Below, in pieces: positions 1 to 56,593 of a DNA stretch of 56,593 nucleotides. A model generated the notes under the pieces. It had not been told where the DNA came from. It did not search any database and saw only the letters and a list, made by a program, of their open reading frames with translations. Made by a program: the position numbers and the translations under genes. This stretch comes from Lachnospiraceae bacterium (GTDB taxonomy: Bacteria; Bacillota; Clostridia; Lachnospirales; Lachnospiraceae). The DNA lies in NCBI GenBank assembly GCA_017558205.1, contig JAFYWD010000169.1:1-56593 (forward strand). The letters run 5' to 3'. Position 1 is the stretch's first letter; the number at the start of each line of letters is the position of its first letter.

Positions 1-102
1 GGTGGTATTAGCATTAGCTACATTTTGAGAAATAATATCCATACGAAAACGTTGGGCCGTCATTCCTGTCGCATTAATATCAAAAGCATCAAACATTCCC
101 AT
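1..102 (-). CDS. flgC: flagellar basal-body rod protein FlgC, N-terminal 34 codons (gene continues past the left edge)
   Basis: Reverse complement of 1-102 reads MGMFDAFDINATGMTAQRFRMDIISQNVANANTT, the conserved FlgC N-terminus. ATG at 102-100. AGGAGG overlaps the flgB stop codon. Confidence 0.85.
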   Translation of the reverse strand, partial: MGMFDAFDINATGMTAQRFRMDIISQNVANANTT

Positions 103-114
103 TTATTATTCCTC

Positions 115-504
115 CTATTTCATAACCGTTGTTAAATTATTAAATTCATGGCCTATACTGTCAGTTAATCCCTGATAACGAATCTGGTTAGAGGCCAATT
201 CCACATTTTCAGTATCAATATCAACATTATTACCATCCAGTCGATAAGAGAATCCCGCATGATCTCTATATGTAATGGGATTTAATCTTTTCAAATTAAT
301 ATTCCCCACCTTTTCATCTATGGTCTCATAATGATTATTCTTCAGAGCTCTTCTTAATTGTTCTTCAAAATTTACATCCTGACGCTTATACCCCGGGGTA
401 TCCACATTTGCGATATTATTGGAAATCGCATCATTTCTCAACCAGGCAGCATCTGCCGCTTTATCTAATACATTAATATAATCAAAGGCACTTGAATTAA
501 ACAT
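115..504 (-). CDS. flgB: flagellar basal-body rod protein FlgB
   Basis: ORF 115-534. Product has the FlgB signature (NNIANVDTPGYKRQDVNFEE) and the C-terminal rod motif. Start moved to the internal ATG at 504 (MFNSSAF) because AAGGAGGAAG lies 5-6 nt upstream. Confidence 0.9.
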   Translation of the reverse strand: MFNSSAFDYINVLDKAADAAWLRNDAISNNIANVDTPGYKRQDVNFEEQLRRALKNNHYETIDEKVGNINLKRLNPITYRDHAGFSYRLDGNNVDIDTENVELASNQIRYQGLTDSIGHEFNNLTTVMK

Positions 505-568
505 AACTTCCTCCTTTATTGAATATATATACACTTATCCTATGATTAAAGAAATTATACACCATTTA

Positions 569-596
569 ATTATATAACTTTTCTATAAAATAACAA
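569..596 (-). promoter_or_regulatory. candidate sigma-A promoter of the flgB flagellar operon
   Basis: On the minus strand TTGTTA (596-591), a 16-nt spacer, then TATAAT (574-569), about 60 nt upstream of the flgB ATG. Motif match only. Confidence 0.3.
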
Positions 597-752
597 GGTT
601 TTTAATCAAAAAAAATTGACAAATATTGCAGTTATTTTTCTCTTTTGTCATTTAATTATTCGCTTGACAAGTAACAATATTCTTTTTTCCACCAATTATT
701 ACTATTTATTTTCGATAAACATTATTTCTTTTTTTATATCACAACGTATAAA

Positions 753-788
753 AATTCCTCATAAATAGAAGTATATTTATGAGGAATT
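753..788 (-). terminator. hairpin terminator downstream of codY
   Basis: Perfect 15-bp stem AATTCCTCATAAATA/TATTTATGAGGAATT with a 6-nt loop, directly after the codY stop (797). TTTT follows on the minus strand and a T-run also follows on the plus strand. Confidence 0.7.
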
Positions 789-796
789 CTTCTTTT

Positions 797-1585
797 TTAA
801 CTCTTTTTAATTTTTTCTTTCAATTTTTCAATTTCTTCGTAAACGGAATCATTTAAGACTTTAATATAAGTTCCTTTCATTCCTGAGGATCTGGATTCTA
901 TTACACCGGCACTTTCGAACTTACGTAAAGCATTCACAATAACAGATCTGGTAATTCCTACTCTGTCTGCAATCTTGCTGGCAACCAGAATTCCTTCCAT
1001 TCCATCCAATTCTTCAAAAATATGAACAATTGCTTCCATCTCTGAGTATGATAATGTTCCGATAGCAGAATTGATAACAGATACTTTTCTGCTTTCTTCC
1101 GCATTCTCTTCATTTACCGCTCTCAGCATTTCCAAACCTACAACCGTTGTGCCGTATTCGCAAAGTATGATATCGTCTATATCATAAAACTGTCCTGATT
1201 TATACAGGAATAAAGTACCCAGTCTTTCTCCGGCAATTTCAATAGGAGCAATAATCGCTGCATACTGACCAAAGCCAATATTCTCAATCCCCAAGGTAGC
1301 TAAATTTACATTCTCCTTGGTAGATAATACAGCAAGCATTCGTTCATTCAGACTGGGATCAATGAATTCCCCAACTGAATTGCATAACTTCTCACGAATG
1401 GGGTCCTCATCTGTGGCATAATGAAGTCCAAGGACTTTTCCCTTACGACTGATTACCACCACATTAGAAGCCAGGATATCTCTCATCACCTTACAGATAT
1501 CACTGAATACCACCTTGCATGAACTGTTGTTATGCAAAAGCTCTCCTATTTTTCTTGTTTTGTCTAAAAGTTGTATGCTACTCAT
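797..1585 (-). CDS. codY: GTP-sensing pleiotropic transcriptional repressor CodY
   Basis: 262-aa ORF with a GAF-like N-domain and a winged-HTH C-terminus (ASKIADRVGITRSVIVNALRKFESAG), characteristic of CodY. GGAGG lies 7 nt upstream. It sits between topA and flgB as in Bacillus. Confidence 0.95.
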   Translation of the reverse strand: MSSIQLLDKTRKIGELLHNNSSCKVVFSDICKVMRDILASNVVVISRKGKVLGLHYATDEDPIREKLCNSVGEFIDPSLNERMLAVLSTKENVNLATLGIENIGFGQYAAIIAPIEIAGERLGTLFLYKSGQFYDIDDIILCEYGTTVVGLEMLRAVNEENAEESRKVSVINSAIGTLSYSEMEAIVHIFEELDGMEGILVASKIADRVGITRSVIVNALRKFESAGVIESRSSGMKGTYIKVLNDSVYEEIEKLKEKIKKS

Positions 1586-1630
1586 CAGTTTACCTCCACT
1601 TTCACATCTTAAACTACATCTATGAATCGT

Positions 1631-1659
1631 ATTGTAGCATACTTTTTTGAAAACTACAA
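1631..1659 (-). promoter_or_regulatory. candidate extended -10 promoter of codY
   Basis: Minus strand: TTGTAG (1659-1654), 17-nt spacer, TGcTACAAT (1639-1631), about 45 nt upstream of the codY ATG. Confidence 0.45.
1641..1655. promoter_or_regulatory. CodY-box-like palindrome (12/15 to AATTTTCWGAAAATT) inside the codY promoter spacer
   Basis: ACTTTTTTGAAAACT compared by eye with the published 15-bp CodY consensus. Confidence 0.35.
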
Positions 1660-1670
1660 CTTTTTTTCTA

Positions 1671-1685
1671 AATTTTCTGTAAATT
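1671..1685. promoter_or_regulatory. CodY box (14/15 match to AATTTTCWGAAAATT) upstream of codY
   Basis: AATTTTCTGTAAATT lies in the 110-bp topA-codY spacer, with a single mismatch at position 10. Confidence 0.5.
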
Positions 1686-1695
1686 TATTCGTTAT

Positions 1696-3762
1696 TTACT
1701 TTTTATTGGTAATATGTCCGCATTCTTCATTAGAACAAAGCAGCTTCGTACCCTTTTCTAACATAATACTTCCACACTTCTCACAATTGATTAAAGAAGG
1801 TTTTTGCCACACCATAAAATCACATTCCGGATTATCAATACATCCATAGTACTTTCTTCCTTTTTTCGTTTTTTTCAAAACAATATCCTTACCGCACTTG
1901 GGACAGGCAATTCCTATTTTTTCAAAAAAAGGCTTGGTATTTCTGCAATCAGGAAAACCGGAGCAGGCCTGAAACCTTCCATGAGGCCCATACTTGATAT
2001 ACATGGGTCGGGAACACAATTCGCAATTTTCTCCTGAAAATTCCTCTTTGATTTTAACCTCTGCCAATTCTTTTTCTGCATTTTGTACTGCCTCCTCCAA
2101 ATCAGGATAGAAATTAGCAATAATCGTTTTCCAGTTAACATTGCCTTCCTCTACACCATCCAGTAAAGTTTCCATGGTAGCAGTAAAATTAACATCAACA
2201 ATCGAAGGAAAAGCTTCCTTCATCATCTGATTTACTACCTCACCAATTTCCGTTACATAAAGATTCTTATTTTCTTTCACAATATATCTTCTTGCTAAAA
2301 TCGTAGTAATGGTAGGTGCATAAGTACTAGGCCTTCCAATGCCCAACTCCTCCAGTGCTTTCACCAATGAAGCTTCTGTATAATGAGGCATAGGCTGAGT
2401 AAAATGCTGCTTTGCCTCCAAATCCTCAAGCACCAGCTGCTGCCCCTTTTCCAGCTGTGTTAACAACAGATTATTTCCCGACTTTTCTTCCTCCTCCTGA
2501 ATATAAACACTACGGAAGCCTTCAAACAGGATTTTATGAGCAGCCATAGTAAATCGATGCTCTCCCGCACCGATTCTTACAGAAACGGTTTCATAAACAG
2601 CATCCGACATCTGACTGGCTACAAAACGCTTCCAAATCAGCTGATAAAGACGAAACTGGTCCCTTGTTAACGACTCCTTTAATTGCTGGGGAGTATTGGT
2701 AATATCTGTGGGACGGATCGCCTCATGGGCATCCTGAATTTTCTTTTTTTCTTTGCCGCCATCTTCTCTGACTGCCAGATATTTTTCTCCGTACTGTTCA
2801 CCAATATATTCCTTGGCAGACTTTGCAGCCTCCTCTGAAATACGTGTTGAATCTGTACGCAGATAGGTAATAACACCTACCGTTCCGTTTCCTTTTATAT
2901 CAATTCCTTCATAAAGCTGCTGTGCCAGCCTCATGGTTTTTTGTGTAGAAAAATTCAGCACCTTACTTGCTTCCTGCTGCAGCGTTGAAGTGGTAAAGGG
3001 TAAAGGGGATTTTTTGCAACGCTCTCCCTTTTTTATTTCTTCCACTAAAAAAGAACCTTTCTTTACCTCAGCTATAATTGCTTCTACTTCTTCTGCCGAG
3101 CGGATTGTCTGCTTTTTATTATGATCACCGTAATACTTGGCAAGTACCGGTTTCTTCTGTCCCTCCATCATCAGGGATGCCTCCAAGGTCCAGTATTCTT
3201 CCGGAATAAAGGCATTAATTTCCTCTTCTCTGTCACAGATAATGCGAAGGGCAACAGACTGTACCCTTCCTGCACTTAAACCTCTTTTTACTTTTGCCCA
3301 CAGCAATGGTGATATACGGTATCCTACCATTCTGTCCAGACTTCTTCTGGCCTGCTGGGCATCCACTAAATTCATATTGATTTCTTTGGCTTTTTTCAAT
3401 GACTCCTTTACTGCATTTTTAGTAATTTCATTAAAGGTAATTCGGTATACCTTCTTTTCAGCCAGCTTTAAAGCTTCATACAAATGCCAGGAAATCGCTT
3501 CCCCCTCACGGTCGGGGTCAGTTGCCAGATAAATTTTTTCAGCTTTTTTTACTTCTTTTCGTAACGAGGCTAAAATATCCCCTTTCCCTCTGATCGTAAT
3601 ATATTTCGGTTCGAAATTATTTTCCACATCAATTCCCAACCGACTTTTAGGCAAATCCCTTACATGGCCATTGCTTGCCATTACCTCATAATTTGCACCC
3701 AAAAACTTTTTAATGGTCTTCACCTTGGCAGGTGATTCCACGATCACTAAATATTTTGCCAT
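1696..3762 (-). CDS. topA: DNA topoisomerase I (type IA) with C-terminal zinc ribbons
   Basis: ORF 1696-3804 with a Toprim N-terminus (LVIVESPAKVKTIKKFLG), an active-site region and several CxxC...CxxC fingers. Start placed at ATG 3762 (MAKYLVIV), which has AAGGGG 7 nt upstream. Confidence 0.95.
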   Translation of the reverse strand: MAKYLVIVESPAKVKTIKKFLGANYEVMASNGHVRDLPKSRLGIDVENNFEPKYITIRGKGDILASLRKEVKKAEKIYLATDPDREGEAISWHLYEALKLAEKKVYRITFNEITKNAVKESLKKAKEINMNLVDAQQARRSLDRMVGYRISPLLWAKVKRGLSAGRVQSVALRIICDREEEINAFIPEEYWTLEASLMMEGQKKPVLAKYYGDHNKKQTIRSAEEVEAIIAEVKKGSFLVEEIKKGERCKKSPLPFTTSTLQQEASKVLNFSTQKTMRLAQQLYEGIDIKGNGTVGVITYLRTDSTRISEEAAKSAKEYIGEQYGEKYLAVREDGGKEKKKIQDAHEAIRPTDITNTPQQLKESLTRDQFRLYQLIWKRFVASQMSDAVYETVSVRIGAGEHRFTMAAHKILFEGFRSVYIQEEEEKSGNNLLLTQLEKGQQLVLEDLEAKQHFTQPMPHYTEASLVKALEELGIGRPSTYAPTITTILARRYIVKENKNLYVTEIGEVVNQMMKEAFPSIVDVNFTATMETLLDGVEEGNVNWKTIIANFYPDLEEAVQNAEKELAEVKIKEEFSGENCELCSRPMYIKYGPHGRFQACSGFPDCRNTKPFFEKIGIACPKCGKDIVLKKTKKGRKYYGCIDNPECDFMVWQKPSLINCEKCGSIMLEKGTKLLCSNEECGHITNKK

Positions 3763-3897
3763 TTTGTATCCCCTTATCATTGCAGATCCTTTGTCCGTCT
3801 GCAAACTATCTTCACTTATACACTAAATTTTATCTATATGCAAGCAAAAATATTCGTAATCCTACAATGGCTTCTCTTTTTTTATCACTTTTTTATT

Positions 3898-4986
3898 TCA
3901 CAAAATCCCTTTGATTTTCCTTGAAATTCTGCCAAAAAAGAGTGAAAAAATTATCCCGAAAATCAGATATAGCCATTTTCCCATCTCCATACCCTTAAGG
4001 AGATAACGATACTCATAGGTAGTAAAATAGCTCTCTGCAAGAAAGTTTTCCACCAGGCCTAAACAGGCTGTGCCATAGAATATGGTATTTAAAATAAAGA
4101 AGCCAAGTACATGATGCATCATGATATCAAAACTATGTTCTCCTATCAGGTACAGCCAGGTGCCCTTTTTGAAATTTTCTGCCAGAATTCGAGAAATTCC
4201 CAGCCAAAAGCCTATTCCCAAGAAGGTTGTTATATAGGGAACCAACGGCCCATAAAGAAAACCACTGCACCATACACTGCTGTATGCCACTCTGCCTCCC
4301 GTAGCCAAAAGAACTATAAACTGAATACTACAGATGATGAGAAAGTAATATCCGTAAGAGATATTTTCTATCTTTTCCTTTAATACATTTTTATAAAAGC
4401 TGCCTGCCTGCAAAACAGGAAACAGAAAGAGCAAACATCCTATATGCCTGTAATACCCCCAAACACTTCCTCTTTGGGAAAGCACCACTGTTATCATCCC
4501 AGCCACCAATGACAAAACAAATATAATACCTTCTTTCTTTAGTCCCAACCAACCTAAAATCTTTCTCCCCAGAACATTAATAAGCTCCAGCAAAAAAAGC
4601 ACCGGTACAAACCAGGCAGCAAAATTCAACCCATACTGGTGACCTCCTAAAAAAGGCTCCAGGAAGAAATTATACAGACTAATGGGACTTCCTATAGAAA
4701 AACCAGCTCCTCTTAACACTGTCGTCAGAACACCATAAAATAAATTCCATAAATAATAAGGAAGCAGTAAGTGCATTGCCTTTCTTTTTATGTAGGCAAT
4801 CATCTGTAGTTCATTTTCTTCCCGGTAGAAATAACCGGAAATAAATACAAAAACTCCTACATGAAAGGAATAATAGGGAAACATTCCGGCAACATCAAAT
4901 ACCCCGAAATCTGCATGTCCGGCCACTACAAAAATAATAGCCAGCGCTGACAAAATCCGAACGGATGGTTCAATCTTTTTTTCCAT
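3898..4986 (-). CDS. acyltransferase family 3 integral membrane protein
   Basis: 362 aa and polytopic, with an N-terminal ALAIIFVVAGHA motif typical of acyltransferase_3 O-acyltransferases. GGAGG is upstream. Confidence 0.7.
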   Translation of the reverse strand: MEKKIEPSVRILSALAIIFVVAGHADFGVFDVAGMFPYYSFHVGVFVFISGYFYREENELQMIAYIKRKAMHLLLPYYLWNLFYGVLTTVLRGAGFSIGSPISLYNFFLEPFLGGHQYGLNFAAWFVPVLFLLELINVLGRKILGWLGLKKEGIIFVLSLVAGMITVVLSQRGSVWGYYRHIGCLLFLFPVLQAGSFYKNVLKEKIENISYGYYFLIICSIQFIVLLATGGRVAYSSVWCSGFLYGPLVPYITTFLGIGFWLGISRILAENFKKGTWLYLIGEHSFDIMMHHVLGFFILNTIFYGTACLGLVENFLAESYFTTYEYRYLLKGMEMGKWLYLIFGIIFSLFFGRISRKIKGIL

Positions 4987-5036
4987 AATATCTTATTCCT
5001 CCTACTCCTTTCCGCTATCATCAAATTCTCTTTCTT

Positions 5037-6473
5037 TTAGGATTCTCCCTTTCTTAACAGACAGATAGTTTCACAATTGGCAGTCCAGGGAAATTGATCA
5101 ATGGCAACAGCCCTTTCCACCCGATATCCATTTTTAAGGAACACTTCTAAATCACGTACCAGGCTGGTAGGTTTACAGCTAATATAAATCATTCTCTCCA
5201 CCCGGTAAGCAATAATCTTTTCCAATGCCTTAGGATGAACGCCATCTCTGGGTGGATCCAAAATGATAAAATCAGGCTTTTCTTCAATGCCATCCAGAAC
5301 CTTCAGCACATCGCCCGCAATAAAGCAACAATTATCCAGACCATTATCTATGGCATTTCTTCTTGCAGCTTCTACTGCTTCTTCTACAATTTCAACACCA
5401 ATTACCTGTTTACATACAGGCGCCATCAGTTGGGCAATGGTACCTGTTCCGCTATAAAGATCATATACTATTTTATCCGGACTTTCTCCTGCATTCCTGT
5501 CACTTAAGTCACCAATATAGTCTCTGGCTGTTTGATACAATACCTCTGCTCCCAAAGAATTTGTCTGGAAAAATGAAAAGGGAGAAATTTTAAAACGAAG
5601 GCCAAGAAGTTCTTCATAAAAATAATCCTGTCCGTATAAAATTTGTGTTTCATCACTTTTTACTACATCTGCCGGAGAATCATTTTTAATATGAAGAATT
5701 CCGATAATTTTCCCCTTTAACTCCAAGTCTGTTAACAGCCTTGTAAACTTCTCCAGCAACACTTTTTGCTTCTCATCCTCTATTTGTGTGGTAGTGACCA
5801 GGGCCACCAGTATTTCTCCTGTTTTCACTGCCTTTCTCACCAGAAGATGACGCAGATATCCCTGATGGCGTAAACGATGGAAAAAGGAGATCTCTTTTGA
5901 CGAAAAATATTCTAATACTTCTGCAAGGATCTTACGGTAATCTTCATCCATAATTTTACAATCCTTCACTGTTACGATATCATAAAAACTTCCTCTTTTA
6001 TGCATTCCCAATGACAAGGGTCCATCCTTTATCTCATCTCCAAAAGAAAATTCCATCTTATTACGATACTCATAAACGGCAGGACTTCCTTTGATTCCCT
6101 CAAAGCCATAATCTCCCTGGCGCTCCAAAAGACAGGAATCCAATAATTTTTTTATCTGCTGTTCCTTAATCAATAATTGTTCTTCATATGGTAGGGAAAT
6201 ATAAGTACAACCTCCACAAATTCCAAAATGAGGACAAGACTCTCCTGTTTCTAAAGGTGATTTTTCTATTGTTTCAAGAAGTCTTCCCTCTGCTTTTCCT
6301 TTCCGAAGCTTGGTTATGGCAATGGTTACTTTCTGTCCGGGAAGAACATTTTTTACCATACATTTCTCCTTAGAAAAACTACCATCCTCTTTTTCCACCA
6401 AAAATTCCACAATCCCCTTATTGGGAAAATCAATTTTTATTGCTGTTCCTGTAAATACTTGTCCTTTTTTCAT
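5037..6473 (-). CDS. 23S rRNA (uracil-5)-methyltransferase, RumA/TrmA family (TRAM + 4Fe-4S Cys cluster + SAM MTase)
   Basis: CPHFGICGGCTY cluster, FFQTN, DLYSGTGTI SAM motif and PPRDG motif. Start placed at ATG 6473 (MKKGQVF) behind GGAAGG. The longer ORF (to 6512) would run through the upstream terminator hairpin. Confidence 0.85.
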   Translation of the reverse strand: MKKGQVFTGTAIKIDFPNKGIVEFLVEKEDGSFSKEKCMVKNVLPGQKVTIAITKLRKGKAEGRLLETIEKSPLETGESCPHFGICGGCTYISLPYEEQLLIKEQQIKKLLDSCLLERQGDYGFEGIKGSPAVYEYRNKMEFSFGDEIKDGPLSLGMHKRGSFYDIVTVKDCKIMDEDYRKILAEVLEYFSSKEISFFHRLRHQGYLRHLLVRKAVKTGEILVALVTTTQIEDEKQKVLLEKFTRLLTDLELKGKIIGILHIKNDSPADVVKSDETQILYGQDYFYEELLGLRFKISPFSFFQTNSLGAEVLYQTARDYIGDLSDRNAGESPDKIVYDLYSGTGTIAQLMAPVCKQVIGVEIVEEAVEAARRNAIDNGLDNCCFIAGDVLKVLDGIEEKPDFIILDPPRDGVHPKALEKIIAYRVERMIYISCKPTSLVRDLEVFLKNGYRVERAVAIDQFPWTANCETICLLRKGES

Positions 6474-6489
6474 TCCTATACCTTCCATG

Positions 6490-6522
6490 CAAATAAAAGG
6501 CTGTTGAATCAATCAACAGCCT
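6490..6522 (-). terminator. rho-independent terminator after the small acidic membrane protein gene
   Basis: 10-bp stem AGGCTGTTGA/TCAACAGCCT (6498-6507/6513-6522) with a 5-nt loop, followed on the minus strand by TTTATTT. Confidence 0.6.
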
Positions 6523-6535
6523 CTCGTCTCTTATT

Positions 6536-6838
6536 TTAATTCTCTTCTACCTTTAAGTCTGATTCCTCAGTGTCCTCTGTATCCTGTTTTGGAATAATTA
6601 TTTGATCAGCTTCTTCATCCTCGAAGAAATCATCATCAAAATCGTCATCAAAATCATCCTCTAACTCTTCATCCAGCTGAGTACTGAAATAACGATAAAT
6701 ACCATAGCAGATACCTGCAATTGCAACCACTGCACCAATGATGGCTAAAATCCAAACAATGGGGCATGACTTCTTTTCTTCTTTTTTACTGACATGTGTT
6801 TTCAAAATATCCAGAATCTCATCTACTTTACTCATCAT
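6536..6838 (-). CDS. hypothetical single-pass membrane protein with a strongly acidic C-terminal tail
   Basis: 100 aa with one TM helix (WILAIIGAVVAIAGICYGIY), then EELEDDFDDDFDDDFFEDEEAD. GAGGG is upstream. No family recognised. Confidence 0.55.
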   Translation of the reverse strand: MMSKVDEILDILKTHVSKKEEKKSCPIVWILAIIGAVVAIAGICYGIYRYFSTQLDEELEDDFDDDFDDDFFEDEEADQIIIPKQDTEDTEESDLKVEEN

Positions 6839-7022
6839 TCAACCCTCATTCTTTCTTCGGACAGTTCCTGTACCAATTCTCTTATCAATCCTTCAAGATC
6901 ATTGGCGGTATATCAACACACCTTACCAAAAACTATTCCCTAATTTCTATTATGATACCACTTTTTCACAAATTTTACTACTGTTATTCTTATAATTTAT
7001 AAATTTACAAAGCTTTTTCCTA

Positions 7023-9380
7023 CTATACTTTCTTTAATTTTGCAAAAGCTGCATACATAACTTTTTGACCGGCAGACTCAAAATCGATGGTTACCTGGTA
7101 ATCTCTGGCTCCGGCTTCAATATTTTTTACAATACCTTCCCCAAATTTAATATGCTTTACTCTGTCACCTACCGTATACTCAAGACTTCCTGTCTTGGGA
7201 GCTCCTTTGGTAATTCCTTCTGCCATCGTGGTTCCACGGGCTATAAAAGGCTTATTTTCCAAGGCAGTTGCCTTAGGCCTTACCTGTGCTTTAGGTCTCA
7301 CATTTACCATTGCTTTTTTTCCGGTTTCTCCCATTCCCTGACCCAGGAAAGAAGTTTCCATCGTATTGCCGCCTCCAAAGGGCTTAGCCTTAAACATGCT
7401 TTTCTGTGGGGAATCTTCTTCATAAAACACTTCTTTTTTAGGTAATGATGCGGGACGGTTATCCATTAAATGAGCCGGAATTTCCCGCAGAAAACGGCTC
7501 ACAGGGTTATACTGTGTTTCCCCTCTGATCATTCGCGATCTGGCAGCACTTAAGGTCAGCTCCTTCATAGCTCTGGTAATTCCTACATAAGCCAGTCTTC
7601 GTTCCTCTTCAATGGCAGTAGGATCCTCATCCATAATGGTCATGTAGCTTGGGAAAATTCCATCCTCCATTCCCGCCAGATAAACCACGGGAAATTCCAG
7701 TCCCTTAGCACTATGCAAAGTCATAAGCAGTACCTTGTTACTATCCTCATTTACAGAATCTATATCTGACACCAGCGCTACCTCTTCCAGAAATCCGCTT
7801 AAATCTGCCTCTTCCTGCTCCGCTTCATATGCTGTTATCTTTGTAATCAGCTCATCGATATTTTCTATTCTGTCCCGGGCATCCTCTTCTTCATGCTCGA
7901 ATAAATATTCTCTGTATTGTGTAACCTGGAGAATATCCTCCATCAGATTTTTTAATCCATAAATTTTTACCTTACTTCTGAAAACCTGAATCATATTCAC
8001 AAAGCCGGTAAGCTTTCCCACCGCTTTCCCCAAACCGGGAATTCTTTCTGCTTCTGATAAAGCGTCAAAAAAGCTGATATTTTCATCTATTGCATAATTT
8101 TGAACTTTTTGGAGAGTGGTGGCCCCAATACCTCTTTTGGGAACGTTAATAATCCTTTTTACCGCCAGATCATCCTTCCCATTATCTATGGTTTTTAAAT
8201 ATGCCAGCATATCCTTAATTTCTTTTCTGGCATAAAAGTTAGTACCTCCCACCAAATCATAAGGAATCCCCTCTCTTACAAAATACTCCTCCAGAATACG
8301 TGATTGGGCATTTGTTCTGTAAAGTACTGCACAATCCTTATAATCCGCCTCCTGCTGCCTTCTCTTCTTCATAATGTCAAAGGTAATATGTTCTGCTTCC
8401 TCATAAGCTGTATCAAAATGACGGAAACGAAGTCTTTCCCCCTCTTCCTTGGAGGTCCAAAGTCTTTTTGCCTTCCTTTCCGTATTATTCCGGATGACAC
8501 CATTGGCTGCTGCCAGAATATTTCCGCAGGATCTGTAATTTTGCTCCAGCTTAATCACCTTAGCATCAGGAAAATGCTCTTCAAAGTCCAGAATATTTTT
8601 AATATTGGCTCCACGGAATTTATAGATTGACTGATCATCATCTCCTACTACGCAAAGATTTCTGTATTTGGAGGATAAAAGGCGTACCAATTCAAATTGT
8701 GCTGTATTAGTATCCTGATATTCATCCACACTGATATAACGAAATCTATCCTGATACTGCTCCAAAATATCAGGTGCCGTTCTAAATAACTCCACCGTAA
8801 GATTGATCAAATCATCAAAATCCAGTGCATTGCTTTTCTTTAAGGAATTTTGATATTCCTCATAGGCCTGTCCAATTTTTTCTTCCCAATAATCACCCGT
8901 GGCATTTAAACGGAATTCTGCCGGAGAAACCAATGAATCCTTTGCCTTGGAAATGGCTGCCAGTACTGTTTTTTCCTTTAGCCTTTTAGGGTCAATCTCC
9001 AATCTTTTTAAAACTTCCTTCATAACATTTTTTTGGTCATCAGAATCATAAATTGTAAAATTTGTATCATAGCCCAAAATATCAATATAACGTCTCAAGA
9101 TTCTTACACAGGTGGAGTGAAAGGTTGATACCCAGATTTGTTCGGCCCCATAGCCTACAATATCCTGTACTCTTTCCTTCATCTCTCCTGCCGCCTTGTT
9201 GGTAAAGGTAATGGCAAGAATATTCCAGGGCTTTATTCCTATCTCCTCTACTAAATAAGCAATTCTGTGGGTGATTACACGTGTCTTACCGCTTCCTGCA
9301 CCTGCCAGAATCAGCAAAGGTCCCTCCGTATGAAAAACTGCTTCTTTTTGTTCTGTATTTAAGGTATCGTATCTGCTCAT
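7023..9380 (-). CDS. pcrA: ATP-dependent DNA helicase PcrA (UvrD family, SF1)
   Basis: 785 aa with Walker A AGAGSGKT, DEYQDTN, the remaining helicase motifs and the PcrA/UvrD C-terminal Tudor-like domain (GDRVKHIKFGEG). Confidence 0.95.
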   Translation of the reverse strand: MSRYDTLNTEQKEAVFHTEGPLLILAGAGSGKTRVITHRIAYLVEEIGIKPWNILAITFTNKAAGEMKERVQDIVGYGAEQIWVSTFHSTCVRILRRYIDILGYDTNFTIYDSDDQKNVMKEVLKRLEIDPKRLKEKTVLAAISKAKDSLVSPAEFRLNATGDYWEEKIGQAYEEYQNSLKKSNALDFDDLINLTVELFRTAPDILEQYQDRFRYISVDEYQDTNTAQFELVRLLSSKYRNLCVVGDDDQSIYKFRGANIKNILDFEEHFPDAKVIKLEQNYRSCGNILAAANGVIRNNTERKAKRLWTSKEEGERLRFRHFDTAYEEAEHITFDIMKKRRQQEADYKDCAVLYRTNAQSRILEEYFVREGIPYDLVGGTNFYARKEIKDMLAYLKTIDNGKDDLAVKRIINVPKRGIGATTLQKVQNYAIDENISFFDALSEAERIPGLGKAVGKLTGFVNMIQVFRSKVKIYGLKNLMEDILQVTQYREYLFEHEEEDARDRIENIDELITKITAYEAEQEEADLSGFLEEVALVSDIDSVNEDSNKVLLMTLHSAKGLEFPVVYLAGMEDGIFPSYMTIMDEDPTAIEEERRLAYVGITRAMKELTLSAARSRMIRGETQYNPVSRFLREIPAHLMDNRPASLPKKEVFYEEDSPQKSMFKAKPFGGGNTMETSFLGQGMGETGKKAMVNVRPKAQVRPKATALENKPFIARGTTMAEGITKGAPKTGSLEYTVGDRVKHIKFGEGIVKNIEAGARDYQVTIDFESAGQKVMYAAFAKLKKV

Positions 9381-9390
9381 TTATTCTCCC

Positions 9391-9427
9391 AAAAAGTAAG
9401 ATGCTGCAGTCTACTGCAACATCCTAC
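9391..9427 (-). terminator. rho-independent terminator after the SPFH gene
   Basis: 13-bp stem. It is fully paired only on the minus-strand RNA, where two positions form G-U pairs. TTTTT (9395-9391) follows. Confidence 0.7.
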
Positions 9428-9492
9428 TCTTTTATCATACTTCTATCTTTTTCTTAATAACTGTTACTTAATAATATTTTACTTAGCTGTAA

Positions 9493-10488
9493 CTATACCA
9501 GCTTATTTCCGCAATTGGAGCAGAAGTTTGCTCCATTGGCAGGTGTTCCGCAATTAGGACAAAATTTAGGTGCTGTACCTGTTCCGCTATTCTGCCCCAT
9601 AGGAGTCTGCTGCTGACCGTACATTCCCCCCATTTGCTGATTCATACCCATCTGCATCTGATTTACCATCTGCTGGCCCATGGCCATTCCCATCTGGAGA
9701 CCCACCATATCTGTAGCCATTGTTCCGCCGCTTCCGCCTTTTCCCATGGCATCTGCCATCGCCAGCTGCTGATATTTATTCACATCTCCTACCATAGCCT
9801 GAGCTGCTGCCTTTTCCTGCATCTTGGCAATTTCTTCCGGATAAGAAAAGCTTTCAATGGTAAAATTAGTAATGGCAATCCCCAGTCCGTTTAATTCATC
9901 ATTTAACTCCTTGCAAATTCCGTCTCCGATGTCTGCAGCATCCATCTGCAGATTAAACATATCTCTTCCGGCCTTTCCGATCCATCTCATCAATAAAGGA
10001 TTTAAGTCCGTCACGATACGTTCTTTTACATCATCTACACTGTAGGTCTGCTTAATTCCTGCCAGCTTCTCAATCAGCACATTATAATCTCCGATTTTAC
10101 AGCTGAAGGTTCCGAAGGCTCTGATCGGCATTCCGCCCGGAAGTCCCGGTGCCTGAAGATTAATTGCATTTTTAGTTCCCCATTTTACCAGAACTTCTTT
10201 GGTATTTACAAAAAGCACCTCTGCTCTTAAAGGGGTACTAAAGCCAAATTTAAAGCTCTTTAGGGTGGTTAAAAAAGGAATAATCTGAGATTCAATCTCA
10301 TAATTTCCTTCTTTTTCAAAAATACCCTCTACTGCTCCGTTATACAGAAAAATTGCATCCTGTCCCGGACGAACAATCAGTCTGGAATCTTTCTTAATTT
10401 CATCACTTTGAAATTTCCAGAACAAAATATTTTCATTAGATTCATTCCACTCAATTACACTGGCAAACTGCTTTGAAAAAAAGCCCAT
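9493..10488 (-). CDS. SPFH-domain protein with C-terminal zinc ribbon (B. subtilis YdjI-like, COG4260)
   Basis: Colinear with YdjI as recalled (SRLIVRPGQDAIFL, IIPFLTTLKSFKFGF, RAEVLFVNTKE, GLPGGMPIRA). It has a Met/Gln/Gly-rich linker and ends in CPNCG...CSNCG. Confidence 0.85.
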   Translation of the reverse strand: MGFFSKQFASVIEWNESNENILFWKFQSDEIKKDSRLIVRPGQDAIFLYNGAVEGIFEKEGNYEIESQIIPFLTTLKSFKFGFSTPLRAEVLFVNTKEVLVKWGTKNAINLQAPGLPGGMPIRAFGTFSCKIGDYNVLIEKLAGIKQTYSVDDVKERIVTDLNPLLMRWIGKAGRDMFNLQMDAADIGDGICKELNDELNGLGIAITNFTIESFSYPEEIAKMQEKAAAQAMVGDVNKYQQLAMADAMGKGGSGGTMATDMVGLQMGMAMGQQMVNQMQMGMNQQMGGMYGQQQTPMGQNSGTGTAPKFCPNCGTPANGANFCSNCGNKLV

Positions 10489-10594
10489 AATTACCCCTCC
10501 GTATTTTAATATCTTTGACCCTTTAGTCCAAAGGATTTTTTATATTATAGCATGCTTTCTTTTGGGAAAAAAGCTTTTCTATTTTATTTTCTTT

Positions 10595-11584
10595 TTATTT
10601 AATATTTGTAGTAAAGGAGGTATCTACCAGCTTTTCATACGGAGCCTTTTCTGTAATTACTCCGGCATCCAAAAGAATTGACTGAAGCAGTTCAAAGGCT
10701 TCACTTGTAAATACTAAATCCTGTTTCCAGCTATCCTGTTTTTGATATCTGTCTATAATTTTGGTAAGCGTAGCTTCTTCCATCTCTGAAAATTGTGGAT
10801 GAATAACTGTTGCAATTTCAGCCGGTGTATGGCTCTCAATATAATCCATTCCCTTTTTCAGGCCTTTGAGGAAGCTTTCTATTTTTTCGGGGTTTTCTTC
10901 CAGATAACTTTTTCTTGCACAAAAAGCAGTATAAGGTACATATCCTGATTCTTCTCCTAAAGAAGCAAGTACGTAACCGTCCCCCTTTTCTTCTAACGCA
11001 GTAGCATGGGGTTCAAACTCAACGGTATATTCTCCCTGCCCACCGGAAAAAGCTGCGGCAGTTGCCCCAAAGTCTATACTTTGATCCATTGCAAGATCTG
11101 TTTTAGGATTAATGCCATGTTGTTTTAACACATATTCAAATACCATCTGGGGCATTCCCCCTGCTCTTCCTGCCAGTACTGTTTTTCCTTTCAGATTTTC
11201 AAAGGTAAAGTTTTCCTCTGATACTCTTCCCACAACAAAATTTCCGGCTCTTTGTGTCAGCTGGGCGAAGTTTACCGCATAATCTTCCATTCCCCCCTGA
11301 TAGGTATACACAGTAGTTTCCGGTCCCATGAAACCAATATCGGCTTCCTTAGACAAAACCGCAGTCATTGTCTTATCAGCTCCAAAGCCGGTAACAAGAG
11401 TAACCTCTAAGCCCTCCTGCTCAAAATATCCTTCCTCCAATGCCACATACATGGGAGCATAGAATACAGAGTGAGCCACTTCATTCAAAATAATCTCACT
11501 TTTCGTTGTTTTCGCATCTTTGCAGCCGGTTAATCCCAAGATCAGAGTCAGCATACAAAAAGATGCCATCAGCTTTTTTTTCAT
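10595..11584 (-). CDS. ABC-type substrate-binding lipoprotein, NMT1/THI5 (SsuA/TauA-like) family; orphan
   Basis: Lipobox LTGC after the signal peptide, and NMT1-like fold motifs. No permease or ATPase gene is adjacent. Confidence 0.7.
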   Translation of the reverse strand: MKKKLMASFCMLTLILGLTGCKDAKTTKSEIILNEVAHSVFYAPMYVALEEGYFEQEGLEVTLVTGFGADKTMTAVLSKEADIGFMGPETTVYTYQGGMEDYAVNFAQLTQRAGNFVVGRVSEENFTFENLKGKTVLAGRAGGMPQMVFEYVLKQHGINPKTDLAMDQSIDFGATAAAFSGGQGEYTVEFEPHATALEEKGDGYVLASLGEESGYVPYTAFCARKSYLEENPEKIESFLKGLKKGMDYIESHTPAEIATVIHPQFSEMEEATLTKIIDRYQKQDSWKQDLVFTSEAFELLQSILLDAGVITEKAPYEKLVDTSFTTNIK

Positions 11585-11717
11585 TTTTCTCCTCCTAAAA
11601 TTTCTGATACTATATCATACGCTCCTTCCCCAAATTGTTTCCCTGATACCTGTCCTGTGTTACAATATCCCTGTAGAAACTATAATATACTCTTATTCCA
11701 ACCGGGAGGTAAATTAT

Positions 11718-12401
11718 ATGAGAATTTTACTTGCAGAAGACGAAACATCTTTAAATAAACTAATTACAAAAACCTTAAAAAAGAATGGTTATACGGTGGA
11801 CAGCTGTTTTGATGGTAAAGAAGCCCTTTACTATCTCTCCCACGCTGAATTTGATGCTGCTATTTTAGATATTATGATGCCGGAACTGTCCGGTCTGGAG
11901 GTACTGACTTTCCTCAGAAAACAAGGAAATTCTCTCCCTGTCTTATTATTGACGGCCAGAGATTCTATTGAGGACCGTGTTCTGGGACTGGACAGTGGAG
12001 CAAATGATTATCTGATTAAGCCCTTTGCCTTTGAAGAATTACTGGCAAGACTGCGCGTTCTTCTGCGAACTCCGGTTACAGTCCCTCTTACTTTTCTGGA
12101 ACTTGCCGATCTCAGGCTGGATCTTTCCTCCCGACGTGTTTTTCGAGGACAGGAAGAGATTACTCTGTCTGCCAAGGAATTCTCTCTTTTAGAATATCTG
12201 ATACGCAATGCCGGTATTGTTCTCAGCCGTGAAAAAATTGAACAACATATCTGGAATTATGATTTTGAGGGTGGTTCCAATGTGATTGATGTTTATATCC
12301 GTTATTTACGAAAAAAAATCGATGACCCCTACCCTTCCAAGCTGATTCATACAGTGAGAGGAGCCGGCTACGTACTAAAGGAGGTCTCCCATGACAATTA
12401 A
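11718..12401 (+). CDS. OmpR-family response regulator
   Basis: MRILLAEDE receiver domain plus a winged-helix Trans_reg_C domain (IHTVRGAGY). ATG 11718 has GGGAGG upstream. The ORF track extension from 11520 has no support. Confidence 0.9.
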   Translation: MRILLAEDETSLNKLITKTLKKNGYTVDSCFDGKEALYYLSHAEFDAAILDIMMPELSGLEVLTFLRKQGNSLPVLLLTARDSIEDRVLGLDSGANDYLIKPFAFEELLARLRVLLRTPVTVPLTFLELADLRLDLSSRRVFRGQEEITLSAKEFSLLEYLIRNAGIVLSREKIEQHIWNYDFEGGSNVIDVYIRYLRKKIDDPYPSKLIHTVRGAGYVLKEVSHDN

Positions 12402-13746
12402 AATCAAAATTACACTTTGGTACTCTCTCTTTATGACCTTACTGGTAGGACTTTCTCTTTCTCTCCTACTTTACTTTTCTGCTTCTACCATGTTTGCCAA
12501 TACCGAACAGAAGCTGAAAAATACAGTTAACCGAAGCTTTAAAGAAATTTCTTTTTCCCGGGGAGTACTTACCTATGATCCCGATTTTCATCTTATGGGC
12601 TTAGAAAAAGGTATCTATCTTTCCGTCTATGATGTTAACGGAAATTTCCTTTTTGGTGACTTGCCCGGCTACTATAACGGTTCTGCCTACCTGACAGCAG
12701 ATTGTCTGCAGGAAGAATATGATTTTTATACTAATTGGAAAATCTATGATAATATTTTTTCCCTGGAGGGATACGGTTCCATCTGGATAAGAGGAATGAC
12801 TTCCCAAACCTCTAAGGAAGGGTGGATGCAAATACTTCTTCAAAGCTGTATTTTTCTTTTCCCCTTTTTCATCATAATTGTTTCTGTTTTAGGTTACCAA
12901 ATTATTAAACATACCTTGGCTCCCTTGGATAAACTTAATCGACTTTCTTCTGAGATCAGTACCGGGTCTGATTTGTCAAAACGTACTAATCTTACAGCAA
13001 AAAATGACGAAATACACAGGCTGGCTCAAACCTTCGATCATATGATGGAGCGGTTAGAGCAGTCCTTTATACGGGAACAATCCTTTACTTCTGATGTTTC
13101 CCATGAACTGAGAACTCCTATTTCCGTTATTCATTCAGAATGTGAATATGCCTTAATGCCTGACTCTACTGAGGAAGAAAAAAAAGAAGCTTTGGAATCC
13201 ATTCTGAATCAAGCTCATCATATGACTTCCCTTACCACACAGCTTCTGCACTTAGCACGTTTGGAACAGGGGAAGCAACCAATTCAGCGGGAAGATCTCT
13301 GCCTATGTAAATTGATTAGGTTTGTCTTAGAAAGTCTAAAAGATTTTTCCGATAAAAAGAATATTCGCATTCATTTAGACCTTCCTAAGCTGCTTACTTA
13401 CCAGGCTGATAAAAATATGATGATACGTTTATTCACCAATTTAATAGATAATGCAATCCGCTACGGAAAAGACGGAGGAAATATTTGGATCAGCCTTTCC
13501 CAATATTCTGAAGAAATTACTGTAATAATAAAAGATGACGGAATCGGTATTCCTCCCGGAGATCTTCACAAAATATGGGACCGTTTCTATCAATCAGACT
13601 ATTCCAGAAATAAAAACCAAGGTGTGGGAAGTGGATTGGGTCTTTCTTTTTGCCGTAAAATTATAGAGCTTCATCAAGGCAGGATTTCCATAGCTTCTAA
13701 AATAAACGAAGGAACTGAATTTAAGATTATTTTTAAAAAATATTAA
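12391..13746 (+). CDS. sensor histidine kinase (2 TM, HAMP, HisKA, HATPase_c)
   Basis: H-box SHELRTPIS, N-box and G-boxes (DDGIGI, GLGLSF). Overlaps the regulator gene by 11 nt. Confidence 0.9.
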   Translation: MTIKIKITLWYSLFMTLLVGLSLSLLLYFSASTMFANTEQKLKNTVNRSFKEISFSRGVLTYDPDFHLMGLEKGIYLSVYDVNGNFLFGDLPGYYNGSAYLTADCLQEEYDFYTNWKIYDNIFSLEGYGSIWIRGMTSQTSKEGWMQILLQSCIFLFPFFIIIVSVLGYQIIKHTLAPLDKLNRLSSEISTGSDLSKRTNLTAKNDEIHRLAQTFDHMMERLEQSFIREQSFTSDVSHELRTPISVIHSECEYALMPDSTEEEKKEALESILNQAHHMTSLTTQLLHLARLEQGKQPIQREDLCLCKLIRFVLESLKDFSDKKNIRIHLDLPKLLTYQADKNMMIRLFTNLIDNAIRYGKDGGNIWISLSQYSEEITVIIKDDGIGIPPGDLHKIWDRFYQSDYSRNKNQGVGSGLGLSFCRKIIELHQGRISIASKINEGTEFKIIFKKY

Positions 13747-13836
13747 ATCATTAAACTTTTTAATCTTCCTTTAATCTTTTTATTTTATGATAGCAACATA
13801 CCAAAGAACAAAACAAAATAAAAGGAGAATATTAGT

Positions 13837-14553
13837 ATGAAAAAAAGAACTGTTATTTTATTAGCTTTATTAAGTATCACACTGGTAATAGAAGCATGCA
13901 ATCTGTTATCTCACGGAAAAGAAGGAAAAAGCAGTCCTCAAACCAATGTTACCAGGCAAACAGAAATTAACAGGGAAAGTCTTCCTGATGCTTCTAAAGC
14001 AGCTCCTGAAACCTTTGAAGGCTACATCGGCGAAACCAGGGCTCTGGAAATTGCATTAGCTCATGCAGGGATAGATAACTCAAGTCTTCTCTTTTCCAAA
14101 AGCAGTCTGGAAAAGGAGGACGGATATGTTATCTATGATGTGGAATTTTATGCCGACAATAAAGAATATGATTATGAAATCGATGCTGTCTCAGGAAATA
14201 TTCTGGTTTTTGATGCAGATATGGAATATGATTTTATTCCTTCTACTTCCCAGCAACCTGAAAAAACACCTGCTTCCAATCAGTCTGCTACTATTACAGA
14301 GCTCCAAAAAAATGATTCTGTTCAGGAATCCGGAAAAACTGCTTCCTCCATTACCTTAGATGCAGCAAAACAAATTGCCCTGGGCAAGGTTCCCGGTGCA
14401 ACCGATGAGCATATCCGAATTAAAGAGGATTACGATGATGGTCACCTGGTTTATGAAGGAAAAATTATCTATCAGCAAACTGAATATGAATTTGAAATTA
14501 ATGCTGCCTCAGGAAATATTACAGAATGGGATTCTGAATCCATCTATGATTAA
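13837..14553 (+). CDS. PepSY-domain lipoprotein (two PepSY repeats)
   Basis: Signal peptide with Cys (EAC), then two repeats of the PepSY pattern (YDVEFYADNKEYDYEIDAVSGNIL; YEGKIIYQQTEYEFEINAASGNIT). Confidence 0.75.
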   Translation: MKKRTVILLALLSITLVIEACNLLSHGKEGKSSPQTNVTRQTEINRESLPDASKAAPETFEGYIGETRALEIALAHAGIDNSSLLFSKSSLEKEDGYVIYDVEFYADNKEYDYEIDAVSGNILVFDADMEYDFIPSTSQQPEKTPASNQSATITELQKNDSVQESGKTASSITLDAAKQIALGKVPGATDEHIRIKEDYDDGHLVYEGKIIYQQTEYEFEINAASGNITEWDSESIYD

Positions 14554-14559
14554 CAATTA

Positions 14560-14612
14560 AAAAACAGAGGTTCCAATCCCCCGGTCTATAGGGTGTAGGA
14601 ACCTCTGTTTTA
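14560..14612. terminator. bidirectional terminator between the PepSY and DUF1836 genes
   Basis: 11-bp stem ACAGAGGTTCC/GGAACCTCTGT flanked by an A-run and a T-run. Confidence 0.75.
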
Positions 14613-14623
14613 ACTTTTTCATA

Positions 14624-15226
14624 CTATTCTTCTGCAGTGTCCGTAATTCCGTCCACCAGCTTTTCAATCAACATTTTTTTTACATAGACGTCAAAGCATA
14701 AGAGACAGATAAAGGAAAATGTCTGTAAATATTCCTTCCCCTCCTCCGGTGCATCTAAAAAAGTCTCTTCTGCGATTTGAAACTTCTCCAGTATATCCTT
14801 TCTTAATACTTCAATCTGATGCTCTTCTAATGAAAATACCTCCTGATAAATATCCTCCAAATCAAAATCAGGTCTGCAATTAAAATAATCCTTAGAAATT
14901 TTTTCTAAAATTGTACTTGTATCAGAAATAGAAAGAACTCCCTTAAAATAATAAATTAACAATAACAGCAATATATGATCCTTCGAGTATTTTTTCTTAT
15001 TGGGGGAGGGTAGAAGCTCAGATTTCGTATAATTATTAATCATAGTCTTTGTTAGAATTTTATCTTCCTTGGGACTGCGTATTAAATGCACCATTCTTTC
15101 ATTAATAAAGGTTAACACCTGATCCATATAAAGATCCACTGAAGGAATTTCCTCAGGTCTTACATAAGTAAGCTGATCTACTTTTTTCATAATTTCTGCC
15201 AAAAGCTCATCCATACTTTTTTTCAT
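14624..15226 (-). CDS. DUF1836 domain-containing protein
   Basis: 200 aa with LYMDQVLTFI...LTKTMINNYTK...KKKYSKDHILLLLLIYYFK, the pattern I associate with DUF1836. Confidence 0.6.
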   Translation of the reverse strand: MKKSMDELLAEIMKKVDQLTYVRPEEIPSVDLYMDQVLTFINERMVHLIRSPKEDKILTKTMINNYTKSELLPSPNKKKYSKDHILLLLLIYYFKGVLSISDTSTILEKISKDYFNCRPDFDLEDIYQEVFSLEEHQIEVLRKDILEKFQIAEETFLDAPEEGKEYLQTFSFICLLCFDVYVKKMLIEKLVDGITDTAEE

Positions 15227-15473
15227 GAAATTTACCTCTTCTTTTGAAGGAATTATTTTAATACGTTAGTTTCATATTATATAGTATGGAATACTACATA
15301 GCAAGTTGATATTTCTCTTTACTATTCGTAACATTTATTCTTTCTTCCCTTACTCTCCGGTAAATGATTAACCATAAATTAAACTTTTACTCTTTTATTG
15401 AAATTTTCTTCTTTACTTTAAAACTTTAGTATGTTAAACTACTGAAAGATAATAATTATGAGGAGGTTAAAAG

Positions 15474-15773
15474 ATGAACAAAAAACTTAAAAAAGATTCC
15501 GTAGATTTTTTATTTGAAGCTATTTTACAGTTAAAAGATAAAGCAGAATGCTACGAATTTTTCGAGGATTTATGTACAGTAAACGAATTGTTGTCCATGT
15601 CTCAACGCTTCGAAGTTGCATATATGTTAAAAGATCATAAAACCTACCTAGCAATTGCACAAAGAACAGGTGCTTCTACTGCTACCATCAGCCGTGTAAA
15701 TCGTTCTCTAAATTATGGAAATGATGGCTATGATTTAGTATTTTCCCGTATGGAGGATAAGAAGGAAAATTAA
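15474..15773 (+). CDS. YerC/YecD family TrpR-related DNA-binding protein
   Basis: 99 aa with FFEDLCTVNELLSMSQRFEVAYML...TGASTATISRVNRSLNYGNDGY, diagnostic of the YerC family. Confidence 0.85.
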   Translation: MNKKLKKDSVDFLFEAILQLKDKAECYEFFEDLCTVNELLSMSQRFEVAYMLKDHKTYLAIAQRTGASTATISRVNRSLNYGNDGYDLVFSRMEDKKEN

Positions 15774-15780
15774 GGTATTA

Positions 15781-15818
15781 AAAAAGGATAACCTAAGGTC
15801 AGGATATCCTTTTTTTAG
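15781..15818. terminator. bidirectional terminator between yerC-like and folA
   Basis: AAAAAGGATA ... TATCCTTTTT stem with flanking A/T runs. Confidence 0.6.
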
Positions 15819-15839
15819 TATCATTTTATCTGCTACCTA

Positions 15840-16331
15840 TCAATTATATTTTTCATATTTTACAAAGGCATAGATGGTATCAAAATAGCTTTGTTCTTCT
15901 GAAGATGCAGTAATCTTCCAGCCTTCCTCTTTATCAAGATTAGGAAAATAGGCATCTGCCTCATAGCTTCTGTCTATCTTAGTAACATGGGCCGTAGTAC
16001 AGTAAGGGAGCATTTGGCGATAAATACTTTCTCCACCAATAATATAAATCTCTTCCTTCCTGTATTTTTTCAATTCCTCCAATAATTCTTCTACGGAATG
16101 AACTACAATGGCATCCTTCACCTGATAATCCTTCCTGGTAGAAAGAATAATATTAGTTCTGTTTTTCAAAGGCTGTCCCCCCGGAAAAGTTTCCAGTGTC
16201 TTTCTTCCCAAAACAACAACCTTTCCTGTAGTTTCCTCTCTGAACATCTTCATATCTGCCGGTATGCGGATTAATAATTCATTTTTATATCCGATAGCCC
16301 AGTTTTCATCTACTGCTACAATAAGATTCAT
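15840..16331 (-). CDS. folA: dihydrofolate reductase
   Basis: MNLIVAVDENWAIG...GRKT...IIGG motifs. Start placed at ATG 16331 behind AAGAGGAAAG. Lies downstream of thyA. Confidence 0.9.
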   Translation of the reverse strand: MNLIVAVDENWAIGYKNELLIRIPADMKMFREETTGKVVVLGRKTLETFPGGQPLKNRTNIILSTRKDYQVKDAIVVHSVEELLEELKKYRKEEIYIIGGESIYRQMLPYCTTAHVTKIDRSYEADAYFPNLDKEEGWKITASSEEQSYFDTIYAFVKYEKYN

Positions 16332-16372
16332 ATTCTTTCCTCTTTCTGCCTGCTGTCTCACTTTCCCTTGAT

Positions 16373-17221
16373 TTAAATTGCAATGGGAATCTCTTTAATC
16401 TGTTCTCCGGTAATATAATCCTCCACCGATACATCATGTCTTGTAAACCGGTAAAAGTCCTTAATTTCCGGATTCAAATGAAATTTAGGTGCCGGATAAG
16501 GAGTTCTGGTAATCAGCTCCTTGATAATGGGAACATGCTTATCATAAATATGAGCATCGGCTATCACATGTACCAGCTCTCCTACCTTCATATCACATAC
16601 CTGAGCCAGCATATGAAGAAGTACAGAGTATTGAACCACATTCCAGTTATTGGCTGCCAGTACATCCTGGGAACGCTGATTTAAAATGGCATTTAAAGTT
16701 AGCCTATCCTCTCCCTGTTTTTGGGTTACATTAAAGGTCATACTATAGGCACAAGGGTAAAGATTCATTTCATGAAGATCCTGATGTACGTAAATATTTG
16801 TCATAATTCTTCTGCTGAAGGGATTATTCTTTAAATCATAAATTACCCTGTCTACCTGATCCATCATTCCTTCTTTGTATTGGTGCTTTACTCCCAGCTG
16901 ATAACCATAAGCCTTACCGATAGATCCCTCTTCATCTGCCCATTCATCCCAGATATGACTGTGAAGCTCCTTAATATTATTGGATTTTTGCTGCCAAATC
17001 CACAGCATTTCATCAGTAGCAGATTTTAAAGCTGTTTTTCTGAGCGTTAATAAGGGAAATTCCCTGGATAAATCATAACGGTTCACCACCCCAAATTTTT
17101 TAATGGTATAGGCACTTGTTCCGTCAGGCCATTTGGGTCTTACCTTTTCTCCTCTGGTATCTGTACCGTTTTCTAAAATATCTTTACACATATCTATAAA
17201 GATCTGATCTGCCAAGCTCAT
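16373..17221 (-). CDS. thyA: thymidylate synthase (ThyA type)
   Basis: 282 aa with LYPCAYSMTFNV around the catalytic Cys, plus the RSQDV and DAHIY motifs. Confidence 0.95.
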   Translation of the reverse strand: MSLADQIFIDMCKDILENGTDTRGEKVRPKWPDGTSAYTIKKFGVVNRYDLSREFPLLTLRKTALKSATDEMLWIWQQKSNNIKELHSHIWDEWADEEGSIGKAYGYQLGVKHQYKEGMMDQVDRVIYDLKNNPFSRRIMTNIYVHQDLHEMNLYPCAYSMTFNVTQKQGEDRLTLNAILNQRSQDVLAANNWNVVQYSVLLHMLAQVCDMKVGELVHVIADAHIYDKHVPIIKELITRTPYPAPKFHLNPEIKDFYRFTRHDVSVEDYITGEQIKEIPIAI

Positions 17222-17255
17222 TGTATTCTTCCTTTCCCTGTCCCTTTATCTGTAA

Positions 17256-17278
17256 CAGTTTGGCTTAAAGCCAAACTG
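17256..17278 (-). terminator. stem-loop between the MBL hydrolase gene and thyA (possible weak terminator or processing site)
   Basis: CAGTTTGGCTT/AAGCCAAACTG near-perfect palindrome. There is no clear U-tract. Confidence 0.3.
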
Positions 17279-17283
17279 CTATA

Positions 17284-18888
17284 TTATCTCTCCCACTTAT
17301 CACAAAGAGAGTTAATCTGATCTGCAAATTTTGCAAGATCCTTATTGGCTCCACCTTCATTTCTTCTAATAACCACAAGCAAGCGCTGTCCTGCAGCAAG
17401 CAATCTGGCAAATACACCGGTAGAAGGTTTGGCTGTCGGTTTCTTTTCCAATGCATGAGGTACAGCCTCTTCAATGATTGTATTTTCAATCACATCAAAT
17501 CTTGTACCGCTGTAAGGTGCATAGGCGGCAATATTATATTCATTTATCAGGCAGTCTGTAAATGCCTGGCACACACTATCCTCACCATGAACAACAAAAA
17601 CCTTTTCCGGTTTCTTTTCAAAGCCCTGGATCCAACGCAATAAGCCGTTTTTATCGGCATGGCCACTCATACCTGTTAATTTTTTTATATCTGCTCTTAC
17701 TTCAATATGCTCTCCGAACAGCTTCACCTCATCAGCACCCTCTACCAGGGTTCTTCCTAAGGTTCCGATGGCCTGATATCCTACAAACAAAATAGTACAT
17801 TCAGGTCTCCAAAGATTATGCTTCAGATGATGTCTGATTCGTCCGGCCTCACACATACCTGAGGCAGAGATAATTACCTTGGGACTTTGATCAAAGTTAA
17901 TAGCCTTGGATTCATCACTGGTGATGGACAAGCGTAAGCCCGGAAATGCTATGGGATTAATTCCCTGTTTTACCAGACTCATGGCCTCTTCATCAAAACA
18001 GCTGTAGATATTATGATGGAAAATGCCGGTAGCCTCTACTGCCAGGGGACTGTCAACATATACCTCAAAGCCCTCATGTCCCTGTATCATTCTTGCCTGC
18101 TTAATCTGTCTTATAAAATATAACATTTCCTGGGTTCTGCCTACGGCAAAGGATGGAATTACCACATTCCCGCCTCTGTCAAAGGTCTGCTGGATAATAG
18201 CTGCCAGCTCTTTTACATAGTCCGGCTTTTCCTCACTGTGATAACGGTCACCATAGGTAGATTCCATTACCACATAATCAGCCTCTTTTGTAAGGGCCGG
18301 ATCCTTGATTAACGGCTGATCCGTATTTCCGATGTCTCCGGAAAATACAATTTTCTTAGTAATCTCACCCTCGGTAGCCCAGACTTCAATACTGGCAGAG
18401 CCCAGCAAATGACCGATATCGGTAAATCTGATCTTTACATTTTCACAGACCTCCACGATTTTTTCATAGGCAACAGGAACAATTCTTCGAATAATTCCAT
18501 CTGCATCCTCCATGGTGTAAAGTGGCTGGGTTACTTCCATCTTGGCACTTCTTTGAGCCTTCCTGTTTTTCCACTCAGCTTCCTGCATCTGGATATGTGC
18601 ACAGTCACGAAGCATAATGCTACATAAATCTGCACTTGCTTCCGTCATCCATACCTGCCCACGAAAGCCCTGGGCAAACAGAAGAGGAAGTAAGCCGGAA
18701 TGGTCAATATGGGCATGAGTCAAAAGCACATAATCAATTTGTGCAGGCTCTACCGGGAGTTCTGCATTTTCAAAATAATTTACTCCCTGTTCCATTCCGT
18801 AATCCACTAAAAGATGAGTATCTCCTACTCTTAGATAATGACAGCTTCCCGTCACCTCATGAGCAGCCCCAATAAACATTAGTTCCAT
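17284..18888 (-). CDS. MBL-fold metallo-hydrolase with beta-CASP / RNA-specificity domain (RNase J/CPSF-like)
   Basis: HAHIDHSG motif II, beta-CASP motifs and the C-terminal H of the MBL fold. GGAGG is upstream. Confidence 0.8.
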   Translation of the reverse strand: MELMFIGAAHEVTGSCHYLRVGDTHLLVDYGMEQGVNYFENAELPVEPAQIDYVLLTHAHIDHSGLLPLLFAQGFRGQVWMTEASADLCSIMLRDCAHIQMQEAEWKNRKAQRSAKMEVTQPLYTMEDADGIIRRIVPVAYEKIVEVCENVKIRFTDIGHLLGSASIEVWATEGEITKKIVFSGDIGNTDQPLIKDPALTKEADYVVMESTYGDRYHSEEKPDYVKELAAIIQQTFDRGGNVVIPSFAVGRTQEMLYFIRQIKQARMIQGHEGFEVYVDSPLAVEATGIFHHNIYSCFDEEAMSLVKQGINPIAFPGLRLSITSDESKAINFDQSPKVIISASGMCEAGRIRHHLKHNLWRPECTILFVGYQAIGTLGRTLVEGADEVKLFGEHIEVRADIKKLTGMSGHADKNGLLRWIQGFEKKPEKVFVVHGEDSVCQAFTDCLINEYNIAAYAPYSGTRFDVIENTIIEEAVPHALEKKPTAKPSTGVFARLLAAGQRLLVVIRRNEGGANKDLAKFADQINSLCDKWER

Positions 18889-18966
18889 ACAAACACCTCC
18901 TCGATCTGAATCCGTTATCTAATTGTGAGATATCGAACTGTTTTTCTTGTTACTTATATTATACCA

Positions 18967-20733
18967 CTATTTTAAAGAATTTGCTGTAATAAAAAACTGA
19001 TAATATACACCTTTTTTTTCTAATAGTGTGTAATGATTGCCTTCTTCTACAATTCCTTCCTCCGTTAGCACTAAAATTCTGTCAGAATTCTGAATACTGC
19101 TTAATCTGTGGGCTATGGTCAGAGTCGTTCTTCCCCTGGATAGTTCAGTCAAAGATTTTGCTACCTCAAATTCACTTTCATTATCAAGGGCTGATGTGGC
19201 TTCATCTAAAATGATAATAGGCGGATTCTTTAAAAATACTCTGGCAATACTGATTCTCTGCTTCTGTCCTCCGGAAAGCTTTACACCTCTCTCCCCTACA
19301 TAGGTATGATAGCCGTCCTTTAATTTTTCAATAAATTCATGGGCTCCTGCTGCCTTGGCAGCTGCCACCACCTCTTCCATGGCTGCTCCTTTTTTCCCAT
19401 AGGCAATGTTTTCATAGACCGTACCTGAAAAAAGATAGATTTCCTGCTGTACCATTCCAATATTTTTACGAAGACTTTTTAAGGTCAGACTTTTGATTTC
19501 CTTGCCATCTATATAGATATTCCCTTTGGTAACATCATAGAACCTGGGAATCAAATTACACAACGTTGTCTTTCCGCCGCCCGAGGGTCCAACAATGGCA
19601 ACCTTTTCTCCCGGTGAAATCTTAAGATTCAGATTTTGAAATACCCGGTTATGGTCATCCGGGTATTCGAATTCCACATTTTCAAAAAGGATTTCTCCCT
19701 GCGGCTTCTGAAGCTCCACAGCTCCCGGCTCATCAAAGATTTCAATATCCGCATCCATAATTTCCAGGAAGCGCTCAATTCCTGTCATTCCTCTCTGAAA
19801 CTGCTCAAAAAATTCAATAATTCTTCGGATAGTAGCAATCAGGGTAGTGACATATAAAATATACGCTACCAAATCTCCCGGAAGAATCCAGCCCCGGATC
19901 ATAAAAATCCCACCTGCTACCAGCACCGTTAAATACATTAAGCCGTCAAAAATTTTAACACTTGTCTGGAAGCGTGCCATATAACGATAGGCTTCCTTCT
20001 TAATCTCTAAAAACTTACCATTGTCCTTTTCAAATTTATCCTTTTCTACTTCTTCATTGGCAAAGGCTTTTACTACCTTATGCCCTAAAAGACTGTCCTC
20101 TATTCTGGCATTCAGCTCCCCAACCTGTCCTCTTTGCTGACGAAAGACCTTCTTCATTTTCTGATTCAGCTTAATACATACCAGCAGCATCACGGGAACG
20201 ATCACAAAAATTAAAACAGTAAGAGGTAAATGTACCCTCATTAAAATCAGAAAGGATGCCAGAATCTTTATTCCGGCAATAAAAAATTCCTCCGGGCAAT
20301 GATGGGCAAACTCCGTAACATCAAACAGGTCATTGGTAATTCGACCCATGATCTGTCCTACCTTAGTATTATTATAATAGGTATCTGACAGCTTCTGCAG
20401 ATGGGAATAGGCATCTCTTCTCATATCTGTCTCAATAAAGGCTCCCATCACGTGTCCCATATTAGCCATATAATATCCGGCTATACAGTCGATAACCCTT
20501 AACACCAGATACAGCATTCCCAGACCGACAATGGTATTTAAAGACAGGGCTGCTAAATTTGAAATTCCTTCATTCGTAATGTAACGCATAATTAAAGGCA
20601 GAACCAGCTCACACAGTGTAGTCAGTGCCGCACAAAAAAGATCCAAAAATAAAATCTTTTTATAAGGTTTAAAATAGGGAAAAAACCTTTTCATCAGTTC
20701 CTTTGTTTCATAATTTTTTTCTACTTTTATCAT
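18967..20733 (-). CDS. ABC transporter ATP-binding/permease fusion (MsbA/MdlB-type exporter half-transporter)
   Basis: Six-TM domain followed by Walker A GPSGGGKTT, signature LSGGQKQR and Walker B IIILDEATS. Start placed at ATG 20733 (MIKVEKNY) behind AGGAGG. Confidence 0.9.
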   Translation of the reverse strand: MIKVEKNYETKELMKRFFPYFKPYKKILFLDLFCAALTTLCELVLPLIMRYITNEGISNLAALSLNTIVGLGMLYLVLRVIDCIAGYYMANMGHVMGAFIETDMRRDAYSHLQKLSDTYYNNTKVGQIMGRITNDLFDVTEFAHHCPEEFFIAGIKILASFLILMRVHLPLTVLIFVIVPVMLLVCIKLNQKMKKVFRQQRGQVGELNARIEDSLLGHKVVKAFANEEVEKDKFEKDNGKFLEIKKEAYRYMARFQTSVKIFDGLMYLTVLVAGGIFMIRGWILPGDLVAYILYVTTLIATIRRIIEFFEQFQRGMTGIERFLEIMDADIEIFDEPGAVELQKPQGEILFENVEFEYPDDHNRVFQNLNLKISPGEKVAIVGPSGGGKTTLCNLIPRFYDVTKGNIYIDGKEIKSLTLKSLRKNIGMVQQEIYLFSGTVYENIAYGKKGAAMEEVVAAAKAAGAHEFIEKLKDGYHTYVGERGVKLSGGQKQRISIARVFLKNPPIIILDEATSALDNESEFEVAKSLTELSRGRTTLTIAHRLSSIQNSDRILVLTEEGIVEEGNHYTLLEKKGVYYQFFITANSLK

Positions 20734-20905
20734 TTTGCCTCCTTTTCTATGTATTTCTATCTTAGCAAGATTTAAAAAAAATTCAAGTTTCATAAAATTT
20801 TTATTCTTTTCCTTAAAAGATATGATATACTTATAAAAGTTGTGATTTGGTATCACACAAGAAGATAATATCATCTTAAATACTGTGTAATAGGAGAATT
20901 TAAAC

Positions 20906-22084
20906 ATGAGTGAAAACACAATGAGTAAAAGCAAGGCAAAACGTAAAGCCAGGCTGGAGGAAAGCAAAAAAGCAAAGCGTGAAGCAAAAAGAGGTACTTT
21001 TATCGCAAATTTTGTCATTATTTTAATTGTAGCAATATTTGCTGTTGCTGTCGGAGCACTTATTTATACTAAGGTAACCACTACTACCGCCAGCAGTGAT
21101 TACGGTGCCTTTTTGAATGAAGACGGTACTCTCCGTGATGTGAATCCTACGGATTACGTAGAAGCATTAGATTACAAAAATATTGTAGTACCTGCAGCTG
21201 AGGTAGAATACACAGAGGAGGAAATGCAGGCTGCCATCGATTCTGCTCTCTCTTCCCATAAAGAATTAAACAGCGATGCTGCTTTAACCGTTGCTGATGG
21301 TGATACCGTAAACATTGATTATGTAGGAACTGTTGACGGTGTGGAATTCGAAGGCGGAAATACCGGCGGAAGTGGTGCCGATCTTACCATAGGGTCCGGC
21401 TCCTATGTAGATACCTTTGAACAACAGTTAATCGGAAGTCATCCCGGTGATCAGGTATTGGTTACAGTTACCTTCCCTGAGGATTACTCTTCCGAAGATT
21501 TACAGGGAAAAGAAGCCGAGTTTGATGTTACTGTTAACGGAATCTATGAGACCCCGGAATTTAGTGATGAATTTGTAGCTACCAACCTTTCTGACAAGGC
21601 TGCTACCATGGAAGAATACCGCAACTATTTAAAAGAAACTAATGAAGCTACCAAGCTGGATACCTATCTTTCCACTTATATTAGCGACAATGCCACATCA
21701 AAGGCTGCCAATGAAGGACATATTAAATATCTGAAGGGAATTGGCAAATATGATCAGGAAACCTACTACAACTCTTATAACGAAACTTATGTTATGATGA
21801 CAGGTTCTCCTGCCTTTAACAGCTTCTCTGAGTTTACCGGAATGAGCAATTCTGAGTTCGAGGCTTATTTACAGGAAGAAGCTGAAAAACGCTCTACTCT
21901 TGATATGACTTATCAGTATATCTTTACTGATGCCGGTCTGTCCATTTCTGAGGAGGATTATCAGGCAAAGGTGGAATCTATTGGTTCTGAATCTGCCCAG
22001 ACCTACGGAAAGGGTTATGTAATGCAGATGTTAATGCAGGATAAGGTTCTTGCTTATCTTGCAGAAAATGTAACTGTTGAATAA
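20906..22084 (+). CDS. membrane-anchored trigger-factor-like FKBP-type peptidyl-prolyl isomerase
   Basis: Lys-rich N-terminus plus one TM helix. The FKBP/trigger-factor PPIase core follows (GDTVNIDYVGTVDGVEFEGG...FPEDY...LQGKEAEFDVTV), then a trigger-factor C-domain-like region. Confidence 0.7.
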   Translation: MSENTMSKSKAKRKARLEESKKAKREAKRGTFIANFVIILIVAIFAVAVGALIYTKVTTTTASSDYGAFLNEDGTLRDVNPTDYVEALDYKNIVVPAAEVEYTEEEMQAAIDSALSSHKELNSDAALTVADGDTVNIDYVGTVDGVEFEGGNTGGSGADLTIGSGSYVDTFEQQLIGSHPGDQVLVTVTFPEDYSSEDLQGKEAEFDVTVNGIYETPEFSDEFVATNLSDKAATMEEYRNYLKETNEATKLDTYLSTYISDNATSKAANEGHIKYLKGIGKYDQETYYNSYNETYVMMTGSPAFNSFSEFTGMSNSEFEAYLQEEAEKRSTLDMTYQYIFTDAGLSISEEDYQAKVESIGSESAQTYGKGYVMQMLMQDKVLAYLAENVTVE

Positions 22085-22105
22085 AATATTTTCCCAAGAA
22101 AAGGA

Positions 22106-22138
22106 TAAAAAAACTGCCCTTTATGGGCAGTTTTTTTT
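22106..22138. terminator. bidirectional terminator (PPIase gene / RsmF-like gene)
   Basis: CTGCCC-tttat-GGGCAG flanked by A8 and T8. Confidence 0.75.
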
Positions 22139-23510
22139 ATCCTTTTCTTAATCCTTTCGGATAATGATTCTTTATCATTCCTCCCGCAAGCTTTCCCCAG
22201 CCTATACTATAGCCTTCAACCAGCATCAGATACCAGCCTTTCTCTCCTTCACAGGAAAGAGTATTGCCTGACAAATATTGGAAAATCTCCTGTTCTTCCA
22301 CCTTCATATTGTATGTATGGGTTACCTGTTCCTTGCCTAATGAAAGAGCCAGGGCATGTGAGGGTTCGAAACGATTCTTTTTCAGACTTCCCAAATGAAG
22401 TCCCGGCCTTAGAACCTTAAGCCCTTTTAAATCAGGACATTCCTCCGGCAATAAATATAATTGTTCTCCAAAGGTAATCACTCGATCCGGAAGAGAAAAG
22501 GTCAGATGCTTTTTCACAAATTCTTCCAAATCCTTAAACTCCTTAATCTTTTTCACCGGTTCCCCTGTTCCTTTTAGTTTTCCTTCTTCTATCTCTTTTT
22601 GTTCACCGGCTTTTTTATAGAGAGCAATAAAATGTCCTTCACCTTTTAGCTTGTGAGGCCAAAGTCTTATTGTTTTACTGATTTCCTGATTTTTTTCCTC
22701 GGTCCATAAATAATTTCCCCGGCTCATTCCCTCTTTCATTTCCGGCTCAAGTAATGAAAACTCCGGATATTTTTTCAAAAAACGCTCTACACAGCCTTCA
22801 TTTTCCTGTGGGGCAAAGGTGCAGGTTGAATAACACAGTATTCCTCCGGGACGAAGCATTTTTACCACATCCTCTAAAATTTCATCCTGCCTCTTGGCAC
22901 ACATTTCTACATTACTAAGACTCCACTCCTCTAATGCTTCCTCATTTTTTCGAAACATACCTTCTCCCGAGCAGGGAGCATCTACTAAAATTTTATCAAA
23001 AAACCGGGGAAAATGCTTTGCCAGCTTACCCGGTGTTTCATTGGTAACAATAGCATTTCTTATTCCCATTCGTTCTATATTTTCAGAAAGTATCTTGGCT
23101 CTTGCCGGATGAATCTCATTACATACCAACAGTCCCTCTCCTTTCATGGCAGCTGCCAGGGCAGTACTTTTCCCGCCCGGTGCCCCGCATAAGTCCAGTA
23201 CTCTATCCTTAGGACCGGAGCCCAGATATTCTGCTACCGCCATGGCACTGGGTTCCTGAATATAGTACAAACCGGCTGCATGATAGGGATGCCTTCCCGG
23301 CTGGTTTTCTTTTCCATAATAATAGCCGGTGGCACACCAGGGAATTGGCTCCAAATCAAAGGGCAGCTGTTTTAAAAACTCTTCCTCTGAAATCTTTAAG
23401 CTGTTTCTTCTTAAGCCATGATACCTGGGCTTTTCATAGCTTTGCATAAATTCTTCATATTCTGACGGAAGCATCTCCTTCATTCGCTGTTCAAATTCTA
23501 TGGGCAGCAT
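22137..23510 (-). CDS. NOL1/NOP2/Sun-family rRNA m5C methyltransferase (RsmF/YebU-like)
   Basis: DLCGAPGGKS SAM motif and DAPCSGEG / STCT catalytic Cys motifs, with a C-terminal PUA-like extension. Its RBS (AGGAGG) overlaps the stop codon of the upstream gene. Confidence 0.85.
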   Translation of the reverse strand: MLPIEFEQRMKEMLPSEYEEFMQSYEKPRYHGLRRNSLKISEEEFLKQLPFDLEPIPWCATGYYYGKENQPGRHPYHAAGLYYIQEPSAMAVAEYLGSGPKDRVLDLCGAPGGKSTALAAAMKGEGLLVCNEIHPARAKILSENIERMGIRNAIVTNETPGKLAKHFPRFFDKILVDAPCSGEGMFRKNEEALEEWSLSNVEMCAKRQDEILEDVVKMLRPGGILCYSTCTFAPQENEGCVERFLKKYPEFSLLEPEMKEGMSRGNYLWTEEKNQEISKTIRLWPHKLKGEGHFIALYKKAGEQKEIEEGKLKGTGEPVKKIKEFKDLEEFVKKHLTFSLPDRVITFGEQLYLLPEECPDLKGLKVLRPGLHLGSLKKNRFEPSHALALSLGKEQVTHTYNMKVEEQEIFQYLSGNTLSCEGEKGWYLMLVEGYSIGWGKLAGGMIKNHYPKGLRKG

Positions 23511-23520
23511 AGCCTTCCTC

Positions 23521-26205
23521 CTATTGCGATTCCTTATTTTCTAAAATATCCTGAAAAATAATTTCCTTTAAATATAGTTTACTATTTTCTTTTTTCTCCA
23601 TGTAGCTTTCACGAAATTCTGTTTTTTTTCTGCTGATTTCTTCCTTTAAATCACCGGCAGATAACAGATAACACCCCTGTCCTCTGATAATAATCTGCTC
23701 CAGACCATCTGAGGTAGCTACTGTGATTCGATACTCTTTTGCATGCCTGGCAGCAAATTTTTCAATATATTGATCGGCAGTTTCTGCTTCTTTGGTAAAA
23801 ACAATTTTAATATTATGCTCCTCCAGCACCTCAACTCTATGTCCCTGAAGTCGGTAGGCATCATATACTACCATGAGCTGTATTCCCTTCATGGCTGCAT
23901 AATCAGATAAAATTTCCTGTAGTTTTCCTCTGGCAGCATCTAAATTCACCTCTGCTAATTCCTTTAATTCTTCCCAGGCAAAAATAATATTATAGCCATC
24001 TACCAAAAGATATTCCTCCTTGGCAGACTGTCCTTTGTAGATTCTTTCTCCCGAAGGAATAATTTCAGATTTTTTGCTGTACTTCCAGCCAACTGCTTTA
24101 TTTCCTTCTTTTTTTCTATTGGAATAAAAGGTTCTTTCTAAAATAGCATCTATTTCCTCAGTACCAAGTACTATTTCCTGTTCTGACCTTTGAGAAACTT
24201 TTATTTCTCTGCTTGCTTCCTCTTTTGACTGTTCCTTATAGGCATAAGGAAGATGCATCCGTTCTTCCACCTGATCCCACTCCACATACACACCGGCTCC
24301 ATGACTGCAAAAAATACTGCCACAGGGATTCTGCTGATCCCTCTCCGGAGAATAGCCTGCCATCTCCAATACCACTGTTTCATTATGACAGTAGTCATAG
24401 CCTCCGGGCAAACATTCCAGCTTTCCCTGACCTTTGGTATATGCCATAACCTCCTTTTGATATTCCTGCATTGTCACTACCGGACATTTTCCCTTTAGAA
24501 GGGAAACCTCTTCCTCTCCTATGGAGTTTAATTGTTCCAGTCTATATTCCGCGCACATCCTTTGCAGATCAGACATAGCCCTTCCTACCATGGTATTAGG
24601 AATCTCCAGAGAAAATTCATAGACCGGCTCCAACAATCTGCTGTTTGCTTTTCTCAAGCCCTGACGTATTGCCCGATAGGTAGCCTGCCTGAAGTCTCCT
24701 CCTTCTGTGTGCTTATTATGTGCCTTGCCCGATAGCAAGGTGATTTTTATATCTGTAATAGGTGCTCCCGTTAATACTCCTCTATGTTCCTTCTCTGCTA
24801 TATGACTTAGGATTAATCTTTGCCAGTTTCGATCCAAAAGATCCTCACTGCAGTCTGTATCAATCTGTATTCCACTTCCCTCAGGTAAAGGCTCCAGTAA
24901 AACATGAACCTCTGCATAATGACGAAGGGGTTCAAAATGACCGATGCCTTCCACCGTATTCTCTATGGTTTCCTTATACAGAATTTCTCCACTGGTAAAT
25001 TCAATGGGTACTCCCAGTTTTGTCTCCGCCAATTCTTTCAGAACCTGCAACTGAATTTCTCCCATGACCTTACAACGGATAAACTCTTCTTCTTCCATCC
25101 TGGTAATCTGTAAATTAGGCTCCTCCTCTTCCAATTGCTTTAGCTTCTCGTAAGCTACAAAAAGATTCGTATTTTCCGGCAACAAAATAGAATAGGTTAA
25201 TACCGGCTCTAAAACTCCGTGGCTATTCTCAGTTTCCTTTCCCAAGGCCTGTCCTGCATATGTTTTTTCCAGCCCCATCACTGCCACAATTTCTCCCGGA
25301 TAGGCTGTATTTACATTTTCATAAGATATCCCATTATAAAAGCGCAGTTGGTCTGCCTTCTCCGGTGGAAAGAGGACACCTCCCCTGTCTCTTCCTTCAA
25401 TCATCTGCTTTACTGAAAGACTTCCTCCGGTAATTTTCATATAAGTTATTCTCTGTCCCTGAGTATCTCTTCCTATTTTATATACCTTAGCTGCAAATTC
25501 CTTTCCATAGGTCTTTCTTTCCAGGTAAGTATCCAGTCCCTCCAATAGTTCCTGCACTCCAAAATCTTTTAATGCTGAACCAAAATAGCAGGGAAAAACC
25601 TTTCTATTTCTTATCAATCTTTGAATATCATGAATTTGTGGATTCTGTCCCTCCAAATATGTTTCCAGTAGCTGTTCCTCGCCTAATGCCAGCTCCTCAA
25701 AAAACTCTACTCCTTTTTCAGAAAAATTCACACAGCCGTCACTTAATTTTTCCTTTAATTCCTTTAAGATACTCTGTTCACTTCTTTTATTTTGATCCAT
25801 TTTATTTACAAACACAAAAACAGGAATTCCATTCCTCTCTAATAACTTCCAGAGAGTTTTTGTATGACTTTGTACTCCATCTGTACCACTGATTACCAAA
25901 ATAGCATAATCCATTACCTGAAGTGTTCTTTCTGCCTCAGAACCAAAATCCGCATGGCCCGGTGTATCTAACAAAGTAAACTTAAAATTTTCCACAGAAA
26001 AAATAGCCTGTTTAGAAAAGATTGTTATCCCTCTTTCTCTTTCCAGGCTATGAGTATCTAAAAAAGTATCCCTGTGATCTACTCTTCCTGCTTTACTAAT
26101 AGCCCCTGTCTTAAACAAAAGCTGTTCAGAAAGAGTAGTTTTACCGGCATCCACATGAGCCAAAATGCCTATAACCAAATTATTTTTTAATGCCTCCTCA
26201 GGCAT
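23521..26205 (-). CDS. translational GTPase (EF-G/TetM ribosomal-protection-like) fused to a C-terminal YacP/Rae1-type NYN ribonuclease domain
   Basis: Single open frame. G1 AHVDAGKTT, RGITI, G3 DTPGH and G4 NKMD, followed by domains II-V colinear with Tet(M). The C-terminal ~140 aa (LLVDGYNIIFAW...VVYDAY...IVFTKEAETADQYIEKF...VATSDGLEQ) match YacP. Start placed at ATG 26205 behind AAGGAG. Confidence 0.85.
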   Translation of the reverse strand: MPEEALKNNLVIGILAHVDAGKTTLSEQLLFKTGAISKAGRVDHRDTFLDTHSLERERGITIFSKQAIFSVENFKFTLLDTPGHADFGSEAERTLQVMDYAILVISGTDGVQSHTKTLWKLLERNGIPVFVFVNKMDQNKRSEQSILKELKEKLSDGCVNFSEKGVEFFEELALGEEQLLETYLEGQNPQIHDIQRLIRNRKVFPCYFGSALKDFGVQELLEGLDTYLERKTYGKEFAAKVYKIGRDTQGQRITYMKITGGSLSVKQMIEGRDRGGVLFPPEKADQLRFYNGISYENVNTAYPGEIVAVMGLEKTYAGQALGKETENSHGVLEPVLTYSILLPENTNLFVAYEKLKQLEEEEPNLQITRMEEEEFIRCKVMGEIQLQVLKELAETKLGVPIEFTSGEILYKETIENTVEGIGHFEPLRHYAEVHVLLEPLPEGSGIQIDTDCSEDLLDRNWQRLILSHIAEKEHRGVLTGAPITDIKITLLSGKAHNKHTEGGDFRQATYRAIRQGLRKANSRLLEPVYEFSLEIPNTMVGRAMSDLQRMCAEYRLEQLNSIGEEEVSLLKGKCPVVTMQEYQKEVMAYTKGQGKLECLPGGYDYCHNETVVLEMAGYSPERDQQNPCGSIFCSHGAGVYVEWDQVEERMHLPYAYKEQSKEEASREIKVSQRSEQEIVLGTEEIDAILERTFYSNRKKEGNKAVGWKYSKKSEIIPSGERIYKGQSAKEEYLLVDGYNIIFAWEELKELAEVNLDAARGKLQEILSDYAAMKGIQLMVVYDAYRLQGHRVEVLEEHNIKIVFTKEAETADQYIEKFAARHAKEYRITVATSDGLEQIIIRGQGCYLLSAGDLKEEISRKKTEFRESYMEKKENSKLYLKEIIFQDILENKESQ

Positions 26206-26247
26206 ATTAATTGCTCCTTTCTCTGTTACAAAATTCTCCCCATCCAA

Positions 26248-27477
26248 TTAATTCTCTGATTTTACAGATATCCTAAAAAATATGAGTCCTAAAACAAAAA
26301 ATACTGCAATTGCCCCTACACCTTTGTTAATATCTCCCGTAAGCTGGGAAACACTACTTACTACTGCCGTTCCGATAAAAGCAGCACCTTTTCCACAAAT
26401 ATCCATCAAACCAAAATATTCTCCTGCCCGTTCTGCGGGAATGATTTTAGTAAAATAGGAACGTGATAAGGCCTGAATTCCTCCCTGAAACATTCCTACT
26501 AAAACTGCCAGAGTAAAAAATTGTACTTGATTTTTCAAAAAATAAGCAAATACGGCAATTCCAAAATAAGCAATAATACAAATGGTAATCAAAACTTCTG
26601 CCCTGTATTTTTTTGCCAATCTTCCAAAAAGGATAGCAAAAGGGAAGGCTACAATCTGGGTTACCAGTAAAGCAACCAGAAGTCCCGTAGTATCAAGTCC
26701 CAAGGCAGAACCATAGGCAGTTGCCATATCAATAATCGTATAAACACCATCAATATAAAAGAAAAATGCTAATAGGAAGATAAAAATCTTCTTCTCCTGC
26801 TTCACATTCCGAAAGGTATTTCCTAAACGTTTAAAGCTTTCTGCAATTACATGAGGCTTTTTTTCCACATAATATTTCTGCTGGTAACGCCTTAATAAGG
26901 GAATGCTTAATAACACCCACCAAAGAGCCGTAATTAAAAAGGATAACATCATGGCAGTTCCCATAGAAATCCCAATACTGCTTCCTCCCAGCACAAGCAC
27001 CAGACAAATTAAAAACGGAATACAGCTGCCGATATAACCGAGAGCATAGCCTAAAGAAGAAACCTGATCCATTTTTTCTTCCGTGGTAATATCGGTCAGC
27101 ATAGCATCATAAAAAATCAGAGAACTGGAATAACCAACCTTTGCAATTACAAAAATGATTAAGAAAATCATCCATTGTTTGGCCAATCCCAGAGAAACAC
27201 AGCCTATTGCCCCTATCAGTAGAGCGGCCACAAAAATAGGTTTCTTTAAGCCCTTAGTATCAGCGATAGAGCCACAAACAGGACCCAGTAATGCTACAAT
27301 TAAGGTTGTAATGGAAGCTGCATATCCCCAATAGGCCAGATATTGTACTTCGGTTAATCCTCCACTTTCAGCCAGATAATTAAAATAAATAGGCATGATA
27401 GTTGCAATCAAAAGGGTAAAAGCAGAATTCCCCACATCATATAGTATCCAGCTTTTTTCTTCTTTAGAAAACTTCAT
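26248..27477 (-). CDS. MFS transporter (UMF1/ATG22-like family)
   Basis: 409 aa and about 12 TM helices, with an N-terminal WILYDVGNSAF motif typical of this MFS subfamily. Confidence 0.75.
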   Translation of the reverse strand: MKFSKEEKSWILYDVGNSAFTLLIATIMPIYFNYLAESGGLTEVQYLAYWGYAASITTLIVALLGPVCGSIADTKGLKKPIFVAALLIGAIGCVSLGLAKQWMIFLIIFVIAKVGYSSSLIFYDAMLTDITTEEKMDQVSSLGYALGYIGSCIPFLICLVLVLGGSSIGISMGTAMMLSFLITALWWVLLSIPLLRRYQQKYYVEKKPHVIAESFKRLGNTFRNVKQEKKIFIFLLAFFFYIDGVYTIIDMATAYGSALGLDTTGLLVALLVTQIVAFPFAILFGRLAKKYRAEVLITICIIAYFGIAVFAYFLKNQVQFFTLAVLVGMFQGGIQALSRSYFTKIIPAERAGEYFGLMDICGKGAAFIGTAVVSSVSQLTGDINKGVGAIAVFFVLGLIFFRISVKSEN

Positions 27478-27492
27478 TAATTTCTTCCTTCC

Positions 27493-28311
27493 TTACTGTT
27501 TTTCCCAATCCTTCAACTTAGAATCAAAATTATATTCATAGACAGGGTCCAGAGCCCTTCTCCCATCCAGATAATCCATGTACTCATTCAGCAAACGTAC
27601 TGCCAATACCTTCCCTTCTTCGAACAGAGTAAGTAATCTGTCGGTACACTGCTCACAGTACTGATTCTTTTCCTTGTTAATAATCAGGCCCTTATAAGTC
27701 TCATATTTTCCTGCCAGCTTTAATGCAGTGGTAAGTATGGTACGCTTAAACCTTCCCTTAGGAACAAGTAAATTTAAATAAAAAATCATATCAGAAATTG
27801 ATTTTTTCACTTCTTCTTCTGATAATTCAGGAAAAAAATCCTTAATCACCCTGGCATTTTCTTCTTTTGCATTGAGGTGTCCTGTTAATATTGCTTTTTC
27901 AGGATTTAATCCATCCCTTAACAGTATTTCCCTGTCAAGCTCAGCCTCGATTTCTAAATGATCTGCAATTTGCTTATCTACACTTTCATTTACAAAGCCA
28001 TGGCAGGTAACATCCAGTGTAAAATGACACAAAAAACCTAGAATATAAGATATATGGGCCTGACTATCCTGATGTTTTTCCAGCACCCGAGCTGCCTTTT
28101 CAAAAAATTCCCTTCCACTATGTTCATGCAAACGATATCCAAGGGTATTGACCTTATTTTTACTCAAAGCATTATAATAAAATAATAAATCAGGGCCATG
28201 AAGTCCTATTTGAAATAATTCAGGGTAAGCCTCTACAATTTCTTTTGCCTGTGGATTTAACTGCTTTCGTACTTCATCGCCTAATTTATAATGTGCATAT
28301 GTCGTAGGCAT
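27493..28311 (-). CDS. zinc-dependent phospholipase C family protein
   Basis: N-terminal TYAHYKLG, HGPDLLFY, and His-rich motifs (HxxxD, CHFTLD) typical of the Zn_dep_PLPC family. Start placed at ATG 28311 behind AGGAG. Confidence 0.65.
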   Translation of the reverse strand: MPTTYAHYKLGDEVRKQLNPQAKEIVEAYPELFQIGLHGPDLLFYYNALSKNKVNTLGYRLHEHSGREFFEKAARVLEKHQDSQAHISYILGFLCHFTLDVTCHGFVNESVDKQIADHLEIEAELDREILLRDGLNPEKAILTGHLNAKEENARVIKDFFPELSEEEVKKSISDMIFYLNLLVPKGRFKRTILTTALKLAGKYETYKGLIINKEKNQYCEQCTDRLLTLFEEGKVLAVRLLNEYMDYLDGRRALDPVYEYNFDSKLKDWEKQ

Positions 28312-28380
28312 CTTCTTTTCTCCTGTCTTATCAATAACATTCCCTAACATTCTATCATTCTGCCCACATTACTGCAACTA

Positions 28381-28418
28381 AAAAGAAAGGGGACATGATT
28401 ACATGCCCCTTCCTTTTT
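28381..28418. terminator. terminator hairpin after the MCP gene
   Basis: GAAAGGGGaCATG-atta-CATGCCCCTTCC stem with T-rich flanks on both strands. Confidence 0.6.
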
Positions 28419-28439
28419 ATGGTAATAAATATGACAATA

Positions 28440-30137
28440 TCAAATTTGGAACTGTTCCAGCATCTGAACCATGGTTGCTACCTGTGCAGACTGCTGCTCG
28501 CTTACTGCTGCTGTTTCTTCACTGGTTGCAGAGTTGTTATCTACAATTTCTGCCACTCTTGCTACATTAGAATCGATCTGATACATATTAGTAACTTCTT
28601 CTCTCAGCTCCTTTGCAATCGTGTTCATCATACCGGTAGATTTTTGTGCTTCTGTTATTACACTATTCATACTTTCAGCAGTAACATCTGCATAACTGAT
28701 TCCTTTCCTTACAGCAGCCACCGTAGTTTCAATCAGCTTCTTGGTTTCTCCGGCAGCATTGGCTGATTCTTCCGCAAGATTTTTAACCTGCTCTGCAACT
28801 ACGGCAAAACCTCTTCCGGCTTCTCCTGCTCTGGCTGCTTCTATGGCAGCATTCAAAGACAAAAGATTTGTCTGATTGGCAATATCTTCAATGGTACCAA
28901 TAATAGTATGTATCTCATTGGAGCATTTTTCAATCTCTCCGATTGCTTCCTTTAACTCCTGCATCTTAGCATTCCCATCCATCATGGTGGAAGCAGCACC
29001 TTCTGCCATGCGTACAGTTTCTTCTGCTTTCTTGGCTTTTTCCTCCAAAGAAAGAGCCATATGGTTAACCATCCCTGCAACCTCCTGTACCATCTGAGAT
29101 TGAATGGTACTTCCTTCTGCCAAATCCATGGCTGCCTTAGACATCTGTTCTGAACCGGCATCTATTTCCTGGGCTGTCAGCTGAATGGTAGCCAGCATTT
29201 TCTTGGTTTCCCCTACGATATCCATCAAGGATTCTTTAATTTTAAAGAAATCTCCCACGTACTCCTTATTAACATTTACTCTGTAATTACCATGTGCCAT
29301 ATTCTCCAGAACATCAGAAATTTCTGAAATCATATCATTGAAATTATTTTCCATGTACTGCAGGGCACCAACCATTCGTCCCACTTCACTCTCATCAATA
29401 TCCATTCCTCTCAGATCCGCATCCAGATGTCCCTGGGAAAGCTCACCTAAGGCAGTGGATACTCCCACAATGGAATCCAGTAATTCTTTTTTAGAGAAAT
29501 GAATTGTTTTTACAATCATCATTACCATACCGCTGCAAAGGATAATGAAAACGATCTCACAGGCATACATAATAAAATTAACCAGCTTCTGTTCCTTTGC
29601 CATACGCTCCTGCACGGTATTAATCAGCACATCTGTATCGTTATTGATAATATGTATGGTTTCTTCATATTCATCACCAAAAACATAATCCATAGCTGCC
29701 TGTCTGTCCCCGGCCCTGGCACTTTCCATGGCTGCTGTTTCCAAAGGTACCAGTTCGTTAGATAAATTGGAGATATTATTGATCATATCCCATTCACTGT
29801 CTTCCAGACCATTCCTTGTAAGTCCTTCCAAAGCAATGTCTCTGTTTTTAATTACTTCCAGCTCATCCATATATTCCTGATAGTATCTTTCATCTGCGGT
29901 AACCGCAAAAGCCTGTACCGCACTTGTAAGATTCTCGGAACCGGTACAAAACTGGGTCAGATACATGGTATTTTCCAACTGGATCTGACTCTTTCTCTGA
30001 CTATAAACGGTAAAATAAGCAAACAACGCCAATACAATAATTGAAGTGATTACGATCGTATAGGTTGTTCTGGTAATCAGCTTCAGCTCCTCTGCCTGAC
30101 TTTTAATTTTGTGTGTTTTTGAGTTCTCCTTAGACAC
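28440..30137 (-). CDS. methyl-accepting chemotaxis protein
   Basis: Two TM helices around a sensor domain, a HAMP domain, and the conserved MCP signalling hairpin ([33 protein letters not shown]). GTG start behind GGAGGGAG. Confidence 0.9.
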
Positions 30138-30311
30138 TTTTTCTCCCTCCGTTTCTGCACTTTCCTCTTGTACAACTACCCCTTATAAACTAATCCTACT
30201 CTTAGGAAATAATTATATTGTTTATTATATGTCTTTACAGTGAAATAGTCAAATTATTCTTTTAATTTTCTTCATTTTCCATACTTTTCTTTTATTTGTC
30301 GCTATTTAGAT

Positions 30312-30347
30312 AAAAAAATCCTGTATCACCATAAAAAGTGATACAGG
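30312..30347 (-). terminator. rho-independent terminator after the family-1 solute-binding protein gene
   Basis: 10-bp stem CCTGTATCAC/GTGATACAGG followed on the minus strand by T7. Confidence 0.8.
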
Positions 30348-30360
30348 AAACAAAATATTA

Positions 30361-31644
30361 TTATTTTGATAAAAGGTCTTCTACTGCCGCATCTATATTT
30401 CTCAAAGTTGTTTCCAGATCCTGTCCTTCCAGATAGGCCTGAAATTCCATGCCATAGGCTTCATGAGCAGCTGCCGCTTCTCCCCATTCATTCCACGGGC
30501 AATATACATTGCCTGCGTTTAATGCCAAAGAAGCTGAATCATAAACATCAGGCAACTCAAAATCAGCACCATTCAAGTAAGAGGAACCTCCCTGATTATT
30601 CTCCCAAAGAGCAATCTGTCCTTCTACGGTAGTTAATGCATCTAAAACCTTCATAGCAAGCTCCACATTATCAGACAGGGCATTTACTGCAAATCCGCAG
30701 CCGGGACCTCCAATCAGCCAGCCTTCAGAAGGTGTGGTTCCGAAAAAAGGCATCATATCAATATTTAAAGAGGGATTTTTTTCCATTATGGCATTATAAT
30801 CCCATGGGCCTGAACAAAACATTGCTGCTTTTCCTGTGGCAAATTCATCCAGTGCCTGGGAATGGTCAATTCCCAGCATCTCTGTGGTATAGATACCCTC
30901 CGTTATCATTTCCGACCATTTTTCCAGATAGGAATTCACAGTACCACTCATAACCACCTTACCTTCCCGGTAATCACCATTAAACATTCTTCCCTCCGGT
31001 GTTGAAAAATATTCAGCTGAAAGAAAAGCCAGGGAATTTTTTAACATAGGCTCCCAGCTCATAAGACCTGCTGCCAGGGGCTTAATCCCAGCCTCCTGAA
31101 ACCTCTTACAAACTGCAATATACTCATCAAAGGTGGCAGGGACTTCAATGTTATATTGTTTAAAAAGATCTTTATTAAAGTAAACTCCTTCAAACCAGGA
31201 AATCCCTGGAAGAGCATAAATATTACCGTCATAAGTATATACACTTGTTCCAGCTGCAGAATACCTTCCGCCCAATTCATTCAGTTCCTGCAGATATCCC
31301 AGCCTAGCATGTTTATGGGCCGAGGCAGGTGATTCACAGATAATATCCGCTCCCTCTCCTGCACTTAGCTGGGCATCTACTACCGTATTATAATTACTGT
31401 TATCTATATATTGATATTCAATTTTTACCTCCGGTACTGCTTCCTCTATATAAGCCAGTAAAGCATCCACTGTATCCTTAGAATTCCAGTAGGTCATTCT
31501 CAAGGTTACCTTCTGAGAGCCTTCTTTTGTTGATTGTTCTGCTATTTTCTCTTCTTTCGAGGCTTCCTTTGTTATACCGCATCCGGCAATTACTCCCATA
31601 ACCACTACCATGGCTACAAAAAATATCAATAACCTGTTCCTCAT
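30361..31644 (-). CDS. extracellular solute-binding lipoprotein, family 1 (CUT1-type sugar binding); probable sensor partner of the adjacent YesM/YesN pair
   Basis: Lipobox IAGC and an SBP_bac_1-like sequence. Lies directly downstream of the HK gene with no cognate CUT1 permeases nearby. Start placed at ATG 31644 behind AAGGAGGAG. Confidence 0.8.
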   Translation of the reverse strand: MRNRLLIFFVAMVVVMGVIAGCGITKEASKEEKIAEQSTKEGSQKVTLRMTYWNSKDTVDALLAYIEEAVPEVKIEYQYIDNSNYNTVVDAQLSAGEGADIICESPASAHKHARLGYLQELNELGGRYSAAGTSVYTYDGNIYALPGISWFEGVYFNKDLFKQYNIEVPATFDEYIAVCKRFQEAGIKPLAAGLMSWEPMLKNSLAFLSAEYFSTPEGRMFNGDYREGKVVMSGTVNSYLEKWSEMITEGIYTTEMLGIDHSQALDEFATGKAAMFCSGPWDYNAIMEKNPSLNIDMMPFFGTTPSEGWLIGGPGCGFAVNALSDNVELAMKVLDALTTVEGQIALWENNQGGSSYLNGADFELPDVYDSASLALNAGNVYCPWNEWGEAAAAHEAYGMEFQAYLEGQDLETTLRNIDAAVEDLLSK

Positions 31645-31767
31645 GGTCTCCTCCTTCAATCAAATATACATTTCTTAGAAATTATGCCTTCTCTCTGACA
31701 CTATTCTACTCCTTTACTAAGAATTTTCCTACAGAAACTTATATTTTATTGTAAGATTTGATTTTAT

Positions 31768-33522
31768 TTAACGATTAATCAATGAAGAATCCTGTTCTAA
31801 ATCCACAGTTTTCAGCTTTTTACAAATTCTGACAGTAAAGCTGACCATCCCATTATCCTCCACCTTTGGAAGAATAGTACAATGAGGATCATCGTAATAC
31901 AGACGTATTCTCTCTTTTATACTGTATAAACCATAGCCTCCTGCCGGACGTCTTACCTTGGATAAAAGCTCCTTTTCCTCTATCTGATCTGCTGTATTTT
32001 TAATACAGAAAACAATATAATCCTTTTCCAGATGATAGCTGACTACAATCTTTCCCGTCTTTCCTTCCTCCATCTTATCCACACCATGGATAATAGCATT
32101 TTCTACCAAGGGCTGTAATAGGAAATTAGGCATTAAAAGCTCTTTTCCCTCTTCTGAAAAATCCAGCTCTACCTGAAAGCCACCATCATGTGTTCCTTTT
32201 TGAATCTCCAGATATGAGGTAATGGTATCCAGCTCATTTCCCACAGTTGTAATGGCCTTTCCTCCATTTAAGGTGCTTCGATAGAATTTTGCCAGTAAGC
32301 CGGTAAGCTCAGCAATCTCCTCGTCCCCCTTTCTGATAGCTTTCCATTTTATAGAAGACAGGCAGTTATACAGAAAATGAGGATTAATTTTTGCCTGCAA
32401 GGCTGTCAGCTCAATCTTTCGCTTTTCCATTCCCAGTCTATAGGTTTCCTCCATCATATCATCCATTTTTTTCTGCATCTTTGCAAAGCTCCGGCTTACA
32501 ACACCTATCTCATCCTCATATCTGAGATCTAAATCCACCTTAAAATTACCTCTGCTGATTTCTTCAGAGGCCTCCTTTAATCTTAATATACGATCACTTA
32601 ATACCGTAGATACCAGGGTTGCCAGAAGCATTAAAAAACCAAAACTGATTCCCATTAAAAGCACAGTTGTTTTTTTCAGCTCCTGCAGCTGATAATCAAT
32701 GGCACCGCGGTCTCTGAAATAAAAAATTTTCCAGCCATTAGAAAGTTCCTGCTCTGATGCCAGAAAAAAAGATGGTGTTTCCACAAAATTTTTTGGCTTG
32801 GATTCTAAAATAAAAGCCTCTACTTTATCTGCCAAGTCCTGATCCCGGTATGCGGTTTTAAATATCACCCTGCCTTTTTCATCCAGCAAAAAATTTCCTC
32901 CCTCTACACCGTCTACATGTCCAATGGACTCTGTCATTTTATCCAGATTAAGCTCCAGCTCCAATACGCCTATCGCCCTGGAAGAAGAATCCTCATCCAA
33001 AATCGTTCTGCTGGCATAGATCTTTCCGTCCTCTATCCTCCAAATAGTTTTAAAATTACTTTTACTCTCCCGGTACCACTCCTCTTCCTGAATCTTACCC
33101 GGAATGCAACAAAAATCTCCCAGATTGCGGTGAAGATAGGGACTGTAAATCCGTATCCAATCCAGATTTTCATCTGAGGTTATAAAATACCAGAATACCG
33201 GTTCCACATCTTCCGAAAGTGTTTTCGTAAATGCATTTAAGTTCTTCTTTAAATTTTCCAGATTTCTTCTGAAATCAACGTTATATGTAAGATACCGAAG
33301 ATTGTCATTTTCTCTGCTAACCGAATTTTCCATGCTAATCTTCATACTTACTGCAGCATCATTCATACTTAATCTGGCCTGCTCTAAAAAACTTTTCTTA
33401 AAAAAATGATAGGAGTAGCTTCCCAATAACAAAACAGGCAAGAGTGCCAAAATACCATAGCTAATGATTAATTTATTTTTAAGATTGGCTGAACCATAGT
33501 ACCATCTTGCAAATCGTTTCAT
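31768..33522 (-). CDS. sensor histidine kinase, LytS/YesM type (2 TM, HAMP, His_kinase, HATPase_c)
   Basis: LQAKINPHFLYN H-box typical of the YesM/LytS class, plus an N-box and a G-box. Confidence 0.9.
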   Translation of the reverse strand: MKRFARWYYGSANLKNKLIISYGILALLPVLLLGSYSYHFFKKSFLEQARLSMNDAAVSMKISMENSVSRENDNLRYLTYNVDFRRNLENLKKNLNAFTKTLSEDVEPVFWYFITSDENLDWIRIYSPYLHRNLGDFCCIPGKIQEEEWYRESKSNFKTIWRIEDGKIYASRTILDEDSSSRAIGVLELELNLDKMTESIGHVDGVEGGNFLLDEKGRVIFKTAYRDQDLADKVEAFILESKPKNFVETPSFFLASEQELSNGWKIFYFRDRGAIDYQLQELKKTTVLLMGISFGFLMLLATLVSTVLSDRILRLKEASEEISRGNFKVDLDLRYEDEIGVVSRSFAKMQKKMDDMMEETYRLGMEKRKIELTALQAKINPHFLYNCLSSIKWKAIRKGDEEIAELTGLLAKFYRSTLNGGKAITTVGNELDTITSYLEIQKGTHDGGFQVELDFSEEGKELLMPNFLLQPLVENAIIHGVDKMEEGKTGKIVVSYHLEKDYIVFCIKNTADQIEEKELLSKVRRPAGGYGLYSIKERIRLYYDDPHCTILPKVEDNGMVSFTVRICKKLKTVDLEQDSSLINR

Positions 33523-33525
33523 ATG

Positions 33526-35046
33526 TTACAGCTCCTCCCTGTATTGCTTGGGCGTCCTTCCGTAATAGGATTTAAACAGCTTGTTAAAATAAGATTGATT
33601 TTCATAACCGCAGGTTTTAGCAATCTGGATTACCTTCAGACTCTTATCTTCTAACAGCTGCCTTGCTGTTTTCATCTTTAACTCCGTAATATATTCAACG
33701 ATTCCCTGGCCGGTTTCCTTTTTAAAGATATGACTTACATAGGCCGGTGCCAGCTTCACTTCCCTGGCCACATCTGCCAGACTAAGATCACTTTTATATT
33801 CCTGCTGAATAAAGCGCTTGATTCTTCCGATCAGTTCAGAATCTGATGATTTCTTTTTTTCTTCTGCATTGGTCAGGATGCGGTCTACTGCTACAGAAAA
33901 ATCTCCCAATACCTTCTCCGGTTTATTTTCCGAAAAAAATTCACCTGCCATGGCAAGAGCATCCTCATATTCCACCTGGGGCATCTTATCATATAATTCT
34001 TTTACAATAGAGTAGAGAAGCAGCTGAATATAAATCCTGCTTACCTCATTGGTACTTAAGAGTGACTGTCTCAGCTGAACACAGCCCTCTCTGATCTTAT
34101 CTACCTCCTGTTTCTCAATGGCCTGAAAAATATCACTCTTTACTTCTTCAATACTTCTGGCATGAAGAGAACACATATTCTTTCCTTCTGATGCAAAAAT
34201 AATTCTGTCACCATATAGAAAAACATCCTTGCGCAGTTCATTGATTCTTTCTACCTGATCAAGTAATTGTTCCATGGAATTAGATTTTCTTCCCGCGACA
34301 ACAAGACACTCCTGTCGGCCGGTCAAAGCTTTCAATAACGCTTCCAGCCTTTCGTAAAGCTCAAGGGTGTCTTCAAATTCTTCATTTCTAATCACAAGGA
34401 AAGCCTCATTGGGAAGAATTTCCGAAAAAGTAACTTCCTTAAAATATTCCTTGGCAGTTTTCAAAAATTCCTCACCATTATGCTTAAAATAATTATCTAT
34501 AAACTCAAAGCAAACCGGAATACAGAACCTGTCCTCTTTTTCAAATAAAAGTTCACTCAGTATTTCATTATCATTCTCAGAAATCTTACCTGCACGGAAC
34601 ATTCGATACAGCAAGGCTTCACGTACCGTCTCCTGCTGTTCTAAATCATGACGCGAGCTTTCCCTGTTCTTTTTAATTCTTCCCAATACATCTTCCATAC
34701 ATTTTTGGAATTCCCCTATTTCCATGGGCTTTAACAGATATTTAACCACCCCTGCTTCCATAGCCTTCTTGGCAAAATCAAATTCGGAATAGGCGCTGTA
34801 AATAATAATAATTACTTCCGGATAAAGCTCTGAGACTTTTTTTGACAGCTCCAGCCCATCCATGACAGGCATCTTCACGTCAGTGAATAAAATATCAAAG
34901 GACTCCTGTTCCATTATTTCTAATGCCTTCTGCCCATTAGAGGCCTGTTTAATTTCCAAAGGATATCCAAATTTATTTATTAAAAAAGAGACACCCTCTC
35001 TTTCAGAACGTTCATCATCTACCAATAAAATATTATATTTTTCCAC
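33526..35046 (-). CDS. response regulator with AraC-type HTH output (YesN-like)
   Basis: Receiver domain (ILLVDDE...DILFTDVKMP) plus a C-terminal AraC HTH (SLADVAREVKLAPAYVSHIFKKETG...YFNKLFKSYYGRTPKQYR). GTG start behind GGAGGGG. Confidence 0.9.
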   Translation of the reverse strand: MEKYNILLVDDERSEREGVSFLINKFGYPLEIKQASNGQKALEIMEQESFDILFTDVKMPVMDGLELSKKVSELYPEVIIIIYSAYSEFDFAKKAMEAGVVKYLLKPMEIGEFQKCMEDVLGRIKKNRESSRHDLEQQETVREALLYRMFRAGKISENDNEILSELLFEKEDRFCIPVCFEFIDNYFKHNGEEFLKTAKEYFKEVTFSEILPNEAFLVIRNEEFEDTLELYERLEALLKALTGRQECLVVAGRKSNSMEQLLDQVERINELRKDVFLYGDRIIFASEGKNMCSLHARSIEEVKSDIFQAIEKQEVDKIREGCVQLRQSLLSTNEVSRIYIQLLLYSIVKELYDKMPQVEYEDALAMAGEFFSENKPEKVLGDFSVAVDRILTNAEEKKKSSDSELIGRIKRFIQQEYKSDLSLADVAREVKLAPAYVSHIFKKETGQGIVEYITELKMKTARQLLEDKSLKVIQIAKTCGYENQSYFNKLFKSYYGRTPKQYREEL

Positions 35047-35139
35047 TTTTCCCCTCCATACTACTTCATCCTTATAAAACTTTTTTTACATTATAACCTA
35101 AGTATTGGGAAAAAAAATGAATAAAAACTAAAGATATTT

Positions 35140-36165
35140 TTATTGGACTTTATGATTTTTTTTATTCTTCCACAGATTTACCAGAGGATTTCTGCCTGCT
35201 CCTGATTTTTCCTCTGCCGACAGCATATCCCAGGCAATGGCTGCAATAATAATCATCCCCTTAATCAGATTATGATAAATAGAATCTACTCCCAGCAGGC
35301 GAAGTCCGTTGGTCATAACACCTATGAGAACTGCTCCCAGCATGGCTCCCTGAAGGGTTCCTTCTCCTCCCCTCAAAGAAACACCACCAATCACAATAGC
35401 GGCCAATACGTCATTCTCATAGCCCTGAGCCTGAGATGAGGAAGCCTGACGATTCATGGATGATAATACAAAACCGGATAAGGCTCCTAAAAAACCGGAA
35501 ATAGTATAAGCTATTACAATAATCTTTCTTGCAGGAATTCCGGACAGCTCTGCTGCCTGCCTGTTTCCTCCCACTGCATAAAGCTGTCTGCCATAAACTG
35601 TATCATTCAAAATAAAATAACAAACTAAAAAGCAGACAAGTAAAATATAAACAGGAATAGGAATTCCCAGGAATCTTGACTGGCCGATCACATTCATAAA
35701 TTCACAATTTAGTACATTGATCAATTTATTTCCTGTAATAAATTGCACGATTCCATAAAGAACCTCGTTGGTTGCCAAAGTCAATAAAAATGCCGGTATC
35801 TCAAATCTTGACAATACAATCCCATGAAAGAATCCGCTGAGTACACCGCAGGCTGTACCTGAAAGCAAGGCCAGCAAGGCTCCTGTGGTACTTTCTCCAA
35901 AAGCCAGAGCCACAGTAGCAGCCATGGCACCGCAAACAGCCGCATTCCCGGAAACGGTACGGTCAATTCCTCCCAGGAGTACCGGAAAAGTGGCACCGCA
36001 AATCATGATACCTGTCAGGGAGATGGAGTACATAATACTGACAAAGTTACTGTAAGTAAAAAATTTTCCCTTGGTAGTCAGGGTTAAAAAGATACATAAA
36101 ATAACCAGTACCAGCAAGCGGCTGTTGACTGCCGTATTTTTTATTCTTTTACTTCTTTTTTTCAT
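35140..36165 (-). CDS. sugar ABC transporter permease (RbsC/BPD_transp_2 family)
   Basis: 341 aa and polytopic, with the typical CUT2 permease loop (GGNRQAAELSGI). Confidence 0.85.
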   Translation of the reverse strand: MKKRSKRIKNTAVNSRLLVLVILCIFLTLTTKGKFFTYSNFVSIMYSISLTGIMICGATFPVLLGGIDRTVSGNAAVCGAMAATVALAFGESTTGALLALLSGTACGVLSGFFHGIVLSRFEIPAFLLTLATNEVLYGIVQFITGNKLINVLNCEFMNVIGQSRFLGIPIPVYILLVCFLVCYFILNDTVYGRQLYAVGGNRQAAELSGIPARKIIVIAYTISGFLGALSGFVLSSMNRQASSSQAQGYENDVLAAIVIGGVSLRGGEGTLQGAMLGAVLIGVMTNGLRLLGVDSIYHNLIKGMIIIAAIAWDMLSAEEKSGAGRNPLVNLWKNKKNHKVQ

Positions 36166-37678
36166 TATGCTCCTCCTTTCCTTCCTCGCGAAAGCCGGAA
36201 GCTGCCATAAGAATTTCCTCCTGGGTCACTATCCCCTCCTTAAATTCTCTGACAATTTCTCCTTCTCTTAATACCAGAATTCTATGAGCTACCCTTAAAA
36301 CCTCAGCCAGGTCCGAAGATACCAGAAGGACTGCTACTCCCTGTGCTGCCAGACCTTCTATCATTTCATAAATCTCATCCTTGGCTCCAATATCAATACC
36401 AACGGTAGGCTCATCAATAAGAATAATTTTCAAATCTCTGGTCAGCCATTTTCCAAGCACTACCTTCTGCTGGTTTCCTCCTGATAAATTTCCTACTGCC
36501 ACCAGAGGATTGGCCGGACGAAGATCTACCATCTCCACTGCCCTTTTTCCCAGATCCTTTTCTTTTTTCTGATGAACAATCCCTCTATGAGAAAGACTAT
36601 CATAATTTGTAATCGCTATATTTTTTGTTACGGATAACAACGGAGCGAAGCCCTGAGTTCTTCTGTCTTCCGGTATAAAGCCAAAGCCGGAGGCTACCGC
36701 TCTTTTTATTCCCGGCTGATAGCTTTTTCCTTCTACCAGTATTTCTCCCTGTTCCAAGGAATCTGCCCCGTAAATTGCACGCAAAACCTCCGTTCTTCCC
36801 GATCCTACCAGACCTGTCAGAACTAAAACCTCACCTTTTTTAACTTTAAAGGAAATATTACGAAAACTGCCCGGAATAGAGAGATTCTTTACCTCCAGCA
36901 CAGTCTCTTTCTCTGATTCTTTTAAGGCTCTGGATGCAGTTGCTTCACTTAACTCTTTGCCTATCATCATCCTGATAACCTGAGAGGGAATAATATTCTC
37001 CTTTTCAATTACACCTGCCAGCTTTCCGTCTCTTAAAACCGTAATTCTGTCAGAAAGATGAAAAACCTCTTCCAGACGATGGGAAATATAAATAATGCTT
37101 ACTCCCTTTTCCCGCAGCTGGTGAATAATCTTAAATAATAATTCTGATTCATGGCTGGATAAGGAAGCTGTTGGTTCATCCATAATGATCAGCTTTGCAT
37201 CCAGGGCCAGAGCTTTTAAAATTTCCACCATCTGCATCTGAGCCAGAGACAGAGTTTCCACAATATCATTAACTCCCAGGGAAAAACCATAATACTCAAT
37301 TAATTCACTAATTCTTTTCTTTTCCTGTTTTTCCTTAATAAAGCCAAAGGCTGTCAGTTCTTTTCCCAGCATTACGTTTTGGTACACGGAAAGTGTGGGA
37401 ATCAGGGAAAGCTCCTGAAAAATAACAGCAATTCCAAGACTGGCTGCTTCCTGTGTAGAGGTAAGACGAACCTCTTTTCCTTCCATAAATATCTGCCCAC
37501 CATCCTTGGGATATACACCTGTCAGTATTTTGATCAGAGTGGATTTGCCGGCACCGTTTTCCCCCAGTAAGGCATGAACTTCTCCTTTTCTCACCTGAAA
37601 ATCTACATTATTTAATGCATGAACATGGGCAAAGATTTTTTCTATTCCTTTCATCTCAAATAAAATGTTGTTATCCAT
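36149..37678 (-). CDS. sugar ABC transporter ATP-binding protein (duplicated ATPase, RbsA/MglA type)
   Basis: Two NBDs. The first has Walker A GENGAGKST. The second is degenerate (GLVGSGRT) with LSGGNQQK. Confidence 0.9.
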   Translation of the reverse strand: MDNNILFEMKGIEKIFAHVHALNNVDFQVRKGEVHALLGENGAGKSTLIKILTGVYPKDGGQIFMEGKEVRLTSTQEAASLGIAVIFQELSLIPTLSVYQNVMLGKELTAFGFIKEKQEKKRISELIEYYGFSLGVNDIVETLSLAQMQMVEILKALALDAKLIIMDEPTASLSSHESELLFKIIHQLREKGVSIIYISHRLEEVFHLSDRITVLRDGKLAGVIEKENIIPSQVIRMMIGKELSEATASRALKESEKETVLEVKNLSIPGSFRNISFKVKKGEVLVLTGLVGSGRTEVLRAIYGADSLEQGEILVEGKSYQPGIKRAVASGFGFIPEDRRTQGFAPLLSVTKNIAITNYDSLSHRGIVHQKKEKDLGKRAVEMVDLRPANPLVAVGNLSGGNQQKVVLGKWLTRDLKIILIDEPTVGIDIGAKDEIYEMIEGLAAQGVAVLLVSSDLAEVLRVAHRILVLREGEIVREFKEGIVTQEEILMAASGFREEGKEEHNEKKK

Positions 37679-38693
37679 TGCCGTTCACCACCTTTTTTTC
37701 TCTCAGGGTTGCTGCTGCTTTTTTATTCTTCTTTCCCATAAACTCGTTATAATAAGCATCAAAAATCAACATTAAAACGATAATAAGACCTGATACCACC
37801 GCCTGAGTCTGGGTAGTAAATCCATATTTTCTCATGCCGTTTCTCAGTACCTGCATAAAAACTACACCAATTACGGTTCCCACCATATCTCCTCTTCCGC
37901 CGGTAAAGGCTGCTCCTCCGATTACCGTTGCAGAGATTGCCTGTAAGGCAAAGGTCTGTCCTGTGGCCACTTCATTGGAACGATATCTTCCCAGAGTAAA
38001 CATGGCTGCCACAAAGGCACAAAATCCGGAAAAGAGAAAGGCTGTCATTTTTGTTCTGATAAAACTAATTCCCGAATACTCTGCACTTTTTCTACTGGCC
38101 CCCATGGCATAAATATAAGTTCCCTGCTTTGTTTTTTTCAAAAATATCTGGGCCAGAATAGCCAGACCAAGAAATACAAAGGTGACCAGATAGATTCCTC
38201 CAGGTCCCGCCTCCCCCAGGGCTATCATTGTCTTATTATTTATTTGTATTGCCCCTATTTGTCCAAACTCATTACGAACTGCCAGGATGTACGTAAGTCC
38301 GGTAAAAATAAACTGAGTAGATAACGTGGCTACAAAATCCGGAATTTGCAGCAAGCCTACACAAATACCATTAATTGCTCCTCCCAATAGTGCTGTAACA
38401 AGGCATGCAAGTATAATTGCCATCAGGGGCAATGCCGTATAATGATATAAATGTGCAAAAACCATACATACCGTTCCCATTAAGTGACCACAGGAAAGAT
38501 CATTTCCTCCGGTGATAATGGTCATAGTCACACCAATTGCCAGAATACCTATTACCGAACACTCTCTTAATAATGTAATAATGTTTGCTCCCGTAAAAAA
38601 AGAATCTGTTGTTACAGTAAAAATAATTACTAAAAGTAACAGTAAGGCAAGGGAAATCAAACGTCTCAATGTTTCCTGTCTCATACCTTCCTC
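37671..38693 (-). CDS. sugar ABC transporter permease (second RbsC-type subunit)
   Basis: Polytopic with the GASRKSAEYSGI loop. Start chosen at ATG 38693 behind GGAGG. Alternative starts are at 38705 and 38732. Confidence 0.8.
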   Translation of the reverse strand, partial: EEGMRQETLRRLISLALLLLLVIIFTVTTDSFFTGANIITLLRECSVIGILAIGVTMTIITGGNDLSCGHLMGTVCMVFAHLYHYTALPLMAIILACLVTALLGGAINGICVGLLQIPDFVATLSTQFIFTGLTYILAVRNEFGQIGAIQINNKTMIALGEAGPGGIYLVTFVFLGLAILAQIFLKKTKQGTYIYAMGASRKSAEYSGISFIRTKMTAFLFSGFCAFVAAMFTLGRYRSNEVATGQTFALQAISATVIGGAAFTGGRGDMVGTVIGVVFMQVLRNGMRKYGFTTQTQAVVSGLIIVLMLIFDAYYNEFMGKKNKKAAATLREKKVVNGNG

Positions 38694-38720
38694 CATTATT
38701 TTCTTATCCTTTATATACAA

Positions 38721-38751
38721 ACAGATGGTCACGCCTTCCCGCGTGCCATCT
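38721..38751 (-). other. intra-operon stem-loop between the binding-protein and permease genes
   Basis: CAGATGG(T)CACGC-cttcc-GCGTGCCATCTG. Such hairpins commonly stabilise the upstream SBP message segment in ABC operons. Confidence 0.45.
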
Positions 38752-38789
38752 GTCTGATTTACATAAAAGACATCAATTCCTCTGACTTC

Positions 38790-39848
38790 TTACCAGCGCA
38801 TATCTTCTGTAATTTCTCCTACATTTTCTATATCTACTGTCATAGGCGGCATTTTAATTACAGGTGTCTGTGTCAGGGAAGAGGTATCAATATTAGAGCC
38901 CATATACATCATCAGCATACGAGCCGCTGTAGCTCCCTGATCGTAGCAGTTGGTATAAACAGTTCCTGTAATAATACCTTCCTCAATATATTCCAATGCC
39001 TTAGTTTCCCCATTAGCTCCCCAAATCATAATATCTGAATATCCTGCGTTACGCACAGCTTCTCCGGCTCCCTCTGCCATCTGATCATTATGAGCAAACA
39101 CTGCATCTATCTGATCTCCATAGGTTGTAAGAAAATCCTGCATTACTGTATTTGCTTTTTCCATATTCCACTCAGCTGTCTGTTCATCTAAAATGGTGAT
39201 TTCAGGATATTCTGCCATGGCCTGCTGGAAGCCCTGTTCCAGACTTTCTCCTCTGGCTGCTCCCGGTGTAGCCTGAATAACTACCACATTGCCTTTCCCG
39301 TTAAGATCTGCTGCCATTCTTTGTCCGATGGCATAGCCGGCCTCCACGTCTGTCATGGCAACCAAGCCTGCATGAGGTGTATTTACATCAATATTGATAC
39401 ATACAACAGGAATTCCTGCTGCTTCCGCATCAGCTACCGCCTGGGCACTGGCATCTGAATTCCATGCCTGTAAAATAATTCCGTCATATTCCTGGGCAAT
39501 TAAATCAGCAATAATTGCATTCTGGGTATCTGAGCTTTTTTCTCCGTCAAAGGTATTAAATTCCACATTGCTCCAGTATTCCAGCTCCTGCTTAATTCCT
39601 TTTTCCCAGGCCGTTCCGTTGGCTTCTGAGGCTGCTGTGGGAATCCAGCCAATCTTAATGGGATCTGCGTAAGGATTTTTACTGTTTTCCTTTACTGCAA
39701 CTGTTCCCTTTTCTTCCCCGGCTGCTTCTGTATTTTCTGTTCCTTCTGTGACAGGTACATTCCCTTCATTGGCAGGTGCACAGGCTGCCAGAGAAAATAC
39801 CATGGCAAAGGCACAGACACCACTGAGTAATTTTTTTAATTTTATCAT
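38790..39848 (-). CDS. sugar-binding lipoprotein, periplasmic-binding-protein type I (RbsB-like, CUT2)
   Basis: Lipobox LAAC and a Peripla_BP_4-like sequence. First gene of the SBP-permease-ATPase-permease operon. Confidence 0.85.
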   Translation of the reverse strand: MIKLKKLLSGVCAFAMVFSLAACAPANEGNVPVTEGTENTEAAGEEKGTVAVKENSKNPYADPIKIGWIPTAASEANGTAWEKGIKQELEYWSNVEFNTFDGEKSSDTQNAIIADLIAQEYDGIILQAWNSDASAQAVADAEAAGIPVVCINIDVNTPHAGLVAMTDVEAGYAIGQRMAADLNGKGNVVVIQATPGAARGESLEQGFQQAMAEYPEITILDEQTAEWNMEKANTVMQDFLTTYGDQIDAVFAHNDQMAEGAGEAVRNAGYSDIMIWGANGETKALEYIEEGIITGTVYTNCYDQGATAARMLMMYMGSNIDTSSLTQTPVIKMPPMTVDIENVGEITEDMRW

Positions 39849-40080
39849 TATTTTTTTCCTCTCTTTCTCTCATAATCAATCAGCAAGTGATTGCTTGTGG
39901 GCTGAACTGTTACTATTCTTCTGATTTTACTTCCAGCCTTTATTTAGCTGCTGGCTTTCATCTTTGTCTGTATTTTGTTATGTTACACTCCTATATTACA
40001 AATCTGGATATAGAATGTCAAGTTTTTAAATAGGTGCAATCCCTTTCTCTGTAACTACAACTCCTTAAACACTTAAACAT

Positions 40081-40116
40081 AAAAAAGTACCGGCTTTTGC
40101 TTTCCGGTACCCGTTT
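40081..40116. terminator. terminator after the C_GCAxxG gene
   Basis: GTACCGG-cttttgcttt-CCGGTAC with an A6 run before it (a U-tract on the minus strand) and a T-run after. Confidence 0.7.
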
Positions 40117-40117
40117 T

Positions 40118-40522
40118 TTATTTCCATAATACTTCTTCTACGATTTCTATTCCGGCTTTAATACAATCATTACAGGAACAAAGCACTACCCCTGTATCCA
40201 GCCCTTTTAGCTTTCTGCAAACAGTTTCTCCTGTTTTTTCCTTAAAGCGTCTTTCCATTTCAGCAGAAAGCTTATAGGTATCAGCCTTTGTTTTGGGTGA
40301 CTCCAGATTTTTATCACTATTCTTTAAGCCTGCCAGAAGAATTGCTCCCGTCAATGCTCCACAGGTCTGATTGGCCGCTCCCATTCCCAGACCAAAGCCC
40401 TCTGTCATACTAAATAACAGCTGCTCCTCCACTTGTACCTCCTCTTTAAAGGCACAAGCTACACACTGAGCACAATTATATTTTTTATCATGCAATTGCA
40501 TTGCAAGTTCTTTTTTATCCAT
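40118..40522 (-). CDS. C_GCAxxG_C_C family (putative redox-active) protein
   Basis: YNCAQCV...CGALTGA...C..C pattern defining the family. Start placed at ATG 40522 (MDKKEL). Confidence 0.8.
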   Translation of the reverse strand: MDKKELAMQLHDKKYNCAQCVACAFKEEVQVEEQLLFSMTEGFGLGMGAANQTCGALTGAILLAGLKNSDKNLESPKTKADTYKLSAEMERRFKEKTGETVCRKLKGLDTGVVLCSCNDCIKAGIEIVEEVLWK

Positions 40523-40544
40523 GGTTTTTCTCCTTCTGTTTTCT

Positions 40545-42305
40545 CTACGCACCGGGGATACTTTTTTCCAGACACAATGCTCCCCAGCCTACCCTGTTAT
40601 TGGGATAGTTCTCTTCCCCGCGAATGGGCTTTGCCCCTTTTCTCAGATAAGCCTTTATTTTTTCTCCGTATAGATAGGGATCATTTCCTCTAACAATTCC
40701 CCACTCCATTAAAAGAGCTGCACTTCCGCTAACCATAGGAGTTGCAAAGGAGGTTCCCGTATAGGTTTGGACACCGCCTCCCGGCGCAGAAGCCAGAATT
40801 CCTACTCCCGGTGCTGCCAGGTCCGGCTTATTTCTTTCTTCCCACAAAAGGTCTTCTTTTTCTAAGCCTTCACCACGACCTGAAAAATCTGCATATACTC
40901 CGGTAGCATCATTATAGGCTGCCACAGAAATTGTTCTTGCTCCGGTGGCAGGATTCGTAATTGTAAGATCCGGTTCCTGCCGTAAAAAACCGGTGTCAGA
41001 ATTTCTCTGCTGCCCGGCCGGAAGATACATTTGAATCTGTCCTACGGTAATCTTCCTTTCTATAAAACGAAAATTCCATATTCCCTCATTCAGATAAGAC
41101 TCTTTGGGCAAAAACACAAAAAAAACTTCCTGTTTACTGCTATAAGGTGTGGGAACTCCTGTATATACCAGCACCTTGGTTTCCTGCCAGATAAAGGTCT
41201 GCCTTTTGGGGATGGTCTCCAACAATAGGGAGAACACCTGTCCATCAGGGGCAATTAAGTCGATAGAAAAATCATCCTCATAAAATTTCCACAACTGCAC
41301 ATTTACCGTTGGCTCTCTTCTTCCAATCGTTAAGCCTATGGTTTTTATCTCCCTGATATTTCCTGCAAAATGACCTCCTGCAATTCCCTCATTACCACAG
41401 CCTACGCAAATACTTGTTCTTCCCATGGCTGCTGCCTGATCCAAAAACTGCTCTACCAGGGAGCTTCCGTCCCTGGGACCATAGGTATTTCCAAAGCTCA
41501 GGTTAATTACCATCGGTCTTACATATTCCTCAGCCTTCTGAATACAATAGGTTACTGCTCTCATCAATTCTGTAGTAGAAGGATAGCCTCTTTTCCCGGA
41601 AGGTCTAAGCTTTACAATCAATAAATTACTGCCCCTTGCCACTCCCTGCAGCAATCTTTGAGGATGAGATGAGGCAGCCACTGCAGTTACTGCTGTTCCG
41701 TGGCCTCTTTCATCAATTTGGGAAACCAGCTGCAAAGCCTCTTCCTTTGTTTGTGCCCGCAGTGCCAGGTTAATTCTCTCCCTGCTATACTCCACTCCCA
41801 AAAGAAAACCTTTGGGTGGAAGCTTCCCCTCTCCAGGATTGGGGATTTCTGTTTGATCCCACAGGGATAAAATTCTTGTTTCTCCCTGTACTTGAAAGTC
41901 CTCTAAAAAATAATCAATCCCGGAATCAATCACTGCCAGAATCACTCCCTTTCCGGTAAGTTCAAAAGGAGCCTCCCTGACTCTGTTTATACAGGAAGCC
42001 AGCTTTGCTTCGTAAATTCCGTAAATCAGACTCTTGGGAAGCTCCAAATATTCTATTTCCGATAAAGCTGATACCTGCTCTATCTGTTCCTCCTTCAAAG
42101 TTAAAATAGCATAACCTGCAAGCAGGATTTCTACTCCGATTCCCATATCCTCCAGCCGCCTGAGATCTCCTCGGTATTTTACAATAATCTCCCACAAGCC
42201 CTTCTCTTCTTCAATTCCCACATTCAGTATTTCTGATTTTTCTCTTTCCTCACTTGTAGAGCTGATTGCCAGTCGAAGAAGATTTTCCTGTTTCTGCGAT
42301 TCCAT
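40545..42305 (-). CDS. S8 family subtilisin-like serine peptidase, no signal peptide (possibly Csp-type)
   Basis: Catalytic triad motifs VIDSGIDY, HGTAV and GTSFATPMVSG. A ~320-aa insert lies between His and Ser. N-terminal pro-domain-like region. Confidence 0.85.
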   Translation of the reverse strand: MESQKQENLLRLAISSTSEEREKSEILNVGIEEEKGLWEIIVKYRGDLRRLEDMGIGVEILLAGYAILTLKEEQIEQVSALSEIEYLELPKSLIYGIYEAKLASCINRVREAPFELTGKGVILAVIDSGIDYFLEDFQVQGETRILSLWDQTEIPNPGEGKLPPKGFLLGVEYSRERINLALRAQTKEEALQLVSQIDERGHGTAVTAVAASSHPQRLLQGVARGSNLLIVKLRPSGKRGYPSTTELMRAVTYCIQKAEEYVRPMVINLSFGNTYGPRDGSSLVEQFLDQAAAMGRTSICVGCGNEGIAGGHFAGNIREIKTIGLTIGRREPTVNVQLWKFYEDDFSIDLIAPDGQVFSLLLETIPKRQTFIWQETKVLVYTGVPTPYSSKQEVFFVFLPKESYLNEGIWNFRFIERKITVGQIQMYLPAGQQRNSDTGFLRQEPDLTITNPATGARTISVAAYNDATGVYADFSGRGEGLEKEDLLWEERNKPDLAAPGVGILASAPGGGVQTYTGTSFATPMVSGSAALLMEWGIVRGNDPYLYGEKIKAYLRKGAKPIRGEENYPNNRVGWGALCLEKSIPGA

Positions 42306-42348
42306 AATACTGCCTTTTTATTTTAGGTTATGCTGGAAAACTACTACT

Positions 42349-43605
42349 TTATTCTATTTCTTTTTCATAAAAGGCTTTAGAGAAGCTAATCAGATACTCC
42401 AAATCCTTACTTCCTGCTGTCTCAAAGCTGGAATGCATGGCCAGCTGTGCCAGACCGATATCTGCTGTGGGAATAGAAGCATGGGAAATGGAAATATTTC
42501 CCAAAGTGGAACCACCTGCAATATCTGATCGGTTATGATAGATCTGGTAAGGAACTTCAGCCTCCTTACAAATTGCTTTAATCACAGCCCCTGTATAGGC
42601 GTCTGTTGTATACTTCTGATTCCCGTGATATTTAATAACAATTCCCTTATTTAATAAGGGATAATTTTTACTATCTGATTTTTCCGGATGATTGGGGTGA
42701 AGGCCATGGCCGTTATCCGCAGATACTAAAAAGCTGTTAGCAATCATCTGACTTAGTTCTTCTCTTTTTCCCAGACTATAAGTAATCCTCTCCAGATTAG
42801 AAAGTAAAAAGTCAGAATCTGCTCCCTGTCTTGTACTGCTTCCCACTTCTTCATTATCGAAGATACAGTATACATTACAGTAGTCTCCTGCCTTTGCCTG
42901 TAAAAATCCTTCCAGGGTACCGTAAGCACATTCTAAATCGTCAATTCTGGGAGCACCTATAAACTCTTTATTTTTTCCCAGAAAACAGCCGGACTGTCTG
43001 TTATATACAAATAAGTCCTTCCCCAAAATCTCCTGATCATTTCCCAGCTTTTCCTTCAATAAAGCATCCAGGCTGTCATCTTCCTGTCCGGACCAAAGAG
43101 GCTGTAAATCAACCTGGGCATTATAAGCAAAGCCCTGATTGATTTCCCGGTTCAGATGAATTGCCACATTAGGTATAATACAAAGATTTTCCTCAAAATT
43201 TATCAATTTTGTTTTTAACTCTTTTCCTTCTTTTACCACTACTCTGCCTGCCATGGAAAGGGGCCTGTCCAGCCAGGTGGAATCTATCATTCCTCCATAT
43301 TTTTCCACATTAAATTTTACATAAGACTTTTGGGTAATGGCTTCCGGCTCTTCCTTCAGCTTAAAGCAGGGAGAATCACTGTGTGAGGCCATGAGAAGGA
43401 AGCCCTTGGGACTATTTTTAGGAAGCTTAAAGGCCAAAAGGGAGCTGTCATTTCTGACTACATAGTAGCTTTTGCCTGCCTCCAGAAGATAACTATCCTT
43501 TTCTTCCAGGGAAAGGAAGCCTTCTTCCTCCAACCGTTGTCTGATATTTTCCACAGCATGATAGCTTGTTGGACTTTTTTCTATAAAGCTAAAAAACTTT
43601 TCCAT
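42349..43605 (-). CDS. M18 family aminopeptidase (aspartyl aminopeptidase-like)
   Basis: N-terminal SPTSYHAV, with HSDSPC, DNEEVGS and metal-ligand motifs. Start placed at ATG 43605 behind GAAGGAG. Confidence 0.85.
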   Translation of the reverse strand: MEKFFSFIEKSPTSYHAVENIRQRLEEEGFLSLEEKDSYLLEAGKSYYVVRNDSSLLAFKLPKNSPKGFLLMASHSDSPCFKLKEEPEAITQKSYVKFNVEKYGGMIDSTWLDRPLSMAGRVVVKEGKELKTKLINFEENLCIIPNVAIHLNREINQGFAYNAQVDLQPLWSGQEDDSLDALLKEKLGNDQEILGKDLFVYNRQSGCFLGKNKEFIGAPRIDDLECAYGTLEGFLQAKAGDYCNVYCIFDNEEVGSSTRQGADSDFLLSNLERITYSLGKREELSQMIANSFLVSADNGHGLHPNHPEKSDSKNYPLLNKGIVIKYHGNQKYTTDAYTGAVIKAICKEAEVPYQIYHNRSDIAGGSTLGNISISHASIPTADIGLAQLAMHSSFETAGSKDLEYLISFSKAFYEKEIE

Positions 43606-43620
43606 TATTCCCACTCCTTC

Positions 43621-44529
43621 CTATTTCTTAATTACAACCTCACCCTTTTCCTGTAAAAAGGCCGGGTAATAGGATAATTTTGCCTTTCTTAATCCTTCGG
43701 CTCCCGTATCCTCTTCTCTGTTTACATAAAGAAATTCTGTGGCCTCATGGGCTAAAAACTGCTGATTAATCATAGGGTACGCTCCCTGTACCTCAGAAAG
43801 GGCTTTTTCAATATGAACCACAAACATCTGATCATTCAAAGCCTCTCCTAAGGTAAAGGCTACAATTCTTTCTCCTGCACGAAGAACTCCTCCTTTTAGT
43901 CCCAGTTGTTCTGCCTCCATTACTGCTCTTCTGGTCACACAAAATTCATTGTGCTTTTCTCCCCGTTCCTCACATAGATTGATACGCTTCCACTCTTCTG
44001 CCATTTCCAGACATTCTTCCCTGTTTTCATCAGATAATGGCTCATAAGACCAGTCGGGATGATTTTCCTTAAATTTATTAATATGATTTCTTTTTCCGTG
44101 AAGCTTTTTTCCTGCCAAAGAAATCATCTTTTCCACTTCATATACATAATCTGCGGAATCTCTGTCATAGACAATTTCATATTTTCCGGGAAAAAGCTCC
44201 TCCAATAAAGCAAACTTGTCCTCTGTCACCAGATGTAGCTTAAACTCACAGTTAATTTCCTGAAAGTATTCCTCCAGCAGTAATAATACCTGTTTTAAGT
44301 TGGCTTTACTTGCCTCATCCTTGGCAAAAGGAATACAAACAGAGGTGGTTTCCTCTTTTGTAATGAAAACCAACATGTCCTCTATGATTGTATACTTCAT
44401 TTCATAAAAGGGCGCCCATAAATAATTATTGGCAAAGGATATTTCACAGCATTTACTTTGTTCGTATTTATAATAAGGCTCCAGGATTTCTCTGGATTCC
44501 ATGGTAATATCTTTCCATTCTATCTTCAT
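43621..44529 (-). CDS. DUF2156 domain protein (stand-alone homologue of the aminoacyl-phosphatidylglycerol synthase C-terminal domain)
   Basis: About 300 aa, with ISFANNYLWAP near the N-terminus and a GNAT-like tandem fold pattern. Start inferred at MKIEWKDIT; the alternative start is at 44565. Confidence 0.6.
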   Translation of the reverse strand: MKIEWKDITMESREILEPYYKYEQSKCCEISFANNYLWAPFYEMKYTIIEDMLVFITKEETTSVCIPFAKDEASKANLKQVLLLLEEYFQEINCEFKLHLVTEDKFALLEELFPGKYEIVYDRDSADYVYEVEKMISLAGKKLHGKRNHINKFKENHPDWSYEPLSDENREECLEMAEEWKRINLCEERGEKHNEFCVTRRAVMEAEQLGLKGGVLRAGERIVAFTLGEALNDQMFVVHIEKALSEVQGAYPMINQQFLAHEATEFLYVNREEDTGAEGLRKAKLSYYPAFLQEKGEVVIKK

Positions 44530-44641
44530 ATACTCTTCTGTCTCTCTTTCTCTTCTAAACAACATTATCCCTAATGTGGTATTCTATCACTTCCCAACAG
44601 AATAATCTATAGAAGTAAAAGGGAAAAAATAGCATAAATTC

Positions 44642-45748
44642 TCACTTTTTATAGTAATACTGTCCTTCCTGGCATATTTTTTCTTTGATCTGTAATTGAA
44701 GAAGAATGTCCAATAATTGCTGAAGTGTCATATCTTTTTTCTCTCGTTTTATATTTTCCAGGATTTCCTCTATAAATAGGGGAGTAACGTCTAAAGCATT
44801 CAGAATTATTCTTTCTAATTTATCCGGTACATATTCCTCCTCTCCCTCTCTTTTTTGATATATGGTTTTATAATGGTCACAGATTTCTTCTGCAAATTCA
44901 CTGACAGATAAAATCATTCCCGCTCCCATTTTAATCAGCTGATTACAGCCCTTGCTTAAATCATCTGTGGTTCTGCCCGGTACACAATAAACTTCCTTTC
45001 CCTGCTCCAGCGCCATGTCCACGGTGATCAGGGTTCCGCTTTTCCTTCTGGCTTCTATGACTACCAAAATGTCCGCCAGGCCGCTGATAATCCTGTTTCT
45101 TGGAGGAAACAAGCCGGGAGCCGGCTTTGTATAAGGAGAGTATTCTGATAACAGGCAGCCCTGCCTTTGAAGCCGTTCATATAAGGGATAGTTTTCTTCC
45201 GGATAACAGACCTGTACTCCACATCCCAATACTCCTATACTCCTTCCCCCTGCTTCTAAAGTATTCCACTGACAAATACCATCAACTCCTCTTGCCATAC
45301 CGCTAACTGTAAGAATTCCGTTTTTTGCCAGTTCCATCCCCATCTCTTTTGCCATCAGCTTTCCATAGGCAGAACATTCCCTGGCTCCCACCACTGCCAG
45401 TGTAGGAAGGTTCCACAAATGTTTTTCTCCTTTTTTATATAAAAGTAAGGGCGGATCCGGAATTACAGATAATTTGGAGGGATAGCCTTCACTGCCATAA
45501 TACAGTAAACAAATCCCGGCATTTTGCAATTCCTCCCACTCCCTTTGTATATTTATGGATTGACGCTTACGCTCAATTTCTCCTGCAAGCCTTTCAGAAA
45601 TAATATTTTCCAGCAAACCTGTTCCTTCTTCAAAAAGCTGCCTGGGTGTTGTTACTTCTAAAATCTTCCTCATAGTTATCTTCCCTACCCCGGGAATCTG
45701 ATACAGCCAGTGATAATAGGCTTCCTCCGATAGCTCTGTTGTTTTCAT
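44642..45748 (-). CDS. dprA: DNA-processing protein DprA
   Basis: Rossmann-like DprA core (VVGARECSAYG...SGMARGVDG...PPRNRIISGL). Start placed at ATG 45748 behind AAGGAG. The ORF track start at 45775 is a TTG that overlaps comM. Confidence 0.9.
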   Translation of the reverse strand: MKTTELSEEAYYHWLYQIPGVGKITMRKILEVTTPRQLFEEGTGLLENIISERLAGEIERKRQSINIQREWEELQNAGICLLYYGSEGYPSKLSVIPDPPLLLYKKGEKHLWNLPTLAVVGARECSAYGKLMAKEMGMELAKNGILTVSGMARGVDGICQWNTLEAGGRSIGVLGCGVQVCYPEENYPLYERLQRQGCLLSEYSPYTKPAPGLFPPRNRIISGLADILVVIEARRKSGTLITVDMALEQGKEVYCVPGRTTDDLSKGCNQLIKMGAGMILSVSEFAEEICDHYKTIYQKREGEEEYVPDKLERIILNALDVTPLFIEEILENIKREKKDMTLQQLLDILLQLQIKEKICQEGQYYYKK

Positions 45749-45764
45749 ACTTTCTATACTCCTT

Positions 45765-47288
45765 TTATCTTTCAAACCCTCGATAGCAAATAGCCTCTGC
45801 TAAATGCTTTCTTTCTATTTTTTCTGACTGTTCTAAATCAGCAATGGTTCTGGCCACCTTTAAAATCCTGTGATAGGCTCTGGCACTTAATTTTAATGAA
45901 TAAAAAATCTGCTCCATATATTGTTCTTCTTCCTCCTGTAACTTACAGTAACCGTCAATATCTCCCGCAGTAAGCTGGGAATTGAAATAATATTTAGTTC
46001 CCTCATAGCGTATTTCCTGCATTTTCCTTGCTGCCATTACTTTTTCCTTCAGTTCTTTACTTGAAATCTGTTTTTTGGGCTCTTTCAGATGCTCCCATAA
46101 GGTTTGTTTTGCTTCTACACAAAGATCCATTCTGTCGTAAATAGGTCCGGAGATTCTGTTCCTGTATTTTTTTATTTCTGCTTCACTGCAGCTGCACCTG
46201 TTTCTATCGGGATAAAAGCCGCAGGGACAAGGGTTCATGGCTGCAACCATCATAATATCTGCAGGATAAGTGATACTTCCAAAGCTTCTGGCAATCTGAA
46301 TTTCCTTATCCTCCAGGGGCTGTCGTAAAATTTCAATATTTTCTCTGCCAAATTCCGGCAACTCATCTAAAAATAAAATACCCTTATGGCTGAGACTGAT
46401 TACTCCCGGTCTGGGAATCCTGCCTCCTCCTGCCAAAGCCTGTTTTGAAATTGTATGATGGGGATGTAAAAAAGGACGTGTCGTTATGATGGGTCTTTCT
46501 TTTTTTAAGAGACCGGAAACACTGTAAATTTTTGATACCTCCAAGCTTTCTTCCTTAGAAAGCGGTGGTAATATAGAGGGGATTCTTTTGGCTGTCATGG
46601 TTTTTCCGGTTCCCGGAGGTCCCAGAATCAGCAGGTGATGAAAACCGGCCGCTGCAATTACTGCCGCTCTTTTTACCAGCTCCTGACCCTGAATTTCAGA
46701 AAAGTCATAAATTTCCTCTTCCTGAAAACCATTCCCGGACTCTCCCTGTTTTTCTCTTTCTATAAAGGCTTCTCTGTCAGACGACAGTAAAATACCAATC
46801 AGATGTTCCAAGGAGGATACTCCTATGATTTTTAAACCATCTACTGCTGAAGCCTCAAAAACATTTTCCTCCGGCAAGATACAATAGGCAAAGCCTTCTT
46901 CCTTTGCCATCAGCATCATTGGTAAAACTCCCTTTACCGGCTTAATTTCACCATTTAACCCCAACTCTCCGATATAAATGGTATTTTCCAGGATTTCCTC
47001 CGGCAGCTGTTCCATACTTACCAAAATACCCAGGGCAATGGCCAGATCATAGGCGGAGCCCTCTTTTCTGATATCTGCCGGAGAAATATTTACCGTAATT
47101 CTTTGTGGTGGTAGTCGAAAGCCGGAATTTTTCAGGGCAACTCTCACTCTTTCCCGTGATTCTTTTACCTCACTGTTTAACAGACCTACTAAATCAAAGC
47201 CGGGTAAGCCTGTAGAGACATCTACCTCCACTCCTGCCGGAAAGCTTTGGATTCCATGGATGCCTGCCGTATGAACCTTGCAAAACAT
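45765..47288 (-). CDS. comM: YifB/ComM family Mg-chelatase-like AAA+ ATPase
   Basis: N-terminal Lon-protease-like ChlI domain, Walker A GPPGTGKT, and a Cys-rich insert CPCGFYPDRNRCSC. Confidence 0.9.
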   Translation of the reverse strand: MFCKVHTAGIHGIQSFPAGVEVDVSTGLPGFDLVGLLNSEVKESRERVRVALKNSGFRLPPQRITVNISPADIRKEGSAYDLAIALGILVSMEQLPEEILENTIYIGELGLNGEIKPVKGVLPMMLMAKEEGFAYCILPEENVFEASAVDGLKIIGVSSLEHLIGILLSSDREAFIEREKQGESGNGFQEEEIYDFSEIQGQELVKRAAVIAAAGFHHLLILGPPGTGKTMTAKRIPSILPPLSKEESLEVSKIYSVSGLLKKERPIITTRPFLHPHHTISKQALAGGGRIPRPGVISLSHKGILFLDELPEFGRENIEILRQPLEDKEIQIARSFGSITYPADIMMVAAMNPCPCGFYPDRNRCSCSEAEIKKYRNRISGPIYDRMDLCVEAKQTLWEHLKEPKKQISSKELKEKVMAARKMQEIRYEGTKYYFNSQLTAGDIDGYCKLQEEEEQYMEQIFYSLKLSARAYHRILKVARTIADLEQSEKIERKHLAEAICYRGFER

Positions 47289-47397
47289 AAATCTTTACTC
47301 CTTCTCTTTACTTTTTATTTATTCTATTAAGTATAGAACTAGTATATCACTTCTCTTGTTATAGTTCAACAGGAACATAAATTTTATTTCGTTCCTT

Positions 47398-47976
47398 TCA
47401 TCTATTCTTTTTACCATATTCTTCAACTATGTTATGAAACTGACTTCCGCATTTTTCCAGTTCCCCTAAGACTTTACCTATTTTTTCACGGCTGTAAAAC
47501 CAGTTATCTTTGCTGATTTCCTTTGTTATTGTGGGGCAAACAAGAATTTCCGTATCAGGAAACATGACCTGATAATACAGCTTACTTCTTCTGGCATGGT
47601 AAGCCTGACAACAAAGCAGTGCCCGTTTGATTTCTATTCCTTTCTCTTCCACAAGCTTCCTTGTATAAATGGCATTTTCATAAGTAAAGGTAGCATTTCT
47701 TTCTTGTAAAACAGCCTCCTTGGGAACTTCCTGTTCTAAAAGAATCTGAGTAAAATAATCACTTTCCGTTTCAAAGCCCTCAACGATATTATATCCCAGC
47801 CCTTTGGCATATTTTCCGGAGGGGATAATCAGCGGTGCATATCCCTGATGGTAAAGTCCTGCTGCAGTAATTGCCAGGTCGCCTTCATTGGATCCGGGAA
47901 TGAAAATGACATCCGCCTCCTTTGGTTCATCCTCTAAAAAAATAAAATTTGTAATTTCCTGTAAAAACTTCGCCAT
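47398..47976 (-). CDS. YdcF/DUF218 family protein
   Basis: 192 aa with ADVIFIPGS...PLIIPSG...T.ENA motifs typical of the DUF218 (SanA/ElyC/YdcF) fold. Confidence 0.7.
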   Translation of the reverse strand: MAKFLQEITNFIFLEDEPKEADVIFIPGSNEGDLAITAAGLYHQGYAPLIIPSGKYAKGLGYNIVEGFETESDYFTQILLEQEVPKEAVLQERNATFTYENAIYTRKLVEEKGIEIKRALLCCQAYHARRSKLYYQVMFPDTEILVCPTITKEISKDNWFYSREKIGKVLGELEKCGSQFHNIVEEYGKKNR

Positions 47977-48222
47977 CTTCCCTTCTCCTTCCTATCTGTT
48001 GGTATTTTTCTGTTATTTTTTCTCATTGTAACATAGGAAGTGAAAAATAAGCTAAAAAAGCAGCAATCATTTCTCTATGCTCTTCCAACCCACCAACCTT
48101 GTGGATATTAATTGAAAAAATAAGAGAAAAGCATCCAAATTATCTCTTCAAAATTATAAAATATCTGGAAAACACCATAGCTTCTTAAGGAAGCTGGAGC
48201 ATTTCATAGTTTATAATCAACC

Positions 48223-48262
48223 AAGCTCCAACCTTCTTTGATTTTTTTGGAGCTTTTTTTAA
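48223..48262 (+). terminator. terminator-like hairpin with no annotated upstream gene
   Basis: 9-bp stem AAGCTCCAA/TTGGAGCTT with a 15-nt loop, followed by T7. Lies within the long ydcF-pfp gap. Confidence 0.35.
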
Positions 48263-48435
48263 CTTTTTTGTTATAACATCCAATTTGCAGTTTTTTATAT
48301 GAAAATAATATTTTCTATATCTAAAATTTGGATGTTCCTCAAGCCTTTTTCTAAATAAGCTCCAAAATTTGGAATATAGGACTCTGTGATTGGCGTAGGT
48401 GTGAAAAATAACGAACTGCCAGTTACTTTTCATAC

Positions 48436-48558
48436 CCACACCAATCATTGGCTGATTGGTGTGGAGAATGCAAATAAAAGTGGCACAGAATCTGCCCACC
48501 GCTGAAAGCGGTTTTTAAATGGGCAGATTCCGTTACGTTCACTGGCCTGCCTGTGAAC
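48436..48558. ncRNA. cluster of three strong hairpins: candidate structured RNA or leader of unknown class
   Basis: Hairpin 1 is a 12-bp perfect stem at 48436-48464. Hairpin 2 is an 11-bp perfect stem (48488-48498/48520-48530) enclosing CCGC-tgaaa-GCGG-TTTTT. Hairpin 3 is a 6-bp stem (48537-48542/48553-48558). No known riboswitch or RNA family consensus was recognised. Confidence 0.25.
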
Positions 48559-48665
48559 AGTAACAACTGCTACTAATTTAAGGCCATTTTTCGTAGGAAT
48601 GGTTTACTTTATGGAAAAAATATATTAGAATTATGCTGAATAAAATTTTAAAGGAGATGTTAAAT

Positions 48666-50327
48666 ATGAATATTTCATCATTGCAAAAAGCAAGATATGA
48701 GTATGCTCCCAAGCTTCCCGGAATGCTGAGAAACGGTATTGCCGATATTTGTGTAAATGAAGGCGGAGAAACTCAGAGTGTAGCCGATCAGGAAAAAATC
48801 AAAGCACTTTTCCCTAATACTTACGGTAAAAAAGAAATTACCTTCCAGAAAGGACAGAATACTTCTGAAGCTAAAAAACAGATTGTAGGTGTTATCCTTT
48901 CCGGTGGACAGGCTCCCGGTGGACATAATGTTATCTGCGGTTTATATGATGCTTTAAAAGCTACCAATAAAGAAAATGAACTCTACGGATTTAAGGGTGG
49001 TCCCAGCGGACTTCTTGAAGATGACTACTTAGTTTTCGATGATGAATATATTAATGAGTTCAGAAATACCGGTGGATTTGATATTATCGGTTCCGGAAGA
49101 ACCAAGCTGGAAACTAACGAACAGTTTGCTGTTGTTGCTGATGTTTGTAAGAAGCACGGTATCACTGCCGTAGTTATTATCGGTGGTGATGATTCCAACA
49201 CTAACGCTGCTGTTCTTGCTGAATATTTTGCAGCTAACAACACCGGTGTACAGGTAATCGGATGTCCTAAAACTATCGATGGTGACTTAAAGAACGAAGA
49301 TATTGAATGCTCCTTCGGTTTCGATACTGCAACAAAAACATACAGCGAAATCATCGGTAATATTGAAAGAGATGCTAACTCTGCCAAAAAATACTGGCAC
49401 TTTGTAAAGGTTATGGGTCGTTCTGCTTCCCACGTAGCTTTAGAGTGTGCTTTAAAAACACAGCCTAATATCTGTCTTGTATCTGAAGAAGTAGCTGCTA
49501 AGAAAATGTCCCTCTCTCAGATTGCAGATTACATTGCTGATTCCGTAGAAAAAAGAGCTGCTAAGGGCATGAATTTCGGTGTAGCTATTATTCCTGAAGG
49601 TGTCGTAGAATTCGTTCCTGAATTCTCTGTACTGATTCATGAAATCAATGAGCTTCTTGCAGGAAGCAAGGCAGACGATTTCAATGCTCTTCCTACTTGG
49701 AAAGATAAATATGCTTTCATTGAAAAAGGATTAACAAAAGAATCCATGGAAGTATTTGCTATCCTTCCTGAAGCAATCCAGCAGCAGTTATTCTTAGAAA
49801 GAGATCCTCATGGAAATGTACAGGTTTCCCTGATTGAATCTGAAAAATTATTCTCTGCTCTTGTAAAGGATAAATTAGATGCAAGAAAAGCAGCCGGAAC
49901 ATATACCGGAAAATTCAATGCTCTTCATCACTTCTTAGGATATGAAGGAAGATGTGCTTTCCCTTCTAACTTTGATGCTGATTACTGCTACTCCTTAGGA
50001 TACAATGCCTTCATGCTGATTCAGTATGGCTACAACGGATATTTATCCAAGGTTTCCAACTTATCTCAGCCCGCCAATGAATGGGTTGCCGGTGGTATGC
50101 CTATTACCAAGATGATGAACATCGAAAGAAGACATGGAGAAGATAAGCCTGTTATTAAAAAAGCTCTGGTAGAGCTGGAGGGAGCTCCCTTCAAATTCTT
50201 TGAAGCTCATCGTGAAGAATGGGCAGTAGATACCTGCTTCGTATATCCCGGTGCTATTCAATACTACGGACCTACAGAGGTTTGTGATATCACAACAGTT
50301 ACCCTTGCTCTTGAGCAGGCGAAATAA
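48666..50327 (+). CDS. pfp: diphosphate--fructose-6-phosphate 1-phosphotransferase (PPi-dependent phosphofructokinase, long form)
   Basis: 553 aa with [17 protein letters not shown] and MGR motifs in the long PFP architecture. Start placed at ATG 48666 behind AAAGGAG. Confidence 0.9.
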
Positions 50328-50356
50328 GAAAGTTAATACTAGTACATTATTTTTAT

Positions 50357-50399
50357 AAAAAAAGCGGAAGCTGTTGATTTACAGTTTTCCGCTTTTTTA
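50357..50399. terminator. bidirectional terminator shared by pfp and the sigK 3' segment
   Basis: AGCGGAA...TTCCGCT stem flanked by A7 and T6, between convergent genes. Confidence 0.75.
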
Positions 50400-50771
50400 T
50401 TAGTTTTTTTTACTGATGGCAAGCCTTAGCTTCTCCAGACTTCTTTTTTCAATTCTGGAAATATAGCTTCTTGATATTTTCAGCTTATCTCCTATTTCTC
50501 TTTGGGTCAATTCCCGATACCCTCTTAAACCGTATCGCATCAAAAGTATTTCTTTCTCCCTTGGCTCCAGTACCTGATCAATTAAATTTTCCAGTCGTTT
50601 TGTATCCTCATTCAGCTGAACCAGTTCGGCAAAATCCCGTTGTTCTGCCTCAATCATATCTAAAAGATTAATTTCATTTCCTTCCTTATCCGTACCCATA
50701 GGTTCAAAAATTGATACCTCCCTGGAAAGCTTTTTTCTGCTTCTGAAATACATAAGGATTTCATTTGCTAT
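50400..50771 (-). CDS. sigK: RNA polymerase sporulation sigma factor SigK, C-terminal segment only (sigma regions 3-4; spoIIIC-equivalent of a split gene)
   Basis: IANEILMYFRSRKKLSREVSIFEPMGTDKEGNEINLLD...REKEILLMRYGL...TQREIGDKLKISRSYISRIEKRSLEKL matches the C-terminal half of SigK. No region 1-2 is present. Upstream residues of the ORF (to 50849) are unrelated and overlap the recombinase gene. Confidence 0.8.
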   Translation of the reverse strand: MANEILMYFRSRKKLSREVSIFEPMGTDKEGNEINLLDMIEAEQRDFAELVQLNEDTKRLENLIDQVLEPREKEILLMRYGLRGYRELTQREIGDKLKISRSYISRIEKRSLEKLRLAISKKN

Positions 50772-52590
50772 CCTCCCCCCAATGCGTTTTTGATGCACTG
50801 AGGGGTTCAGTTTTTCCCAGGCGTTCATCCTCCATATCGTCATCATCATAATCTACATCGGAAAAGTCCACCAATTCCTCTGTTTCGTCATCGTCCTCAG
50901 TATTAGCGGATGCTACGGCAGCAATTTCCGGATACTCGATTTCATCATCCCTGACACCAAACAGAATAACATGAGCATTGACACCATCCCAAACCACCTT
51001 ACGCACGATGGTGCGAATGGCAGCACGTTTCTGTTCAACAGTCATTTCGTCGATGCCGTCCTTGAAGATGGTCAGCAACTGACGCAACAGATCAAACTCA
51101 ACATCACTAAGAGCGTGCTGTGAAGTCAGACCTTCCAGTTCCTGAATACGCTGTTCAAGAGACTGGTATTCTCCATTCAACTGTTCAATTCGTTTGGTTA
51201 CATGAGCCTTGGCAGGACTATCACCCATATCCACAAGGGAGTCTACCAGAGAATTGATTTTCTTCTCGGTTTCTGCCTTTTCTTTTCGCATATCATCCAG
51301 TCGCTGTTCGTAATCCATGCGATTGCCAGTATAAAATCTGCGACTCTGTTCCAACTGTGCAATGAAAGTATCTTTATCCTCTGCAAGCATTTTAATCTGC
51401 TCTACTACAGCCATATCCAATGTGTTGCCATTGGCATTTTTGCTGTTACACACAGAGCGCTGACTGCGTTCTTTCATCTTGCAGACATAGGTGTAAATAA
51501 CCTTGTCATCTGCAGTTTTACGTTTACTCATTTTCGGATACATACGCTCACCGCAACTACAGAATAGCAATCCGGTCAAAAGTGCTTCGTTGCTGCGTGG
51601 CTTTCTGAATGATTTGGATTTATTACGTTCCAGAGATTCCCCGATCTGAACCCATACCTTGCCCGGAACCAGACCCGGATGCTTGCCAACAGATACAATC
51701 CATTCACTTGCAGGAAGATACTTTGTGGCTCTGCCTTTTTCCTGATCGGTACGGTTGTAAGCCATGATGCCATGCTTGTTGTCAAAAGCATCTTTCTCTG
51801 AGAACAGGTCTGTGTCATTCTGAATAAAGAAATTATAGGCATCTTCATCTGCAATCATATAAACCGGATTCTGCAAAATCGCTTTGATGGAAAATCGGGT
51901 AAAGTAATTATTATTCTTTGTCTTAATGCCTTGTTTGATCAAAGCCGCTTCGGTCAATGTCAGAGAGTCTGTTTCAACATATAAGTCATAAATCATTCTG
52001 ACAATATCCGCTTCTTCCTGTATCAGTTTCAGCTTGCAGGCTTTCTTGGACTTTCCATCAATCGTCACACTCTTAACTGCTTCGGAAGCATAGCCTGTAG
52101 GCGTTGTACCGCCAAGCCAACGACCCGTCTTTGCCAGTTCGTGCATATTATCACGAATACGCTCCGCAATAGTTTCACGCTCCAACTGAGAGAAAACAGA
52201 TGCAATATACATCATGGCTCGTCCCATAGGGGTGCTGGTATCGAACTGCTCTTTAATAGAAACGAAAGAAATATCCAGACGAGCCAGTTCCTCAATCAAA
52301 CTGGCAAAGTCGCTGATATTACGACTGATACGGTCAAGACGATATACAATGATGGCTTTAAACTTACGCTTTTTGGCAGCATCCATCATTTTCTTAAAGT
52401 CCGGACGGTTCAGATTACCACCGGAAAACCCCTCATCTTCATACACAACAACTTTATCTGCAGCTGCATCACCATAATGTAAGCGAATATATTCTTTACA
52501 TAGTTCTACCTGATTGCCGATACTTTCGCCTTTTCCTGTGAACTTAGACTTACGGGAATAGATAGCTATGATATCTTCATTTTTCCGCAT
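50761..52590 (-). CDS. large serine recombinase (resolvase catalytic domain + recombinase domain + zinc ribbon + coiled coil)
   Basis: IAIYSRKSKFTGKGESIGNQ catalytic Ser region, VYRLDRISRN, a Cys4 ribbon (CSCGERMYP...YVCKMK...CNSKN), a coiled coil and an acidic tail. Start placed at ATG 52590 behind AAGGAGG; the alternative start is at 52596. Confidence 0.9.
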   Translation of the reverse strand: MRKNEDIIAIYSRKSKFTGKGESIGNQVELCKEYIRLHYGDAAADKVVVYEDEGFSGGNLNRPDFKKMMDAAKKRKFKAIIVYRLDRISRNISDFASLIEELARLDISFVSIKEQFDTSTPMGRAMMYIASVFSQLERETIAERIRDNMHELAKTGRWLGGTTPTGYASEAVKSVTIDGKSKKACKLKLIQEEADIVRMIYDLYVETDSLTLTEAALIKQGIKTKNNNYFTRFSIKAILQNPVYMIADEDAYNFFIQNDTDLFSEKDAFDNKHGIMAYNRTDQEKGRATKYLPASEWIVSVGKHPGLVPGKVWVQIGESLERNKSKSFRKPRSNEALLTGLLFCSCGERMYPKMSKRKTADDKVIYTYVCKMKERSQRSVCNSKNANGNTLDMAVVEQIKMLAEDKDTFIAQLEQSRRFYTGNRMDYEQRLDDMRKEKAETEKKINSLVDSLVDMGDSPAKAHVTKRIEQLNGEYQSLEQRIQELEGLTSQHALSDVEFDLLRQLLTIFKDGIDEMTVEQKRAAIRTIVRKVVWDGVNAHVILFGVRDDEIEYPEIAAVASANTEDDDETEELVDFSDVDYDDDDMEDERLGKTEPLSASKTHWGEDSK

Positions 52591-52608
52591 TTTCATATCC
52601 TCCTTATC

Positions 52609-52661
52609 TTGATATGTGATGTGTCTTATGGTATTATAACATAGCGTAGCATTAAAGTAAA
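52609..52661. promoter_or_regulatory. candidate overlapping divergent sigma-A promoters for tnpV (+) and the recombinase (-)
   Basis: Plus strand: TTGATA (52609-14), 17 nt, TGgTATTAT (52629-37). Minus strand: TTTACT (52661-56), 17 nt, TATAAT (52638-33). The two -10 hexamers occupy the same base pairs. Confidence 0.35.
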
Positions 52662-52679
52662 CAGATTGGAGGTATTTCA

Positions 52680-53051
52680 ATGAAGTCATTGTTTGAAGAA
52701 ATGGGCGGAACCTATACATTGGGCACAGATGGAATGTATTATCCTGATCTCGCACTACCTGAAGAAGAACCACATTACGGCAAATACGGCAGGATGCGCC
52801 TGCATCATTTGAAAGAACACCGCAAGGTGTTGTACAACACACTTTTGCTGGATGGAAAGTTGGTGGAACATCTAAATGAGGTAGATGATACCGCCAACCA
52901 GAGAATGGAACTGCTCACCCTGCAAATGAAGGAACGACAGGGTGTAAATGAAGCATTAAAGGCTTGTGACCTGATGGCATGGGTCGGTGCTATGAATAAC
53001 ATCCATAATACGGCAGAAGAAATTGTATTGAGTGAATTGATTTATAACTAA
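52680..53051 (+). CDS. tnpV: TnpV family transposon-encoded protein
   Basis: 123 aa starting MKSLFEEMGGTY, with YGRMRLHHLKEHRKVLYNTLLLDGKL and WVGAMNNIHNTAEEIVLSELIY. This matches my recollection of the TnpV family found beside serine recombinases in Tn4451-type clostridial elements. Confidence 0.75.
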   Translation: MKSLFEEMGGTYTLGTDGMYYPDLALPEEEPHYGKYGRMRLHHLKEHRKVLYNTLLLDGKLVEHLNEVDDTANQRMELLTLQMKERQGVNEALKACDLMAWVGAMNNIHNTAEEIVLSELIYN

Positions 53052-53060
53052 CAAGAATCT

Positions 53061-53102
53061 AAGCCACGACTGCTACTCCTCTCGGAATAACAGCCGTGGC
53101 TT
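53061..53102 (+). terminator. possible terminator after tnpV
   Basis: AAGCCACG(A)CTG ... CAG(C)CGTGGCTT stem with a large loop, followed by TTTCTTAATTTT. Confidence 0.4.
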
Positions 53103-53134
53103 TCTTAATTTTCTATGAATTATATCTACGCATA

Positions 53135-53162
53135 TTGACATTCTCGATATTCGAGATATAAT
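53135..53162 (+). promoter_or_regulatory. sigma-A promoter of the PadR operon
   Basis: TTGACA (53135-40), 16-nt spacer, TATAAT (53157-62). Confidence 0.6.
53143..53155. promoter_or_regulatory. operator-like inverted repeat CTCGAtatTCGAG, copy 1 (in the promoter spacer)
   Basis: Exact 13-bp sequence repeated 34 bp downstream. Lies between the -35 and -10 elements. Confidence 0.55.
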
Positions 53163-53176
53163 AAAATTAGATAATA

Positions 53177-53189
53177 CTCGATATTCGAG
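53177..53189. promoter_or_regulatory. operator-like inverted repeat CTCGAtatTCGAG, copy 2 (just downstream of the predicted start site)
   Basis: Identical 13-mer, immediately upstream of the PadR RBS. Confidence 0.55.
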
Positions 53190-53206
53190 AATTGGAGGTG
53201 AACCGT

Positions 53207-53527
53207 GTGGCAAGAGCAAAATTTCAAACGCTGACAGAGCAGATGTTCTACACTTTGCTTTGTCTGAAAGAAGAGTGCTACGGCATGGATATTCTGGATA
53301 GAGTTCCTGCCATGACAAGGGGGCGAGTCAATGTTGGCTCCGGTACACTATACACTCTGCTTGAACAGTTCCTGGATGCTGAGATGATTCGTGAAACAAA
53401 AGTTGAAGGCAGACGCCGCAGTTATATCCTCACGGACAAAGGCAGAGAAATGTTAGAAAAAGAATGTGCCAGACTGACTGCACAGCTGGCGGATTATCAT
53501 TTGATTTTTGGGAAGGAGGAAGTCTAA
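53207..53527 (+). CDS. PadR family transcriptional regulator
   Basis: YTLLCLKEECYGMDILDRV...GSGTLYTLLEQFLDAEMI...RRSYILTDKG winged-helix PadR pattern. GTG 53207 lies behind GGAGGTG; the ORF track start at 53192 is a TTG. Confidence 0.85.
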   Translation: MARAKFQTLTEQMFYTLLCLKEECYGMDILDRVPAMTRGRVNVGSGTLYTLLEQFLDAEMIRETKVEGRRRSYILTDKGREMLEKECARLTAQLADYHLIFGKEEV

Positions 53528-54939
53528 TGAAAAACACAAAACGTCGTATTGAACCGTTATCCTTTTTTGACCATACCGGGATTAGTGGACATCTTGAAAA
53601 AATGGCTGCAAAAGGATGGATGATTGAAAAAATCATAAATACGGGCTGGGTCTATCGTCGCATTGAGCTAAAAAAAATCCATTTTGCAGTTTCCTATTTT
53701 CCAAAGGCTTCTGAGTTCGACCCGGAACCTTCCGAAGAACAGAAAATGTTCCATGACTTCTGCGCTCATACTGGATGGCAGCTTGCCTGCACTTCGGCTC
53801 AGCTACAGATTTTCTACAATGAAAGTGAGAATCCCACTCCGATTGCAACTGAACCAGAATTAGAATTACAAGCAATTCATGCTTCTGCCAAAAAAGGATT
53901 TATTCCTTCGTACATCGTTCTATTTGTTATTGCGCTTTTACAAGGAGCATTATGGATCAGCAATCTTCTTGGCGATCCGATTGATCTCCTATCCAGTCCG
54001 ACCAACCTATTTACTGGCTTTGCGTGGTTACTCTTAGCTATTCTTTGTATTGTAGAATTGGTTTGCTATTTCCGATGGCATTCCAAAGCAAAGGTAGCAG
54101 CTGAACATGGAGAATTTCTGAAAGTGCCAAGTACATCAACATTCCAAAAGGTAGTGTTGATCCTTATAATTGGAGGAGCAATCTTCTGGGGCGTGAATTA
54201 CATCATTTGCGGCGATACTTTGCAGAGATGGATTGCAATTCTGATGTGCATCTATATGCCAGCCCTTTTTGTGATCGTCAATGCCACAAAGGAGTTCCTG
54301 AAACGCAGGAAGGCATCCAGAGGTGTTAATCGAACAGTAACCATGCTCACCAGTTTCATCGTTGCTTTTGCTATGATGGGTGCAATTACATTCGGAACGC
54401 TCTATGCTTCTAACCATGGATTCTTTGCTGACAAAAACGATGAAACCTATGAGTACAGAGGGATGACTTGGGTAATTCATCGAGACGAACTCCCTCTTGT
54501 AGTGGAAGATCTCGTGGATGTCGATTTTGACGGTTATATCAAAGAGCGTCGTGGTAATGCGTCGTTGCTCATGGGACAGTTTGTCATGCGTCAGCACCCT
54601 CGTTATGATGCTGAAAACCGCAAAGATTATCCGGAACTCGAATATACCATATCCATTATAAATGTTCCTGCGCTATACGAAATGTGCAAAAATCAGACGA
54701 TAGACAAAAAGGATGAAACCGACAATACTGATATTCCTGAAGGTTTTAAGCGAGTGTACTTGGAACAAGATCCAACCCCATGGAAAGCTAACGAAGTATA
54801 TCGGTTGGCGTATCAGGACAGCGGTGCTTTGAACAGCTATCTTTTGTGCTACGATGATAGAATCATAGAGATCAGCTTTGATTGGGAGCCTACCGCAGAA
54901 CAGATGGCTATTGTTACTGAAAAGCTGAATGGCAATTAA
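53527..54939 (+). CDS. DUF2812 domain membrane protein (typical PadR partner)
   Basis: N-terminal FFDHTGISGHLEKMAAKGWMIEKI...WVYRRIE pattern of DUF2812, then about 6 TM helices. The ATG overlaps the PadR stop (TAATG). Confidence 0.75.
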   Translation: MKNTKRRIEPLSFFDHTGISGHLEKMAAKGWMIEKIINTGWVYRRIELKKIHFAVSYFPKASEFDPEPSEEQKMFHDFCAHTGWQLACTSAQLQIFYNESENPTPIATEPELELQAIHASAKKGFIPSYIVLFVIALLQGALWISNLLGDPIDLLSSPTNLFTGFAWLLLAILCIVELVCYFRWHSKAKVAAEHGEFLKVPSTSTFQKVVLILIIGGAIFWGVNYIICGDTLQRWIAILMCIYMPALFVIVNATKEFLKRRKASRGVNRTVTMLTSFIVAFAMMGAITFGTLYASNHGFFADKNDETYEYRGMTWVIHRDELPLVVEDLVDVDFDGYIKERRGNASLLMGQFVMRQHPRYDAENRKDYPELEYTISIINVPALYEMCKNQTIDKKDETDNTDIPEGFKRVYLEQDPTPWKANEVYRLAYQDSGALNSYLLCYDDRIIEISFDWEPTAEQMAIVTEKLNGN

Positions 54940-54962
54940 CCGCAACACAGGAGGTGTGATAA

Positions 54963-55355
54963 ATGGAGAAAATAATAGCTCCTACCATATTGCTCATTAT
55001 CATGGGCATAGGATTTTACTTTCTATATATAAACGGCTATCTTGTAACAAATGCTAAACGGGCCGTTATGTATATTGGTTCTTTAGGTGGAAGAAAAGCC
55101 AACTTCTCTTCTTGCACTGGTTACACGAAACGAGTAATTAAGTTTAAGGAAAGTGGTTCAGTACATTTTAATCTTGCTCTGGAAATATCTAAAGGCGAAG
55201 TAACCATGGAACTACTGGATACAAATAAACAATGTATCCTGCAGCTTAGTAATACGCAACCGAGTTCCGTTATTCAGATTGATGCAAAAAAACGATACTT
55301 CTTAGTGTTCCGATTTAAGTCTGCTTCTGGTAGCTATCTACTTACTTGGGAATGA
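54963..55355 (+). CDS. hypothetical membrane-anchored protein
   Basis: 130 aa with one N-terminal TM helix, then a beta-rich region. GGAGG RBS. No family recognised. Confidence 0.5.
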   Translation: MEKIIAPTILLIIMGIGFYFLYINGYLVTNAKRAVMYIGSLGGRKANFSSCTGYTKRVIKFKESGSVHFNLALEISKGEVTMELLDTNKQCILQLSNTQPSSVIQIDAKKRYFLVFRFKSASGSYLLTWE

Positions 55356-55388
55356 CAATAGTTTTTTACATGAAAGGTGGTGCATGGA

Positions 55389-55814
55389 ATGGAAAAACGT
55401 AATCTTGGGGAGTATCAAGTTGAGATAGACGAAGCTACTACAGCAGAATGGTACATAGTGAAAGAACCATGGGGTTGTGAATGTGGACATTGCCGAAACT
55501 TCTTGAAACTGGCACGGAACAATGAATTACCTGATACAGTTCATGCTATTTTGAAAGAACTGAATATTGCACCAGAAAAAGCCACCTATGTATGTGAAAT
55601 CATGCCAAAAGATGGCGGCCACTTGTATCAATTCAGCTACCGCATTGCCGGTAGCATACTGAATGAAGATACGGCAAAAAGCACGGTTACAGATTGGGGC
55701 GAAGTACGATGCTGCCATGAACTTTACCCTCACGGAGCGCCCGGTTTTCCATCTCCGCATTTTGATTTGGAGTTTTGGATAACCCTTCCGTGGATATTAG
55801 ATGAGAAACAATAG
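55389..55814 (+). CDS. hypothetical protein (CxCxxC motif)
   Basis: 141 aa with WGCECGHCRNF. AAAGGTGG RBS 8 nt upstream. No family recognised. Confidence 0.5.
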   Translation: MEKRNLGEYQVEIDEATTAEWYIVKEPWGCECGHCRNFLKLARNNELPDTVHAILKELNIAPEKATYVCEIMPKDGGHLYQFSYRIAGSILNEDTAKSTVTDWGEVRCCHELYPHGAPGFPSPHFDLEFWITLPWILDEKQ

Positions 55815-55831
55815 ATTGGAGGTAGTAGCCA

Positions 55832-56569
55832 ATGAGAGAAACAACTCGCCACAACATCAATACACCATACAGCCTGCATGATATGAATGTGATCGCCTTT
55901 GAGGTCAGCGGCGATGACCTCACCATGCGCACGCAGTCTGGGATGGTTCAAACGACTGCCCCTTATCGCCAACCTGACGGCTATGTGAAGTTCCATGACG
56001 TTCAATGGGATTTTAGTTTCGTGTATTTGCTCGGTGTTACCGGGAATGTTGGCACATTTACAGGCGAAAAAATGTTTTTGAAAGACTTTTTCGAGCGATA
56101 TCAGCAGTTTGGCTTCTCCGTCATGGATGAAACCTATGGCTATAACATGACAAAATACTGTGGCTATCTTACGGCAAATCGAGAGCATTGCGAATGCATC
56201 ATAGAGATATACCACGAGGGCGATATGGTCTTTGTGGATGAGACGGAATATGTCGGAATGAAAGAAGTTATTCTCAGCCACGACAGCGAGGCAATGCTGT
56301 GTCTGGTTCCGGCAGAGGTTGCTGACAATCTGGATGTGTACTGCCTGGACTTTGGATTCAGCTGGGTTTGGAATGGACCGGAAAACGGACGATATCTGAA
56401 ACGGGTCAATGAGGACTTGGTTGGAGCTATGTTCGGTACCGCTGAATTTATCGACTATCTGAACAGATGGGCGTTCCCTGACTTCCAGTCAAAAATTGTA
56501 AGGGGGCTGGGCTGTTATGATTATGAAATTCCAGCGGAGTACCAAAAGCTACCTCGACACAACTTTTAA
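55832..56569 (+). CDS. hypothetical protein
   Basis: 245 aa with a GGAGG RBS, the last complete gene in the window. No family recognised. Confidence 0.5.
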   Translation: MRETTRHNINTPYSLHDMNVIAFEVSGDDLTMRTQSGMVQTTAPYRQPDGYVKFHDVQWDFSFVYLLGVTGNVGTFTGEKMFLKDFFERYQQFGFSVMDETYGYNMTKYCGYLTANREHCECIIEIYHEGDMVFVDETEYVGMKEVILSHDSEAMLCLVPAEVADNLDVYCLDFGFSWVWNGPENGRYLKRVNEDLVGAMFGTAEFIDYLNRWAFPDFQSKIVRGLGCYDYEIPAEYQKLPRHNF

Positions 56570-56593
56570 CTCCAACATCAAAAATATTATCCA

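What the first reader, a model, noticed from the sequence alone, without database searches (positions are those of the whole stretch)
23521..26205. EF-G/TetM-like ribosomal GTPase covalently fused to a YacP/Rae1 NYN endoribonuclease domain
This is one uninterrupted 894-codon frame. Residues ~20-660 carry all translational-GTPase hallmarks (AHVDAGKTT, RGITI, DTPGH, NKMD) and are colinear through domains II-V with Tet(M)/Tet(O) ribosomal protection proteins. After an ~80-aa linker, residues ~745-880 read YLLVDGYNIIFAWEELKELA...LMVVYDAY...IKIVFTKEAETADQYIEKFA...ITVATSDGLEQIIIRGQG. This matches the B. subtilis YacP (Rae1) NYN domain (LLVDGYNMIGAW...VVFDAH...VIFTKENETADERIEKLA...VATSDYTEQ). Rae1 is known to cleave mRNA in the ribosomal A site in a translation-dependent manner. 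Fusion to a factor that docks at the GTPase-associated centre and reaches the A site suggests a GTP-gated device that delivers an RNase to particular ribosomes, perhaps stalled ones. I know of no characterised protein with this architecture. It could function in mRNA surveillance, ribosome rescue or translation shut-off.
Basis: partly seen in the sequence, partly recalled or inferred. Interest (0 to 1): 0.8.

Follow-up and report, generated by a model that had tools for sequence, protein, structure and literature searches.

The report
Ribosomal GTPase fused to Rae1-type RNase
One real gene encodes an EF-G/Tet(M)-like ribosome-binding GTPase joined by a flexible tether to a Rae1-type RNA-cutting domain; this fusion occurs in hundreds of Clostridia species, was noted in two published surveys, has never been studied experimentally, and probably cuts RNA on stalled ribosomes.

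Summary
An 894-codon ORF on the minus strand (23521-26205) carries a complete five-domain EF-G/Tet-like GTPase, an ~80-residue disordered linker and a YacP/Rae1 NYN domain. All GTPase and nuclease catalytic residues are intact.

It is not an artefact. The identical protein occurs in independent assemblies. All 78 complete loci, each from a different species-level genome, carry one uninterrupted 844-990 aa ORF. At least 596 species genomes were hit, mostly Lachnospiraceae.

It is not a tetracycline resistance protein. It scores 426 bits against a cutoff of 775. The Tet(M) domain-IV loop III and C-terminal helix are replaced by family-specific motifs. The context is chromosomal and not conserved.

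A sister clade without the NYN domain (~640-660 aa) exists in Lactobacillaceae, so the nuclease was added to a distinct, uncharacterised GTPase subfamily.

The architecture is not new: Atkinson 2015 and Matelska 2017 noted it. I found no experimental work on it.

Work from 2025-2026 places the cut at the tail of stalled or collided ribosomes.

Best reading (confidence about 0.5): the GTPase docks on a stalled or collided ribosome and the tethered nuclease cuts the mRNA for rescue. Interest is moderate to high.

The parts
23521..26205 (-). Complete CDS of the GTPase-NYN fusion (894 aa plus stop; ATG at 26205)
26214..26220 (-). Shine-Dalgarno-like AAAGGAG, 8 nt upstream of the ATG
   Evidence: sequence read directly
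25519..26184 (-). G domain (residues 8-229). It has the P-loop AHVDAGKTT, switch I RGIT, DTPGH with catalytic His84, and NKMD. These residues are invariant in 77/77 sequences.
25243..25497 (-). Domain II (residues 237-321)
   Evidence: fold match to EF-G
24997..25209 (-). Domain III (residues 333-403; weak Pfam hit, fold supported)
24643..24987 (-). Domain IV (residues 407-521), the part that reaches the decoding centre in EF-G and Tet(M)
24904..24948 (-). Domain IV loop I, family-specific motif G-I/V-GHFEPLRHYAEVH (residues 420-434). It lies in one of the most conserved segments of the protein and is shared with the NYN-less clade.
24688..24729 (-). Domain IV loop III, GKAHNKHTEGGDFR (residues 493-506). 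It replaces Tet(M) GLYYSPVSTPADFR. The tip is A-H-x-K-H-T-E-G-G in fused proteins and A-S-x-V-H-S/T-V-G-G in NYN-less relatives.
24379..24639 (-). Domain V (residues 523-609)
24250..24402 (-). Family-specific C-terminal module after domain V (residues ~602-652: GYxxCHN...NPxGSxFCSHGAG..V.W..V...MH). AF2 predicts helix, beta-hairpin, helix. It is confident only in the full-length context. It replaces the Tet(M) C-terminal helix.
24013..24249 (-). Disordered linker (residues 653-731). It is 68-111 aa in homologues, with an acidic first part and a basic last ~35 aa.
24118..24168 (-). Short conserved helix inside the linker (residues ~680-696, I/LGTEEIDAIL.RT..AN; E684 in 76/77, I688 in 75/77); not confidently docked in AF2
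23536..24012 (-). YacP/Rae1-type NYN endoribonuclease domain (residues 732-890). Catalytic Asp residues D736, D782, D811 and D833 correspond to B. subtilis Rae1 D7, D53, D81 and D104.
22137..23510 (-). Downstream gene, 10 nt away: RsmF-type 16S rRNA m5C methyltransferase. It is probably co-transcribed here, but the adjacency is seen in only 1 of 80 related loci.
26248..27477 (-). Upstream gene: ATG22/MFS-type transporter, whose stop lies 42 nt before the fusion ATG. It is context only and is not conserved.
22107..22137 (.). Bidirectional terminator-like hairpin after rsmF; likely end of the transcription unit

Best explanation
Proposal: the gene encodes a ribosome-associated, GTP-dependent endoribonuclease.

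Shown by the sequence:
- A complete, catalytically competent EF-G/Tet-like translational GTPase from a distinct subfamily, with its own invariant domain-IV tip and C-terminal module.
- An ~80-residue disordered tether, acidic at first and basic towards the end.
- A catalytically intact Rae1-type NYN nuclease.
- Both enzymatic centres have been conserved across at least 77 species.

Inferred mechanism:
1. The GTPase body binds the ribosomal factor site (GTPase-associated centre and sarcin-ricin loop), as EF-G and Tet(M) do.
2. Its conserved domain-IV tip reads the state of the decoding centre, so that only particular ribosomes (stalled, or collided and unable to translocate) hold the factor.
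3. The tether raises the local concentration of the nuclease, which cuts the mRNA near that ribosome. The likeliest places are the entry side of the bound ribosome or the stretch between it and a stalled ribosome ahead, which is the position where free Rae1 cuts.
4. The truncated mRNA is then handled by tmRNA or other rescue systems.
5. GTP hydrolysis releases the factor.

In effect, the sensor is built into the same polypeptide as the Rae1 function.
For: Architecture and fold: EF-G/Tet(M) matches, E 6e-51 to 5e-43; the only significant matches of the C-terminal model are Rae1 crystal structures 5mq8/5mq9, E 1e-11, TM up to 0.75.

Catalytic competence: the P-loop, switch I Thr, DTPGH His84, NKxD and the four NYN aspartates are invariant in 77/77 sequences at ~46-56% overall identity. 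D7 and D81 of Rae1 are the residues mutated in the published catalytic-dead enzyme (PMC10351889).

Conservation: the most conserved segments are the G3 motif, the two domain-IV loops and the NYN active site, as expected if decoding-centre contact and cleavage are both functional.

Linker: it is always present, 68-111 aa, poorly conserved and predicted disordered, and its last 35 residues carry net positive charge in 97% of sequences.

Self-contained gene: it is a single ORF in 78/78 complete loci and has no conserved neighbour.

Biology of free Rae1: translation-dependent cleavage at stalled or collided ribosomes that feeds tmRNA (PMC12407103, PMC13622287).
Against: - There is no experimental evidence for any member of the family.
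- B. subtilis Rae1 works without such a GTPase.
- Rae1 cuts at the mRNA exit (tail) side of the stalled ribosome, which is far from the factor-binding site on the same ribosome. The model therefore needs either a different cut site or action across a disome.
- The NYN-less sister clade shows that the GTPase has a function that does not need a nuclease.
- AF2 gives no defined placement of the NYN domain or the linker helix (pTM 0.55).
- The RNA substrate (mRNA, rRNA or tRNA) cannot be read from the sequence.
Confidence: 0.5

Rival explanations
1. The target is the ribosome or tRNA, not mRNA. The GTPase docks on immature, damaged or idle ribosomes and the NYN domain cuts rRNA (maturation or ribosome decay) or tRNA. 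This would be a one-polypeptide analogue of GTPase-checked rRNA cleavage such as eIF5B/Nob1 in eukaryotes.
For: NYN_YacP was first linked by gene neighbourhood to rRNA/tRNA processing genes such as mrnC and rlmB (PMC5499597; the rlmB-NYN adjacency is visible). In this window the gene sits 10 nt upstream of rsmF, a 16S rRNA methyltransferase gene. A NYN-less relative is followed by an RsgA-family GTPase gene in Levilactobacillus. The basic end of the linker could bind rRNA.
Against: The rsmF adjacency occurs in only 1 of 80 loci and no ribosome-biogenesis neighbour is conserved. All experimentally defined Rae1 substrates are mRNAs.
Confidence: 0.15
2. It is an antibiotic ribosomal protection protein, against tetracycline or another decoding-centre drug, with the nuclease as an accessory part of the resistance mechanism. 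This is Atkinson's 2015 suggestion.
For: The best sequence relatives with known function are Tet(M)/Tet(O). PGAP names some members as TetM/W/O/S family. A NYN-less relative lies between IS elements on a Ligilactobacillus salivarius megaplasmid. The hypothesis has been stated in print (PMC4342817).
Against: The tet_protect score is 426 bits against a curated cutoff of 775, and all specific Tet models score far below their cutoffs. Tet(M) loop III (YYSPVS) and the C-terminal helix are replaced. The nearest relative is only 69% identical and the family diverges as expected for vertical descent, unlike mobile tet genes (contrast 594 plasmid records at >=99% identity to Tet(M)). The contexts are chromosomal housekeeping genes without mobile elements. 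G+C matches the surroundings.
Confidence: 0.1
3. It is a translation shut-off toxin or anti-phage abortive-infection effector: a GTPase-gated RNase that kills translation on a trigger.
For: Nuclease-NTPase fusions are common in defence systems. An unrelated BrnT/CopG toxin-antitoxin pair lies next to the Agathobacter rectalis copy.
Against: There is no PADLOC match, no conserved antitoxin or partner gene, no defence-island context, and the distribution across Clostridia looks core-like.
Confidence: 0.05
4. The fusion is a frameshift or assembly artefact joining two genes.
For: None found.
Against: The identical ORF occurs in independent assemblies. A single ORF is present in 78/78 complete loci from different species. 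83 of the 150 best representatives of 50%-identity clusters are >=800 aa.
Confidence: 0.01

Closest known systems
Rae1 (YacP) of Bacillus subtilis, the ribosome-associated NYN endoribonuclease (PDB 5mq8/5mq9)
   Same: The C-terminal domain is a clear homologue. Pfam NYN_YacP scores 6.4e-47, PDB sequence E is 3e-22 at ~40% identity, the fold match has TM up to 0.75, and all four active-site aspartates, including the experimentally tested D7 and D81, are conserved.
   Different: Rae1 is a free ~170-aa protein, typically encoded next to rlmB. Here the domain is the C-terminus of a 894-aa GTPase, joined by a long tether, in an unrelated genomic context.
Tet(M)/Tet(O) tetracycline ribosomal protection proteins
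   Same: They share the same five-domain GTPase fold and are the best functionally known sequence relatives (260 bits to Tet(M) against 207 bits to EF-G).
   Different: The protein scores below every curated Tet cutoff. The loop III drug-displacing motif and the C-terminal helix are replaced, there is no mobile context, and there is an extra nuclease domain.
NYN-less Tet-like GTPases of Lactobacillaceae (~640-660 aa; annotated variously as EF-G, GTP-binding protein or TetM family)
   Same: They are 45% identical over the whole GTPase. They share loop I (GHFEPLRHYAEVH) and the post-domain-V module, and they also fall below the Tet cutoff.
   Different: They end 10-15 residues after the module, with no linker and no NYN domain. 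The loop III tip differs systematically (A-S-x-V-H-S/T-V-G-G against A-H-x-K-H-T-E-G-G). They are also uncharacterised.
Collision or stall sensors that bring a nuclease to the ribosome: B. subtilis MutS2 (ATPase plus SMR domain), E. coli SmrB, and yeast Hbs1/Dom34 with Cue2 or Ski7 with the exosome (comparison from general knowledge)
   Same: The logic is the same: an NTPase or ribosome-binding module that recognises a problem ribosome is coupled to an RNA-cleaving activity that starts rescue.
   Different: The protein families are unrelated (SMR rather than NYN; MutS ATPase or eEF1A-like GTPase rather than EF-G-like). I know of no case in which an EF-G-type factor itself carries the nuclease.

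Membership tests
Translational GTPase, EF-G/Tet five-domain class | G1-G4 motifs with the catalytic His of DxxGH | tested here: met
   AHVDAGKTT, RGIT, DTPGH and NKMD are present. D19, K22, T23, T61, D80, H84, N134, K135 and D137 are invariant in 77/77 sequences.
Translational GTPase, EF-G/Tet five-domain class | Domains II-V in EF-G order and fold | tested here: met
   Pfam EF-G_D2, EFG_III, EFG_IV and EFG_C. The AF2 model matches EF-G and Tet(M) structures at E 6e-51 to 5e-43.
Translational GTPase, EF-G/Tet five-domain class | Ribosome-stimulated GTP hydrolysis at the factor-binding site | not testable with these tools
   Needs biochemistry or cryo-EM.
Elongation factor G proper | Score above the curated equivalog cutoff (TIGR00484) | tested here: not met
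   256.7 bits against a cutoff of 659.4.
Tetracycline ribosomal protection protein (Tet(M)/(O)/(W)...) | Score above the NCBIfam tet_protect equivalog cutoff | tested here: not met
   425.7 bits against a cutoff of 775; Tet(M)-specific model 251.9 against 1420.
Tetracycline ribosomal protection protein (Tet(M)/(O)/(W)...) | Domain IV loop III motif that displaces tetracycline (Tet(M) ...GLYYSPVSTPADFR) | tested here: not met
   The aligned segment is GKAHNKHTEGGDFR. The role of these loops is taken from PMC4342817.
Tetracycline ribosomal protection protein (Tet(M)/(O)/(W)...) | Tet-type C-terminal extension helix (…SRIDKVRYMFNKIT) | tested here: not met
   It is replaced by the ~50-aa CHN...FCSHGAG...W..V...MH module.
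Tetracycline ribosomal protection protein (Tet(M)/(O)/(W)...) | Mobile-element context and near-identical copies across taxa | tested here: not met
   The closest homologue is 69% identical. The neighbours are housekeeping genes and are not conserved. In contrast, 594 plasmid records carry Tet(M) at >=99% identity.
Tetracycline ribosomal protection protein (Tet(M)/(O)/(W)...) | Confers tetracycline resistance | not testable with these tools
   Needs MIC measurements.
Rae1/YacP NYN endoribonuclease | NYN_YacP profile match above the gathering score | tested here: met
   160.1 bits against 24.6, covering profile positions 1-160 of 166.
Rae1/YacP NYN endoribonuclease | Four active-site aspartates (Rae1 D7, D53, D81, D104) | tested here: met
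   D736, D782, D811 and D833 are invariant in 77/77 sequences. D7N/D81N is the published catalytic mutant.
Rae1/YacP NYN endoribonuclease | Rae1 three-dimensional fold | tested here: met
   Foldseek's only hits with E<=0.001 are 5mq8/5mq9, with target TM 0.66-0.75.
Rae1/YacP NYN endoribonuclease | Stand-alone ~170-aa protein in the rlmB-yacP(-sigH) neighbourhood | tested here: not met
   The domain is the C-terminus of an 894-aa protein, with no rlmB or sigH nearby. The canonical arrangement is seen in Listeria and Bacillus records.
Rae1/YacP NYN endoribonuclease | Translation-dependent mRNA cleavage at stalled ribosomes | not testable with these tools
   Needs in vitro translation and cleavage assays or in vivo 5'-end mapping.
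Known anti-phage defence proteins | Match to a PADLOC model | tested here: not met
   0 families at E<=0.001.

The most novel reading that the evidence does not exclude
The protein is a single-polypeptide collision sensor and nuclease. Its EF-G-like body binds the rotated, tRNA-loaded trailing ribosome of a disome, which is the natural EF-G substrate. Because the stalled ribosome ahead blocks translocation, the factor dwells there. That dwell time, set by GTP hydrolysis, licenses the tethered Rae1 domain to cut the mRNA between the two ribosomes. This is the position now assigned to free Rae1, and it yields a tmRNA substrate. By Rosetta-stone logic, this would also predict that free Rae1 and the NYN-less GTPases of Lactobacillaceae cooperate at the factor-binding side of collided ribosomes.
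Probability: 0.2. Interest if true: 0.85.

Novelty: new variant of a known kind. Interest (0 to 1): 0.6.

Why it matters
- How Rae1 recognises stalled or collided ribosomes is still open: the 2025 paper says structural work is under way, and the PDB copy holds no ribosome-bound Rae1 structure. A natural fusion that hard-wires Rae1 to an EF-G-type factor gives a concrete, testable hypothesis for where and when this nuclease acts.
- The fusion is present in at least ~600 species. These include dominant human-gut genera such as Agathobacter, Roseburia, Blautia, Enterocloster and Mediterraneibacter, so its physiological reach could be large.
- It exposes a whole translational GTPase subfamily, both fused and NYN-less, that has no assigned function.
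- Members are often annotated as TetM/TetW/TetO/TetS resistance proteins or as EF-G. That can inflate resistome counts in gut metagenomes.
- Published Rae1 surveys used an HMM search with no length filter for Rae1, so they would count these fusions as Rae1.

Tried and rejected
- Functional link to the adjacent rsmF gene (16S m5C methyltransferase; 10-nt gap, shared terminator): rejected as general, because tblastn finds RsmF near the fusion in only 1 of 80 loci.
- Any conserved operon partner: clustering of +/-3 neighbours in 80 loci gave only generic families (GGDEF, ABC, MATE, TPR) at mixed positions, at most 15 of 80. The HTH neighbours mentioned by Matelska did not emerge.
- Zn-binding site in the post-V module: C606 and C633 are conserved in 76/77, H607 and H635 only in 68-71/77, and C628 is not conserved. 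This is left as speculation.
- Sequence search of the post-V module against the PDB: chance-level hits only.
- AF2 of the C-terminal 297 aa alone: the module is unfolded without domain V and the linker helix is not docked, so it says nothing about autoinhibition.
- PADLOC gave no hit and Rfam gave no hit in the window.
- Second NYN copy: none in the window or in the flanks of the 80 loci.
- Split two-gene versions: short NYN proteins among the representatives look like fragments that start inside the linker. NYN-less GTPases in Lactobacillaceae have no NYN gene beside them.
A third protein search was judged unlikely to resolve it.
- The long variants (998-1156 aa) have the same architecture with insertions and no new domains.
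Full report
**Observation**

The window carries one uninterrupted ORF on the minus strand at 23521..26247. The likely start is the ATG at 26205, which gives 894 aa. It is preceded by AAAGGAG with an 8-nt spacer and gives an N-terminus like those of homologues.

Pfam finds GTP_EFTU (8-229, 1.7e-54), EF-G domain 2, EFG_III (weak), EFG_IV (3.6e-20), EFG_C (1.3e-14) and NYN_YacP (733-890, 6.4e-47) on the single polypeptide. The only corrections are the strand and a ~14-residue numbering offset.

**Is the fusion real?**

- The identical protein is encoded on a 91-kb metagenome scaffold and on a separately assembled contig.
- A search of 5.8 billion proteins returned more than 120 full-length homologues (54-69% identity, 873-939 aa) with the same Pfam architecture.
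- A search of 50%-identity representatives with residues 601-894 gave 3048 hits at E<=1e-3 and 389 at E<=1e-30. Of the best 150, 83 are >=800 aa, with the match at their C-terminus.
- The best 80 loci are mostly Lachnospiraceae. They also include Clostridium punense, Desulfitobacterium, Desulfosporosinus, Acetivibrio ethanolgignens, Enterocloster, Hungatella and Blautia.
- In all 78 loci that are not cut by a contig end, the GTPase and the NYN domain lie in one ORF of 844-990 aa.

A frameshift or assembly artefact is therefore excluded.

**Anatomy: the GTPase**

All nucleotide-binding and catalytic residues, including His84 of DTPGH, are invariant in 77/77 sequences that are only ~46-56% identical overall. 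The AF2 model (pLDDT 74) matches EF-G and Tet(M) structures at E 6e-51 to 5e-43.

By sequence the body is closer to Tet(M) (260 bits) than to EF-G (207 bits). It nevertheless fails every curated model: tet_protect scores 426 against a cutoff of 775, Tet(M) 252 against 1420, and EF-G 257 against 659.

An alignment with a genuine Tet(M) shows three differences:
- Loop III of domain IV (GLYYSPVSTPADFR), the region that displaces tetracycline according to PMC4342817, is replaced by GKAHNKHTEGGDFR.
- Loop I is replaced by GHFEPLRHYAEVH.
- The Tet(M) C-terminal helix is replaced by a ~50-residue module, GYxxCHN...NPxGSxFCSHGAG..V.W..V...MH.

The segments holding these two loops are as conserved as the G3 motif (column identity 0.91-0.94). 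The module is predicted as helix, hairpin, helix. It is confident only when domain V is present.

**Anatomy: the linker**

Residues 653-731 are poorly conserved (0.21-0.23) and predicted disordered. The exception is a short conserved helix, I/LGTEEIDAIL.RT..AN. In homologues the linker is 68-111 residues. It starts slightly acidic, and its last 35 residues are net positive in 97% of sequences.

**Anatomy: the nuclease**

Residues 732-890 match B. subtilis Rae1/YacP at E 3e-22. The only significant structural matches of the C-terminal model are the Rae1 crystal structures, with TM up to 0.75.

Rae1 D7, D53, D81 and D104 correspond to D736, D782, D811 and D833, which are invariant in 77/77 sequences. 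D7N/D81N is the published catalytic-dead Rae1 (PMC10351889).

**Context**

Here the gene sits in an apparent four-gene unit, Zn-phospholipase-C-like, ATG22/MFS transporter, fusion, RsmF, bounded by terminator-like hairpins. The RsmF adjacency is tempting but occurs in only 1 of 80 loci.

No neighbour family recurs in more than 15 of 80 loci, and those that recur are generic. G+C matches the surroundings. There is no PADLOC hit, no Rfam element and no second NYN gene in the window. The gene therefore looks self-contained, chromosomal and vertically inherited.

**A sister clade without the nuclease**

A tblastn search of plasmid records found a 639-aa protein on Ligilactobacillus salivarius megaplasmids. 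It is 45% identical over the entire GTPase, has the same loop I and post-V module, and ends just after that module. It also fails the Tet cutoff (378 against 775).

Its relatives (~640-660 aa, no NYN domain) are chromosomal in Companilactobacillus, Levilactobacillus, Paucilactobacillus, Pediococcus and Loigolactobacillus. They are annotated inconsistently as EF-G, GTP-binding protein or TetM family, and no NYN gene lies beside them.

The loop III tip differs systematically between the two clades. It is A-H-x-K-H-T-E-G-G in fused proteins (74/74 matched genome sequences; 119-120 of 120 at the H, K and E positions among homologues). It is A-S-x-V-H-S/T-V-G-G in NYN-less proteins (95/95 matched sequences).

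The nuclease is therefore an addition to a distinct, uncharacterised Tet-like GTPase subfamily.

**What is already known**

The fusion is not new as an observation. Atkinson (2015) wrote that Tet proteins from ten Clostridiales species have acquired a YacP-like NYN RNase domain, and suggested a resistance mechanism that involves RNase activity. Matelska et al. (2017) noted TetM-NYN_YacP fusions in some Clostridia and called their role unclear. Three further full-text searches found no experimental study.

The biology of free Rae1 has moved on. The cut lies 12 nt upstream of the A-site codon, at the tail of the stalled ribosome, not in the A site as first proposed (PMC12407103). Rae1 produces tmRNA substrates on collided ribosomes (PMC13622287). 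Neither paper mentions the fusion. The 2026 survey used an HMM search with no length filter for Rae1, so it would count these proteins as Rae1.

**Mechanism**

Shown: two intact enzymes on one chain, a flexible tether, strong conservation of the decoding-centre-facing loops, and no partner genes.

Inferred from established knowledge of EF-G and Tet(M): the body binds the factor site with domain IV in the decoding centre, so that only certain ribosome states retain it. The tethered nuclease then cuts nearby RNA, and GTP hydrolysis resets the factor.

An ~80-residue coil spans roughly 60-70 Å on average (my estimate). That comfortably reaches the mRNA entry side of the bound ribosome, but not easily its exit side. 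In a disome, however, the entry side of the trailing ribosome faces the tail of the stalled one, which is exactly where free Rae1 cuts. The most attractive version is therefore binding to a collided ribosome that cannot translocate. I give the general model about 0.5 and the disome-specific version about 0.2.

Rivals are an rRNA or tRNA target (0.15), antibiotic protection (0.1), a toxin or defence role (0.05) and an artefact (0.01).

**Verdict**

Relative to characterised systems this is a new variant of known kinds, Rae1 and EF-G/Tet factors. It has been catalogued in two surveys but never studied. It is widespread in gut Clostridia, often mislabelled as a tetracycline resistance gene, and timely given the 2025-2026 Rae1 work. 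Interest is 0.6.

Noticed in passing
L081:3855-5774 (Ligilactobacillus salivarius NZ_CP020859); proteins P0271-P0390; loci L083-L086: There is a NYN-less sister clade of the same Tet-like GTPase subfamily (~640-660 aa), chromosomal in many Lactobacillaceae. It is annotated inconsistently as EF-G, GTP-binding protein or TetM family. The L. salivarius copy sits between IS elements on a megaplasmid.
   Followed up: partly
window 22137-23510 (-), with hairpins at 22107-22137 and 28390-28409: An RsmF-type 16S rRNA m5C methyltransferase gene starts 10 nt after the fusion gene, inside an apparent four-gene unit (Zn-phospholipase-C-like, ATG22/MFS, fusion, RsmF) bounded by terminator-like hairpins. 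The adjacency is not conserved (1 of 80 loci).
   Followed up: yes
L083:8236-9309 (Levilactobacillus, CP168707.1): In Levilactobacillus the NYN-less GTPase is followed on the same strand by an RsgA-family GTPase (30S biogenesis). This may be coincidence or a hint of a ribosome-assembly link.
   Followed up: no
P0249 (244 aa): A NYN domain of the fused type (LLVDGYNIIYAW, TKEAETADQYIEK) is attached to a different ~75-residue Cys/His-containing N-terminal region with no Pfam match. This suggests that the domain also occurs in other architectures.
   Followed up: partly
One search hits H9-H15 (Clostridioides difficile records of 96-114 kb in the plasmid collection): Stand-alone NYN_YacP genes appear on ~100-kb C. 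difficile records labelled as plasmids. I did not check whether these are real plasmids or phage-plasmids, or mislabelled chromosomal pieces.
   Followed up: no
L082:3723-6524 (Agathobacter rectalis NZ_CP143948), alignment A3 columns 72-96: The A. rectalis fusion protein has a ~25-residue low-complexity insertion (SRDTNAADTADTAHTADVACTADTA) in the G domain after switch I. A BrnT/CopG toxin-antitoxin pair lies just upstream. PGAP names the protein as a TetM/W/O/S resistance protein.
   Followed up: no
window 15840-18888 (-): A beta-CASP/RMMBL metallo-beta-lactamase RNase (RNase J-like, 17284-18888) lies next to a thyA-folA pair (16373-17221 and 15840-16361), about 5 kb downstream of the fusion gene. 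No link to the finding is evident.
   Followed up: no
window 18967-21018 (-) and 20906-22084 (+): As listed, the divergent ORFs for an ABC transporter and a membrane-anchored FKBP-type isomerase overlap by ~110 nt at their 5' ends. One of the listed starts is probably too far upstream.
   Followed up: no
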